From contig OZ116709.1 in NCBI GenBank assembly GCA_964199315.1, positions 18,476,001 to 18,540,000 of the forward strand: a stretch of DNA of 64,000 nt, in the 5' to 3' direction. Below, piece after piece: positions 1-64,000 of the stretch (position 1 is its first letter; each line of letters begins with the position of its first letter). The stretch is from Orbicella franksi (taxonomy: Eukaryota). The notes below the pieces were generated by a model. That model was not told the origin of the DNA and made no database searches. It saw only the letters and a program-made list of their open reading frames with translations. A program made the position numbers and the translations under genes.

Positions 1-203
1 TGTTGGCTAGAGAAAGCAATGTGAACTGAAACTAAAGTGTTTTGCCCAAGAATGCAAAACAAGGACAGTGACCTTGACTTCTAACCATGAACCCCAAGGG
101 GTAATGGGCCAGAGAAGGACAGTGACCTAGGCTTTTATAAAAATCTGTTGATTTTGCCTTCTATTTACACCTATGATAGGAACAACTTTTCTTTCATTAA
201 CAG

Positions 204-3200
204 ATCCTTTGACGAGAATGGATCATACAATCCTGGGAAGGAGATAAAGGCAGAAACACAGACATATTATCAGGGCCTGATTGACAACAGAGATTCTCCA
301 TTCGTTGTAAGTTTTCCATCCAATTGTGGTGTCATGTGCAACCCCCCTCTCTCTCCCAGCTTGATCCCTTAAAAAAATAATGCTACTGCTGTCTAATTTC
401 AAACTTTGAACATATATTTCTCAAAGGATGGGCAGTATTTTACTGTGCAGCAGTTTAAAAATAGATTTCTCCTCTGTCTTTCAGAGAGCTCAACCAGAGA
501 TTGTGACATTCCTTGGATATGAAAGTGACAATGCACTTTACTCTATACCAGGCAAGAGATTGGATCTTAATTTTAAAGTGTATTATCATTTGTCTTATGT
601 TCTAGTCTCGTGAGATGTAGCTCCCATGATGAGAAGCCATCTACTTAATAAATAGTACCATTTGCTGTGCATCTGTTCAGTAACTGATCAAGATGACATC
701 AAACTGTGGTAAGAACAAAAAACTGGCAAAAAAACTGACTAGTTATGATCTCAGATCCATGATGCTTGTGATGTTACTCTCACATATGTAAAGGGTGACA
801 TGCACATGAACTGCTATTTGGCTAAGAATGGTCACATGACTCACAATTATATATTAATTGATATTTCTTTTTAGGGCTGGATTACATATCCCAGGAGGAC
901 GTCCTTCCTTACATGGTTTCTGATGCATTTTCGCGTCCAATCCATCATGAACTGTTTGATCGATTCTTGTATCCTGAACCTGGAAGAGGTACAGTGAAAT
1001 TAAAATTCTATGTTAAATTGTACACTGGAATGAAAATTATATAATTAAAAACAATAAACATAATTATTTCTTCCATTTTAGTGCCATCTTTTGCCCCTCG
1101 GGAAGCTCTGCAATCTTGGCAGGAAAAGAACCACAAGTGGTTAGAACTGACAGATGTGCACAGAGAAACTACTAACAATATAAGGATTACTGTTATGCCA
1201 TTCTACATGGGAGTAAAGGTTTGTTACCTTGCTGTAACATAAAGTGTCATGTCCCTTTGCCTCTCTTTGTCACAAGCTTTAACCCAGGGTGGTCATAAGG
1301 TTCCGTTTCCTGCCTGAGTGACAAGCCTCCTCCCCCACCCTGGCTATTAGCCCCTTCTCTCTCCCCGTTATATGCCCCTCACCTTGGTTTAAACCTGTTC
1401 CTTGCCACACCTTGTTGTAAACCTCCAAATATGACTTAGTTGAAAGGTCCCCTGACCCTGTCCTGCCCTGCTGAGTCCAACCTCGTTCTCAGAGTGTTTT
1501 ATCTTCCCACTCTTCCTTTGTCACAGTTTTAGGTCCTTCTCCTCCCCAAGTGTTAAGCATCATCATCCATTACTCTGGTTTTAATCCTTGTAGTCCACCC
1601 TAGTTGTAAACTTCTTTTACCTGTTAGGTAAAACATCTTTTATCCCACTATGAAGTGCATGGTTTTTTATTTGAGATTTAGAACTTGAGTACTTTCTTCT
1701 AAAATTGTTGGTCAGAAGTAAGGTCTTGATTAAAATGCGATCAGTAACAGGAATTTTGAATTTTCATTTGCAGAACACCCTTCCAACGCAAGACTATTGG
1801 GTATGTAATTTTCAGTGTTCAAAATGATCTTTAAAAATGCTCACTATGCTTATACCTGATTTTAAAATGTTAACTGTACAATGTGTAATTTTATTGTTTC
1901 AGTGGCGTTACTGCATCAGAATTGAAAATCTTGGTCAGGAGACAGTGCAGCTTCGTGAGAGGCACTGGAGAATATTCAGCCTGTCAGGCACATTGGAGAC
2001 TGTCAGAGGGAGGGGTGTGGCTGGACAGGTAAGACTTGGTGATGGGAGGGAAGGGAAGGGAGGGGGAAATGTGTCCACAACTTACTGTATGTGTGACTTG
2101 ACATACTGTATGTTAAGAGAGGATGAAGTCCACCAAAGGACAAGAGAGGTGATCCTCTGTATATCACTCCTGCCCAAGGTAATCCCTCTTAAGTTATTTT
2201 TTAGATCGCTCCTGATTTCAGAAATCCCAGGAGGGCCTATAAATAGCCAATCCTGTGAGGTGAAATTTGTTCACATGGACAGCCCAAGCAGATTTACATG
2301 CATTTTTTATCTTCCACATTGACATCCATGCAACAGGCGTGGTAACATCTGCTGGAGAAATGGGTTCCATCTCTAAAAATAGCTTTAAAGTGATTGTTTT
2401 GGGAACTGGGCCTATATGAGGAATTTACTCTCTTGCTCTTCAATTTAAACCCAAAGTAGAATATGTTAGGACTAAGAGATACACAACAGAGAGGATAAAC
2501 TTTTGACAGGGATGGAAGTTAGGCAGTTAACATCTCTAGATTTTTTAGGGATAGGGAGAGAGCGATGATTTTACACTGCTTAATACACTGAGACTGTTTG
2601 ATTGGTGAGATGATTTAACACAGTGCAAATTTCTTGTGCTTGGAACATTACACTTACATTGATAGACAGATAAACAGACAGGCAGGCAGATAGACAGACA
2701 GACAGACAGGCAAACAGACAGGCAGACAGACAGGCAGACAGACAGACAAGCAGACAAGCAGACAAGCAGACAGACAAACAGACAGATATTCACTTACCAT
2801 TTATTTGATTATCAGGAACCTGTTCTATCACCACAACAACCCGCTTTCCAGTACAGCAGCCACCTTTCATTACAAGCGCCCAGTGGAAATATGTGGTAAG
2901 TGAAAAAAGTTACCAACTGGTGAAACTGGTTTAAGCAGGATGAGGCACACGTTTTGTTAGACAGGAACTATGAGGGATCATCTTGGTTGCAGTATGCCTA
3001 TCTCCTTCCCAGAACTTATGCATCTGCCAGTCAGCAATAGGGAGAAACGAGGGTTCTAGGAACAGGAATGTTTTGAAAGCAGGAGGTCATACTCAAACTT
3101 CATTCTGGGGCCAGAGGTCCCTATTAATAGAGGCACGCTTGATGGTTATCAGTTGTCGTGCCAAGTTCGCATGTCTCTCAGGTAGTTGCAATCGCTTCAA

Positions 3201-4240
3201 GGAAAATTGACCGTAAAACAGGGAGATAAATGAATATCCTCGTGAAAGTGCCTGGGGCTTCGAAAGATATATTAGCGAGTTAGTGAAGCTGTCGAGCATT
3301 GCCTTCCTCACAGCAAAGTGCTAACGAACGGCTAACACTCAAAATGTCAGCATAACTAACTCACTATCGCGGTTTATTTACCTTTGCCGGTCGATTCAAC
3401 CCAACTGTTTCTAAGACAGTAAAAAGTTTGTTCGTCTTTTTCTGAGTCCTTTGAGCGTGACACGAAATAAAGCACTATATTATATTGAGGAAAATGGTCT
3501 CGCAAGAGACAAAACGCTTCCTCGCTCTCGCGCGCGTAGCTATTTTTCCTTTTCCACTTTCTTTCGCTTCACGCTGGACAGACTAAGAAAACAGAGGGGC
3601 CACTTATTAATATAGTCCATCAAACAGTCACACAAGTTGTGCCATAGGGTTGTTGGTCGTGTCAATTGAGTGGATTCAAACTGCTTCCTTATAATTCCGC
3701 TTGAAGCGCTACCTGAAGCTCTTTTTTACTTGCTCTGGGTTAACAAGATATCATCTAAAATTGCCTTTCTAGCACGGCAAAACCTATACTAAACAAAACT
3801 TGTTGTCCTTGCTCTACTTCACCTCTTACTTGAACGTTCTCTTCCCATTTCATTAATCCATTGTGTTGAGTCTCCCCGACTGCTTGTCACTACTGTGTGT
3901 GTAGCCTGTTCCAGGCTCTCTGTCAGTGAGGACGATCGAAAAAGCGAGCGGGCCACCAGCGGGATCGGCGACGAGCGAGATCCGGGAGAGAAAAGGAGAG
4001 GTCTCGTGACCTCTCCTTTTCTTTCCCAGACCTCGCTCGTCGCCTGCCCCTTTTCGATCGTCCCGACAGGCTAGTGCGAGTGTGGTCTTGTTTTTTCACT
4101 GTTGTTGTTGTTGCTATTTTTTACACAGGGGTAAATATCGATTCGAACGATCTGATGGCAGTACATTCGAAACACCAATCCCTCCATTTGCACTGGACAG
4201 CAGAGAGGAAGATACGCCAGATTCTTCAGGAAAGACTTAA
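204..4240 (+). CDS. POLDIP2: Polymerase delta-interacting protein 2, 3' part (ApaG domain); 5' exons lie upstream of the window. Exons 204-306, 485-551, 875-988, 1082-1218, 1774-1800, 1903-2028, 2816-2895, 4129-4240 (stop TAA 4238-4240)
   Basis: The spliced translation (...TQTYYQGLIDNRDSPFV-RAQPEIVTFLG..ALYSIPG-LDYISQEDVLPY..HELFDRFL..-..LQSWQEKNHKWLELTDVHRETTNNIRITVMPFYMG..-WRYCIRIENL..VQLRERHWRIFSLSGTLETVRGRGV..-EPVLSPQQPAFQYSSHLSLQAPSGNMW-GKYRFERSDGSTFETPIPPFALDS) closely matches vertebrate POLDIP2 as I recall it. All intron phases are consistent, with AG acceptors; donors are GT except one GC. Confidence 0.96.
2661..2786 (+). repeat. Imperfect (GACA)n tetranucleotide microsatellite in a POLDIP2 intron
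   Basis: Directly visible gacagacagacaggcaaacagacagg... array; it accounts for the spurious ORFs at 2545-2793 and 2580-2777. Confidence 0.95.
3902..4073. mobile_element. Palindromic MITE-like element with TAGCCTG...CAGGCTA termini
   Basis: Termini tagcctg (3902) and caggcta (4067-4073). Internal inverted arms: ggacgatcgaaaa/ttttcgatcgtcc, gcgacgagcgag/ctcgctcgtcgc and gaaaaggagaggtc/gacctctccttttc. Confidence 0.75.
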
Positions 4241-4533
4241 AAAACAGATTTGCACCTGATATATAGATACCTGTTTGTGCGTCTGATTTTCAATTGGAAC
4301 AACATACACGTACAATTCCAGTTAGCAGAAGCATGTACTTCTACAAGCACTAAATGTGGAAGAATTTAAAGGCGGAGTGTTCTGTTCGCAGTTAGAATCT
4401 GCAAATGACAAAGAATGGACCTGGTTAGAAATTTCAGCTTTTAGAGACTGTGAATCTTGTTAGATAAGAGGCGGTTTATTTTTTAAGCCTGAAATCCGTA
4501 AAATGCGAGATAAAGGTTTATATCGACTTTGGT

Positions 4534-4806
4534 TTAAATTTGCCAGCGTTCTATCACGAATGCCGTTCTCTAATTGGCTACGTTACTCACTCTCTATTCT
4601 GTTGTAAATATTCTGCCCTTGTTAACAAACTGGCGGCGGCCTCTTCGCGTTTGCGAAGTATCCGTGAAGAGGATTTAGATAAAGCTTTGAACGACTAGTA
4701 AATTTATTCTAAAACAATTAGATTATTCGCTCTCGATTTCTATGCGTGATAGTTGACTCGGGTTGTACCTTCGTCAACTATCACGTGATAGAAATCTCGA
4801 GCTCAT
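4534..4806. repeat. Dispersed repeat with internal hairpin, copy 1 (second copy 5047-5271)
   Basis: Shares blocks (actcactctctattctgttgta, gttaacaaactggcgg, acaattagattattcgct, tatgcgtgatagttgactc) with 5047-5271; hairpin arms at 4731-4801. Confidence 0.7.
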
Positions 4807-5046
4807 AAGCTCAGCTGGCGATGGGCAAAGCTTACAGTCAACTGTCAAAGTCCAGATAAAAACCAAGATAGAGCAGTCTAATTGTGACGATAGCTGGTCT
4901 TTTGGAAATCGACAATACTGATCCAGTGAAGGTTTTAGCCACAACCCATCTTCTAGTCATCATTAGTAGCTACTCAGCCGTGTTTTATTGGAAATCCGCG
5001 AAGTCTGATTGGTTTTCTCATTGTCCCTATGTAATCGCTGTTAGTA

Positions 5047-5271
5047 TAAATCTACTAGCGTTCTATCGCGTATGCTATTCTCAGATTGCCTAGGCTACTC
5101 ACTATCTATTCTGTTGTAGATAGCGAGAAGCGTGGCAGTGAGCGATTGTTAACAAACTGGCGGCCGCTTCTTTGTGTTTTTGAAATAAAGATAAGTTTTG
5201 AATGACCAGAAGATTTAAACCACAACAATTAGATTATTCGCTTTGAGTTCTATGCGTGATAGTTGACTCAG
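5047..5271. repeat. Dispersed repeat, copy 2 (truncated) of the 4534-4806 family
   Basis: Same ordered blocks as 4534-4806. Confidence 0.65.
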
Positions 5272-6057
5272 CTTATCATCATCATTTAACCGTTCTCCAA
5301 GTGGAGAATTGGGCCGTAAGCTCTCTGCCTCCAGGCTGAGAGCTTATAATCTAACTCTTAATTACTGGTATAGCCACTCAGCTGTGTTCTGTTTGCAAAT
5401 TGTGAGACCACCAATAGTCAGCCGCTGAGTTATGCTATAAAACACGTTTCATTTGACGACAATGTTAAAACTTGTAAATGGGTGTGAGAAAAGCTAGAAG
5501 CGTTTATTTACGTAGTCATTCTCTGCAAGAGAGACGTCCAAAATTACACCCTAATGACGTCACTCTACAGAGATCCGCGTAGTGTCTGATTGGTTGTTGC
5601 TCGGTTTCGAATTTTTGCGCGCAAGCTTTAGCCAATCAGAGGTTTCGAATTTTCGCGCGCATGTTTTAACCGATCGGAGACAACACGGATCTTTGAATAG
5701 CTTCGTCATCAGTTACGAATCGTACGTACATCTTTCTTGCAAGGATTGAATTGAGCGGCCCAGGGAAAACGTTTCATTCAGGTTATGAAAAACTCTGAAA
5801 GTTTCCGGGGTCAATTCTCTGATTCATTTGAGGGAATCTCCGTCAGTAACCTCAGGTTTTCATTAATAGTCGAGGGCTTTCTAGCTTGCAATCCGAACTA
5901 GAGAAGAATTATGGAGAGAAAGGTCTTCCATTGTAATGAACAAAACTATGTTTTTCTTTTACCGCCTTAGTTTTTAATAACAATATTAAATCATCGAGTG
6001 GTATTTTGCTGGTGAATCAAAAGTCAAATAATTGTTAATATTGTATAAATGTATGCA

Positions 6058-6113
<56 letters not shown>
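6058..6113. repeat. Perfect (ATT)n microsatellite, possibly the (TAA)n tail of a minus-strand non-LTR retroelement
   Basis: About 18 ATT units are directly visible. The tail interpretation is inference from the adjacent GC-richer block. Confidence 0.85.
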
Positions 6114-6114
<1 letters not shown>

Positions 6115-8720
6115 CAGCAGGAACCCTCTCTTAAAAGAGAGTGACTGTTAAAAAAAAAAAAAAACTACACAAAGCGCATTAAACATGAATATCTTTTTAA
6201 CTGCTTTTCTCTTTATTGGTGCTTTTCAAATCACAGATGTTCAGGGTCTTTTTGGTTTTGGTTGAATGCGACCTGATTACATCTCATCTGCTTCTTATGG
6301 TGAGTGCGTGCCCGCCATGGATCATGGTTGTGTTGACGGTGTTATTTTGGTGATAACACAACGCGTGGCAGTAGGTGGGGAGCCTAAGACAGCAGAAGGG
6401 GGCCTCGGCATATACAAAAGGGACAAGGGGAAAGGGGTTGTGTTCGTCCGTGATAATAACTGGAATTACTGTCGTCAGAGTCATCCCGGTAACGTTTCAG
6501 GCATAAAGCCGGAAGAAAGGTTGAAAATGTTATCATGGGATTGAGCCACGCATACAGAACGCGATTTAGGGATTCTCCTACAAATGAGCTCCTACAAATG
6601 AACGCTGAGCTTTCACATGGGAGTGTACAGTCTCACTCATCCTGAGCAGGGATCTAAAAATTGCCATTATTCATCAAAAGGCATTCAAGTTTCCATCAAA
6701 GCAAGATGAATAGTTCGTTCTCTCGGATCTGCGAACGTGATTTTTATGTAGTTAGATGTGAGAGGACTGCGCGCTTCGCAGCGTAGGCGAAAACGTCCGG
6801 CGAAGAAGCACGTAATTTCTTATGCAATAACTCATCATTCTGGTCAACTGTAAGGGTCTCCCCTCTGAACGCTCTCTCACGCTCCTAAATCGCCTATCCA
6901 CCCCTCTATTTCTGGCTCCAGATTCGCAAATCTACTGACTTAGTCCGTTTCCCCTCTAGGAGCCTGGAAAGGCTACAGCTTTGCCTGAAAAGAGTTCATG
7001 GCTCACTTGTATACTCTTGCTGAATACCTGAGATGATTAAAAATGTGTGTTTGAACTGGTTGAAAGGAGTCAATGCTTGTTTGCATTAGCCTGACTGAAT
7101 AATAGGATATTTGATCAACGGGGCTGCCAAAGCAAATATATTCGCATGCGAAAATGGAGCCGGAATATTTTTTTGCAGCTTTCAATGGAACTTTTTCCCA
7201 AAAAGCTTTCATAGGAAGATTATTGCTATAGTAACAATAGATCTGGACATAAAAGTCTCTCTGGTGAATTCTCTGTTTTTCTTTAACACGAATAAAAATA
7301 GTTTTCCACTTGTTGCATTGCATGACCGGTTCTTCAATTCCTAGACCTCGTATGCTTGATTGTACACCATTATGTATTTCTGGGCTGAAAGGGTTATTTA
7401 TACGTCATTTTCTGAATACATGTTTATCATGAGCTCTAGAAAAGAGAGATTATTCGGCCTATGTAAGTCCTGTTTCTATCTTAATTATGTTCAAAAGTAT
7501 CATAACAGCACGGGTTGGTTGTAAGGTCTATTAAAGCCGGGATACCAAAGCGAAAATGTATTTTCGTGTTCTCGTGTTCTCGTCAACATGATGTGTGACT
7601 TGATATTATTTATCTTTCCTTTTGCAAAACATAAGTGTGTGTGGCTCCGTATTCCGTTTAACTGACCGTTTTCTCCTCCTTTCTTTGTTTACTTCTTTTT
7701 TGTACCACTAAAACGTACGCGAAATTTATGAATTTACCTCTTAGCCTGCTAGGCTCAGCTTGAATATTTTGGAATTGAAAACAGCGAGAGATCTGCAAAA
7801 TTTTACTTAAATTAACACATCCGCACGAAGGCAGTATCAATGTTTATGAACGGACAGTAATTGCTTGACAACAGGTGTAGAGGAAGTAATTTGAGGAAAA
7901 GGGCACTTACTCAAATTAAGAACCACTTTTAGCTTGTTACAGACCTGAGTTGGTTACTAAAAGGATACTCAACAGATATATGGTCATTGTTTTTACGAAA
8001 TTTGCTCTCTCATGGTGTAACATTTGAAATATACTACCACGCTAGTTTTATCTAGTCCGTGTACGTGAAGTTAACTCTAAAAATATTGCGCTCGAACTTT
8101 CCAAGAGGTGAATTGAGGCCGGTTCTGCGTGGGAGGGCGCTTTAAAATTCTTCATCGAGCTCTCTGTCTCCTTGGTAAACGATTTGCCCGTGGAAAATTT
8201 ATGAAGCACCTTTAAAATTACATAATGGAAGGAGGCAGTCTAATTTGGAAACGTGTCGGATCAAATTATTTTCTTTATTTTCATTATCACCCAATCTACG
8301 TTTGTGCTATTTTTGGCTCGTGCAGTGAGTCAGTCTTTGGGCACTATATATGGTAATGTTGTCCAAATATAGCACAGAGGCCCGCTCTTGAACGCTATGT
8401 CAGCCATTGTTGCGCATGAGCGAGGTTCGTTTACTCACAACCCACAACATGGATTCGGAATTTTATGGAATCGTTACTAGTATCATAATTATTAGTCTAC
8501 GTTGAGCCTATTAGTGGTTAAACTTCCACAAGTTGTCTTCCTTGCATTGTTCCGTCGTTGTCAGCGTGTAAAAAGCGAGATTTTGTTTTTAGCGAAGAAA
8601 TGTACGTTGGTATGGATTGTTCCCGCGAGCACAAACGCTTTGCGGCGTTGTGGAGGTGTTTTTACCCGCAGTTATCTCGTTAACTGAAGTGAAGTGATTG
8701 TGGTATTGTTAAGCCGCAAA

Positions 8721-11700
8721 ATGCCATCTTCCAGTATCCCGGTTCCAGATAGGGACCTAGGAAATTCTCCATCTTCGCGGAAAAGCACGATGGAGGATTT
8801 ACGGAGACACAACAACAAGCTGAGGTCGGATTTGGAGGCCGAGCGAACGAAGGTTCGTCAAGTTTTACGTGACAAGTCTGCAGAAATAAAGAGAATTCAG
8901 GACAATTTTGAGAAGGAGAAGCAAAAAGCGATCGAGCTTGCAACGAAGCGACTGTCAAACGAGCATGCGGCAGAGCTCAGGAAAGTCCGCGAGAATACGG
9001 CAAGAGAGAAAGATAACGAACTACGACAAGTTCTCAAGTTCAAGGAAGAAGAAGTTAAAACGATGAGGCAACAAATCAGCGACGAAAAGGAGAAAAACAG
9101 ACATGCCGAGGAAGAATTGAGAAGGGTTTTAGTCGATCGGAGTAAAGAAGGAGACGACCATACTGAAGTGGAACGAAAATTACGGAGCGAAATCGCTTTG
9201 CTCAAGGAACAAAAACATAAAGCGGAGGAAATGTATCGAGACAAATCTTTGGCTGATAACGAAAAAGCTGAACTCATAAGACGTATGAGAGCCGATCACG
9301 AAATCGAGCTTCAGAAATTTGTAAAGGACTCTAAGCGTGAATCAATCCATAGTTTACAGCAAAGGAGGTTGACTGAAAAAGCGTTAGAAGAGAAAGCGCA
9401 CGAGTTAGCTTATAAAGATCATTTAGCAAGGAAACTTGAAGCTGAAAAGGATCACCTCCAAAGACGATTATCTCAGTCTGGAGACCTGGAAACATTGCGG
9501 CGATCAACTCTTCGAACTAGCGCTTCGTTTGATCCAGGTCTCAACGAACGTTTAGAAGAAAGCGTAAGTATTTTACCTTAAAAATTGTTTTAGTACAAAA
9601 AATTAACGCTTGGGTTATTTTTATTTTGTTATTTTTGTAGTGGATTTAAACTTAATTGGAAATGGCTTCCAACTGCTCTATGTCGCTAAACTACAAATTG
9701 ATTTTTATACGAAGTCCAATTGTCTCGGGTTTAAACAACAGCCTTTAAAGCCAAGCTTACTCTTCCGACTGATTTTTAATCATGTTTATGTCTGGTGTTA
9801 AGGCATGGTGATACTTTTGTTAGTTCTTTTTACTTCCGTTGATATTGTTGTAAATAAATCGATAGCTTCAAATTGGATTAGATTTAAAAGCCAGCTATCG
9901 AAGAGATACGGCCCAGTAGTTTCTCTGGTAGTAAAATTTGTAAATAATGCGGATATCTTTCTTTGCAAACTTCATCTTCCAGAAATACTGTGCAGATATG
10001 TTATAATTTCTCTAGTAGAAATTTGGCTGCGGATCTTGAAAATATTAAATTTGAAGAGCCCGTTGATAGACCATTTAAATCGAATCATGGCTTTTGATGA
10101 GCACACAGATAGGCAGAGAAAACAAATGATTCAAAGTATAAAAATATCCATTAGTACCATCCTTCTAAAAGTTTTATTGTCTAGTTGGTTGTTTACTGAA
10201 ATGTGCTACCATCCGTTTGCTCCTCTAAGATACTACATATATCATTTTCTCCAGATTTTAACTGTCAGTTGACATCAGAATAAAATTGTTCTAGAAAGTA
10301 CAACACATTTTGTAGATGTATGATAGATACAACTTTTCATCATCAATATTTATGGTATAAGCGCAGTTTTTGGCAAAGAAAGTTTGGGGCTGAAAAATGT
10401 TTTGTACTGTATCGTGTGGCTGGATGCCGTATGTCATAATATTGTGTCGGCAGAATACGTTTTTCATTGTACTCTTAGTGTATGTTTTTATGTATAAATC
10501 ATGCTTAATTTTCTAATTGAAGATTTTGGTGTGTTTAATGAGCGTTCAAATGGCCATGAATTTATTATATTTTTGGTTCTATTTTTCAAAGCACAAAGTT
10601 TCTTTTGCCAGTGGGCAATTTTAGAGCATCAATGTGTTCATTAACAAACATACAAGAGTTTCAGATATCACAAGGAACACTATATTTGTAATGAACGATA
10701 ATGGATTTGTGTTTACAGTTGAAAAGACTCTCACAGCAGAAGAGTGCTTGGCACTTGCTTTGACCTCCCAAGGTTAACATACTATTATCACGCTACAGGG
10801 TTTACATGTACTTTTTCTACTACACTTTCAGGGAATTTAATCAGTTTAAATGGAAACCTTTACCTTTGAAATCCTGGAAAGACAATATTTCTGTTTGGTA
10901 CCAAAATGATATCAAGCAGAGTAGGGATTCAAGAATATTTTGCATAAAAAGAAAGCTGTATGACCTAGAGGAAAAAAATATTTTGTTATGGTTTAGTTAA
11001 AATAGAAAGCTGACTCACATGCAAAGTAATGATTATTGTTGTACAAGTACATATGATCCTGTATAAAGTAACCAGAAAAACAAGTGTGCGGATGGATATT
11101 TTTCCACTTTCCACAGTGTTTACACTTACTTTTGTGTTTACTTTACAAATTTGTCGGTGTAGGGATTCTCAAAGTGCAAGTGCGAGCAGATCTGCCTTTA
11201 CTGGATCTAAAAAAAGAATATCAAATTCATACACAAGTGTGTGCTTTGTGTTTCCGTCTGCATGTATGCTAAGCTTGAATTTTGTTAATGCAAAAAAGGC
11301 TGTGCAATAGTCAGTAAGGGTCTTCAAGTTGTTATGTAATGTAACTTGCCCCTTGCTGTTTTGATGACAAGCTGTATAGAAGGCCAGGGTCCACCGCATG
11401 AAAGGGTCTTTCAAACAAAATTCACTATACAGCTTTTAAGGGTATTGTTGGAGGTATAACTGACCACTTGAAAGTCATGAATATTACGTGCCCACACAGT
11501 CAGTTACTACTTGCTGACTTGGGAGAACTGGGGGGATTTTCTGATCTGGCTCATCATCCTATAAGGGGCAGTTCACATCAATTTGCAAAACACTTATCTT
11601 AAGAATCTTATCTCCTTCCCTGTATAAATATGTTAAATGTAACTTTGATTCTGCTCTGAAAACATAGGTGGAAATGTTCCATTGTTTAGTTAATAAATAA

Positions 11701-14700
11701 TTATTCTAAGTAAAAATGTATGTGGTAAACATACATGCACATATTTTTGAGTTGCTAAAATGAATTTGTTTCAATTTGTACTTGCAGCCTCTTGTGAAGA
11801 AAGACAAAGAGAGAGAATTAAAGAAGAAAAATGCAGAGTTACAATCAAAGATGGAAAACCTGGAGAAAAAGTGTGCAGTATTAGAGGTTAATAAAAAAAA
11901 TACTTTTTTCCTATGAATTCTTGACCAAGAGAGCATCTCAAGCTCCCATGTTGGTATTTTCAAACAACAGAAGACTCATTTCCTGAAAAACAAAAATGTC
12001 ATTGTTTGGAATACCAATATGGTTGTCTTGATATCAAGGTCTTTAGTTTGCTGTACCTTTTTGTACTCTTTCTTTTCTAAAGATACAATGTGTATTTCAA
12101 ATGTACCTGGCCCTACAAAGTTTTGATCTGGATTCTTGGAAAATGAGAGTGCTATTGTTTGTAGCAGAAACTCAGACTACTTGTTTTCCAAATAATGAGA
12201 GTAGAATTTGATGCATAGTGGATCACTGAAATTATGTTGTGCTAGTTAAAAGAGTTTCAGACTGGCATTCTGATGATGTCTCGTTTTCAAGAAACAAATG
12301 TGTCAAATGTTTGAGGGCAAACACTCTCCTAGTCGTACAGTTGACTTTAACAGTGATCATGATCAAGATTAATAATAAATCATTCCCAAGACAAGGGAGT
12401 TTTTTATTTTACACCATTGAATTCTCCCATCTTGCAAAATATATGAAGACTTGTAAGCTAGATTTGATTGTTGAAATGAGAGGGTAAAGTCTTGACTTGT
12501 ACTTGTAGTCAGTGAGTGGGAATATTTCTCCGTGTTATCTTGGCATGCAGTGCAGTCTTGTGTTTGATCGGTGCTTTACAAACAAAATATATTTTTCGGC
12601 ATTTGTTCTTCAGAAAGAGGCATCAAAGAGTGGCAACTTGAAAGCAACATTCATGGCAGAGGAAAAGATCAAGAAACTGAAGAAGAGGAACACTGAGCTG
12701 GTATCCATTGCACGGCAACTTGAAGACAAGGCAAAGAAACTTCAAGAGGAAAAAGCTACTGCTCAAGTATGTACTGTGGGGGAATTCCTACATACTGTAG
12801 GGGATTCCTAAATACTGTACATAGTTATTCCTGGTTTATTTCACTTTTATAGATTGTTGTAAAAAAGTACTTGTAACATGCCTCTTTTGTCTGTAATGAA
12901 TTTTGTAAATACTACCCCCTAGTACCATAATGATTCATTTAGTGCCCCAGTTCACACTTTGCAAAGTAGGTTTATTAGCTAGTTGCCACCACTTAATGAG
13001 AACCTTGACTGTTAATAATCAGACATTTTTTATCAATAATGTTTCTTTAAAGGAGTTTTAGTCGATCAGTATTTTATTTGATAAACTGAAATTCTATGCT
13101 TTATCAACCCTAGAAAGATCCCAAGACATTCAATTTTACATGCAAATTTATAGAAATCATTTTGTATGAATAGTAAATTACATGTATTTCTGAGCCACTT
13201 GTTGAATATGGATGATTCCTTACGTTTCTCAGAAATTAGCTGAGGAAAACAGCTCCAACACTGCAGGTGTGGAACACATGAAGAAGATGTATGCAAGACA
13301 GAGGGCTAAAGATCTCGCTGAACATGCAAAATCATTACTGTCTAAAGAGAAGGAACTAGATGAACTGAGAAAGCAGATTTTATCACAACAGAATGACCAA
13401 GTTTTTCCGGTATGGATCATGATATTGAGATTTAAGAAATGGAAATGTTGACATCATAGAGCTCTGCCCTGATACAAAATAGTAGTGTCATTGTACCATG
13501 TTACCTGTAGCTGTCTACATTCATTTAGGATCAATCCAGAATACTGTTGTGAATTATTGAACTAATCATTAATTTTGTTTGGGAGCTATTCACGTGTTCC
13601 AGAATATATGGATGGATTTCTTTCTTGCCTATTCTTATTTCAGGAGCAAAAAAGCCAGAGGATATTGCCATGCCATATTATTAATATGCTGTTATGCAGT
13701 CAGAATGAACATGCCCTATAATGTACTACCCCCGCAAGGTTTTGGGTCAGAGGTCAAAACCCAAGGAGGCATCTTGGGAGTCCTTGTGTAAATTATGTGG
13801 ATTCAAACGTTATGTGTTGGTAGATACAACATATATAGATTTGTTTACCAGATGTAATCTCAAGTTGAGTGTCGAGGCACACAAGATAGTCCAGGGTAAA
13901 CCTTCCTAGGTGCGCCAATGCAGTCTCTGCAAGATGAGACCCCTAGAATCTTAAGTGCTGTTGTGTTGTTTGCAGTTTTTGTGAGTTGTTTTGGGATATT
14001 TCTATATCGCTATTCCATTTTTTTTTTAAGAAATATCACTGGGATGAGCAAAAGAAATATTATGAAAGCACCAGATTGAAATAATCAAATCCAAAACTTG
14101 GTTTTTTACAAGCCAAAAATCAACAAGACTCAACCAGGATCAACCAAATGATCTACAGGTAGAACTGACAGACTTGATCTGCAACCCAAAAGTCAAGAAA
14201 ACAGTAATATTTTCAGCCATTACAGCCCAAATCATTACCTAAATTTCCAGACATTACCTCATTATAGTAGCTTATGAAATAGTGAATCAAATACAGTCAC
14301 AGCTTGCGATCTCCTTATCTGTAAGTTAGATCTCTTATTGTAAGATATTAATGTAGGCCTCTATGTACAGTACATCCTTCCACAGTGAATGTTTCTGTTT
14401 TCTTAGCATGATTCTAGTGTTAGCCCTTAAATTCTCAAAAGTGACCAATATTTCATTTCTCCTTACTATACCAGTGTATTAAGAAGTGGACAGGTAATGA
14501 AAATTAGGAGACTAATCAATGGCTGAAGAGTATGGGTTTGATGTACCATTAAATTAGCAAAATTAATGACTTGACTTTGGTGGCTTTCTTTCCAAACCTT
14601 TGATCCTCTGAAAACATGTAGTTCTTTTCTCTGATTGTGGTCAGGCTTTTAGCCAGAATTTAATAAGTGGTCATCCAAATGTGCTATAGGGCCTGCTCAA

Positions 14701-17700
14701 ATTTACAAGGCAGCATGTGAAAAATAAAACAATTTTCCTTAGAAAGTGGCCATCCTCAGGATGCCCAGACACCCATCTGGCTGAAAGCCTGATTGTGGTG
14801 ATAAATCAGAGGATATTACATTGCTGAAAAGTTTCTGTTTTCTCACCACACGCTGTGTATATAATGCATTGATATTGCAACAGGAAATTAGATGTGATCA
14901 TTCATGGAAATTAAACTGGTTTAATAAACTGAAGGAAACAATAATGTCCATATACCTCCCAGCCGATTTCAGTGCCAAAACAATATGTGTTACACACTTG
15001 AGAAATATTGCTCACATATTTCCCATTCTGGCATCTGAAACATGTTTCTAATATAATGAAAGTCATGGAAAAAGGAAACCTTTAAAGTTAGTCTCTCTGA
15101 GATTGCAGTGTTTTTTTTTTTTTTGGCTTGAAGTATCTTTTTCCTTGGTGATGGTATTCTGTTGTAAGCATTGGTATTAACATATCAAGTGAAGATTTAG
15201 GGGGCGTCATTGTTCTAAGTGCTATTTTTGTTACACCAAGAATGCAAAATTCGCTCAGCTGGAAAAGTGGTTATTATTCAAGGCATGCTAAATTTAATCA
15301 CTTGGGTCTAGATGAAGTCATGTTGAAACATCGTAAGAAAGCCAGGGAGAGCAACCTTGTTTTGCCTAATTCCAAGCAAGAGGTATTGAGAGTTGTCATG
15401 TTTTACAACTGTTGAATGATTAGGGATAAGCAGCTTAGAGATTTTATTAGCGGAGCAGTATGTTTAATACTAATGGATCTGTGATGCCCACAAAGGAATG
15501 CAAACTGAAATAATATCCTGACATGAACATTGATCAAAACCTAATAGCTGTTTACATGAATTATTTCTGGTACATGTTATACGGTGTTAGACTTGTGTAT
15601 GACAATACCAGTCTGTAATTGGAGACTAAAACACTTTTTTTTGTGATCATCGTTTTTAATTAATGGCCAAAATGTTTAGGGAAAGATCTAGAGAAGTGTG
15701 TGTCGCATGGATTATATTTACAGTATATCATCAAATATTAGGAAAATGGCTTTCTTGTGATGTATTTTAAGAAGATTGTCATTTTGTTTTGTGTAGTGAT
15801 ATACAGTGTAGCCCCTCCATCCTTTGTTTATGGGGTACTAGGCAGAACTAGGCGTTTTTCTCTTAATACAAAAATTTTCAGAGCAATTACATAAGCACCT
15901 TAAAATTCTATGTGATATTTCAGGTACTCCAAGATGGAGTAATATCCAACTCCTTTGAAATTTCTTATGAATTATTGTGCTAAGAATTTTAAATGAAAAG
16001 ACAAAACTTTTGCTGTGCTTTAATCTATTTACATGTAGGTAACATGAAACTATAAATTTTTGTGGCCAGCATACTGTGATTTCTAGACTTAAGGTCTAGG
16101 ATACTGAGATGAGATAATTGATTCCTTTCAGTTTAAACTCTTCCTTTGTTTTTGTTTACAATTATTTTACTGTCTGCACTCTAGTTTATCTTTAATCCCT
16201 ATTACATTCTCCCAAAAATTTTTTTCTGTCCTAAGTAAACTTTGCTTTTGCCAATAATATTTTTAATAGCCTTCATATCATTTCTCTATTGATCTTTTAA
16301 TTTGTTAGTGTTTATAGCTTAGGCTTTCCAATTAATGCGTACAAGATTCAAGACCAATTTGGGGTGCAATTATAGTTTTAGGCAAAGTTGTATCCTTGTG
16401 CAGTTAAAATGCCTATTATTACAGAATAATTGTGATCACAATAGAAGATATAACAGTATGTCTGATTATGCAATCAAATATTTCAATGTTTTGCTCTCTT
16501 TTTTGCCAACAGAAGGCAAAAGTAGAAGAACTTCAATCAATCATACGTCAGTCAGCCAAGGAGCGATTGTGGTTGGAGAGACAAATTTCAAATGGCGATT
16601 CTCCTCGCTCACCCAGTCCTCAAGTCTTGGCAGGAGATCTGGCAGCAGACATCAAGAAAAAGACAGAAAGGCTTAAAATGTTAGAAGATGAGAACAACAA
16701 CTTGAAGTCTTCAATGACACAACTACAGAAGGCAGAAGCTGAAAGTTTGAAACTGGTAAGACTGACTAAGTTAGTCACACAAAAGTTTTTTGGAACAATG
16801 TGGTACATAATTAGCATTCATAAAAATTATTGTTTATTATCTAGTCTGAGGCGATCAATATAATTAAACTTGTTTTTTTTATCTGTTTCTAGAAGGTGAT
16901 CTTACAATACAATTTGCCAGATCTAGTTTAGAAATTTTCAAAAAGAAATAGGATAAAGCTGTCGAAGAAGACACATGTAAATGTATGGTCAAGTGTGACT
17001 CAAAATGAAGGCACCCTGTACAGCTGTTTATATTCATGTATGTTACGCAGCTCAGACAGTTCTGTGCCATAAACATGTTCATGTCTGATATCAGCTTCTT
17101 TCTTAAATTACAACTACTGGTAGTTTAATAAGTTACCGGTATGTTTCTGTTAAATTTCACACACAAAGTCATAACTGACTGGTTTTTTTTTACTGTGGAC
17201 AATAAGATACTGTTAGACAATATTGTAATTTATTGACACTGCACTTCAGAGTTCTGTTGAAAATTGATATTTTCACTTTGTATCAGTGTGTGTGTGAATT
17301 TGGAAGACTAACGTGATTAGCCTAATCTTAGTGTAGTTAAGCAAATATGTTACTATTACCAAGTGAACATGTTACCTTCCCAGGTAATAACAATGGCAAA
17401 CAATTATTAAGAACAATGATTTTGGCTAGATAAGTCTTCCTGACTAAATGAACATTGTGGATTGTATTCCTGAGTAGTGTGCTGTTAATGTTTCAGAGAG
17501 TATATCTTTCTCAAGCTTTTTCAAGTGTTGAATATTATACTCAATTCTTGATTGGAAAATAGAATAACTGCCTGAGGTGAATAACCATTGTTTAAAGGGC
17601 ATTATCCTTAAATTTGAAGTGGTTTGTAGGTTATAGCCCTTTGATCTTAAATTACCAAGGAGATATTTTCACATGTTACTGGTATTTTTTCTTGAGGTGA

Positions 17701-20700
17701 ATAAATTTGATATAGCCGAACTTTGCTTAGACAGACTCAATCATACATTTGCTCGTTGCTTTTCAAAAGCTGTACAGTTACTAAAATATGTGATTTGTTC
17801 TCTGCCAATTAAATTAACAGCTGCTGCGTGTTTTCTGATCGGCACTACACTGTAAGCCTAGCAGAGTTGATTTTAAGTGGTGCATTCTTAGTTTAAATGT
17901 TTGCCAAATTGCTGGTGGACAAACTTAGCTTATTAATTATTCATTAACCAGGGGATCTCATCTGGAGATCTACATTTTAATAATGAAAGTTTTGCCTTGC
18001 TGCTGAGAGCGTGTGAAAATAATGAAAGGATGTTATTTTTGCAGGCTGAGGAACTCAAGGAGAAGGAGAAAGAAAACCACAAGCTTGTGAATGACTTGGA
18101 GGAAAAACAGACAAAATGCTCCAAACTGGTAACTGCTTTCTATTCTTAACACTACAATCTCCATGTACAGTGATCTGCCATTCTAAGCTGTAGCCAACTA
18201 CTTAAACTGTTCACTAGCACAAAATGTTACAGATGACTGTAAGTTAGTTTTATTAATACCAGAAGCAGTGTTGCATGCAGTGGCAGAATTGGATCCTCTT
18301 GTGATAGCATACATGTATGGACCTATTTTCACCAAATGAATAATGCTAGCTTTAAGCATGTGTATGCAATGGGCAGCCACAAAATCACAATTATACCTTT
18401 GAATCCCCAGTGTATTATTCCATTGCCATGTAATGTCTACTGATTGTTGTGCATGGCAGAAAGTGTGAAGTATATGGTTTGATAGTTTATTAAACAGTGG
18501 TACAGTGGTTTCATTTGTATCACTGAAGCACCAATGAACAAAAGTTTTAATTTAGGTTTAGAAATGTGATTGAACTTAACATGAACAAACAAAGCATCCC
18601 GCAAGCAGGTCTTAAAATAAATTGTTTAATATATTGTTACATGCAGCTCATAAAAAGCCTTACATTTGCAAACATAAAAAGTTACATGTATTATTTCTCT
18701 TACTGTTAGTGCACGAGACATACAAAATACTTCTTTGCACCAGTCGTGATTTAAGGCATTCATTTGGACAGGAAGCACTTTGACTTTGGGCCTTAAGTAA
18801 TTAAAGTGCAGCACTTTAAATGAATGTAAATGCTATCAACCAGCCAATAATATTTTTTCCAGTAGAGGGAATGACATGATCTTGCGAGAGTAAAGCATGA
18901 TCCAAGTTACGATGATTATTATTCCAAGAAAGAAAAATTTCTACCAAACTTACATGCTAGGAGATTAGAGAAGTCAACTCATTTTATTTATATTTTAAGA
19001 AATCATTATAGCAATTTTTTATAATATATTCTTTCACGTTTCCCATGATAATAATGTTAACATGGGTCTTGCAACTTCTTCCTTATTTTAAAATACATAC
19101 TAAAAATCCTATGTTGAAATGAAATGAATTTAAAATAATTTTAGAACTCAGTTTTAATAATTGGATTTTTGTTTTTCTTAACCATTCCAAAGGGTGTTTG
19201 TCTCTTATATATTCAGAAATGAAACTTCTAAATGCAGTTTCTTTCCTTCCTTCCTTGGGTAATGATGATGAATTACTACATTTTATTCTATTTTGTAATA
19301 ATAGTATAATGTGCTTCTCACTATGGTTGTGTAATGGTTTTAGTGGTTTTGGTTTATGGTTTATATTTCACTTCTAATCAGGAACATGAAAGAGAAAGAT
19401 TTGCTGCCAAATGTACAATGCTTCAGAAGAAGAACGCTGAAATGAGCAAGAGGATGGCTGAATTGGAAGAGGTAAGAGTCTGTTGCTGTGCTCTGCTCCT
19501 TAATCAGTTTGCAAACTCAGTAAGCAGGGGGTCCTAAATTCATGTTTGAATTGAGGAAACAAAACTATAGAAACTAAAGAAATGAAAACTCATTTTCAAG
19601 TCTGTCAAGCAGAAGCATATCAAGAACCAACTCAAGTATTATTTCTGTTTGCTTCAGAGAAACCATTGTACTTTTTAATCATAATTTTGCACACGGACTA
19701 GACCCATGTGGGCTGCTTAATATAATCTATTTCTTATCCTAGTGGTGCCTTATGGTAACCTAAGACCATATCATTCTGTTCTATTTAACCAACTAAAAGT
19801 TTTATGCCTATTTGCTAAAGATGGAAGAGGAGTTTGGTAATTTGAAGGAAAAGCTAGAAGTTTCTGAAGTGAAGTGTGGCTTGCTGACAGATGAATGTAA
19901 CAAATTAAAACACCAGTTGGAAGGACTTCTTCATGTCAAGGAGGTGAGAGCCTAATGGCCAATGTAGTGGGCTTTTGATTCTTAACAAATTTAAGGAGGG
20001 AGGGGAGAAAGAGGGTAAGGGGGAGGGTAGATGGAGGCAACGTAGATGGAGGTACGTGTAGGGTACAGCAAGGGAGAGAGACTGATGCATTTTCTTGATT
20101 GTCATCGTACACATATCTGACTTGAGATCCAGAAAGTTGAAGTCTGGTAGGTTGCTGTGTCATATTGTTTAGGAAGGCACCTTATGTGCTTACAAGTACA
20201 ATACATATAGCTTCAAACTAAGTTAAAGTATAAACCCATGTGAACTGGTTAACTGGTTAACAAAAATGTTTGGGGATAACTTGCGTTGGTATAGGATTCC
20301 TTCTAAGGGGAGTAGTGTACTGTGGTACTCTCGCTCTTTTTATGCTGTGGAGACAGGAGTTTATGATTTTTTAAGTTTCAATGGTGAGATTTTTTTTCAG
20401 TGTACAACTTAATGTAATTCATCTCCTGAACAGGATCTAAAGGCAATGGAACAACAAAAGAAGATGATAGAAAATGAACATCTTAGCAGTCTTGAAAAGC
20501 TTAAGGAGAGAGAAGAGGAGATTAGACAACTCCACAAGGTGATGATTGGAGCTATTAAACCCTTCAATGCATGGATGCAATGAGTAACTTATTTTTCCTT
20601 TGTAAATCAATAGTACATTTAATATCTACGAGATTACAATACCACTGACAGTATGCCTATCTTTATATACAGATCCAGGAAGAGGCCAATCGAGCTCACG

Positions 20701-23700
20701 AGATGGCTGTGACGTCATTAGAAGACACGGTGCGTAGTTTGGAGCAGAAGTGTATTGATGCTGAAGAGAACAATATCAACCTGAAGAAAGAGATGGAGGA
20801 ACTGAGAGAACTGGAAAAAGCCAGTATCAAGAAAAAAGGAGAAATCTCTCACAAATCCACTCAGACCACATTAGAAACATTGAACAGGGAAATTCAAACT
20901 GCATTGGAAAATGAAGGTAAGAAGAAAAAACTGTTGCAGTAGCTGCCAAAGTCATTCATTAGTACAAGTATATGAAGGCTTTCTTTCAAAGTGAAGACCA
21001 ACCTACCTTGTGGCACCTGAGAAAGTTAGAAAAGTAAATGTATGTGTGCATACTAAAATGTTTTTGTTTTCTTTCTCAATAAAGTAGAGTGCCAGTCACA
21101 TGGAGACAAATACCAACATTATTCATTTGTATTTACTCAAATTTTTCTTTGGTAGTAATCATGGCTGCACAGTCAATTAAATGTAGAGAGTATTACTTCG
21201 TGCTGATGCAACTTTAAATTCTTATAACAACCATTAAGAAAACATATGACAATCTCAAAGGGGAATAAGAGCAATATAATGCATTTAAAATTTGGGATGA
21301 AAAGGAAAATCTACCCTGTGGCAAGCTATCAAGCCAATGAAAACAACCATGACCTGTTAAAAACAGAAGAAACAATATGCTAGCCATACATACTAACAAG
21401 GCATGTGCACGTGTAAGTGTCAAATTACGTGGCCTATGTTTTGGTTCGCCTATTTCTGAGCTGCAGTGTAATATCATTTGAAGCAGTTGTATTACATTTA
21501 CCTCTGTATTTATCTAACTCTGGACTTATTTTGTAACAATCCACAGGTAAAGGTGTTAATGGCCAGCCTTCACTTGGTGTAAGTCTCTCTCCTCACAAGC
21601 CTTCCAGTAAAGCTAAAAGTGTCTTATCCCCTGACATCACCCCGACCAAATCTGTTGTATCTGAATCAAAGGTAGAGTCTCCCCACATCTCCCTTGTGAA
21701 ACAAAAACCTGAAATGGAAGTGAAGCCAAGTGGTAAGAGTGCAGCAGAGTCAGCATCTGGGTCAGAAGATATCTTGGATGCGCTTGCTTTAAGGATTGAT
21801 CAGCTGGCGGCATCTGATAGTGAAGATGATTTATTTAGCGGTATGTTTACTTTACTTACAAATGGCACAGAAATATATGACTAGCCTCTTCAAGATGTTC
21901 AGTTAGTCGGGGTGCAGCATGAAAAATGGCAAGCAGTGTGAGAAGCAGTGGGGGAAAAATAGGGGAGAAGACTGTGTAGCGAGAGAAAGGGAAATAACTT
22001 TCACTTTCTCTCGCCATGCCTCTGCCCTATTTTTTTGCTCACCATGTTTCGATTTTTCACACTGTGTCCCAACTAACTGAATGCTGGGGAGAGGGTAATG
22101 TATGACTTACTGTGTAGAGCATGTTTCTTTAGTCAGGTCTGACATGCGAGTCATCAATACAGAGGAAAGTGAAGTTATGATAATGAAAAATGTTCAAAAT
22201 CCACACAAAACAGCGTGGCTGCCTCGTAGAATCTGTGTTGTCCAGTACGTGCTTGACAAGAAAGAGTACATGTATGAAGTGTATCTGCACATGCACATGT
22301 GCGTGAAGACTGTGCATGGCATCTTTTGTTCTTGTGAGGACTTACAGTAGATGGCAAGAAAATTTTTTGAATCAAAAGTTCTCTTCATAGGAGGAGGTCG
22401 TCTTATTTATGTGAAACAGAAGTTGGAAAGTCTGTTGTAAAGTATAAAACAATCATGATGCATGTGACAATTTCTGAGAACCTCAGTCAGTATTTTAAGC
22501 TAAATGTAATTGGTTTTGCTCAGATGCCATTTCATTGACCTCTTAAATTTTCATTTGTAGAAAAAGCATACGAAGACCAAATGGATGATGTCCAAGAAGA
22601 GAGCAAATCCAACAAGAGACCTGAACTGGATCTCAGTGACTTAGCTCAGCGCATTGATCAAGTAGCAATCGGTGATGAAAGCAGCAGCTCGATCAGTACA
22701 AGAGAAAGAGGGTGCAGTGATGCCAGTCAGGACTTGACAAGCATGGCTGAGGGAGATATGGGTGACCTGGAGGATAATCAGCCTGATAGCTCTGCTCCTG
22801 AGGATGAGCAGGTTGAACACTCTCCACATCAACCCATTGGTGTGTATGATTATGATGATGATGATGACTTTGACGACGACGACGAGGATGATATTTATAA
22901 TTAACCCTTCATGAACATGTGCTTTAGCATTATTAAGTTTAGATCTGTTGTACAAGAATTTACATTGTATTATTTTGATGACCTGTACTGAAGTTGTACA
23001 TAGTTTTTCAGGAGCTTTCAAGCCCTTTACATTGTATCTTTATGACATTGACATGATAGTAAACAGCAGTTAGTAGTTTATCACATTATGGAATTGCAGG
23101 CTTGAAAATTCGGTCAGGACCTTCTGTTACGTGTCTTGTTTTGTGGAGCATAGTCGAAGGAGGTTTATATTGAACTGCATCAAACATAACAGAGAAAATC
23201 ATCTTACTCAATTGCCTCTGTACTTGCAGTGTCACTTTCTAAGAGTGATTAGTATCTTATTTCTTCTTGCAATATTAATATAATGTCAAGCAGTTGGGTA
23301 ATGAGAATTGAGAAGATCATCGTGGGGGCTGCCTTGGCATACCACCTAAAACTTTATTTACTCTGTCAACCCCTATTAACCTGCCACCTATTAAATGGCC
23401 ACTGCTATTAGATGGCCAGTCCCGATGAGAGTTCTTCTATTGTTTTTACCTCTATTAAATGGCCAACCCCTTTTAAGTGGCCACTATCCATTTCCCCGAG
23501 GGTGGCCGTCTAATAGGGGTTGAACTGTATACTGGAATAATCAGATATGTAAAATGATAAAATGTTGTTTTATCTCTACCAGGTACACTGAATGTGCATA
23601 TTGCCAAGCCTAATGAACAGATGTCTGCAGCAGACAGCAACAAACCAAGTGCTGATGAGGAGGGACTTGACAATAGATATCTGGAGGGCGATTACAGTGA

Positions 23701-26700
23701 GGTGGATCCTGCCATGCTTGAAAAGCTGGCAGTGTATATAGCGAGATACAGTTATGACCCCGTGCAGCATTCACCCAATGAAAACCCCGAGATGGAACTA
23801 GCATTCCAGGCTGGGGATTATCTGTATGTGTTTGGTGAGATGGACGAGGTGAGGCTAGTTGTTGAATTGAACTTCTCGTTCTGAGAGGTCTGCCAAGGTG
23901 ACAGATAACAGCAAAAATTAAAACTTATTATTTTTATGCAATGTTTGCACAGTCTGTTTAAATAGAGGTTAAACAGGGCTGTCATTGGAGAGCTTAAGCA
24001 ACGACGACGACGACGCCGAGGATGACGCCTAGTCAAAAATGAATTTATGTTTTACAAGCGAAATTCGTGATTTTCTAGATCTGTTCGGTACGCCAATGAC
24101 CCTAAAAACGTGCTCAGGCTAAATATACAATGACAGCGTTCAATTCCTCAAGGAAACACGAAAAATTAGCTGTCGTTATCCACGTTCAGTAGACGACGCA
24201 GAACTTGGTCATTTCGCGTTGTTATTTTGCAGAGGACGGCAAAGAAATGTACAAAGATTTATAACGCACGTGCACAGCTATTGTTTTCCTCATCAAACCT
24301 TTTGTTTTGTGACGTTCTCGTTGCCGTCGTCGTCGTGGTTTGCTTAAAGCTCCCTAATAGTTGGCATAGCCCATAACACCTGCTATGGTTGATTATGTGT
24401 AACGGGCCCTTGATGCTATGGGTGAACTTGCCTGTTGTTGTTACAATTCACTCGTAAAGTAACAAGCAAATACCGGAAAATTTAAGCATTCTGACGGGTT
24501 TCATCTGACGCTCGGGTGTGAAGCTTAAGGCTACAGGTGTATCAAAACTTAATGACAGCCCCGGCTGAAACGTTTGATTCCTATTCTGGAAAACGCATCT
24601 GAACTCAGGAGCAAAATGAAGGAGTTCGATTTTGAAACTGCGTTGTAAATTTGTCTAGTCAGTCTAGCATAGTGATTCAGTTTCAACATTTTGCGGAACT
24701 AACATTTCGATTTACCAGAACATTGCTTTTGTTTGAAATTTCAGGATGGGTACTTTTTGGGTGAACTGATGAGCGGCCAAAGAGGACTTGTGCCCTCCAA
24801 CTTTGTTGAGAAAGTTGCAGGTAATGTTCTACAACTCCCATTCCACCCCCCCCCCCCCCCGAAACCCCCAATTTGTTGATAAAAGCCACAACAGGTTCAA
24901 GTGCTTTTGTCATGTAAAAGGTAGTTACAATGTTTCAGCCTTTGTATAATTAAGGACTAGTTTCGTGTTTGATATTTTACGTAAATATCTGTAGTGATCA
25001 ATATGATGGCAAAGCGCTCATGTGTTTTTCAGATTTTCTTTGACCTGGCACAGTTGTATATTTCTTCAAGGTGTAAAATATAAGTTACAGGTTACGAGCA
25101 TAAGGTTTTTTGATTTGTTTTTGTTTTCAGATGAGAGTGAGATGAACTTAATGATGAATGGCACAGGAGAAGGAATTGGTAAGATACAATTTGAGCCTGC
25201 GTATTCGAAATTGGTTATTTGAATTCCCCGTTATTTCGAACTCAAAACCATTTCCCTTCAGTCATTTACTATCGGCTATCTGAACTTCGGCTATTTCGAA
25301 CGATTTTTCGTTTCCCCTGAGATTTCGAAATAGCGGGATTCAACTGTAGTGCTAAACTGCAATTGATCAAAAGTAATGTTGGATAAAATGACTGCTCAGA
25401 AATAGATAGGTATTTACAGGATTCTTTTATTCTTTTTGATCTTACGCATAAGTGTTTGCTGCGGTTAAGTGTCTTTATGTGCTTGTATTAAGAACTTAAA
25501 TTCTAAGATTAAAAAGAGTTGTCTTTTTAATAGCATCTGGCTCATGTTTAAATGATTTTGTTGTCTTTTTAGATGAAATTGTAGACAGCAGTGATGAAGA
25601 GGAAACAGATGGTAACCATACTTTTGGTTTAAACAAACTATATTTAGTAGTCTTGTGGTTACAAAATATAAACAGCTGAGCAAAATAATCGTTTATTAAC
25701 AATCAGTTAACTGTTCTGAAATTTATGATTTAAGCTTAATGTTTTAGAAACTGTTTTAATAATCTGAAGGAGAGTAATATCAATGATAACAATAATGACT
25801 ACATTTTCTATATCAAGGGGTTGATTTACCTATGCTAACATAGTTAACTCTAAAGTTACTTAAAATAAGGTGAAGGTTCTAAAAACTAAAACTGGAATAT
25901 GACTTTAAATATCTGCTAGTATCCTCAAGGGCGATTTTCCAATGACTAGTGCTAATCTAAAAGCTATGTTACAATTTGCCATTTAAATGCTCCTGTTAGC
26001 CGCAATGGCTAGGAACTCGGTAAACAGAAATATGACAGAAATTGTTGTGCTACGTGAAACACTTAAAGCTGCTTATCAATGTGAAGTCGACAAAGGTAAA
26101 TTACCGCCGTAGTGAGTTTGTAGAGTTGACGTTTCGAGTGTTAGCAAAGTTTTGCTACGATGAAAGACTAAGGCTGTCAGACAGCGTCCACACTACGCCG
26201 GAGGAATTTGAAAACGCAGGTTTATTTGCCCGGTTTTGGCCTACCGTCCACACTAATCCGGCACGAAAACGGAGCTTTTCAAAATCGCTCTTCAAACCGG
26301 ACGAATTTAAAAAGGCCGGCTTTTCGTTTTCGTCTGGACGGAAAACATTTTGAAAACGGAGCTTTTCGAGAACGATGTTGTCACAGTAATTATGTGACTT
26401 TCCTGATCGAGCTTTCCTCAAACACGAATCCAAAATGACCGTTGATTGTTGCCTTGTTAAATTTCTCCGGCGTAATGTGGACGTAAAACATTTGATACGT
26501 TTTCAAAGTCAAACCTCCGTTTTGAAATTCCTCCAGCGTAGTGTGAACGGGGTCTAACGCTCAACGCGCCAGCTTTACAAACTCGCCACTGCTGTCAACT
26601 TATCTCTATGAACTTCAGTCGGTAAGCAGCTAAGTGAAACACAGATCTAACTGTGTGAAAAAGTGTCATTGGAAGATCTCTCAACTAATTTTAAGGGCTT

Positions 26701-29700
26701 TCAATTAAGGGCTTTTGATAGCAAACTAATCGTGGGATGTAATTGATAAAAAGAACGCCTTTGAGAACATAAAGTTCACTCATCCTTTGTCTTGTTGTAA
26801 CGCTTTATCACTGTTCAGAAGAAGAAAGCATGTCCGAAGATGGCGAAACACAACTCGCGCTACTGGGAGAAAACGGCGAGCGTCAGATGAAACCCGTCAG
26901 AATGCTTAAATTTTCCGGTATTTGCTTGTTCAGCTATTTAATCCACATCATTAAATAATTGCTAAATGTTTTTTTCACGTTTGTAACATTTTAAATTGAC
27001 CTTTCGCGAGAATAAAATATCTTATCATTAGCTTAGGAAAGTCTTATTACACAGCTTATGTTTAACTCTGTGAGGAGATTCATGGGTCTGCTTTTAACCG
27101 ATCAGTAAATTCTCCAAAGGTTTAAAACTCGTAGTCATTCGTTTTCGTGATAAGTAGTAATATAAAGTGCGTGCCATGGAAAGGAAGTCAGTTGTCAACG
27201 TGATTTCGTCTCAAATTTGTGTTAGTGAAAGTACTTCTAAAAAAATTAACTCGTTTTTAACATTTGCCTCCTCTTATACTCTTAACACATATTTTTTTAA
27301 AAAAACATGTGTTGTGATCTTGCAAAATCAGATATGATAATTTAATCGAATATTACTGTTTAAAAAATATGAAATAAAATTCACTTCGTAAATTTTGTGC
27401 GATTTCGAAAAAAGAAAATAAAAAATAAACATTTAATCCCAAAAGCCTGTATATGAAAAGTGATTTAATTTTTGGTGTTTGGAATCCTGTACTAATACGC
27501 ATTTGGCCAAGAAGAAATGCAAAATACATAATGCAGTGATTGTCGTTTGAGTGTTAAAAATTTTGTTATGGTTTGGCACTCATGCGCTCCAGTTGGCGTG
27601 ACTTTTGCGTGACATCGACTTTGGTTTCTTGCGTTAGGTAAACTTCATCGTGCGTTACGCTTGTCAGTGGAACATATACCCGATAGTGGATTACAAGACA
27701 TCCAAGAAGAAGATGAAGAAGGCGTGGAGGAAGACGTAGAGGAAGAAATAAACTCAGAAGATGAACTTGATGAAGAGGACGGATCGAGAGACGCCATGTT
27801 GAACCAAGATGGCGTGACAAGTGATGAAAATGATATTGAACCTTTCAGTAAGTCACGCGATTGCTTGACCTTTCCTTAGCCTGGCTTTGTTGCTCGGAAT
27901 TCTCCCGAAGTGTTTTGTTTGGAGTCTACGTTCAAGTTTAACTTAAATAAAATACAGGCATTTTGATCTGATAAGTAAATGATATGATGCTAAAAGCAAA
28001 ACAGTGGCAGGAATGGGAAGTTCCCTCTCAAGGGGATATCTATGTACGAGGTTGAGAAATCCGAAGTGGTCAAAAGCTATCGCTTTCTTGAGTTCAGTTT
28101 TCAAATAAAAAGTTTTGAACGTAATAGCGGCTAGCCCACCCAGTAGTTCTGTTGTATTTAATGGTATAGAGCTTGAAAGATGTGACAAACAAACTGTATA
28201 TGTGGACCGATGGAGTGTGTCGCTAGTCTTTAGTCGTACTGTTGTCATGTGTATCTGTCTGTTAGGGGTTCCATCTCCCAGGCGGCTTCACCTTGAACGT
28301 CAGTTTACACAGAGCGTGCTCCTGAGTTGGAAGCCCGCTGACTTGCCTGCAGATCAAGTGAAAGGGTACGGTGTGTATGCCAACGGAGAACTACGGCTCA
28401 TGATCAAGGGAGCAAGTAAAACCAAGGCCCTTCTGGAGGGCATTGACCCCGAGGAGGTAAAATTTATCCTCACTTTTTGGTATTACTGTAAAAAGACTTA
28501 AACCGTCGTCGTACGTGTAGCTTGTACAGTTTTAATTTTGAAACTGAAAATGTTTTCTTTTCGTTTTAGACGTATCGGATATCCGTGAGAACTATAACAA
28601 CCAAAGGAGAGGAGTCATCTGATCGTTCAGCTGTGTTAACTGTCGGCAAAGGTTAGTTAACTGAACTTTTGTTTGAGTGTTGGTTATAGATTTACTTCGT
28701 TGTTCAAGTCTTACATGAAATGGGAGTAACTGAAGACAAGGAATGATGTGTCATCTTCGTAAAAGTGATGAAACAAGTTCGAGGAGAGCAAGGAAGAAGA
28801 AAGCTTGGGAAATTTAGCAGGTCAGAACAGACCAAGAGGAGGAAGAAATCTGCATTTCGTTCTTCGTTTAGCCGTCGCGATATTTTTCTCCGTAGTTTTA
28901 TCTGACGGTCAGGGTGTTTTGAAAATATAAGCAAAAAGCAAATTCTGTCACAATAATGTTACAGTCGAATCCCTATCAAGCAGCCACCCTCGGGAAATGG
29001 GAGGTGGCCACTTAATAGGGGTTGGCCGCTTATTAGAGGCTGGTGTGCTTTGAATGTTTTTCACCACCGGGTTAATTTCGTAGTGAACATGGAGTCACTT
29101 CAAGGCAATCATGATAAACGTGTGTTTGAATGTTTTTATCACTCGTCACCTTCTATTTCGATCTCTTATCTGTCATTGCCTTTTCTAAAACAATTTTTTT
29201 AAATTTTGGTTGGCCGTTTAATAGGGGTAAAGACAATAGAAAAACCATTATCGGGACAACCAAAAGGTGGTCGCGGCCGCTTGATGGAGGTGGCAAGTTA
29301 ATAGGGGGCGTTATTTACAGTATTTTACTGACAATAATTTCGGGACTTTGACAACTGGCTGCTTAATAAGAGGTGGCCGCTTTATAGGTGGTCGCTTAAT
29401 AGAGGTTCGACTGTTATGGTAGGGCAGTTTAAACTTTTAACCTATGTGTGTAAAGGTGAGTGTAATTTCTAGTCTTTTAACGCAAGGCTGTTGTTTCCTC
29501 TAGATGCTAACTTCGCTCCAAGCCACGTGCATGTCATGTGCGTCTCTCCGACGTCCGCCAAGATCGAGTGGTCACCAGGCAACAGCTCGTTCAGTCACGA
29601 GATTCTCTTAGATGGCGCCCTTTACAGGACAGTGCGCCCTGGCACATTCCAGCACACGATAACTAACCTCGAACCAGACCAGTTGTATAAGGTCCATGTT

Positions 29701-32700
29701 CGTGCTAAGGACCCTAAGCGAGTGTTGGATCGTGACAGTGAACCCGATATTGAGTTTGATCTTTTGACAGTGGAGGAAGAGTTCAGAACTGAGCCGGGTG
29801 GTAAGTGAACAAGTTTTTCTAAAACTTCGTAACAACTGGTCGAACTTTGAGATAGGTAACGAGAGCAAGTTTTGGATTTGTCTTCGCCACTGGTTATGCG
29901 AGAAGTGTCTCCAGCAACATCTCCCTGCAGTACTCACAGAAACCACTCATTGACCAGAATCAACTTTTTTCTTTTAACATTGGTTCAATTACATACATGT
30001 GCTGATACGAGCAAAATATGGGAATGGACCACTAGAGTATAAACTATGTGAGCACGTGTTAGGAAAATTTCTTCGATGATTGAAGCACGTTGCGGATGAT
30101 GCATAGTGAAAACTTCAGCCTAACATTTTCAAGTTCGTGGCGTGTAATCGGTCATAATTTCCCCCCATCTCAACCGTGAACTAGATGAAATTTTTCGTAT
30201 GGAGGTAATTTCCGCAAGGGTTAACATATGACGTCTCCTTCAATAGCAAATCTCTGTCGATTCCTTAACTGGTTAGTTATGGACATATTCTGTTTTCTTT
30301 TCCAGGTCTTCCAGACCCACCTCTAGACGTCGAAGTCGTGGTGGGTCACTCGAACTCACTCGACGTAAACTGGATTCCAGTGACTATTACAGAGAAGGGA
30401 ACTTCAAACGGGGCTCGCGTGACAGGATACAAAGTGTACATCAATGATTTTCCCTGTACTGAGGTCACGTCACCCACAGCGGATTGCGTGACAGCTGTGT
30501 CGTGGATGGTCGAGCGTGCGGCCAAGAGGAGTCACAGCGATGCTCTTCGTGTTGTCGTTAGAACTCAATCGTGCGAAGGAGAGTCGCCTGATTCTAATGA
30601 AGTTGTTCTGCCTATTGATAAGTTTAACTTCAAAGTAAATCAGGTTATAAAACCCAAAGGAGCAGAATCGCTTGCTCAGAGAACAGACTTGACGCCTGAA
30701 GGCTCTACTGAAGATCACGATGATCAAGACGATTCAACACACGTGGCAAACGGTGTTTCGGTTTCTGACGTGCCGAGAGAACGATCTGATAGTGTGAGGC
30801 GGTTCAGCCGAGATGAAAACGGCCAACCGCTGTTAGTTGTAGTAGAAGAGACTCCTAAACAAACAAACGTTGCCATGGACTACTTAAGCCCGCTAGCGCA
30901 GCCTCGGACTAAGGGAGAACCGGTCGTGTGGAAATACGAGGCCGGGGATGAATCGGAAACTGCCGAGAGCGTTACGAAGAGTGACGGAAGAGCGTCCGAA
31001 GACGAAGATGACGAAGAAGTTGAGATTTGTATTCCAGATGTTTCGGAAGATCAAGCGCCATCTGCAGAGCAGGAAGCGGACGTGAATGGGGAAGAACAGG
31101 GTTATCAACTTCTTGAAGAGGAGGTATGTTATTAATTGTTTTACATTGCTGCTTTCTTTTATCCGCGGTAAGACCGCATCAATTAAGGTGGCTGAACACA
31201 GTTTTGATACCTATGTTTCATTCACCTTTTTCTCCAAAACCCTTGATCCCTCGGTCGCCAAAAATGGCAGCAAGCAAGTTAACAATACAAACTTTGGCTT
31301 TTTGAAGGTTAAGTTGACGTATGTGCCGTTGCCATGGCAACATGAATAAACGTAAACAGGCCTTTAAAATCGGTTTTGTTTATTTGTAGAAAATCTAGTC
31401 ATTAGATTTTCTTTATAATTTGCATGCAACAAGCTTGTAACGATTCTCACAAGTTAACACCATTTTGCTAATAATTTAACAGAGAGATCTTTAATTATCC
31501 CTTGTTGAAGGTTCACTGGAATATCTAGAATTTCCTTTGTTAAAGTTCAGTTATTTTCAATACTCCAGTTACTTATTTCCTAAAGTATTTTCGTGCAAAA
31601 TTTCGTGAAATTCTAATGAGCGGTTCTCGAGAAACAGGCGTATTTCCGAGAGTGCAACTTTTCATTCAATCGCAATTTTTTTACTTACTACGCATGCGCT
31701 GCATTTAACTGGGTTCTTTCGGTAACAAAGAAAAAGCTGAGAATTGCTGGGTTCTTTGCTTCGTTACCTTTTCTAACATATCTTTGTAATAAAAGACTAA
31801 AGCCATCAATACACAGCGTTCATTTATAGAATAAAATAGCACAGATAGTGCGGGTGTTGAGTAAGTAAAATGATCGCTTTATTGACGGCATGTTTGTTTT
31901 TTGCAATCCTTGTGCGCGCGCTGAATTGCATCAGCAAAAGCGCGCGCGAAAACTGTGTTCGGCCACCTTAAAGCTCGAGAAGTAAGCTCAATTGTTATAA
32001 TATGGTTTATTCTGAGGAAGTAAGAAAATTGTGTTCACACCCCAAAATAGCCCTCGACCAAATTAAGATAGCATTACCCTTTAATATGGCAGTCTATTCT
32101 GGAGTTTATTTATTTAGTTATTAAGCTTCGGCCTACTGTTACACATAAAGAAAAAGAAAAAAGAAGAGGAAGCAAAAAAAAAAAAAAAAAAAAACAGACA
32201 GCAAAACAAAACAAAATGGCCAGGGGAGCCGCTACAGCTTAGCCAATTACAGCGGTCCCCTAGTTCATCTATCAATTGTGGAAACGTTTTTAAACAAAAT
32301 CATAATTACTTTAAATGCGCTTTATTTTCCTTTAAATCCCCCATTCGTTGTGCCCTCTTAAGAACGTAGTCTCTCTAGAATGTATAAAAACAGTATTCTG
32401 AACAGTGGAACCTCAAATTGTAACCACCCCGTAAAGACAATTACTTTTTTTTATCACGGCCACATTTTGGACGGAAATCTTAGCTTTCTTATGGTTTGGT
32501 TTATGTAGGATAACGAAGATGAGGAAAACGCGGAGATTCCCGAAGACGCGCACAATTTTGACGAGGAAGTAGGTGTGCTTGCGGACGAAGAGACATCAGA
32601 AATGCAAGAAGAGGAACTGCAGAGGAGTAGAAAGGAGAGCGACTTGTCAGTGACAAGTGATATCGATATGGATGAACTTGAGCGGTCATTAGAAGAGGCA

Positions 32701-35700
32701 CAGAGTATTCCACGAAGCAGTCCTGAGGGGAAAGAGAGCGAAGACAAAAAGCCATTTATTCGACCACTGGAATACGACGAGAGTGATTTTGAGGATGACT
32801 CGAGCGAGCAAACACCCCTCTCTATCATTCAGGAAGAGGATGAGGAAGATCTGTCCGAATCGGTACCTTTTCCGAGCAACATCTCCCGATCTCACTCGGC
32901 TTCCGAAGGGTTCGAGAGCGATGATGACGTCATGGATTTGCTTGAAGAAGACGAGCCGACGGGTCAAGGCATGGACTTCGGTAGTGTTCGTAAAATTTCG
33001 CAAACCGAAAGAACTTCCGTGCAAAACTCTCAGCCCGACGTTGAAACGTCGGACGGTATGGGCTTCGGAAAATACCTAGCGCAGAGTAGCGAGCAGCCGA
33101 AAGTTGACGCTTCTCTTGATAGCATCAGACTTGAAGAGGACCAGAGTGAACTGGGTGAAAATGACGGCTTAGAACACACATACAGTGATACAGAGGCTGA
33201 CCACGGTGGAGTCGAGAGGAGTTCGACTCCTCTTGATGATGAACAGGGGATGGAGCAGCAGGAGGAAGCACTTCGCCGTCCTGTTTACGACGAGGCTGCA
33301 CCGGCAACAGAAAGGCAGGCTCCTTCTGATGAGGGGTACGTCGGTGAAATGGCCCCAGGGGAACGAGTGCGGGTGTTTTTAGCTCTTTATGATTACGACC
33401 CCTCCACCATGTCCCCAAATCCTGATGCTGAAGAGGAAGAACTGGCATTTAACGAGGGAGACCTTATTAAGGTAAGCAAGTGGTGTGTACCGTTTAGACA
33501 GGTGATTACTTAGTACACGTCGTTCGGAAACGGAAGAAATTTAAATCTTATTTGGTCGTGAAATTTTGGTTTGGTGAGGTTTTGGTATTCCGCGACTCAA
33601 ACTTGCATTCTTTACCCGCAAATTGTTAAAATGTAGGAGTTGCCACGGCTTTAATTTTATAGTGGAATTTAGTATAGTAGAAATACCTGTTTCTTTAGCC
33701 GGGTGTGAAGCGCCTATGTTTGTGGTTTTGTTGCAGAAGTAACTTATGAATTAAGATGATCGCAATAGTTTTAACGCTTAGTTAAAGTAAGCTATTTTCA
33801 CGGAGCCTGTTATTGCAGTTCTCCGGTAAAGTACTGCAACTTCAAAGAGGTAACGCTTTTTTTCATAACAGATTTGCGCGTTATCGTCATTTGACTACAA
33901 CTACCAGAATTCCTTTCGTTTTTTCTTTATTATTTAAATTTTGAAGTGTGGGATTTAAATAACAATTTCCATAATTGCCGGAGGATTCTTGTGGTCAAAT
34001 GACGCCATCTTGCAAATCGCCTGTTGCGTCAAGTGACCTGTTTTTCGTGTTTACTAGGTGTACGGGGACAAGGACGAAGATGGTTTCTTCTGGGGTGAAT
34101 TAAACGGCCAAGCGGGTTACATTCCGTTTAACATGGTGTCAGAAATTGAACTGGAGGATGAAGAATCCGTCAGCAATGTAACCACTCCTTCTGTAAATGT
34201 TACCCAAGAATCGACCCAGCCCCCTGAGGAGAGTCCCAGCCAAGAGCCAGAAGCCGTCCCCAGGCCCTCTGAAAACTTGCTTGAAGAAAACGAATTTGAC
34301 GACCCGAGGGAGAGCGACAACTATCAACTGCCTCCCAGACGAATGGTAGCGCTGTTTGATTACGATCCACAGACTTTGTCGCCCAACCCTGATAGTGAGG
34401 TGGGAAAAGATCAGGGAAAATAATAAAAGATAAATAATTGTTAATGGCTGAGTTACTGCTTGGTAGTCCTGTCAGTAATTTTGCGGAGAATGTTGCTCGT
34501 GATGTTACAGCATGTGGCCCCGTTGATTGTAACAGTTACACCGTGTATCTGGTCCGTTATTAAAACGAACTTTAGTCTGTCCACAGACGTTTATTTTTTG
34601 CTACGAGTGATTTTCTTGGAGCGCGCGAGGGATGCGAGGGCGCGAGATTGAGAGCGAGCGTGGAGCGCGTGAGGCCAGGAAGCGGGCGCAAAAAACATTA
34701 TCCTCTGCCACCCCCTTGCATGCGGGCTTTTTCAAATCCCCTCTTGCGATCAAGGCAAAGGACAAAATAGAGGGTCTGAGTACAGACTAAACGAACTCAG
34801 GAATTTGAGGGTATCTCCTCAAAGCTTTTCATTACATGCTTTGAGTGAAAACTACGACATAGCGTTCGTATTTACGTAATCTTCTCATTTGTTATTTCTC
34901 AGGTGGAACTGAAGTTTAGGGTTGGAGATGTTATCTATGTGTACGGTGACATGGACGAGGATGGCTTCTTCTCGGTGAGTGAAATCACGTCACCGTGAGC
35001 GCCGTTTGAGATTTTGAAAATGGTTGTCCGTGAATTGCAAAAAGTAGCGTTTATAAAAGAATGTATGTATGGAACAAATGTTGGGAAGTTTCCTTTGTCG
35101 AATTTGCACGGTATTTATTTGCTTTTTTTCTTGCCTTGCAGGGTGAGCTCCGTGGAGTGCGCGGTTTGGTTCCCTCGAATTTTCTTGAAGATTTGTCCGA
35201 TCCAGATGACGTTCCCCACCATGACAACAGCAATGACAGCGATGTAACAGTAAGTTGATTCACTTCTATCTCGTCTGACTTGTTGACGTTTTTTACATCT
35301 GGGCTCTCTGTAGCTCTTCCTGTCGGCGTTTATTGATTTGTGTCATTCCTGGTAGAACTCATGACGTTATCGATCGTTCGTTCATGCCTCTTTTTGTTTA
35401 ATTGTCTCGAACTTCCCTGATCTAAGAGTTGCTTGTTTCCTCCGCAAATATGTCCTATGTTTAAAGTTTCAATGACTTACTTTGGCTACGCTCACCACTT
35501 TGAGTTCTCCTTTCATCAAACAGTGATGTCTACGAATTCTAGTCTTATAGTTTTAACTTTTCGATGAAATACGTAAGTTTAGATCAAAGACAACCGCAAA
35601 TGTAAAATTATTCTATAAATTTCCACCCGAGATAAACACAAGTTGAAGGTATATGGTTGATCCCCGAGATAAGGAACCTTAAATATTGATTTGTTTTTAT

Positions 35701-38300
35701 ACGTTGGTTATTTAAGGCGCTACAGCATTGATTGTTTTTCGCTGTAGTTATCGGGGGACTGAGTACATTAGAACGGTATCCGAAAATTCAATGAGCTAGC
35801 GGTATTCCTCAGAGAAGTTGCTTAGCAACGTGACATATTCTTATGGCGCCATGTTGACGTGACGCCTTTCGCATGGCTAGTGAGTGCTTGTGCTGTATTT
35901 TCATTGGATAATAAGCATCGGAAACGGCTCGAGTGGTTCTGCGAAGATTCTCCGTTAACGTCACTCGTTTCCCCGATTGTGGACCTGGCGTTTAGTCGTT
36001 GTCTGTTTAATTATCTTTCTCGTTTCATTGATCAAAACAGTTCATTGCTTGATGGCCTCTATAGAAGGAAGTTGCTAATGTGGAAGTTTCTTCTCTTTTC
36101 CTTACTTCTGGTATTTAACTTTTTTTTATCTTTCTACCTTTCTAATGCTTTTCGTACTTAACCTTTCACATTCATGTTCCACTCTTGCGTAAAGTCACTA
36201 AAACACGACCGAAGGATCCTTTGCGAACTTTGACATATGGCAAAATGGAAACATTTGTTCATTAGAAATGAGAAGAATTGGTCTTGTACAAACTGCAAGC
36301 TCAACGTGTCTGTTTACCAATGTCATGCAAGCCAAGCAGTGTTCTCGGACGAAACAGTCGATCGTCGATTAATAGATCGAGTCTACGGTGATTGTCGTAG
36401 GAGTTGCTAAGTACTTTAACGTTTCTTATTGGAGGTTTTGCCAATCTTAGATTTTTTTGACATTTCCAAATACCCAAGTTGTACCTCTGACAGTACAAAA
36501 GAAAAACAATGATACAGAAGTGGAAGGCTGGGAATAGATGGAAGCAAGTATGGCCGCTCTCGGTCTGCCGAAAAGTTTCCGATTCTTTTTGTCCAATCGC
36601 AAATTAGAACGAGCACCCGAAATCAAGACGAATGTTGTCACGTCTGCATTGCTCCGCAAGAAAGCGTCAGCGGCGTATCTTAGCGACATCTTTGACGGAT
36701 ACCTCAAGCTCAGTCAATGTTTGGATTGGTTTCCGACATAACACAGTTCCATTATACTTAGGTCCTCTTAAGGGTACTCCTGTAAGGGTTGTTCTTTCCT
36801 TAATCTCCGTTGAAGCAATCATTATCTGATATTTCATATTAGTCAGTGTTTCTAACTGTCATACTGTTAGGAATCTGCGCATTTTACTGTTATCTGAGTG
36901 AAGTGATGAACGACTTGGAACACTGACGAGCCAGGAAAAACTCAAAATTATGTTAGTACTACAAAACACGTCACAACACAAGATTACTAAACCTGCAGTC
37001 ATAACATTTTCATTCTTCAAGTCACTGCATGACTAGCTACCTTATCTGTATCGTTATTTACGATCAATTTTGACTGAAATTTTAATAACTTGCGATAATT
37101 CTTTTAACTAGTTCATTTTAATTGACATTTTCGTTTCTTTTTTTGTGTTCATTTGCTTCCTTTGTTGTTTCCAAACCCTAGAAGTTCTTTTGCTGCATTC
37201 TTTTCAAGTTCTTTAATCCTTGTTTTCTCGTTTAGCTTTCTGTTAATCTTGTTCTCATTTAGTTTATCTGTTTTGCATTTGTTTAATTTACTTGTTTCTC
37301 TGATATGTTTTGACAAACAGGGCTCGTACAATTTCTGATACTAGAATTTCCTGGACGTTTCCGTGACTGGATATCTGAAATTTCGACGGAAGCTAATTGT
37401 TCACGGAATCTGTGAATAAATTTGTCCACAAAATCTTACTTCCTAGCTAAAATATTTTAAACTTTCCTTGACCAGTACGAAACTTGTTTCACTGACCGCT
37501 TTCATTACGAACGAGTTCTTGAATTAATTTGCAGAATATTGATGAACAATCAGCATCACGTAAAAGTATAGTTCAGTAGCTTTCACTTGACCACCAGGGT
37601 TTCATTCATTAACTTAAAAGTTCGAACAACATGGAGTGACCAGTTTATTATTGTGTAAACCATAGTTAATAGAGGGGAATGGTTGTGAAACTCGACAAAG
37701 TTCTTTGTTGTATGTTTTTGTTCTCTTTTTTGGCCTTGACCGTGCACAAAACACAATACATAATTGTTTACTACTGACGGAGGAACTAACCAATAGAAAC
37801 GTGTTGGTTACGTAATTCTTGCATAGTGTATGAACGCAAAACAAAAGACTGTGCGCGGTCGTGGACCTTCCAACATAAATGTCGACATCTTTGTTTGCTC
37901 CTTTGTTGTTTGCCGGGCTTCATAACCATTCCTTCTATTGACTATGTGTAAACGTTTCCTATAATTTGGAAGAAATTACAGTCCAACGTTACGGCGAGGA
38001 GCTTTGGAAACCCTTTTTCGTAATCTTGGTATCGTCACAGAAAAGTGCTGCCTGGCGACTAAAGTAACCCCTGTCAAGTAGATCAAATTTAAGTGTAGAC
38101 TAATCTAATCTATTCTTCACATTTTCTGTCAGGAATCTTCCGTGGGTTCTTCAGAAAAGTATAGCTCCCTAAATGGTACTCATCACGTTACAGAGGACAC
38201 GCCCAAGAAGAAAAAAGGAATCTTTTCCAAAGGAAAACAAATGTTCAAGAAGATCGCAAAGGGTCACAACTCACCGCGGGGAAACAGTTCCAAGAGATAG
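8721..38300 (+). CDS. RIMBP2: RIMS-binding protein (RIM-BP; RIMBP2/TSPOAP1/RIMBP3 family), ~2170 aa, 27 exons: 8721-9563, 11788-11886, 12614-12766, 13233-13409, 16513-16755, 18045-18128, 19382-19471, 19821-19943, 20434-20538, 20673-20916, 21547-21840, 22561-22839, 23583-23848, 24745-24820, 25131-25178, 25573-25611, 26819-26917, 27638-27847, 28266-28456, 28570-28651, 29504-29800, 30306-31123, 32509-33471, 34058-34399, 34903-34974, 35142-35249, 38133-38300
   Basis: Exons sum to 6513 nt (2171 codons), all GT-AG and phase-consistent. Diagnostic domain order: coiled coil (KLKKRNTELVSIARQLEDKAKKLQ; ARQRAKDLAEHAKSLLSKEKEL), SH3 ([49 protein letters not shown]), three FN3 repeats, and two SH3 domains ([40 protein letters not shown]). 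Ends in a KKKKGIFSKGKQMFKKI tail. The symbol names the family; one-to-one orthology to RIMBP2 is not established. Confidence 0.93.
21882..22097. mobile_element. Decayed palindromic MITE-like element (TAGCC... terminus type) in RIM-BP intron 11
   Basis: Inverted arms ttcagttagtcggg (21898-21911) and cccaactaactgaa (22068-22081); many TG/CA mismatches between the arms. Confidence 0.6.
23360..23529 (-). mobile_element. Truncated or internally deleted copy of the 28962-29413 TIR element (Tc1/mariner-like, TA target)
   Basis: The reverse complement of 23459-23529 matches 28960-29029 at roughly 80% by manual alignment. Confidence 0.65.
23583..24820 (+). other. RIM-BP SH3 domain 1 (exons 13-14)
   Basis: [63 protein letters not shown]. 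Confidence 0.9.
23984..24358. mobile_element. Non-autonomous TIR element (PIF/Harbinger-like MITE)
   Basis: Left ggagagcttaagcaacgacgacgacgacg versus right cgtcgtcgtcgtggtttgcttaaagctccc. The superfamily assignment is inference. Confidence 0.75.
25185..25348. mobile_element. Short TIR MITE with TA flanks, inserted 6 nt into RIM-BP intron 15
   Basis: Left tacaatttgagcctgcgtattcgaa versus right ttcgaaatagcgggattcaactgta. Confidence 0.6.
26169..26557. mobile_element. Non-autonomous TIR element (Harbinger-like MITE)
   Basis: Left cgtccacactacgccggaggaatttgaaaacg (26186-26217) versus right cgttttgaaattcctccagcgtagtgtgaacg (26518-26549). Confidence 0.8.
28266..30620 (+). other. RIM-BP three fibronectin type III repeats (exons 19-22)
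   Basis: VPSPRRLHLERQFTQSVLLSWKP; FAPSHVHVMCVSPTSAKIEWSPGNS; LPDPPLDVEV..WIPVTITEKGTSNGARVTGYKVY. Confidence 0.9.
28962..29413. mobile_element. Non-autonomous TIR element (Tc1/mariner-like MITE)
   Basis: Left (ta)cagtcgaatccctatcaagcagccacc versus right ggtggtcgcttaatagaggttcgactg; internal repeated ggccgcttaatag motifs. Confidence 0.75.
31183..31971. mobile_element. Non-autonomous DNA transposon with TTAA target duplication and GG..CC termini (Kolobok-like)
   Basis: ttaa|ggtggctgaacacagtttt ... aaaactgtgttcggccacc|ttaa: 19-bp TIR with 1 mismatch, TTAA on both sides. Confidence 0.85.
31328..31341. promoter_or_regulatory. Perfect palindromic RFX X-box sequence (GTTGCCATGGCAAC), carried inside the TTAA transposon
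   Basis: Exact consensus match seen in the sequence; function untested. Confidence 0.35.
32105..32262 (-). mobile_element. Possible 3' end of a non-LTR retroelement (stem-loop, T-rich tract and (TAAA)n tail on the minus strand)
   Basis: Hairpin gggagccgct...agcggtccc (32224-32259), an A-rich tract and a tttatttattt terminus; no coding remnant was seen. Confidence 0.35.
33366..35195 (+). other. RIM-BP SH3 domains 2 and 3 (exons 23-26)
   Basis: [122 protein letters not shown]. Confidence 0.92.
37661..37946. mobile_element. 286-bp MITE with CATAG termini and 7-bp TSD (P-superfamily-like), copy 1
   Basis: TIR catagttaatagaggggaatggtt / aaccattccttctattgactatg; TGTAAAC duplicated at 37654-37660 and 37947-37953. 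Confidence 0.85.
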
Positions 38301-39375
38301 CGCTGTTAGTCGAATTCTGCTGATTAAATTATTCACAATCGTTTGTACATTAGTGATCTGAATGAACGAAATTTAGTTTTATAGCCTTTAGAGAATTGTA
38401 TTTTGTATCCGGGTTACATTTTATTCAGTGTAAATGGAAATACGGCTGTAAATGTGGGCTTGGCCCTTAATTTATAAAATGAGCCCGATTTTTGGACTCG
38501 GGCTGCTTCCTGTGATACGGAAGTTATTTTACTTGCTGGTCAGATAATGTTATTATAGACATATTTTATTGACTTACTGCCAAGTCTCACTGGTTTGCAG
38601 TTTTCAGTTCTTCCCAGCTAGGCACAGAATATTCTAATGGATCGTTCTTATCCAAACACAACACAATGCACACTGCTTTCAACACGTTTTACCTTTCAAA
38701 AGCTGATAAGTGTTTGTATTTAATACGCTTCTTTCAAGAGAGAATCTGATTTGTACATTTTGTGTAAAGAAACCATATATTATATTACCTCAAGAGTGGT
38801 AGCTATTATCGATTAATATATTTAGCAGAGTTTTACCAATGTAGTCACAGAAAAGCCTTATTAATTAAAAACTATTTTACGGAGAGAATGTGTTACTAAA
38901 ATTGGCTAAGTGGGTTTGGGGGCGTTTTGCTACAGTCTAAGATGTTAATTCAAGGGACCATTTCCAACTAAGAGAGGTGTCAGTCGTAAAGAGAGTTAGT
39001 TTTAAAAAAACAAACAAACAAGCAAAAAACAAAATTCAGCGTGGATAAAGCAGCCAACTATGTCCGCCTTAGAGTGGTGTTGTAACACCCAAGGAACGTG
39101 ACTACCGTTGCAGCATGTCACGCATTATAATGTCACACTTATACTTTTGACGTTCTTTTCACCTAATTAGCGCCTAATATGTGACGGTCCATCAAAGATA
39201 AGTTTCCCTTTTAAACCAACCTTTCATACCCTTAACGAAAAATAGTTTTCGGCTAGCCAACAAATTTAATGAGTTACTTCGAGGGCACGAAAAACTATCC
39301 GGGGCTAGCTGCTGATTAAACTAAACCCAACAGTTAGTGGAGTTGGTATTTTTGTTTCTATTCGCTGAAAACTAA

Positions 39376-42300
39376 TCACCAGTTCACTTGGTCGGACTGG
39401 AGGGGTTGGATAATAATCAGTTCATTAGGTAATTGAACTGTCCTACCAATGTCCAAACGGAACCTCGCCTGTGAGCTAACCAATATCGCCAGAAGGACTG
39501 GGGCTGATTGAGCGCGTGACGTAACGGTAATCTGCGACTGAGATGAGCCAGTCACGAAGTCGATGCTGTTTCCATGGTAATCAATACCAACAAATTTTAC
39601 TTGTGTGCCTCCCGGGAGAAGCATGGGTTTAAATTGGAGGTGTTTGTAATCGAGAAGCCGCAATCCGCCATAACCGAACAACACAGACTGCAAAAATCCC
39701 CCAGCACCCGTGATGAAGTTCACAGCGCCCCCACCGTCTGCTCCCTCGGTCCAAACCATGAACGGTTCCTTAGCGTTCACATAGCTTTCCCTGAATGAAG
39801 TCTCTGCACGGGCGTATTCCCCGACATCGAGCCAGTTGACCGCGAACATTGATTTAGTCATGGCGGGCCCTCTTGGGTTCGTCCGGGGTTCATAAAAACT
39901 CAGATCACTTCGACGAACGTCGAGGCTCATGTTGACCATGAGTGGAAATCCGAGGAGAATGACATCGGCTTGCTTGACTTCGACTCCATTATACCCCTCG
40001 TATTCCGGATGGTAGTTGTTAGTAGAATCGAACGGAATAAACATGTTCTGTGCAATGGTCTTCCAGTTTTTGGAAGCATTCGGCAAGGCTTGGTAAGCGA
40101 ATTCGAGATTCATTTTCGCGATCGTGTTCGTGTAGGCCGAGTTGTTGACGACTTCGGCGTCTTCGTCAGGCGGCATGACGTCATAAATGACGTAAGCTTT
40201 CTTCGAGTCGTTGTACCATGCGCGGTTGGCCCAGAATTCCGCAGTGGCTCGAATGACCGGGAAGGCCTGGCGCTCAAGCCACTGTTGATCGCCAGATGCC
40301 ATCCAGAGCTGTTTGATTGCAAATGCTATGTCCCCGATAATGTGCTGCTCGTAATCGGAGTAAATCTCTCCTGGGCACACTTCTGAGCCAGTCAAGGCGC
40401 TTTCCCAAGGAAACATGGCGCCTGTGGAAAGACAATGAGAAGAAATAGATTTATACAACCCAAATACGACAGAGTTCAAATGAAGTCATTCTCTTCGCAC
40501 CCACCTTTAAACCCATATTTCTTGGCTTTGTCTTCAGCTGCCTGAAGTCTTGCAAACCTGTAAGCGAGGCACGTTCGTGCAAAATCTTGGTGCAGAAGGA
40601 CTAACGGAGGGAACATCCATGTCTCTTGGTCCCAAAACACGTGGCCATCATAACCATCAGTAGCCAGGCCTCCTGGACTCAGACCGAAGATCCATGAGGG
40701 ACGTAATGAGCTGAAAGGAAATGACGTCATTGAACATAAACTGAATAGATGCCAGTTCAAACTGGAGTTAAGGGAACTAAATTGTTCGGAAGACGCAAAC
40801 GTGAGAACCAGCTCATAGTTCTTACCAAGAGATTCAGATCACGTTCTCTTATTGTCACCGAAAAGCCCCACCGGGAAAGTGTCACTGCAGGGGTAGATCC
40901 AGAATTTTACCTGAGTGACTTACATCAACTTAACTAGGGGGATTGGGGGCACGCTCCCCCAAGAAAATTTGAAATTTATTGCTCCAGTCAGAATGCAACT
41001 TTTCTGTTTTCAGAGAAACAAACGCAGGTTTGGAAACATTTGATTGATTTCTTCAACTTTGATTGATTTCTTTAATCATTTTAACTATTCTGAATCCAAC
41101 CCCGCACTAAGTTATGGTATTATTGTGTGGTTAGTGTCAACGAACGTAAGGTTTGACGCAGGCTTCAAACGAACTTCAAGCGACTGGGCAAAACCTACGA
41201 TGATAATATTCACAGCAACTTCCCGGAGTTACTGAAAGAACAGGAAAAATGACTCGTACGTTTGACTTAATCAATGTATGACGGCGAAAAGCGCAGGTGA
41301 ACTCCTTTGGGTAGAAACAAAAACTTCCCCGAAATTTGTCTGACAAACTCTATGAAAGGAAAAGAAGAATTGGAACTACCATTTTTTTTTTTTTACTAAC
41401 ATGTCGTATACGCGTGATCACGTTCGCTTTCGCGTCACGTATCACTCGCGTTTAACGTTTATCGCCTTCCTTTTTCTTGGAATGTTTGTTCAAATTTACG
41501 TTATCTGAGTTTTCACGTCCCTCTTCCGTTCTCGGACAGGAAACAACTACTGTGTGAAACGAAATGGACTTCTATAGCTATGTAGTATTTGCCTGGTATG
41601 CATCATTTGCTGTTGGTATGCTTATTGTTTGAAGTGATCGTGTTATATGAAACCTCACATAACTTGCTGTTCCACAAAATTATATTTTAAAGAGGGATTA
41701 GTCTAATCCTGTCCTTAGCATTCTATTGTTTTACTAATTCAATATAACCCTTGAATGTATAGAAGGGTTATTGACCAAGTGTGAGGTCAAGAGTTCTGAA
41801 TGTCGGCCAAGTTCTTTTTATGGGTCTCGAGGTCCATAAACACGCAAAAATAAAAAACGAGGCCAATATCCAGCCTTGTTGCCGGACAAGTTTGGTCAAC
41901 AAATGATAGGGTATCAAGAACCATTTGCTTGCAGGGAAACAGCGATTAATCCCAGAACACCTTCTTGGCCATTCGGTTAGCAAATTTCGCTCATCTTGCC
42001 CGCTTGCATAGCAGTCAATTACATTTTAATAAAATTAAGGGATTTCCGCGATGTTGTACCATATTTATTATTGCAACGTATGTTGGCAAGGCTGAAGAGT
42101 TGGCTTTTGTCATAGCGGGGACTTCTATTTAAAAGCGTTCCGCGTTATATCAGAGTTGTACCGTATTAATCAAAGAGGTTTAAAGCAAAAGGATGCTCAT
42201 ATCTGTAGGTTTTCCTAACCGAGTGGCCCTGGGTAAGACCTACAATGGTGCAGGGATTTGTTTTATTTCAAGGGTTAAGGTATGCAAGCGAGTAATATCA

Positions 42301-43373
42301 TTTAAAGTTGAAAAAAAACACACACACCTTATCTAAATCTCATTAAGAACTTCCTTTAGCAATGTTTACAGAACGATTTGGCAGGCATTCCTCATTTATT
42401 ACATTAGTTGAGCACTATTGTACTTATAAAATAATTGTCTAAAGGGATGTTAATAAGGCATCAACCTGTTAAACTAGTGAATAAGAGGTTTTTATCAATA
42501 CCTGAGTGTGTAATAGAGACTACCGGAAATTGTCTGTGCCAGTGTAAGATTGCCTTCCACTTCGATCCGCCCATCATTCCATATTTCTCTCCAGGCTTGG
42601 ACGTGACTTTCTAAGAGCTCTTCCGGTTTTTCCATTGCTGCTGTGTAAGCTTCGCGTGCGCTTGTCACGAAATCTTTAGCATCTAAACTGGTGGCTATAG
42701 CCGTAATAAAGAAAAACGTTTGGGTCTGCGCAGAGGGCTTGATCAGCAGACGAGGTGGTATTTCCCCCCAGACCACCGCTACTCCCTCCCTTCGACTGTC
42801 TGGTTCCTCCGTTATCCTAATATACCCTGACATGGCATTGATCTTAGGGTCATTCTGAGATTTACGCGGAACATCATCTCTTTGGAACTCTATATCAGCG
42901 CTTGGCGGTCCAACTACATTAGTCAGGAACAAGCTTACTGTGTCACGCATGTTGTTTTGTAAGGAAATCTCCGTGACAAGTACATGCTGGCGAACTCGAT
43001 GAGCGTAGATCTTTTGCTCCAAGGTGAAGTTTTCGACGACTAAGCGGTGATAAAACACGCCTTGTTCGACGTTCAGACTGAACAGCTCCACGGTCGCGTT
43101 GGAGGTCAGATTACTTCGCACGATAATCGCCGCAGTCGATGGAATTCGTGCCCTATGACTCGGTGTTTTTGTTCCTCGTCCGTTGAAGATCCCAGACACG
43201 TAAACAGTATCGCTGAAAACTGTAGTAGCTAAGTAACCGTTTCCAACACTCGGGTTTAATCGAGGATCCCAGGAAAGACTAGAAGATTCGAAGTTTGTCG
43301 CATTTGGTGCAGCAATGCCAGTATGACAAAAGCAAACCAGGCAAAGAGTGATGGCCAAAAACGCAGACGTCAT
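39376..43373 (-). CDS. PGGHG: Protein-glucosylgalactosylhydroxylysine glucosidase (GH65, acid-trehalase-like ATHL1), ~707 aa. Exons 43373-42502, 40710-40505, 40421-39376
   Basis: Exons sum to 2124 nt and are phase-consistent GT-AG. Motifs: GSLYYTLSS, GLSPGGL, YDGHVFWDQETWMFP, GAMFPWESA..G.EVCP, VMPPDE, VKQADVILLGFP, GPAMTKSMFAV, PFMVWTE..GGAVNFITGAGGFLQ. The catalytic acidic residues (FWD, PDE, WTE) are intact. Confidence 0.95.
41768..41902. repeat. Palindromic dispersed repeat in PGGHG intron 1
   Basis: Inverted arms ttattgaccaag / tttggtcaacaa and ggccaagttctttt / aaaaaacgaggcc. Confidence 0.5.
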
Positions 43374-46039
43374 TTAGCCTGTGAGTGGATTCTTTGCGAT
43401 TCCTTCAGCTGTAATGCAGGTCTGTACTTGATTTACTTCAGTGATAACGCCAAACCAAAGTCAGCATATGTAGCTCACTGAGTAAGAGAGCAAGACAGGG
43501 AGCAATATTTAGCTATTGGGCCCAACAGTTCCCTCAGACTTGTTTAGTTCAATGATATCCCAGTCCTCAGAAACAGCAAGTTCTCTGCGCTATATGGCGC
43601 ATGACTATCAGTAATATGATCTTGGCAGTGCAATGATGCAGTATCTATTTTTTTTTGGAAGACCACCATTGTCCTTCATGGTTCGCCAACGTGAACTAAA
43701 TTGATAAAAATGTAATCCACAACACAACTTATTTTGCGTTAAAAATTGGAAACACTCTCGCGCTCTTTCTTTTCTCTTCCCTCTATTTCCCATCTTTTGC
43801 AATCTTTGCGGATACTCTTGGGCAGCCATAAATTAAAGGCCATTTTTTTTAGGCTGAAGGGATGTTAGGTTTGTAACTGACGCTCTCTCTTTCCTTTCAA
43901 TTCTGGATGAATTTTTTCGTTTGTTAAAAATCTTAATCTCCGTGCGTCAAGTCAGAAAAATGAAAAATGAGCTGATGACGTGACTAAAAGGTTTAATGCA
44001 ATTAGACATAGATAATCTGGCAGTGAGAAGGATCAATGTCGAACTAATCTTTTCCGTTTTGAATTTAGAGTTTTTAGCAGCTGAGCGAAGCCGTACTACT
44101 GGCTCTCTGTAGGATACACGGATCTCGTACCAGAAATAATATTCGCGCGCTTGTGCCGGTCGTCCCTCTCTTCCAATCCCCAGTCAGATTAGTTGGAGAA
44201 GGGAGAAAAGGAGGGGGAGGGGGCGGGGAAGGGGGCAAGCAAAGGGTAACACTTCAGGTTAATTAATGAAATAGAAAAGAGCCGTATAAATGAATTTCTA
44301 CCAAACAGTGTAAAGCAATGAAGGCCCTGTTCAGGGAAATTGTGAAAAGGCGTATCATCTCCTGACGTTATCATATCAGCCTGCGGAACAGTCGGTTTAG
44401 CGCGAGCGGGTCAGAGCGCGCGTGGAGCAAGACTCCAAGAGTACTAAGTACGATCGCGCGTTGACGACCAGATTCAAGACTAAATGTTTTTAGAACCCTA
44501 CAACCACATTTGAAATGAAACAAAATTAGAACGTTCTCAGTGACCATTTTAAAAATTCTGCTCGTAGAGCGAGATGGGCTCTTCCCTAAAATTAGCAAAT
44601 AAAGAAGATTGCAAATATTTTCAGCCCCCAAATGAGCCGTATCTATATATATTTTTGTGATAGATATTTTTCAAGCGTCAGATTATTTTTCACAAAATAA
44701 CCGGCTCAAACTAACTTATAACTTACATAATTTTATGTCAATTCATTGAACCCAACTGAAGACGGTTATTTCAAAAACAGAAGGCTGGAAACAGCATAGC
44801 CAGCGTTTGCAGACAAATTTACACCTATTGTTTTAATTTCGCCAGCGGAAATCCGTCTTCGTTCGTAGCTTAGATATAGTAAAGCCACATCAGAATTAGA
44901 TTAATTACGACCGTATTGTGACTAAAATAACTTACGCTCGATATTATCAACAGGATACACGGAATTTTCTGAGAGTAAATGAGTAATACTAGGTCTGTAA
45001 CCTTTTTTCTTGCATCCATCCATGCCAGTACGCGCTCCATGTTCGTCAAAATGACATTTACAAGCCAAAAATAGTAAAAGATAAAGTTTGATTTCTTTCG
45101 ATAGCATGAAACAATATGATCGATGAGCAAGCTGCTATAATACATATAGGGCTCGGCCCTCGTACAAATTCACGTGACCAGTGACGCAAAAGCGCCTGTT
45201 ATCGCAGGCCAGATTTTTCGCAAAATCTCAGCTTCATATTTCAACTTTGACCTGGCCATATTATCGATGAAGTTCAATTTCAGTGCAGACAAAAAATTTC
45301 ATTAACGCTCGATATTCGATGTTTAAACTGAAACGATTAAAGTGTATATTTGGCAACGCAAATTTCAAGCACAAGTTCTAAATTCCGCCATGATTATTGA
45401 TGCCTTTAAAACACGCTTTTTCATTAAACCACTGAATTCTTTTTTGTAGCCGAGGTGTTTCTGAACACGTTTCAGAGCCGGTTGGAATTAATCATAAAAA
45501 TTAGAATGCTGTTGCGAAGAGTTAAACAAAATTTGCTTTCCACATATCAGAATGAATTCCTTGAATTCTATCAACTGTGTAAACCGGATGCCTATTTTGA
45601 ATGTATTGCCCAATTTATTTACATCTCAGCTATACCAAATCCCGACCTTTATTTCAGAATGTCGTCTGACAGGGCTGTCCTTAATATATCAAAGAAAAGC
45701 TGACTTTTGCTCAAGCGACTTGTCGTTCTGACTTTCAAAGATCTTTGATCTTCATTGTTTGCTCTTTAAACAGTCTTTGCTGTAACTGCGGTTTTAATAA
45801 AACCAAGATCAACAGCGATTGGCCGGTTGTGGCGGGATTTCGGAAAATGTCAACAATGGAGAGCGCTATTGGTGTTTCTACTTTCCATTAATATACTCGC
45901 AGACCAGTGACGCAGACATGCAGATTTTGTCGTATAGATTATTTATTTTCCTCGTAGAAAAACAAACAAGCTTATAAATGTTCCTTCGACATGGATTCGA
46001 CCGACAGGTCAGTGCAATGTTGAATTCGAAAACAACGAT

Positions 46040-49000
46040 ATGGCTTTCTTTTGTCCCTCCCAGCTGACGTTAAAAAAGAAAGGTAATAGTGGTTTTGTTT
46101 TAACCATAAATTTGCCACTTGCTTCGCATAACGCAAATGATTAGCATTTGTCTTTCTTTGAAAGTTGCAGTTCACATTCTGCTGTCATTGTGGCGTAATT
46201 ATTCGCTACGTTTCTAACAACTGTCAACGCTTACTTTTTGTCTTGGTTAGTGCTACAAAGCAAGAAGCCATATCCGCCAGACGTTTACCGACCTTCGACT
46301 ACTTTGGAACAGAACGGGACTGTCCCTTTGGAAGTAACGAAATCTGCTTTGAAAAACGGCTCGACTCCAAACCACAAGCATGAGAAGCGAAATGTCAGAA
46401 TTAGCGAGTCTGGATTTAAACATGAAACTCTCATTGAGCGGAAAATTCGAGCGGCAACTTTAGCAAAACCCGCAAATATCCGAGTAAAGGTTATGAAAAG
46501 TTACCACCCAGTCGATAAAGAAGAACTGAAGGTACGAAAAGGACACTACGTGAAAATACTCTACCAACAAAATGACTGGGCTTACGTTGTGGATTCGTCA
46601 GGAAGCGAGGGTTTTATCCCGTTGTGTTATTGCTCTACGACAAATGTTTCCACTGACTCGAAGTCTAGCACTTCGGGTTACGAAGATAGCTTCGAGGACA
46701 GCGAGGACGGGGTCGGAGAAAGGACAGCAGTGGTGGTGTACAGTGAATCGTTGACGAGTAATGATAGTCACAATTCGAAATCGATGACTTATTTTCCAAA
46801 GCGAGCTTACGGACCGCAATTAACTGTTTTGTACGACTACACAGCTCATGATGAAAATGATTTGAGCGTCTGTCGTGGTGAACTTGTGATGCTGCTGAAC
46901 GATCAGGACCAAGATTGGCTATGGGTATCCACGGAAGATGGCGAAGAAGGCTTTGTACCGAGATCTTTTGTGGTTTCTCACGTGTGCGAAGGTAAATAAT
47001 TTGCTCCTCAGTTAAGTCTCGCGTATGTGTGTCGTTTTAGTTTTTTATTGAAGTGTTGGAGAAACAGACAAAGGAGTAGCCTCTAAAACTAAGAGCATTT
47101 CAAAACGATACATTTGAAGACCTCCGCAAAATATTTGTTGTACGCACTCCCAAGGAAAAACCATGCTAGACTACAGGGAGAGTTGATAGCCTAGACGCAT
47201 TGCTGTCTGAGAATGAGTCAGTATTGCTAACGAAAAAGGATATAAAACACAGGAACTACAAGCATGTTAACTGCCCGACTCTCATCGTCTCCAAAAGTAT
47301 AGTTGTATATTTTAGAGCACGCGGGTACACAACCTGTCTTTTCAGAAGGACTCTTGATATGTCGCGATCTTGATTAAAATTATGTCTGGTTTAGATGAAT
47401 TCCTCGTTATTTGGCCATTGACCTGCAACCAGTATAACTGGATACCTTTTCTTAGTTTAAGAGCTAATTTCAACGAGCTTGTTAGTTCTGTAAGCAAAGT
47501 ACATGTGTATTTTTGTCTTGAGCAAAAATGTCGAGCTTAATATGTGGCATTCGGCTCTTATCAGAATAAACATTTTCATTCGGATATTCGATTATGAAAG
47601 CACTTAGCTGATAAACCAAAAATTGGTATTTTGGCAATTAAAATACTGTCTACACCTTGTTGAAAATACCCCTGGATTGTTATGGCTTTGATAACCTCAA
47701 CCTTTTAATGTTTCCACATGATTCAACTCACGTTATAACACGATCAAAGCCTTGTTATAATGTTCCATTTATTTACTTAAGAAACCACATGCTACGTTAT
47801 CGCAAGTCGGCTGAGTTGGTTTTTTTACTGAGGTAGCAAAGTGACCGAGATACAAGCAATGTTTCAGACAATGCTACCGCAGACAGACTTACAAAGAGTT
47901 GTGAGACGGTTTATGGTAGAAAAAGGAAAATAAGCTTTAGGATTAGTCATAAAAGAAGATAGAGGGTCAAATATGGTCAAGATTTAAAGGAATTGCAAAC
48001 ATTTGAACTTAGTTTTTGTCAGAATTATAGTTTGGGGCTTTTTTATATTTTAACGCAATCTTATGTGTAGTGTACAGCGGTACAGGACGACTCCTTGGGT
48101 CAATTCCGTGCAGGTACGCCTCGATCATTTTCAGGAAACAATGACAAAACGATGGCGAGCATGACTTAGTTTCATAATTATAGTAACTGAATTATCTTTG
48201 ACAATACTAGATGTTACATTTGCTGATACTACGTCAAAATATGCAAAATATATCACTTTCGCCGATTTGATTAAATCTTATGTTTTCATCGATTTTTGTC
48301 AAAGGTCTACCTAATTTTACCGGCCGAGTCCTTACTTAAAATGGAGTAAATGCTTATTAAGCTTGAATGATTGATCAAGTCCACGATCAAGGAATGACTA
48401 AAAAGCAGTCAGGGTGAAATTAAATTATTCCAGTGTACTATTGCTAAGTACAAAGCTGTCTCCACGCGCAGCAAAACCCTTTGGACTCGCATTCAGTTTA
48501 AAAAAGACCCGGAAAGCTCAAAGAGCTTTTACAACAAAGTTTCTAAGTTGAGGAGAAAAAAAGGAAAGGCAACATAGCTAAACGCGAGTCAGGCAGAAGT
48601 TTCCGTGCACTGTGTCTTGAAGAAATAAAATTTGCAGGAGAAGGGCGGGGGAGCTGACGACCAGTGCAGCTTGTAAGCAGATCTTAAGATAATTATTAGG
48701 CATTGTAGGTGAAGTAAGATTTGGAATGTACGTGAATTCAAAGACAAAATTTATTGACAGTATCACTCTTTCTTAGTCAAAACGTTTTCCTATTTGAACA
48801 CACAGCTTGCATGCAGCGGTTATCCTCACCGAACGCAGCCTCGCTCAGCTCTCCAGACTTGAATTCCTCTGACGTCACGCCGACAAGTTCATGCTCTACT
48901 GGCAAGAAATCCAAATCGTCATACACGGACGTGACGTCATCAGCGTCCAGTGAAAAGACTTACACGCTCAAAGGCACACGGTTAATTGTGCTTCATAACT

Positions 49001-49170
49001 TTCAAGGGAAAGCGTTTGATGATTTGCCTGTGAGACCTGGAGAGTACGTGTACGCAAACCTCAAAGACCAAATTGTTCCTGGTTTTATCTGGGCGTATTC
49101 GCCGAACAGCAAGAAATCTGGCTTCATTCCAGAGGATCGTGTTAAAGAGCCAGTTGTAACAGATATATGA
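46040..49170 (+). CDS. Dlish: Three-SH3 adaptor, Dlish/Vamana ortholog (Dachs ligand with SH3s), ~382 aa. Exons 46040-46082, 46251-46991, 48806-49170
   Basis: Exons total 1149 nt with both introns in phase 1. N-terminus MAFFCPSQLTLKKK resembles fly MAFLCPVRMRRDKKK. SH3-1 ..ILYQQNDWAYVV..EGFIPLCYC, SH3-2 ..DENDLSVCRGELVMLLN..DWLW...DGEEGFVPRSF and SH3-3 GTRLIVLHNF...DDL.VRPGEYVYANLKDQIVPGFIWAYSPNSKKSGFIP all line up with Drosophila Dlish as recalled. Confidence 0.87.
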
Positions 49171-49884
49171 AGGGTGGTTAGAGGCAGTCACTCCTTACGT
49201 GTCACCGCGCCACTGAAGACAATGCTTGATGTATCGAGACGCGTTTGTCATATGACGCTGGAGAGAGTGCATTTAACAGGAGCTATAAGAGCGGACACCA
49301 GCAACCTGTTAAACAGCGAAACCTTACCAGAAGAACAAGATAATAGTATTAGTCGCCCTGTAGGTTAATACGGACCATATTTATGCTCTCTTGTCGTAAA
49401 CAAGCACTTTTCTCAGTCGGAAACCCAGTTGGAGGCTGGCGATTTTCGACCTAGGTTGCTAAGGAACACGGAACACGACAACATTAAACTAGAATTTCCA
49501 GAATGCACGTGCTACTTAAATCAGGATCCACTTGTTTGTCATGACCATTGCCAAGCAATGTACATCATGACCCGATTGTTGCAATTGGGTAGAAATTTAC
49601 CGGAAACCCCGCTTTATTGTTAGCCGGAACACCAAAACTGGATTTAGATGAGTCCAAGGTGAACGAATGCCCTTTCACTTATACGGAATTCCGTGAACAG
49701 ACTTAGTTACTTAAAGTCATGCCACACCAAGGGAGGTGATTTATCCAAATATGATTTATCAACGATCTATCATCGTCGTTGAATTGCCATTGATTTGCCT
49801 CTGACCCTGACATAACAAACTTCTGTGTAAGAAAACAAGCGATCATTCCAAGCTATAAACTTATCATATTATCATGCTAAGGAA

Positions 49885-50167
49885 CAAAGTTAATAGAGGG
49901 GAATGGTTACGAAACTCGACAAAGTTCTTTGTTGTATGTTTTTGTTCTCTTTTTTTGGCCTTGACCGTGCACAAAACACAATAGTTGTTTACTACTGACT
50001 TAGGAGCTAAACAATCGAAACGTTTTGGTTACGTAATTCATGCATAGTGTATGAACCCAAAACAAAAGGTTGTGCACGGTCGTGGACCTTTCAACATAAA
50101 TCTTGGCATCTTTTTTGCTCCTTTGATGTTTGCCGGGCTTCATAACCATTACCCTCTATTAACTATG
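49885..50167. mobile_element. 283-bp MITE, copy 2 of the 37661-37946 family
   Basis: Colinear with copy 1 along its whole length; flanked by TAAGGAA (49878-49884) and TAAGAAA (50168-50174). Confidence 0.85.
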
Positions 50168-51807
50168 TAAGAAACGTTTCTTTAGCTACTGTAAATTTAT
50201 TGTCGGGGGAGCGGGTAAGTATGTTCGTTGGACACTATTGAACGACCCCCCTATGGATTCAATAAGCATCCTTTCATGTGCTGTATTAAGATCCCCTCCC
50301 GCCCCCCTTTCCCTACATGGGAATTCGCCATTCCGAAAATGCCATAGATGAAAATGCTTTATTTAAGGACATAATATTTGTATGATTTTCTATCAATTTT
50401 TACTGATAGTACAAAGTCCCTTTTAAATAGAATTAAATTCAAAGGGAACCTTTATGAAAAATTATTTAGGTAAACATATTAGTTGGATACAAAAAGAAAA
50501 ATTTACAACACTTTGAAATGGACTACTCATGGTTTTACAACATAATAAGCTTATATTAAGCACTGGTCATTGGCTTTCCCGGTGATTGACCACCGGGACA
50601 TCCCCGGGTAAACCCCGGGAACATGCGGGCATTTTTGTAAAAAATTTTGTGACGTAGGGTGGGGACATTTGATTGGTTTTTGAAACGAACGCACCAGATC
50701 CCAGGGATGCACCTACGGGATTTGTTTGGCATTGGTCAGCGTTACGTCACTTTCAAAATTCCGCATGAACATGAAGATGAGCGACCTTGCCGCCATTTGT
50801 AAGACATTTTGTGGAGAACGTCGATCTTCAGTGTTCGTTACATGTATGTTTGTTCTTCATCATGCCGTTGTACAAAGCCTGGGACGTGGTATGAGGAAAA
50901 AGAAACTCTGTCAACTGACAACAGTTTCAAAGAAGGAGAGAGCGAAAAAAATCGATAAAATTGTCCGTAATTATTGTAAATGAAGGTTTTCTGTCTTCAG
51001 CTTAGCCTCTGGGAGAGGGGAAATTAGTATGTATTTTAAGCCCTATGCCCCAGGGATTTTGTAGGTTTTTGTTTGATCCTGAAACCAAATCCCCTTTGCC
51101 TTCAATACGCTTACAAAGGAGGTTTGGGAATCGGTCAGTCCGTAGCTACTCTGCCTTGTGAGGACCCTTCTGAGTGTCAGAGAGTGCCTATTGAGCCCGC
51201 AGTCTCAGTGCCAACTTTAATGAAGCTAAACTACTTCATATAAAACTTTACATTCAATATGGCGTATGGAACACGAAGCTCCTGAATTGAACAGGTAGGG
51301 TTACTTTTTATATAAACACTTGTGCAATATGTACAAATTTCTTAGATAAAAACAAAATTAGTATGAAACTCTTCAATAGCTATCGATTGTTACTAATTTT
51401 CAAGTTTCGGATCAGGGAAGACATTCATTCCGAAGATATGAAAATTTCTACCTGGAAAATGTTGGTCTGTGGGGAGAATTCATTACGGTTGTTTTGTGCG
51501 CAATGGGCGTAAATTTGTTGTAAGCGTAAACGCAAAAACAAAAACAAACTGATCAAAGGATATAATATAATTTATTTCATTTTGATACAAAAAATATATC
51601 TACAAATTTATATAAAATTTCTTTTTGTCTTTTTTGCTCGAACACTAGCGAATGCTGTTGGAGTATTATAGTTAGGAATTTTTAAAAAATACAATCGCAT
51701 GAAAACAGATAACAAGGGGGTTAGTTTGGGAACGGACCAGAAGAAACACAAAGACAGAGACAAGAAAAACAAGTCAGACTGAATACGGCATCCGCTGTCT
51801 CCACGAG

Positions 51808-52051
51808 TTAAAAGAGCTCAGTCACGGAATTTTGAGTTATTTTGGCCACGTGCGAAATCACCTTTAAATTGAAGGAAAACTGAAAATAGTAGTTTACTAA
51901 GATAAAAAAAACTCCAAAGAGATAATATTAAACCGTAAAGAAACAAGGATGGTTAAGGATGGAGAAGATTGAAGCGGATTACAAACGACGAACTTGAAAA
52001 ATTTAGGCTACACTTTTCAAGATGTACAAACCGTGACGTAGCTTCTTTCAA
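51808..52051. mobile_element. Degenerate TTAA-type TIR MITE (Kolobok-like)
   Basis: Left ttaaaagagctcagtcacg versus right cgtgacgtagcttctttcaa. Confidence 0.45.
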
Positions 52052-52097
52052 CTAGCTTTTGTTTTATACATAATGAATATTCCTAATATTGTATATC

Positions 52098-52181
52098 CGA
52101 TCAGGCCAGATTTCTTTTTTTCAGGCTTTACTTTCACAAACGCTTAAGTTGTGTATATCTGCGATGATCAATCATGTCTTC
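52098..52181 (+). mobile_element. 5'-truncated SINE-like insertion with a 12-bp target-site duplication
   Basis: ATATTGTATATC at 52086-52097 and 52182-52193 flanks tcaggc..tttttttcaggctttactttcacaa..gcttaagttgtgtata..ctgcgatgatcaatcatgtcttc, which resembles the 3' part of anthozoan tRNA-SINEs as I recall them. Confidence 0.6.
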
Positions 52182-53699
52182 ATATTGTATATCTCATCAG
52201 CAAGCAAAATATCGGGAAGTAATGCATACACATGTTATAGGACTGCATAGCTCTGTAAAAAGTTTAGTTTCATTCTGGCAATGTCCCAAAAAATGATGAA
52301 AAAATATTGCATAGTTACAGTAACGTAGAGGTCCATTATCTCAGATTAAGAGATATTTTTAACATATTTTACAATAATTGTTTAGAGAGGCCAATGGTTG
52401 ACAGTGGAACTGGATGGAGTTTAAGTGAAAGTTGATCAAGATTTTAACTGTCGGCTTAGCAATGACGAGACTTTTTTTAAACTGATGGCTAAGATCTGAG
52501 ATCCGCAAAATTTACTGATGGCCGAGATTTGGGCTGAAATTTTACATGATAGCTGAGATTCCAGCATTCCCATTTAGACCTTCAGGTATGAAGCCAAAAT
52601 GTTGAAAATAGATGAAACTGTGGTTTAAGTTTGAACACATTTTTTTTTTTTACAATATCTGTTATGAAAACGGGACACCAACCACATTGGGTCGGGTAGC
52701 AGCTCTTGTAAGGTCTCACATGAATGGCTTGAAACCCTTTGAGAGAACAATGGAACAAACAACAGAAACAATGCCCCTAGCCCCAAACCAATTACAGCTG
52801 TTTACAAGCAAAAGAATTACAAGCTTATGAGAGCGGCTACAAGTCTGACCACATTGTGATTGTCTGAAACCGCCCATCATGAATGGAAAATATTTTTTTG
52901 TTTCATAACTGGAAAATCGGTTCAGTGCATACATTCTGTGTCAATTGTAAGAATTTCTTTTGCCTAAAGCGTAAAGCTCTCCTCGATCTGAAAAGAAATT
53001 AAAAATTCTCTCGCTCTTTTGTACAAAAGAATAGCTAAGAATTGTCACAGTTTGTGACCGAGATTCTGGTCGAGCAAAAGAGGAAGTCCGCACAATAAAC
53101 CTATTTTAAAACATCAAAATCTCGCGTCTAATACAGAAAAGCTTTGGTATCGATAGCACAAACAAAAATCCTAAAAGTCAGTGGGAAACACCGTGATGTA
53201 GCATCTTCTGCTTAGTTCACGCAGGGATTTAACTTATTTCTGTAGGGATTAAGGTTCTTAACACCGTAATTTTTTACAAGGCCCAAGTACGATTTTACGG
53301 TTTGCTATGTCCTTAAACAGTCGCTTCGGTGGGCAAATGGGAAGATCGATAAATTGTTACCACTCTGCTGAGTGAATAAATTTTTAGAAGGTCTTATTTC
53401 TTTTGCTTATTAGAAATAATCGAATTTTCGACCTTTTTGCTACAATCTTTTGAAACCGATATCCGATGGAAACTAAAAAGCATCCCTTAAAATTGAGCTC
53501 ACTTGTGATTGTAGTATCCCCATATCTTGAATTTCTTATGACAAATGTTTGCCATAAGTCATAAACGCGTTCAACATCGTATCGATTGTAAATCTCTAGC
53601 AATCTCTAGCCCTTGAGGGCAGATGAAAACCATAAAAACAAACGGAAAAAAATATGAAATTGCTTTGTGGGAAAGAATGAGGGAACGAACAAGTTGGTA

Positions 53700-53847
53700 G
53701 CTATTATAAAATAATCGAATAAAAATCTGTTATATGAACAATAGCCTCCATTTGGCGCAAAAATATGCACGGATTATCCGTTCCGAGAAGCGGAAAGTTT
53801 TCCCACAGCATAGCTCGAGGAAAACTGTGTCCTTTGAGGAACATGTT

Positions 53848-53879
<32 letters not shown>

Positions 53880-54053
53880 CCGCTAAACGGAGGCTATTGT
53901 GTTTATTATCCTTCGAATATTTCTCGCAACACGCGCAGTTTTGAAGATTGGGGAATATCACTCGGATATTCACCCGTTTTAGCTGGGGCATACTCAGTCA
54001 CGTGACGCGTCTAGACCAATCGCGCGCGAGCGAAAATATTTGATGGATTATAA
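53700..54053. repeat. Dispersed repeat with an internal inverted repeat, just downstream of the giant ORF stop
   Basis: aatagcctccatttggcgcaaaaatatgcacggat (~53740) is the inverse of atccgagcatattttcccgctaaacggaggctatt (~53863-53898). Confidence 0.6.
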
Positions 54054-54086
54054 TTATAGTTATGTAATAGTTATATTTAAGAAAAT

Positions 54087-57000
54087 TTATACGTATTTTT
54101 CTAGAGTCACATATTCTTTTGGCGCCATACCAGGCCTTCTTCTCTCCTTTTTGCAAATGGGACACTGATTCGGGGGACGCTCCGTCGAGGAGTTCCGATG
54201 AAGAGGGCACGTATCCACCAGGGACAAAATGGGACTGCAATAGGAGCTCCTGGAGCAAACGCTGCGGTCGGTCTCCGAGCTACGGCTGGAGTCTGTAGAG
54301 GGTGGAGAGGGCCCCTTCGGGGCTGGGGATGCGTCGCGTCTTGTTTGCGGTGCGTCTGGATAACGTTTCACTGCTGGGGAACTATTGGACCGTTGCCGGT
54401 CCCGTGAGGTACCTCGTTGACCTTGTCGTCCCCTCCCCTCCCCTGTCCACGGGGGCATTGGTGCTAACGATCCTTTAGAAAGTTTTATATCCCGTGGAAC
54501 TGGATCGTAGGATCTGCGACGAGGCTCTTGAGGCTCTCTACCACTCATCGCATTCAATTCGTTTGTTTCTTCTGCGATGACTCTTTCCTGGATGGGCTGA
54601 AATTGGTGTACTAACGGTTTATTCAACGAGCTCTTCCTTGGGAATGGTTCGCTATTGAGTTCAGAATTTGAAGTATCAGCTATGAATTTCTCTTCCGTAA
54701 TAGACTTCCTTCCCCGCAATTGCTGACAAGCTCGCCTCAGAAGATCGTTCTCCTTTTTCAAACTGACAATCTCGTCGCGCAGTTTTTCCATGTCTTCTAT
54801 GAGCTGAAGATTTTCATCTTCCAGTCGCCTGTATTCCACTCCCATTTGCTCCATTTTACCGGACGAATCTTTCAGATTTTCCGTCTCTTTTAGGACACTG
54901 TCTAAACGACTCGACAGAAGTTTGGTCTTTGTCTTCATGGCTTCGTCTTTTTCCAATAACTGTTCAGCAAGCTGTTCTTTAAGAGACGCTTGGTTTTGTT
55001 TCTCCTTCTCGAGTTGTTTAATCTTGGTTGCCATTTCGTGTAGTTCTTCAACGAGACCTTTCTTCTCTTGGTCCTTGGTTTCGAGCTCCTTATACAGTTC
55101 TCCCACATCTGTCTCTAGACTCTTGTTCATCTCTTCAAGTCTATTGTTTTCTGTGAACAAATTCTTCAGTTTGTCATCCAAGTCTTTTTCACTGCTTTTG
55201 TCAAGAAGAACAATTTCTAGATTTGCCTTTTGCTGTTTGTTGATCGCTTCAATACGTTCTTTATCGTACTCCAGTGAACGGACTTGAGACGCAAAGTTTT
55301 CTTTGTCTTTCTCCAATCCACGGACATCATTCTCAAGTTTCCGTTGAAGGGCATCGAGACCTTCGACTCTCGCCTTTAAGGAGATTGCCTCGTGTTCCTT
55401 CGACTCAAGCTTTGACATTAGTTCTTGGTTTTTCTTATCCATTTTCAGTTTAAACGAATGCGCGTCGTCTACAAGCTTATCTTTCTCACTATCCAACTCT
55501 TTACAGTTTTCTTCTAAGTTTTGGACTTTGTCCTTCAAAGCATTGCGCTCCTTTTCCAAGACTCTCAACTTGTACTTAGTTCCTTGGAGTTCAGCGTCTA
55601 TCGCTCGGTTTTTGCTCTCGGCGGCTTCTTTGGCACTCGATAACTCACTGATGCGATAGTTAGCGTTTTCCAACTCTTTAGAGATCTTTGCAAAATTGTC
55701 TTTGTTCATTTTCTCTAGTTCTTTACTCAGTTCTTTTACGTTTTTCCACAATTTTTCATTTTCTGTGGACAAGCGGTCTTTCTCCTTTTTCAGTTCCTTT
55801 ACCTTGTCAGACTCTTTCACCGCTTTCCCGTCTTTTTCTTTCGTATCCAGCAGCGATCGCTTCAATTCCGCATTTGCCTGTCTCAGAGAATTCTTCTCTG
55901 CTCGTTCATCGTACGACAGAGTCCGCAGCTTCTCAACTTCGTATCGAACTTCGGAAACCTCGTTCTCGACAGCGGTTCTCTCCATTAGCGCCAGCTCCAA
56001 TTTCCCTTGGAGTTCGCTGACCAGTGATTGTAGGGACTCCTTCTTGATCGCGGATTCATGCAAGCACTGCTTCAAGGCGGTAATCTCAGCGCGTGATTTG
56101 TTCTTCTCGCGTAAGTAATCAAGTAGGTTCCCTTCACCCTTAGATCGCTCCTCGTCCAGGCATTCCTCTAAACCTCTGATATTTCTGCGCAGCTCTTCGA
56201 GACAATCTTTCAAGCGTTCGGCTTCTTCTAAGTCCCTTGCCGTTAGATCACTCTGCGTCTCCAGCTCTTGAGTGCTCGTTTCAGCTTTATAGCTTCTAAC
56301 ACTCGCCGAGCGGCCTTTCTGATGTTTTCCATTGAAGTCAACGAGATGCTTAAATCTTTCAACTTCAACCAGCGACTCGTTCAGGATTTGCTTCAAAAGA
56401 ATCTGCGCAACTTCAGAGCGTTTCAGTCTCCTCGCGATCCTGTCTCGCTCTCTGCAAACTTCGTCTAACTGCTTAAGAAGATCTTTGTTCTCCTCCATGG
56501 ACTTTTCTATAAAACTCCGAGCCCGCTCGCTGGACCTCTCCGCGCTGTCTTTTTCAGACTCCATTCGACGGCTCTCTTGGATGTCGTTCTTAGCTCGGCT
56601 TAGCAGGTCTGCTGTTTTGGACACAGCCTCAAGCATATCTGACTCTGCTTTTCGTAGAGTGCCTTTCAGCTCTACCACTGTAATAAACGATGATCTGTTC
56701 TTCTCCATGGCTAGAATTGAAGAGAGCTCGCGGCGCATTTTCGTATACTCCTTCTCCATGTCTTCAATAGTGTATTGAAATCGCTTTCGTTCTTGCTCGT
56801 GTAGTCGTTCCTTCTGTTTCAAAGCTCGCAGCGCATCGGACAGCTCGAGCTGTAAATCAAAGACTTGATCACGTGCTTTTCTTAACTCGCCTCTCAACTC
56901 CTGTTCATGGGATTCCAGCATGGTTATTTCTTTTCTGGCATTTTCAAGCGCGGCGGCTTGTTTTTCGAGTTGGCCTGTTTCTATTTTCGGCGGGGTCTGG

Positions 57001-60000
57001 CTCAGCTGAGAGACTTTAGAAGACATGATGGTTACTATTTCCCCGCCACTCTCCAATGCCTCAGTAGCGGATGTCTTTCGCACCTTTTCTTCGGTAACCA
57101 TCACATTTTGGTATCCTTGTCGATCTTTTACTTCTTCTAACTCTTTCGTTAGTTTATTTTCTTTCTCCTTGGCGATGTTTAGCGCTTCTTGCAGTCGGTT
57201 GTTCGCCCGCCTGAGGCTCTCCAATCGCTCCTCGTCCTCGCATCTCTCTTTCAACGTCTTGCGGAACTCTTCTCGAGCCGTCGCCAAGCTTGCTTCTTTT
57301 TCCTTGAATTCCTGCTCCTGTTCAAACTTCGCTCGTTTGTAATCGACTATTGTTTCTTCAAGCAATCCGATTTTCTTATCTTTCTCAGCTAGTTCGTTTT
57401 GCAATTCGATAATTTGATCGTTCTCTGCCGTTTCTGTCTTGATGTCGCTGTCGATGTTCTCTTTTAGTTCATTCCCGGCTCGTTTCTGCTCGGCAATTTC
57501 TTCTTCAAGTGTTGAAATCTTTAAATCCTTCTCGCTTAGTTCCTCTTGTAATTTCTCGAGCGTATCTTGCATTTTTCGTTCTCGCTCCTGTCTGGATCGT
57601 TTGTAACTGCCGATTATTTTTTCCAGGGCTGAAATCGCTTTGTTCTTCTCGTCCAGTTCATTCTGTAATTGATCAAACTTTTCCTGAAGGTCTTTCTGTG
57701 ATGGGTCCGCCATTGCCTCGTTTTCTTCTTGTTCTTTCTCAGATTTCAATCTTTTGTACTCAGCAATTTCTTCTTCGAGAGATGCTATCGTTTTAGCTTT
57801 CTCGTTCAATTCCTGCTGTACTTTATCGATTTCGTCATAAAGCTCCTTCTCTGTTGCTGCAGATTGCATCTCGGACTCCTCTTTCGCCGATGTCACCTCT
57901 TCCACTGCTAAACGTAATGTGGAGTTTTCGTTCTTTCTCTCGGCCATTTCACTCATTATCTCCTGATTTTCAAGGCTCAACTGGTCCAGTTTGTATTCAA
58001 GTTCCTTCATTCTTTCCTTGCTTTTCGCTAGCTTCTCTTCGACGAGTTCTTCGACTTCCATGTCGAGTTCTTTTGATAGGCGTTTTACTTCTTGAGCACT
58101 CTTCTCCAGGGCATCCTCCAACTTTTTCCCTTCTTCCAAGGCTGCACTGTACTCTCTTTCCTTGGTTTTTATTTCCTCGCGAAGAACATTTTTATCTTTT
58201 AGGAGAACCTCTAGCTTTCTCGATAGCTCTACTTTACCATCAACCAGAGATCCAATCTCTTCTTTGTAATGTTTCGTATTCTCATCCAGTTTGTCCTCCA
58301 AACTTTCTTTTTCCTCAATCAGGTCATCTACGTTTTGCTGTAGCTTCTTCGCCTTAGACCTCAACTCTTCAATAATTTCGTTCAGTTCGTCTTTTTCATC
58401 GTTAAGTTCCTCCAGTTCCTCGTTTAACTCTGAATTAATCTGACGTTGCTTCACTAATTGGTCCTCGAGAGAACCTCCTTCATCTGAGGCCGACTCTAAG
58501 CTGAATTCCATGTCTGCTGCCGATGAAAGTGTTCCTTCCTCAGCACACAGGATTATTTCTTCACTTTCCTTCACATTTCCTGCATCTTTCTGATCATGAG
58601 CGAAAGTTTGCGACGACAATTTTAACAAGTCTTTCTCTCCTTGCAATTTCGCCAATTCCTCTTCAATATTCGCTCTTTCCTCTTTTTCACGTGCAAACTC
58701 GTGTTTCAAATTCTCCGTGTCTTGAGCCAATGTCTGCGAAGAAATCTTCAGAGCGTCGTGATCCTTTGTTAGTTTGGACAGTTCCTCTTCGACATTCTTT
58801 CTTTGTACTCTTTCAAGTTCAAGCTCCTGCTCCAGTTCGTTCTTCTCTTCAGCAGCGTCATCCAATTTTTCCTTGAGAATTTCACATTCACTTGTTAGCC
58901 TCTCCAACTCGCATTCGATGCGTTCTGTTTCTGTCTTCATTTCAATCAACAAACTTTGTTCTTTACTCTGAGCTTCGGCAAACGCTAAATTCAGGGCGGC
59001 CATTTCTTCCTCGATGGCTTCTAACTTCGCCTTCAGCTTTTTGTTTTGTTCCTTTGTTTTTGCTGCTGTTGTTTCTGCTCTTCCAAATTTTTTCTCTGCG
59101 CTATCCAGGGCCTTCTTCAACTCTTCGTTTTCCGTTTTCAACTGATCAAATTTGTCTTTGCTTTCTTGCATAAGACCTTTTGAATCATTCAATTCCTGTT
59201 GAATTTTCTCCAGGCTTGAAGTCTTCTTTGCCAGTTCCTCTTTGAGCGATGTTAACTCAGATTTCAACTTAGCGCACTCGTTTTCCATGGACTGTTTGCT
59301 TTTGTTTAAATCAGCCAGCCGTTTCTCCTTGTTCTTATCTTGTTCTTCCAGGTCCTCTAAGTTTCTCTGTAGGGACTCCTTGTCATTGCCAGTAGTCGAA
59401 ATTTGCTTTTTAAGATCTTCGTTTTCTTCTTGATGTTTGGTTATGTCTGTCTTCAATTCTTGTAACTTCACGTCCAGCGCTTTCTTAGCGTCCGTTTGTT
59501 CATTTAATTTCTTTTGCAGGTTGTTTCTTTCCTCGATCACTTCTTTGCGCGACTTCTCAGCTTGACTACACTGCTTTTCGAGTTCAGTAATCTTGTTTTT
59601 TAACTCGTCGACAACTCTGAGTAACTCTGAAAGGGAGACGTTCGACTTCTTCAAGTCTTGATTGAGGGAATGAATTTGCTTGTCTTTCTGGTCCAGCTCT
59701 TTCTTCCACTTCAGTACGTTTTCTTTGGCTAGCATTTCCACTGAAGACAGATTAGCAGTCTTAGCTTCAAGATTTTCTTCTAGCTCAATTTTTTCTTCTT
59801 GTAGCTTCACATTTTCTTCGTCTACTTCCTTCAAGCGTTTTTCAAGATCTTGACATTTATTCTCGGCCATTGTAAACGACTTCTTCTCCTCTTCAAGCCT
59901 AGAAGCACAAGCTGTCAGATCCTGTTGATTATTTCGGTGTTGTTTCTTTAGCTTCTCCAACTCTTGCCTCAAACTTTCAACTTTATTCCTCTCGCTTTCC

Positions 60001-63000
60001 AACTCCGTGAGCAGTTTTTCCGAGCCATTTTTCGCCATTTCCAATGCTACTGCCACTTCTGCTTTTGTTAGGCTCAAAGACTCGGCTTCCCTCTCTTTAT
60101 GCTCCAACATTTTTGCCTTCTCGCTCGCTTCGGCAGTAACAGTAGCGATTTGCTTTTCTTTACTCGCTAACGCAGCTCCTAACTTCTCCTTCTGCAAGCT
60201 AAGCTTTTCGATCAGAGTACGAACATCACTAATTTCGCGCGATAGTCGCGTTTCATCTCGAGAACGCGCGGGTGTTGATTCAGATGGTGCGTGTTCCATG
60301 TGTTCTTTGTCTAGCGCCTCTTGCAACTGTAGCGTCAACTCAGCTCGCTCTTGAATGAGCTCCTTGTTGTTGTCTTGGATTTCGCGATTTGTATTTTCAG
60401 CCTTCTCGAGTCTTTCCGTCGATGTTTTCAGCTCATTCCTCAACTCCTGCAAATCTTTCTCTGCGCGTGCCAACTTCAATGCTTCTTCTTCGAGTTTTGT
60501 TGCCAAAGACGCCTTTTCTTTCGAGAGAGCTTCGATATGTTTACAAACATATTCCACAATATTTGTCTCTTCACGTGTCATCTCTTTAGATTGTTTCGAT
60601 GGATTCCTTTCGAATGATCGATCAACAAAAGCGAGCAAATCTGTAGCTTGGGTTTTCAAATCCTTAAGCTCATCTTTCATCACAATACTCTCTTTTTCTA
60701 CGTCTTCCAACTTGCGTTCAACAGATTCCTTATCGCCTTGTAACTTTTCTAGGCGATCTTGGAATTGTAAATTCTCCTGTGACTTTTTGTCCAACTCTTC
60801 TGTAAGAAGCTTCTCGCTTTCTTTGAAGTTTGCAACTTGAGTCTTTAAATCGTCTTTTTCTTCTTCTGTTAGCTCCAAGTCGTCCTCGGTGGCATCAAGC
60901 TTGTCTTGTGCGGCCTTAAGTGAGCTTTTTAAGTTTTTAATTTCGTTGTTTAGCTCCTTAGTAACGCTTTCCAACTCTCGCTCTTTCTCTATGAGAATTT
61001 CATCTTCTTCACTCTTCTCTGTTCTGGCTCTTGCTAATGTTTCCTCAAGTGTCCTGTAGTCGTCTAGAAGTTGTTCCTGTCTCCTATCGAGGGCTTCACT
61101 CTCACTCTTCATCTCATCAACCAGTGCATGAATATCTTCGTTTTCTTTCACCATATTCTCATATTTTTCCTCTAATTCAGTCAAGTCTTGCGATTTCTGT
61201 CGAAGTTGTTCTTCAAGCGATTTCACCTGCTCTGAAAGCTGGGTCAGCTGTTTGCCCTCCTTATCACTATCCGTTTCAACGTTTTCAAGCTTCTTGCTTT
61301 GTGCGTCCAGATTCTGCTGGAGAGTCTTGTAATCCTCAGTGAGCTTCTCTGATGATTTACTAAGCGCCTCTCTCTCTTTCTTTAAGTCGGATATGTCCTT
61401 AGAAAGTGTGTCATTCTTTTGTTTGAAGGCTTTCAAAGACTTCTCCAGTGCCTCGGCTCTTTCCCAAGACTCACTGGCTTGGCTTTCGAGTGTTTTCTTG
61501 CGCATGTTGGCCAGTTGAAGGGCTTCTGTCGCATCTTTGTTTGCTTTCTCTTGTTTCTTCAAGTCTTCTCGAAGCTGTGCGTTTTCTTTGTTTTTCTCTT
61601 CTAATGCCGCTGAGATGTCTTCTGTGGGTTTGTCCTCATCTCCCTTTTGCTTTGAGACTTCCTCAAGACGTTGTTTTAGTTTTTCTTCTTCCTCCTTAGC
61701 TCTTTCGAGATCTCTCAGCAACTCTTCGTTTTCCGTTACAATAGATTCTTGTTCTTTCTCCATGATTTCTTTCTCAGCTGACATGGAATCAAACCAACTT
61801 TTCAGTTGTTCGATCTCTTCAGTGCTTCGTTTCAGCTGTACCTCAAGCGCCTTTTTCTCCACAGACAGTTCAGTGTAGCGTATATCAAGCTGCTGTTGGT
61901 CATCAGGTGACACACTTTGAAGCAAAGAACTTGCCCCACTTGAGACTAGCAACTCCGTATCATCGATCGGTTCTTCTAGAGCTAAGGACACAACTGTTTC
62001 ATAGGCAGGCGGGCTGCTGCCGTACTCCGAAGCCGTTGTAACTTGTATTTCGTCTCCGGATTCCGACGATTCCTGAAGACCATCGCTTGAGTCGAGAGGA
62101 CTTCCCTCCATAACGCTCGCCTCAAGCCGTTCTTCTTGCGAAGAGAGCTTACTTGTTTTCAACATTTCTAGCTGTTTCTTTAGTCCGTCGTTCTCCAAAT
62201 GCAGGCGATTGATAACCTCTTTTTCTTCGTCTCTGGCACTCACGTCGCTCGCTTCTTCCACGCTCTGGTCAGCTTCAATTTGAGCGCCAGTAACTTTTTC
62301 TTTCAACTTAGCCTCGGACGTCTTCAGCGTTTGAAGCTCGTTCGTGATGTCAAGCAGCGCTTCTTTAAGGGCGTCTCGCTCCTCAGCCATTCTATAAAGC
62401 GACTTCTTCAAGCTTTGAACCTCTGCAGAAGCCTCCGTCATGGACTTGCTGTTTTCGTGCTGCTTACACAACGCATCTTCCAGTTGGCACTGCAGACTCT
62501 CCTTGCTTTGATAAACGTTTTCTAAAGCATCAGCTAAGTTGGTCTTCTGCTGTCTGATCTCATCCATTTGTTCTGACATCGCCTCTTTCTCCTCGGTGAG
62601 TTTCGTAATAAAACTCTTTACTTGCCGTCGCTTTTCGTCAAGTTCTCGCACGTATTTTTGAAGGGACATTTTTTCCGTTTGAGACGTTTCAAATTTCGTC
62701 TTCAGCTTTTCTTGTTCCACTTTTACCCTCCTGAGTTCTTTCTTGAGAAGCGTGACTTCTTTGTGGACTTTTTCAGTCAGTGAGATTATGCTGTTGCCTT
62801 GTTCTTCCAAGGATATCGATTCTTGAAGTTCAGCATCGTGTTCTTCAGAAGTACTATCTTTATCTTTGTCTGTCAGAGCCTCGTAAAGCTCTGACAGTTT
62901 CGCGTGTATCGATGTCATCTGTTGTTTGGCTTTGTCAGTGCTTTCAACGCCAGCTGTAACCGACTCGAATTCGGTCTTTAAACGCTGATATTTCCCCTTC

Positions 63001-63978
63001 AAATCGTTCAGTTCGTTTTCCGTCATCTCAATCTTCTTTTCTAAGGTTGTCTTTTCTTCGGTGACTTCGTCCAAAGACTCGGCAAATTCTTGTTTTTCTT
63101 CGTGTGCTTCGCGAAGGCATTCTTGAAGCGTGTCCGAAACTTCTTGGTTCTTTTTCAACTGATTCTTCGATGATACGCATTCGTTCCTTAATTGCTGTAC
63201 TAGCTCTCGCAGTTCCTTTTCGCTTTTGCTACTCTCGTCCAGTTGTCCTTGAATTTTCTCTTTCTCCTTTTCAAGTTGAAGTACACGCTCTTCTAAGCTT
63301 TGTACATGTTCATTAAGTCGAAGCTTGTTTGTTCGTGACTCGTCTTCAGTCTCTTCTGTGGTAGAACCATTTTCGTGTACGTAATCGTCACTGTCTTGAG
63401 GACAAACGTGATCGAAATTCTCGCTTTTCAAAACGTTCCCATTTACATCTCTATCCCGGTCACTTGTGGTAAAATCTTGTTGTTTGTTGAGTAGAAGGTT
63501 TGTTGACGATTCTTGCAGCCCGTTAGCGCCATTGTATTCTTTAATTACACTATTGAGTTTATCGATTTGCACCTCCAGGGACTCGTTCCTTTCGAGTTGA
63601 TGATACAACGAGTCCAGCAAACAAACCTTTTCCTCTTCTAAGTTAGAGTTGTCGGACTTGAGCCTTTTAATGACATTTTCCAACTCAGTTCCGCGCTTGG
63701 TAAGGCGAAGGATGTCTTGTTTAAGAAACTCGCATCGCTCGACCGAAGTCTTTCGACTTGGTAGCATGCTACCGGTGCTGTTGTACTCCGGTGGCGTCTT
63801 CTCGCCCCGCTTCGTCCGCAGAATTACCACCTCTCGCTTTAGCTTGATACAGCTATCTTCGATGTCTCTTTTGTCCACTTGAAGTTGTCGTATTTGGGCT
63901 CTTTGTGAGTCTATTAATTCTTTGCATGTCTTGATTTCGCTCAAAAGGCTCGAGTTATGAAATTTTTGCGAGGTGTCC
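54087..63978 (-). CDS. Terminal giant exon of an uncharacterised very long coiled-coil protein (>3285 aa; golgin/centrosomal-type scaffold); the 5' end lies outside the window
   Basis: Uninterrupted ORF 63944-54087, rich in E/K/L heptads with no catalytic motif. A probable acceptor (gtgtctccccAG) precedes 63978, but the frame also stays open to the window edge. Ends in a low-complexity R/S/P tail with a Cys/His motif. Confidence 0.88.
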
Positions 63979-64000
63979 CTGGGGAGACACGTTTTTTGTA

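What the first reader, a model, noticed from the sequence alone, without database searches (positions are those of the whole stretch)
46040..49170. Dlish/Vamana ortholog: a Fat-Dachsous-Dachs-Hippo adaptor in a probable cnidarian
All three SH3 domains, including the unusual third one (YANLKDQIVPGFIWAYSPNSKKSGFIP versus fly YADLTNQTVDGWLWAYAPKTRKYGFIP as recalled), the pre-SH3 ETL motif and the N-terminus match Drosophila Dlish/Vamana. In flies this protein links the Fat intracellular domain to the atypical myosin Dachs and Expanded to control Hippo growth signalling and planar polarity, and it has no clear vertebrate counterpart. A full-length copy here implies that the Fat-Dlish-Dachs module may predate Bilateria and could regulate polyp or colony growth. 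Pipelines would probably label it only as an SH3 protein.
Basis: partly seen in the sequence, partly recalled or inferred. Interest (0 to 1): 0.8.

Follow-up and report, generated by a model that had tools for sequence, protein, structure and literature searches.

The report
Coral Dlish-family SH3 adaptor gene
This is a real, expressed coral gene of the Dlish (Vamana) triple-SH3 adaptor family. Cnidarian members of the family are already published and already named in public annotation, and a second copy elsewhere in this genome resembles insect Dlish more closely.

Summary
A three-exon gene (46040-46082, 46251-46991, 48806-49170, + strand) encodes a 382-aa protein. It starts with MAFFCPS plus a basic run and carries three SH3 domains. 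Poly-A RNA reads confirm both splice joints.

- **Family:** it belongs to the Dlish family. The best non-cnidarian match of a profile of its near-identical coral orthologues is a mite protein that NCBI names "dachs ligand with SH3s".
- **Not a one-to-one orthologue:** this genome has a second full-length paralogue on contig C3. Mite, beetle and hoverfly Dlish match C3 better (about 195-218 bits against 147-161).
- **What C3 keeps and this gene lost:** the GRITGS motif, the Cys71 equivalent and the RPPAxTxL tail.
- **What this gene keeps better:** SH3-2, the Dachs-binding domain in flies.
- **Age of the split:** Nematostella has both paralogues, so the duplication is at least as old as Hexacorallia.

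The novelty claim fails. Zhang et al. 2016 and a 2026 preprint already report Dlish homologues from Placozoa or Cnidaria to cephalochordates. NCBI already names the orthologues "Dlish" or "Dlish-like".

I could not test whether Dachs is present in this genome. The scan had already noted the 43-nt first exon on this same window (s1-196328).

The parts
43326..43419 (+). Alternative 5' exon, GT donor at 43420, spliced to exon 2. It would replace the MAFFCP N-terminus. An in-frame ATG lies at 43323, just beyond the end of the observed contig.
   Evidence: RNA contigs of runs X5 (94 nt) and X6 (10 nt) carry these letters directly before 46251. There is one exact match in the window. Frame checked. 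The exon overlaps, head to head, the start of the minus-strand GH65-like gene (Met at 43373).
46040..46082 (+). Coding exon 1 (43 nt, phase 1): MAFFCPSQLTLKKK, with Cys5 followed by a basic run. This is the conserved N-terminal motif of the Dlish family, a candidate palmitoylation and membrane-binding signal.
   Evidence: The joint 46082|46251 is seen in 4 poly-A RNA reads. The motif is invariant in coral orthologues and shared with arthropod, mollusc and hemichordate Dlish.
46251..46991 (+). Coding exon 2: degenerate pre-SH3 motif (VRISESG..ETL, 46394-46450), SH3-1 (46478-46633), an acidic Ser-rich linker (46649-46711) and SH3-2 (46817-46975).
   Evidence: Pfam SH3_1 E 1.2e-18, two stretches. 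Coordinates. The exon product is 94% identical to the transcript-derived protein P0001. RNA depth covers the whole exon.
48806..49170 (+). Coding exon 3: second Cys of a CxxC pair specific to this paralogue type, a Ser/Thr-rich linker, SH3-3 (48979-49143), the tail KEPVVTDI and the stop codon. The 3' UTR runs at least to 49700.
   Evidence: The joint 46991|48806 is seen in 5 reads and 2 contigs. Structure model and Foldseek SH3 matches. Coordinates.

Best explanation
The locus is an expressed member of the Dlish/Vamana family of small triple-SH3 adaptors. It is the cnidarian-specific 'type B' paralogue, whose orthologues include Nematostella XP_001631714 and a Hydractinia protein. The same genome carries a second full-length paralogue ('type A', contig C3) with the same three-exon structure, plus a third, partial relative on C8.

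Most likely mechanism, by analogy with the fly protein and therefore inferred, not shown:
- Cys5 and the basic run tether the protein to the cortical membrane through S-palmitoylation by a DHHC enzyme of the Approximated type.
- SH3-2 binds a proline-rich motif in a partner. In flies that partner is the C-terminus of the myosin Dachs.
- The other SH3 domains recruit further partners, so the protein scaffolds a cortical complex downstream of Fat/Dachsous cadherins.

An alternative first exon would give an isoform without the lipidation motif. Whether the two paralogues arose within Cnidaria, which would make both co-orthologues of fly Dlish, or earlier, is unresolved.
For: - Gene model and expression.
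- Three SH3 domains.
- Family assignment: a profile of 7 near-identical coral orthologues finds 32 proteins at E<=1e-30. The full-length hits from other phyla that I looked up carry Dlish names (mite 'dachs ligand with SH3s'; Ptychodera, scallop, nemertean, starfish and sponge 'Dlish-like').
- Shared family features: the MAF(F/L)CP-plus-basic N-terminus, GFIPxxYC after SH3-1, and the WxWAYSP..GFIP core of SH3-3.
- Paralogy: the C3 gene has three exons with the same intron phases (1, 1).
- Both paralogues are present in Nematostella.
- The type B clade is supported at 99/95 and 99/91.
- SH3-2 of the window protein is 55-58% identical to mite and copepod Dlish (47% to an ostracod's), against 40-45% for type A. 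Its canonical ligand-binding residues are intact (read from the alignment).
- Fly domain functions come from PMC5047748 and PMC13104975: SH3-2 binds Dachs, the N-terminus binds App, and palmitoylation is needed for cortical localisation.
Against: - No binding, lipidation or localisation data exist for any cnidarian protein of this family.
- I could not show that this genome has Dachs. An older survey (PMC3620549) reported none in the coral Acropora digitifera or in Hydra.
- Type B has lost several features that type A and bilaterian Dlish share: the GRITGS motif, the Cys71 equivalent and the RPPAxTxL tail. Its partners may therefore differ.
- A hydrozoan, Hydractinia, carries type B, although medusozoans are reported to lack a true Fat (bioRxiv 10.1101/602029). 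This argues against strict dependence on Fat.
Confidence: 0.8

Rival explanations
1. One reading: the window gene is the one-to-one orthologue of fly Dlish and carries its full Fat-Dachs-Expanded adaptor role in the coral.
For: NCBI names the Nematostella orthologue 'Dlish' without '-like'. SH3-2, the Dachs-binding domain, is better conserved here than in the other paralogue. The best non-cnidarian hit of the orthologue profile is an arthropod Dlish.
Against: Three arthropod Dlish queries all prefer the C3 paralogue: summed bits 195, 218 and 209 against 161, 149 and 147. Type A groups with hemichordate and arthropod Dlish at 93/94. Type A keeps the GRITGS motif, Cys71 and the RPPAxTxL tail, and type B does not.
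Confidence: 0.12
2. Type B is an ancient out-paralogue that split from true Dlish before cnidarians and bilaterians diverged, was lost in most bilaterians, and has its own function unrelated to Dachs.
For: In both trees type B sits outside a group that holds sponge, mollusc, arthropod and hemichordate proteins together with cnidarian type A. In the first tree two uncharacterised hemichordate proteins were its sister at 89/96. Type B has its own conserved features: a CxxC after SH3-2 and an acidic Ser-rich linker.
Against: The trees are unrooted, and type B lies on a long stem. The AU test does not reject a single cnidarian A+B clade (delta lnL 9.0, p 0.16). The hemichordate pair moved to the C8 relative once that was added, at a weak 83/38. 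The mosaic conservation, with A better in SH3-1 and B better in SH3-2, fits subfunctionalised co-orthologues at least as well.
Confidence: 0.25
3. It is a generic multi-SH3 adaptor, and the resemblance to Dlish is only the shared SH3 fold.
For: The profile search also picks up many unrelated SH3 proteins at weaker scores (1746 hits at E<=0.001).
Against: The similarity extends outside the SH3 cores. It covers the N-terminal MAFxCP-plus-basic motif, the ETL segment, YC after SH3-1, the odd SH3-3 core, the domain order and the overall length. In this genome insect Dlish scores 147-218 bits on the two paralogues, about 64-91 bits on the related C8 locus, and under 45 bits on any other SH3 locus.
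Confidence: 0.02

Closest known systems
Drosophila Dlish / Vamana (CG10933), represented here by arthropod orthologues P0035 (mite), P0260 (Tribolium) and P0311 (hoverfly)
   Same: Size (350-420 aa). N-terminal MAF(L/F)CP plus a basic run. The order NT, SH3-1, linker, SH3-2, linker, SH3-3. YC after SH3-1. The unusual SH3-3 core WxWAYxP....GFIP. SH3-2 is 55-58% identical to mite and copepod Dlish.
   Different: Overall identity is only about 35%. The GRITGSxS motif is degenerate (VRISESG). The Cys71 equivalent is absent. The tail is KEPVVTDI instead of ARPPAxTxL. There are extra type-B features: a CxxC after SH3-2 and an acidic Ser-rich linker. It is not the reciprocal best hit, and no functional data exist.
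Nematostella vectensis XP_001631714 'SH3 domain-containing protein Dlish' (P0031), and NCBI 'Dlish-like' of Oculina patagonica (P0002) and Stylophora pistillata (P0013)
   Same: Direct orthologues (type B). The exon-2 product is 80-89% identical to the two coral proteins, and Nematostella scores E 1e-145 against the orthologue profile. They share all type-B features, including the HxCExC motif and the KEPVVTDI tail.
   Different: Nematostella has a longer SH3-2 to SH3-3 linker (491 aa in total).
Type A cnidarian paralogue: this genome's C3:5310830-5315300 gene; Nematostella XP_048577723 'Dlish-like' (P0056); Acropora cervicornis 'Dlish' (P0345)
   Same: Same three-exon structure and intron phases, same N-terminal motif and same three SH3 domains.
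   Different: Only 33-45% identical per domain to the window protein. It keeps GRITGS, Cys71 and RPPATTPL like bilaterian Dlish. Its SH3-1 is 63-73% identical to arthropod and hemichordate Dlish, against 43-47% for the window protein.
Other small SH3-only or SH3-rich adaptors (Nck, Grb2, CD2AP/CIN85)
   Same: Several SH3 domains used as a scaffold.
   Different: Those proteins lack the lipidated MAFxCP N-terminus and the Dlish-type SH3-3, and they carry SH2 or coiled-coil modules. This comparison rests on general knowledge and was not tested here.

Membership tests
Dlish/Vamana | N-terminal MAF(L/F)CP followed by a basic run. The first six residues are 'highly conserved in homologs' (PMC5047748), and the N-terminus binds App (PMC13104975). 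| tested here: met
   MAFFCPSQLTLKKK is encoded by exon 1. The exon is spliced in RNA. It aligns with arthropod, mollusc and hemichordate N-termini.
Dlish/Vamana | Three SH3 domains in a 350-450 aa protein with no other domain. | tested here: met
   Pfam for SH3-1 and SH3-2. Structure model plus Foldseek for SH3-3. The family HMM covers positions 3-370.
Dlish/Vamana | Pre-SH3-1 motif GRITGSxS(I/V)(E/D)(T/S)L(V/I). | tested here: inconclusive
   The window protein has VRISESGFKHETLI. The R-I-S and ETL positions are kept and the rest is changed. Type A and bilaterian proteins keep the full motif.
Dlish/Vamana | Conserved cysteines equivalent to fly C5 and C112 (PMC13104975). | tested here: met
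   Cys5 is present, and so is the Cys in GFIPLCYC directly after SH3-1 (residues 140 and 142).
Dlish/Vamana | Conserved cysteine equivalent to fly C71, inside SH3-1 (DFxPC). | tested here: not met
   The window protein has SYHPVD at that position. Type A and the arthropods have DFxPC.
Dlish/Vamana | C-terminal tail (A/V)RPPAxTxL. | tested here: not met
   The window protein ends KEPVVTDI. Only the T-x-(L/I) end is shared.
Dlish/Vamana | Reciprocal best hit with insect or arthropod Dlish. | tested here: not met
   Forward, the best non-cnidarian hit of the orthologue profile is a mite Dlish. In reverse, mite, Tribolium and hoverfly Dlish hit the C3 paralogue best and the window locus second.
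Dlish/Vamana | SH3-2 binds the proline-rich motif in the Dachs C-terminus. | not testable with these tools
   No Dachs sequence could be obtained. The ligand-binding residues of SH3-2 are intact by alignment.
Dlish/Vamana | Co-occurrence with a Dachs (class XX) myosin in the same genome. | tested here: inconclusive
   The genome has about 20 myosin-head loci. By recalled signatures, the ones I could read look like other classes. Two loci, C15:15752055-15756495 and C8:29520885-29525022, could not be fetched.
Dlish/Vamana | S-palmitoylation by the DHHC enzyme Approximated, and cortical localisation. | not testable with these tools
   This needs an experiment.

The most novel reading that the evidence does not exclude
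Cnidarians split the ancestral Dlish into two complementary genes. Type B (this gene) best preserves the Dachs-binding SH3-2. It has lost Cys71 and the GRITGS motif, has gained a CxxC and an acidic phospho-linker, and can drop its lipid anchor through an alternative first exon. Type A best preserves SH3-1 and the motif just before it, next to the App-binding N-terminal module. If so, the membrane-tethering and myosin-binding roles that are combined in fly Dlish would be partly separated in corals and sea anemones, and type B might work without a true Fat in hydrozoans.
Probability: 0.2. Interest if true: 0.4.

Novelty: already known. Interest (0 to 1): 0.18.

Why it matters
It matters little as a discovery. 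The Dlish family, its absence from vertebrates and its presence in cnidarians, placozoans and sponges are already in the literature and in NCBI names.

The useful correction is practical. Anyone who wants to test the Fat-Dachs-Dlish branch in Nematostella or corals must deal with two full-length paralogues and a third partial relative. The gene called 'Dlish' in Nematostella is the more divergent one in most family-specific motifs, although it has the best-conserved Dachs-binding domain. Single-gene knock-downs could therefore mislead.

Tried and rejected
1. **Finding Dachs in this genome.**
   - I listed the myosin-head loci and tried to label them by tail domains (MyTH4, TH1). I fetched 20 stretches.
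   - By signatures recalled from human myosins, the readable loci look like classes I, II, III, VI, VII, IX, X, XVIII and XIX. That is a lead, not a test.
   - The protein search accepts only hits of 0.55-1.75 times the query length, so exon-sized queries cannot reach full-length myosins. No tool returned a Dachs sequence, and typing one from memory was not acceptable.
2. **D. melanogaster Dlish itself.** It did not appear in the 120 rows listed. I used Tribolium, hoverfly and mite Dlish instead.
3. **Complex prediction.** Not used, because no partner sequence was available.
4. **Earlier scan notes.** Searches on Dachs, Hippo, myosin and cadherin gave nothing useful for this question.
5. **A missing exon in the 1.8-kb intron.** Rejected: transcripts and reads join 46991 directly to 48806.
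6. **A Dlish origin by duplication from the neighbouring RIM-BP gene.** Not examined beyond noting that both genes carry SH3 domains.

Full report
**What is there.** On the + strand the window carries a three-exon gene: 46040-46082, 46251-46991 and 48806-49170. The introns have canonical GT-AG ends, both are in phase 1, and the product is 382 aa.

- Pfam finds two strong SH3 domains in exon 2 (SH3_1 E 1.2e-18). In exon 3 it finds only a weak, sub-threshold match (SH3_2 E 0.014).
- I folded the exon-3 product with a 23-sequence alignment. Block-mean pLDDT is 85-95 from about residue 60 to the end. The best Foldseek matches in the PDB are all SH3 domains (Sla1 SH3-3, Lyn, Fyn; TM about 0.85). 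The third SH3 domain is therefore real.
- Domain coordinates are SH3-1 46478-46633, SH3-2 46817-46975 and SH3-3 48979-49143.

**Expression.** Exon 2 is held at full word share by RNA runs from several studies. Poly-A raw reads laid on 45700-49700 show both joints exactly as modelled. The 46082|46251 joint is seen in 4 reads. The 46991|48806 joint is seen in 5 reads and in contigs of two further runs. Depth is confined to the exons and to a 3' UTR that reaches at least 49700.

Two RNA contigs instead join exon 2 to another 5' exon that ends at 43419, with a GT donor at 43420. It is in frame, and a possible ATG lies at 43323, just beyond the contig's end. That isoform would lack the MAFFCP motif.

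**Whose genome.** The exon-2 product is 94% identical to a full-length protein from coral transcript contigs, 89% to Oculina patagonica and 86% to Desmophyllum pertusum. Some of the RNA runs are labelled coral metagenome. The host is a scleractinian coral, so 'probable cnidarian' was right.

**Family.** I built a profile from seven coral orthologues (the window protein itself is spliced and could not be submitted) and searched it against 1.8 billion representative proteins.

- After cnidarian sequences, it finds full-length proteins from other phyla.
- The best of them is named by NCBI 'dachs ligand with SH3s' (a mite). Others are named 'Dlish-like': a hemichordate, a scallop, nemerteans, a starfish and the sponge Oscarella.
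- The alignment shows similarity well outside the SH3 cores. It covers the MAF(F/L)CP-plus-basic N-terminus, an ETL segment, GFIPxxYC after SH3-1, and the odd SH3-3 core WxWAYxP....GFIP.

So the gene is a Dlish-family member.

**Not the closest copy.** The mite Dlish, searched back against this genome, hits contig C3 (5311021-5311587 and 5315094-5315297) better than the window locus. Tribolium and hoverfly Dlish do the same. Summed bits are about 218 and 209 for C3, against 149 and 147 for the window.

I assembled the C3 gene. It has three exons with the same phases and encodes 376 aa, starting MAFFCPMRIPRRRRKR. Nematostella has both types:

- XP_001631714, 'Dlish', is the orthologue of the window gene (type B).
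- XP_048577723, 'Dlish-like', is the orthologue of the C3 gene (type A).

A Hydractinia protein falls in the type B clade. In Acropora cervicornis, type A is the one named 'Dlish'.

**Trees.**
- Type B is a well-supported clade (99/95, then 99/91).
- Type A groups with hemichordate 'Dlish-like' and arthropod Dlish at 93/94.
- Sponge and mollusc proteins lie on the same side as type A.
- The trees are unrooted. The AU test does not reject one cnidarian A+B clade (p 0.16). The age of the duplication is therefore open beyond being at least hexacorallian, and probably pan-cnidarian for type B.

**Domain by domain.** The conservation is a mosaic.

| Region | Type A (C3) vs arthropod/hemichordate Dlish | Type B (window) vs the same |
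|---|---|---|
| Pre-SH3 motif | clearly closer | degenerate |
| SH3-1 | 63-73% | 43-47% |
| SH3-2 | 40-45% (arthropods) | 55-58% (mites, copepod; 47% ostracod) |
| SH3-3 | similar | similar |

Type A keeps GRITGS, the Cys71 equivalent and the tail RPPATTPL. The window protein has VRISESG, no Cys at that site and the tail KEPVVTDI.

In flies, the N-terminus (aa 1-63) is the main App-binding part. SH3-2 is necessary and sufficient for Dachs binding. Palmitoylation is needed for cortical localisation (PMC13104975, PMC5047748).

**A third relative.** Contig C8 (19254472-19255215) encodes SH3-1 and SH3-2 in one exon. I found no N-terminal motif and no SH3-3 within 16 kb. It groups weakly with two uncharacterised hemichordate proteins.

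**What is already known.**
- Zhang et al. [quoted passage not shown]
- The 2026 preprint says 'Cnidarians to Cephalochordates'.
- A true Fat and a Dachsous are reported in the anthozoans Nematostella and Acropora, while medusozoans lack a true Fat (bioRxiv 10.1101/602029).
- An older survey found Dachs in Nematostella but not in Acropora digitifera or Hydra (PMC3620549).

The expected 'SH3 protein only' labelling is not what NCBI does.

**What I could not do.** I could not show a Dachs gene in this genome. The Fat intracellular motifs, App and Expanded were not searched. The proposed mechanism is a palmitoyl-anchored scaffold whose SH3-2 binds a Dachs-type myosin. It is inference from the fly protein plus the conservation of the relevant parts.

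**Verdict.** Interest is low. The only small addition is the paralogue structure and its mosaic conservation, which I did not find described in the papers read.

Noticed in passing
G000:C3:5310830-5315300 (L001 7831-8592 and L003 about 1841-2300): A second full-length Dlish-family gene (type A, 376 aa). It has the same three-exon structure and intron phases as the window gene and is closer to arthropod Dlish in most family motifs. NCBI names its Acropora cervicornis orthologue 'Dlish'.
   Followed up: yes
G000:C8:19254472-19255215 (L002 6293-7357): A third, divergent relative. One exon encodes SH3-1 (with a PANIK start like type B) and SH3-2. No MAFxCP exon or SH3-3 was found in the 16 kb read. 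It groups weakly with uncharacterised hemichordate proteins (Ptychodera XP_070572136, Saccoglossus XP_006822987).
   Followed up: partly
window 43326-43419 (+): An alternative first exon of the Dlish-like gene overlaps, head to head, the start of the minus-strand GH65-like gene. The isoform would lack the lipidation motif. It was seen in RNA contigs of two runs from two studies.
   Followed up: partly
window 54087-63944 (-): A single uninterrupted ORF of 3285 aa. It is extremely Glu/Lys-rich coiled coil with only faint Pfam matches, and it explains the strong AT and GC skew of the last 10 kb. An intron-free gene of this size is unusual in a coral.
   Followed up: partly
window about 8690-34420 (+): A RIM-binding-protein-like gene: a coiled-coil N-terminal exon, fn3, Ig_RIMBP2 (E 5e-25) and SH3 exons. 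Two SH3-rich genes thus lie 12 kb apart, which is probably coincidence.
   Followed up: partly
window 39376-43373 (-): A glycoside hydrolase family 65-like gene (Glyco_hydro_65m E 2.5e-34). Its N-terminal exon has a signal-peptide-like start.
   Followed up: partly
C-termini of family members (window 49144-49167): Nearly all full-length family members end in T-x-(L/I): TDI, TPL, TSL, TFL, TAL. This resembles a class I PDZ-binding tail. I did not see it discussed in the papers read.
   Followed up: no
G000:C15:15752055-15756495 and G000:C8:29520885-29525022: Two myosin-head loci that could not be read or classified. They are the remaining places to look for a Dachs (class XX) gene in this genome.
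   Followed up: no
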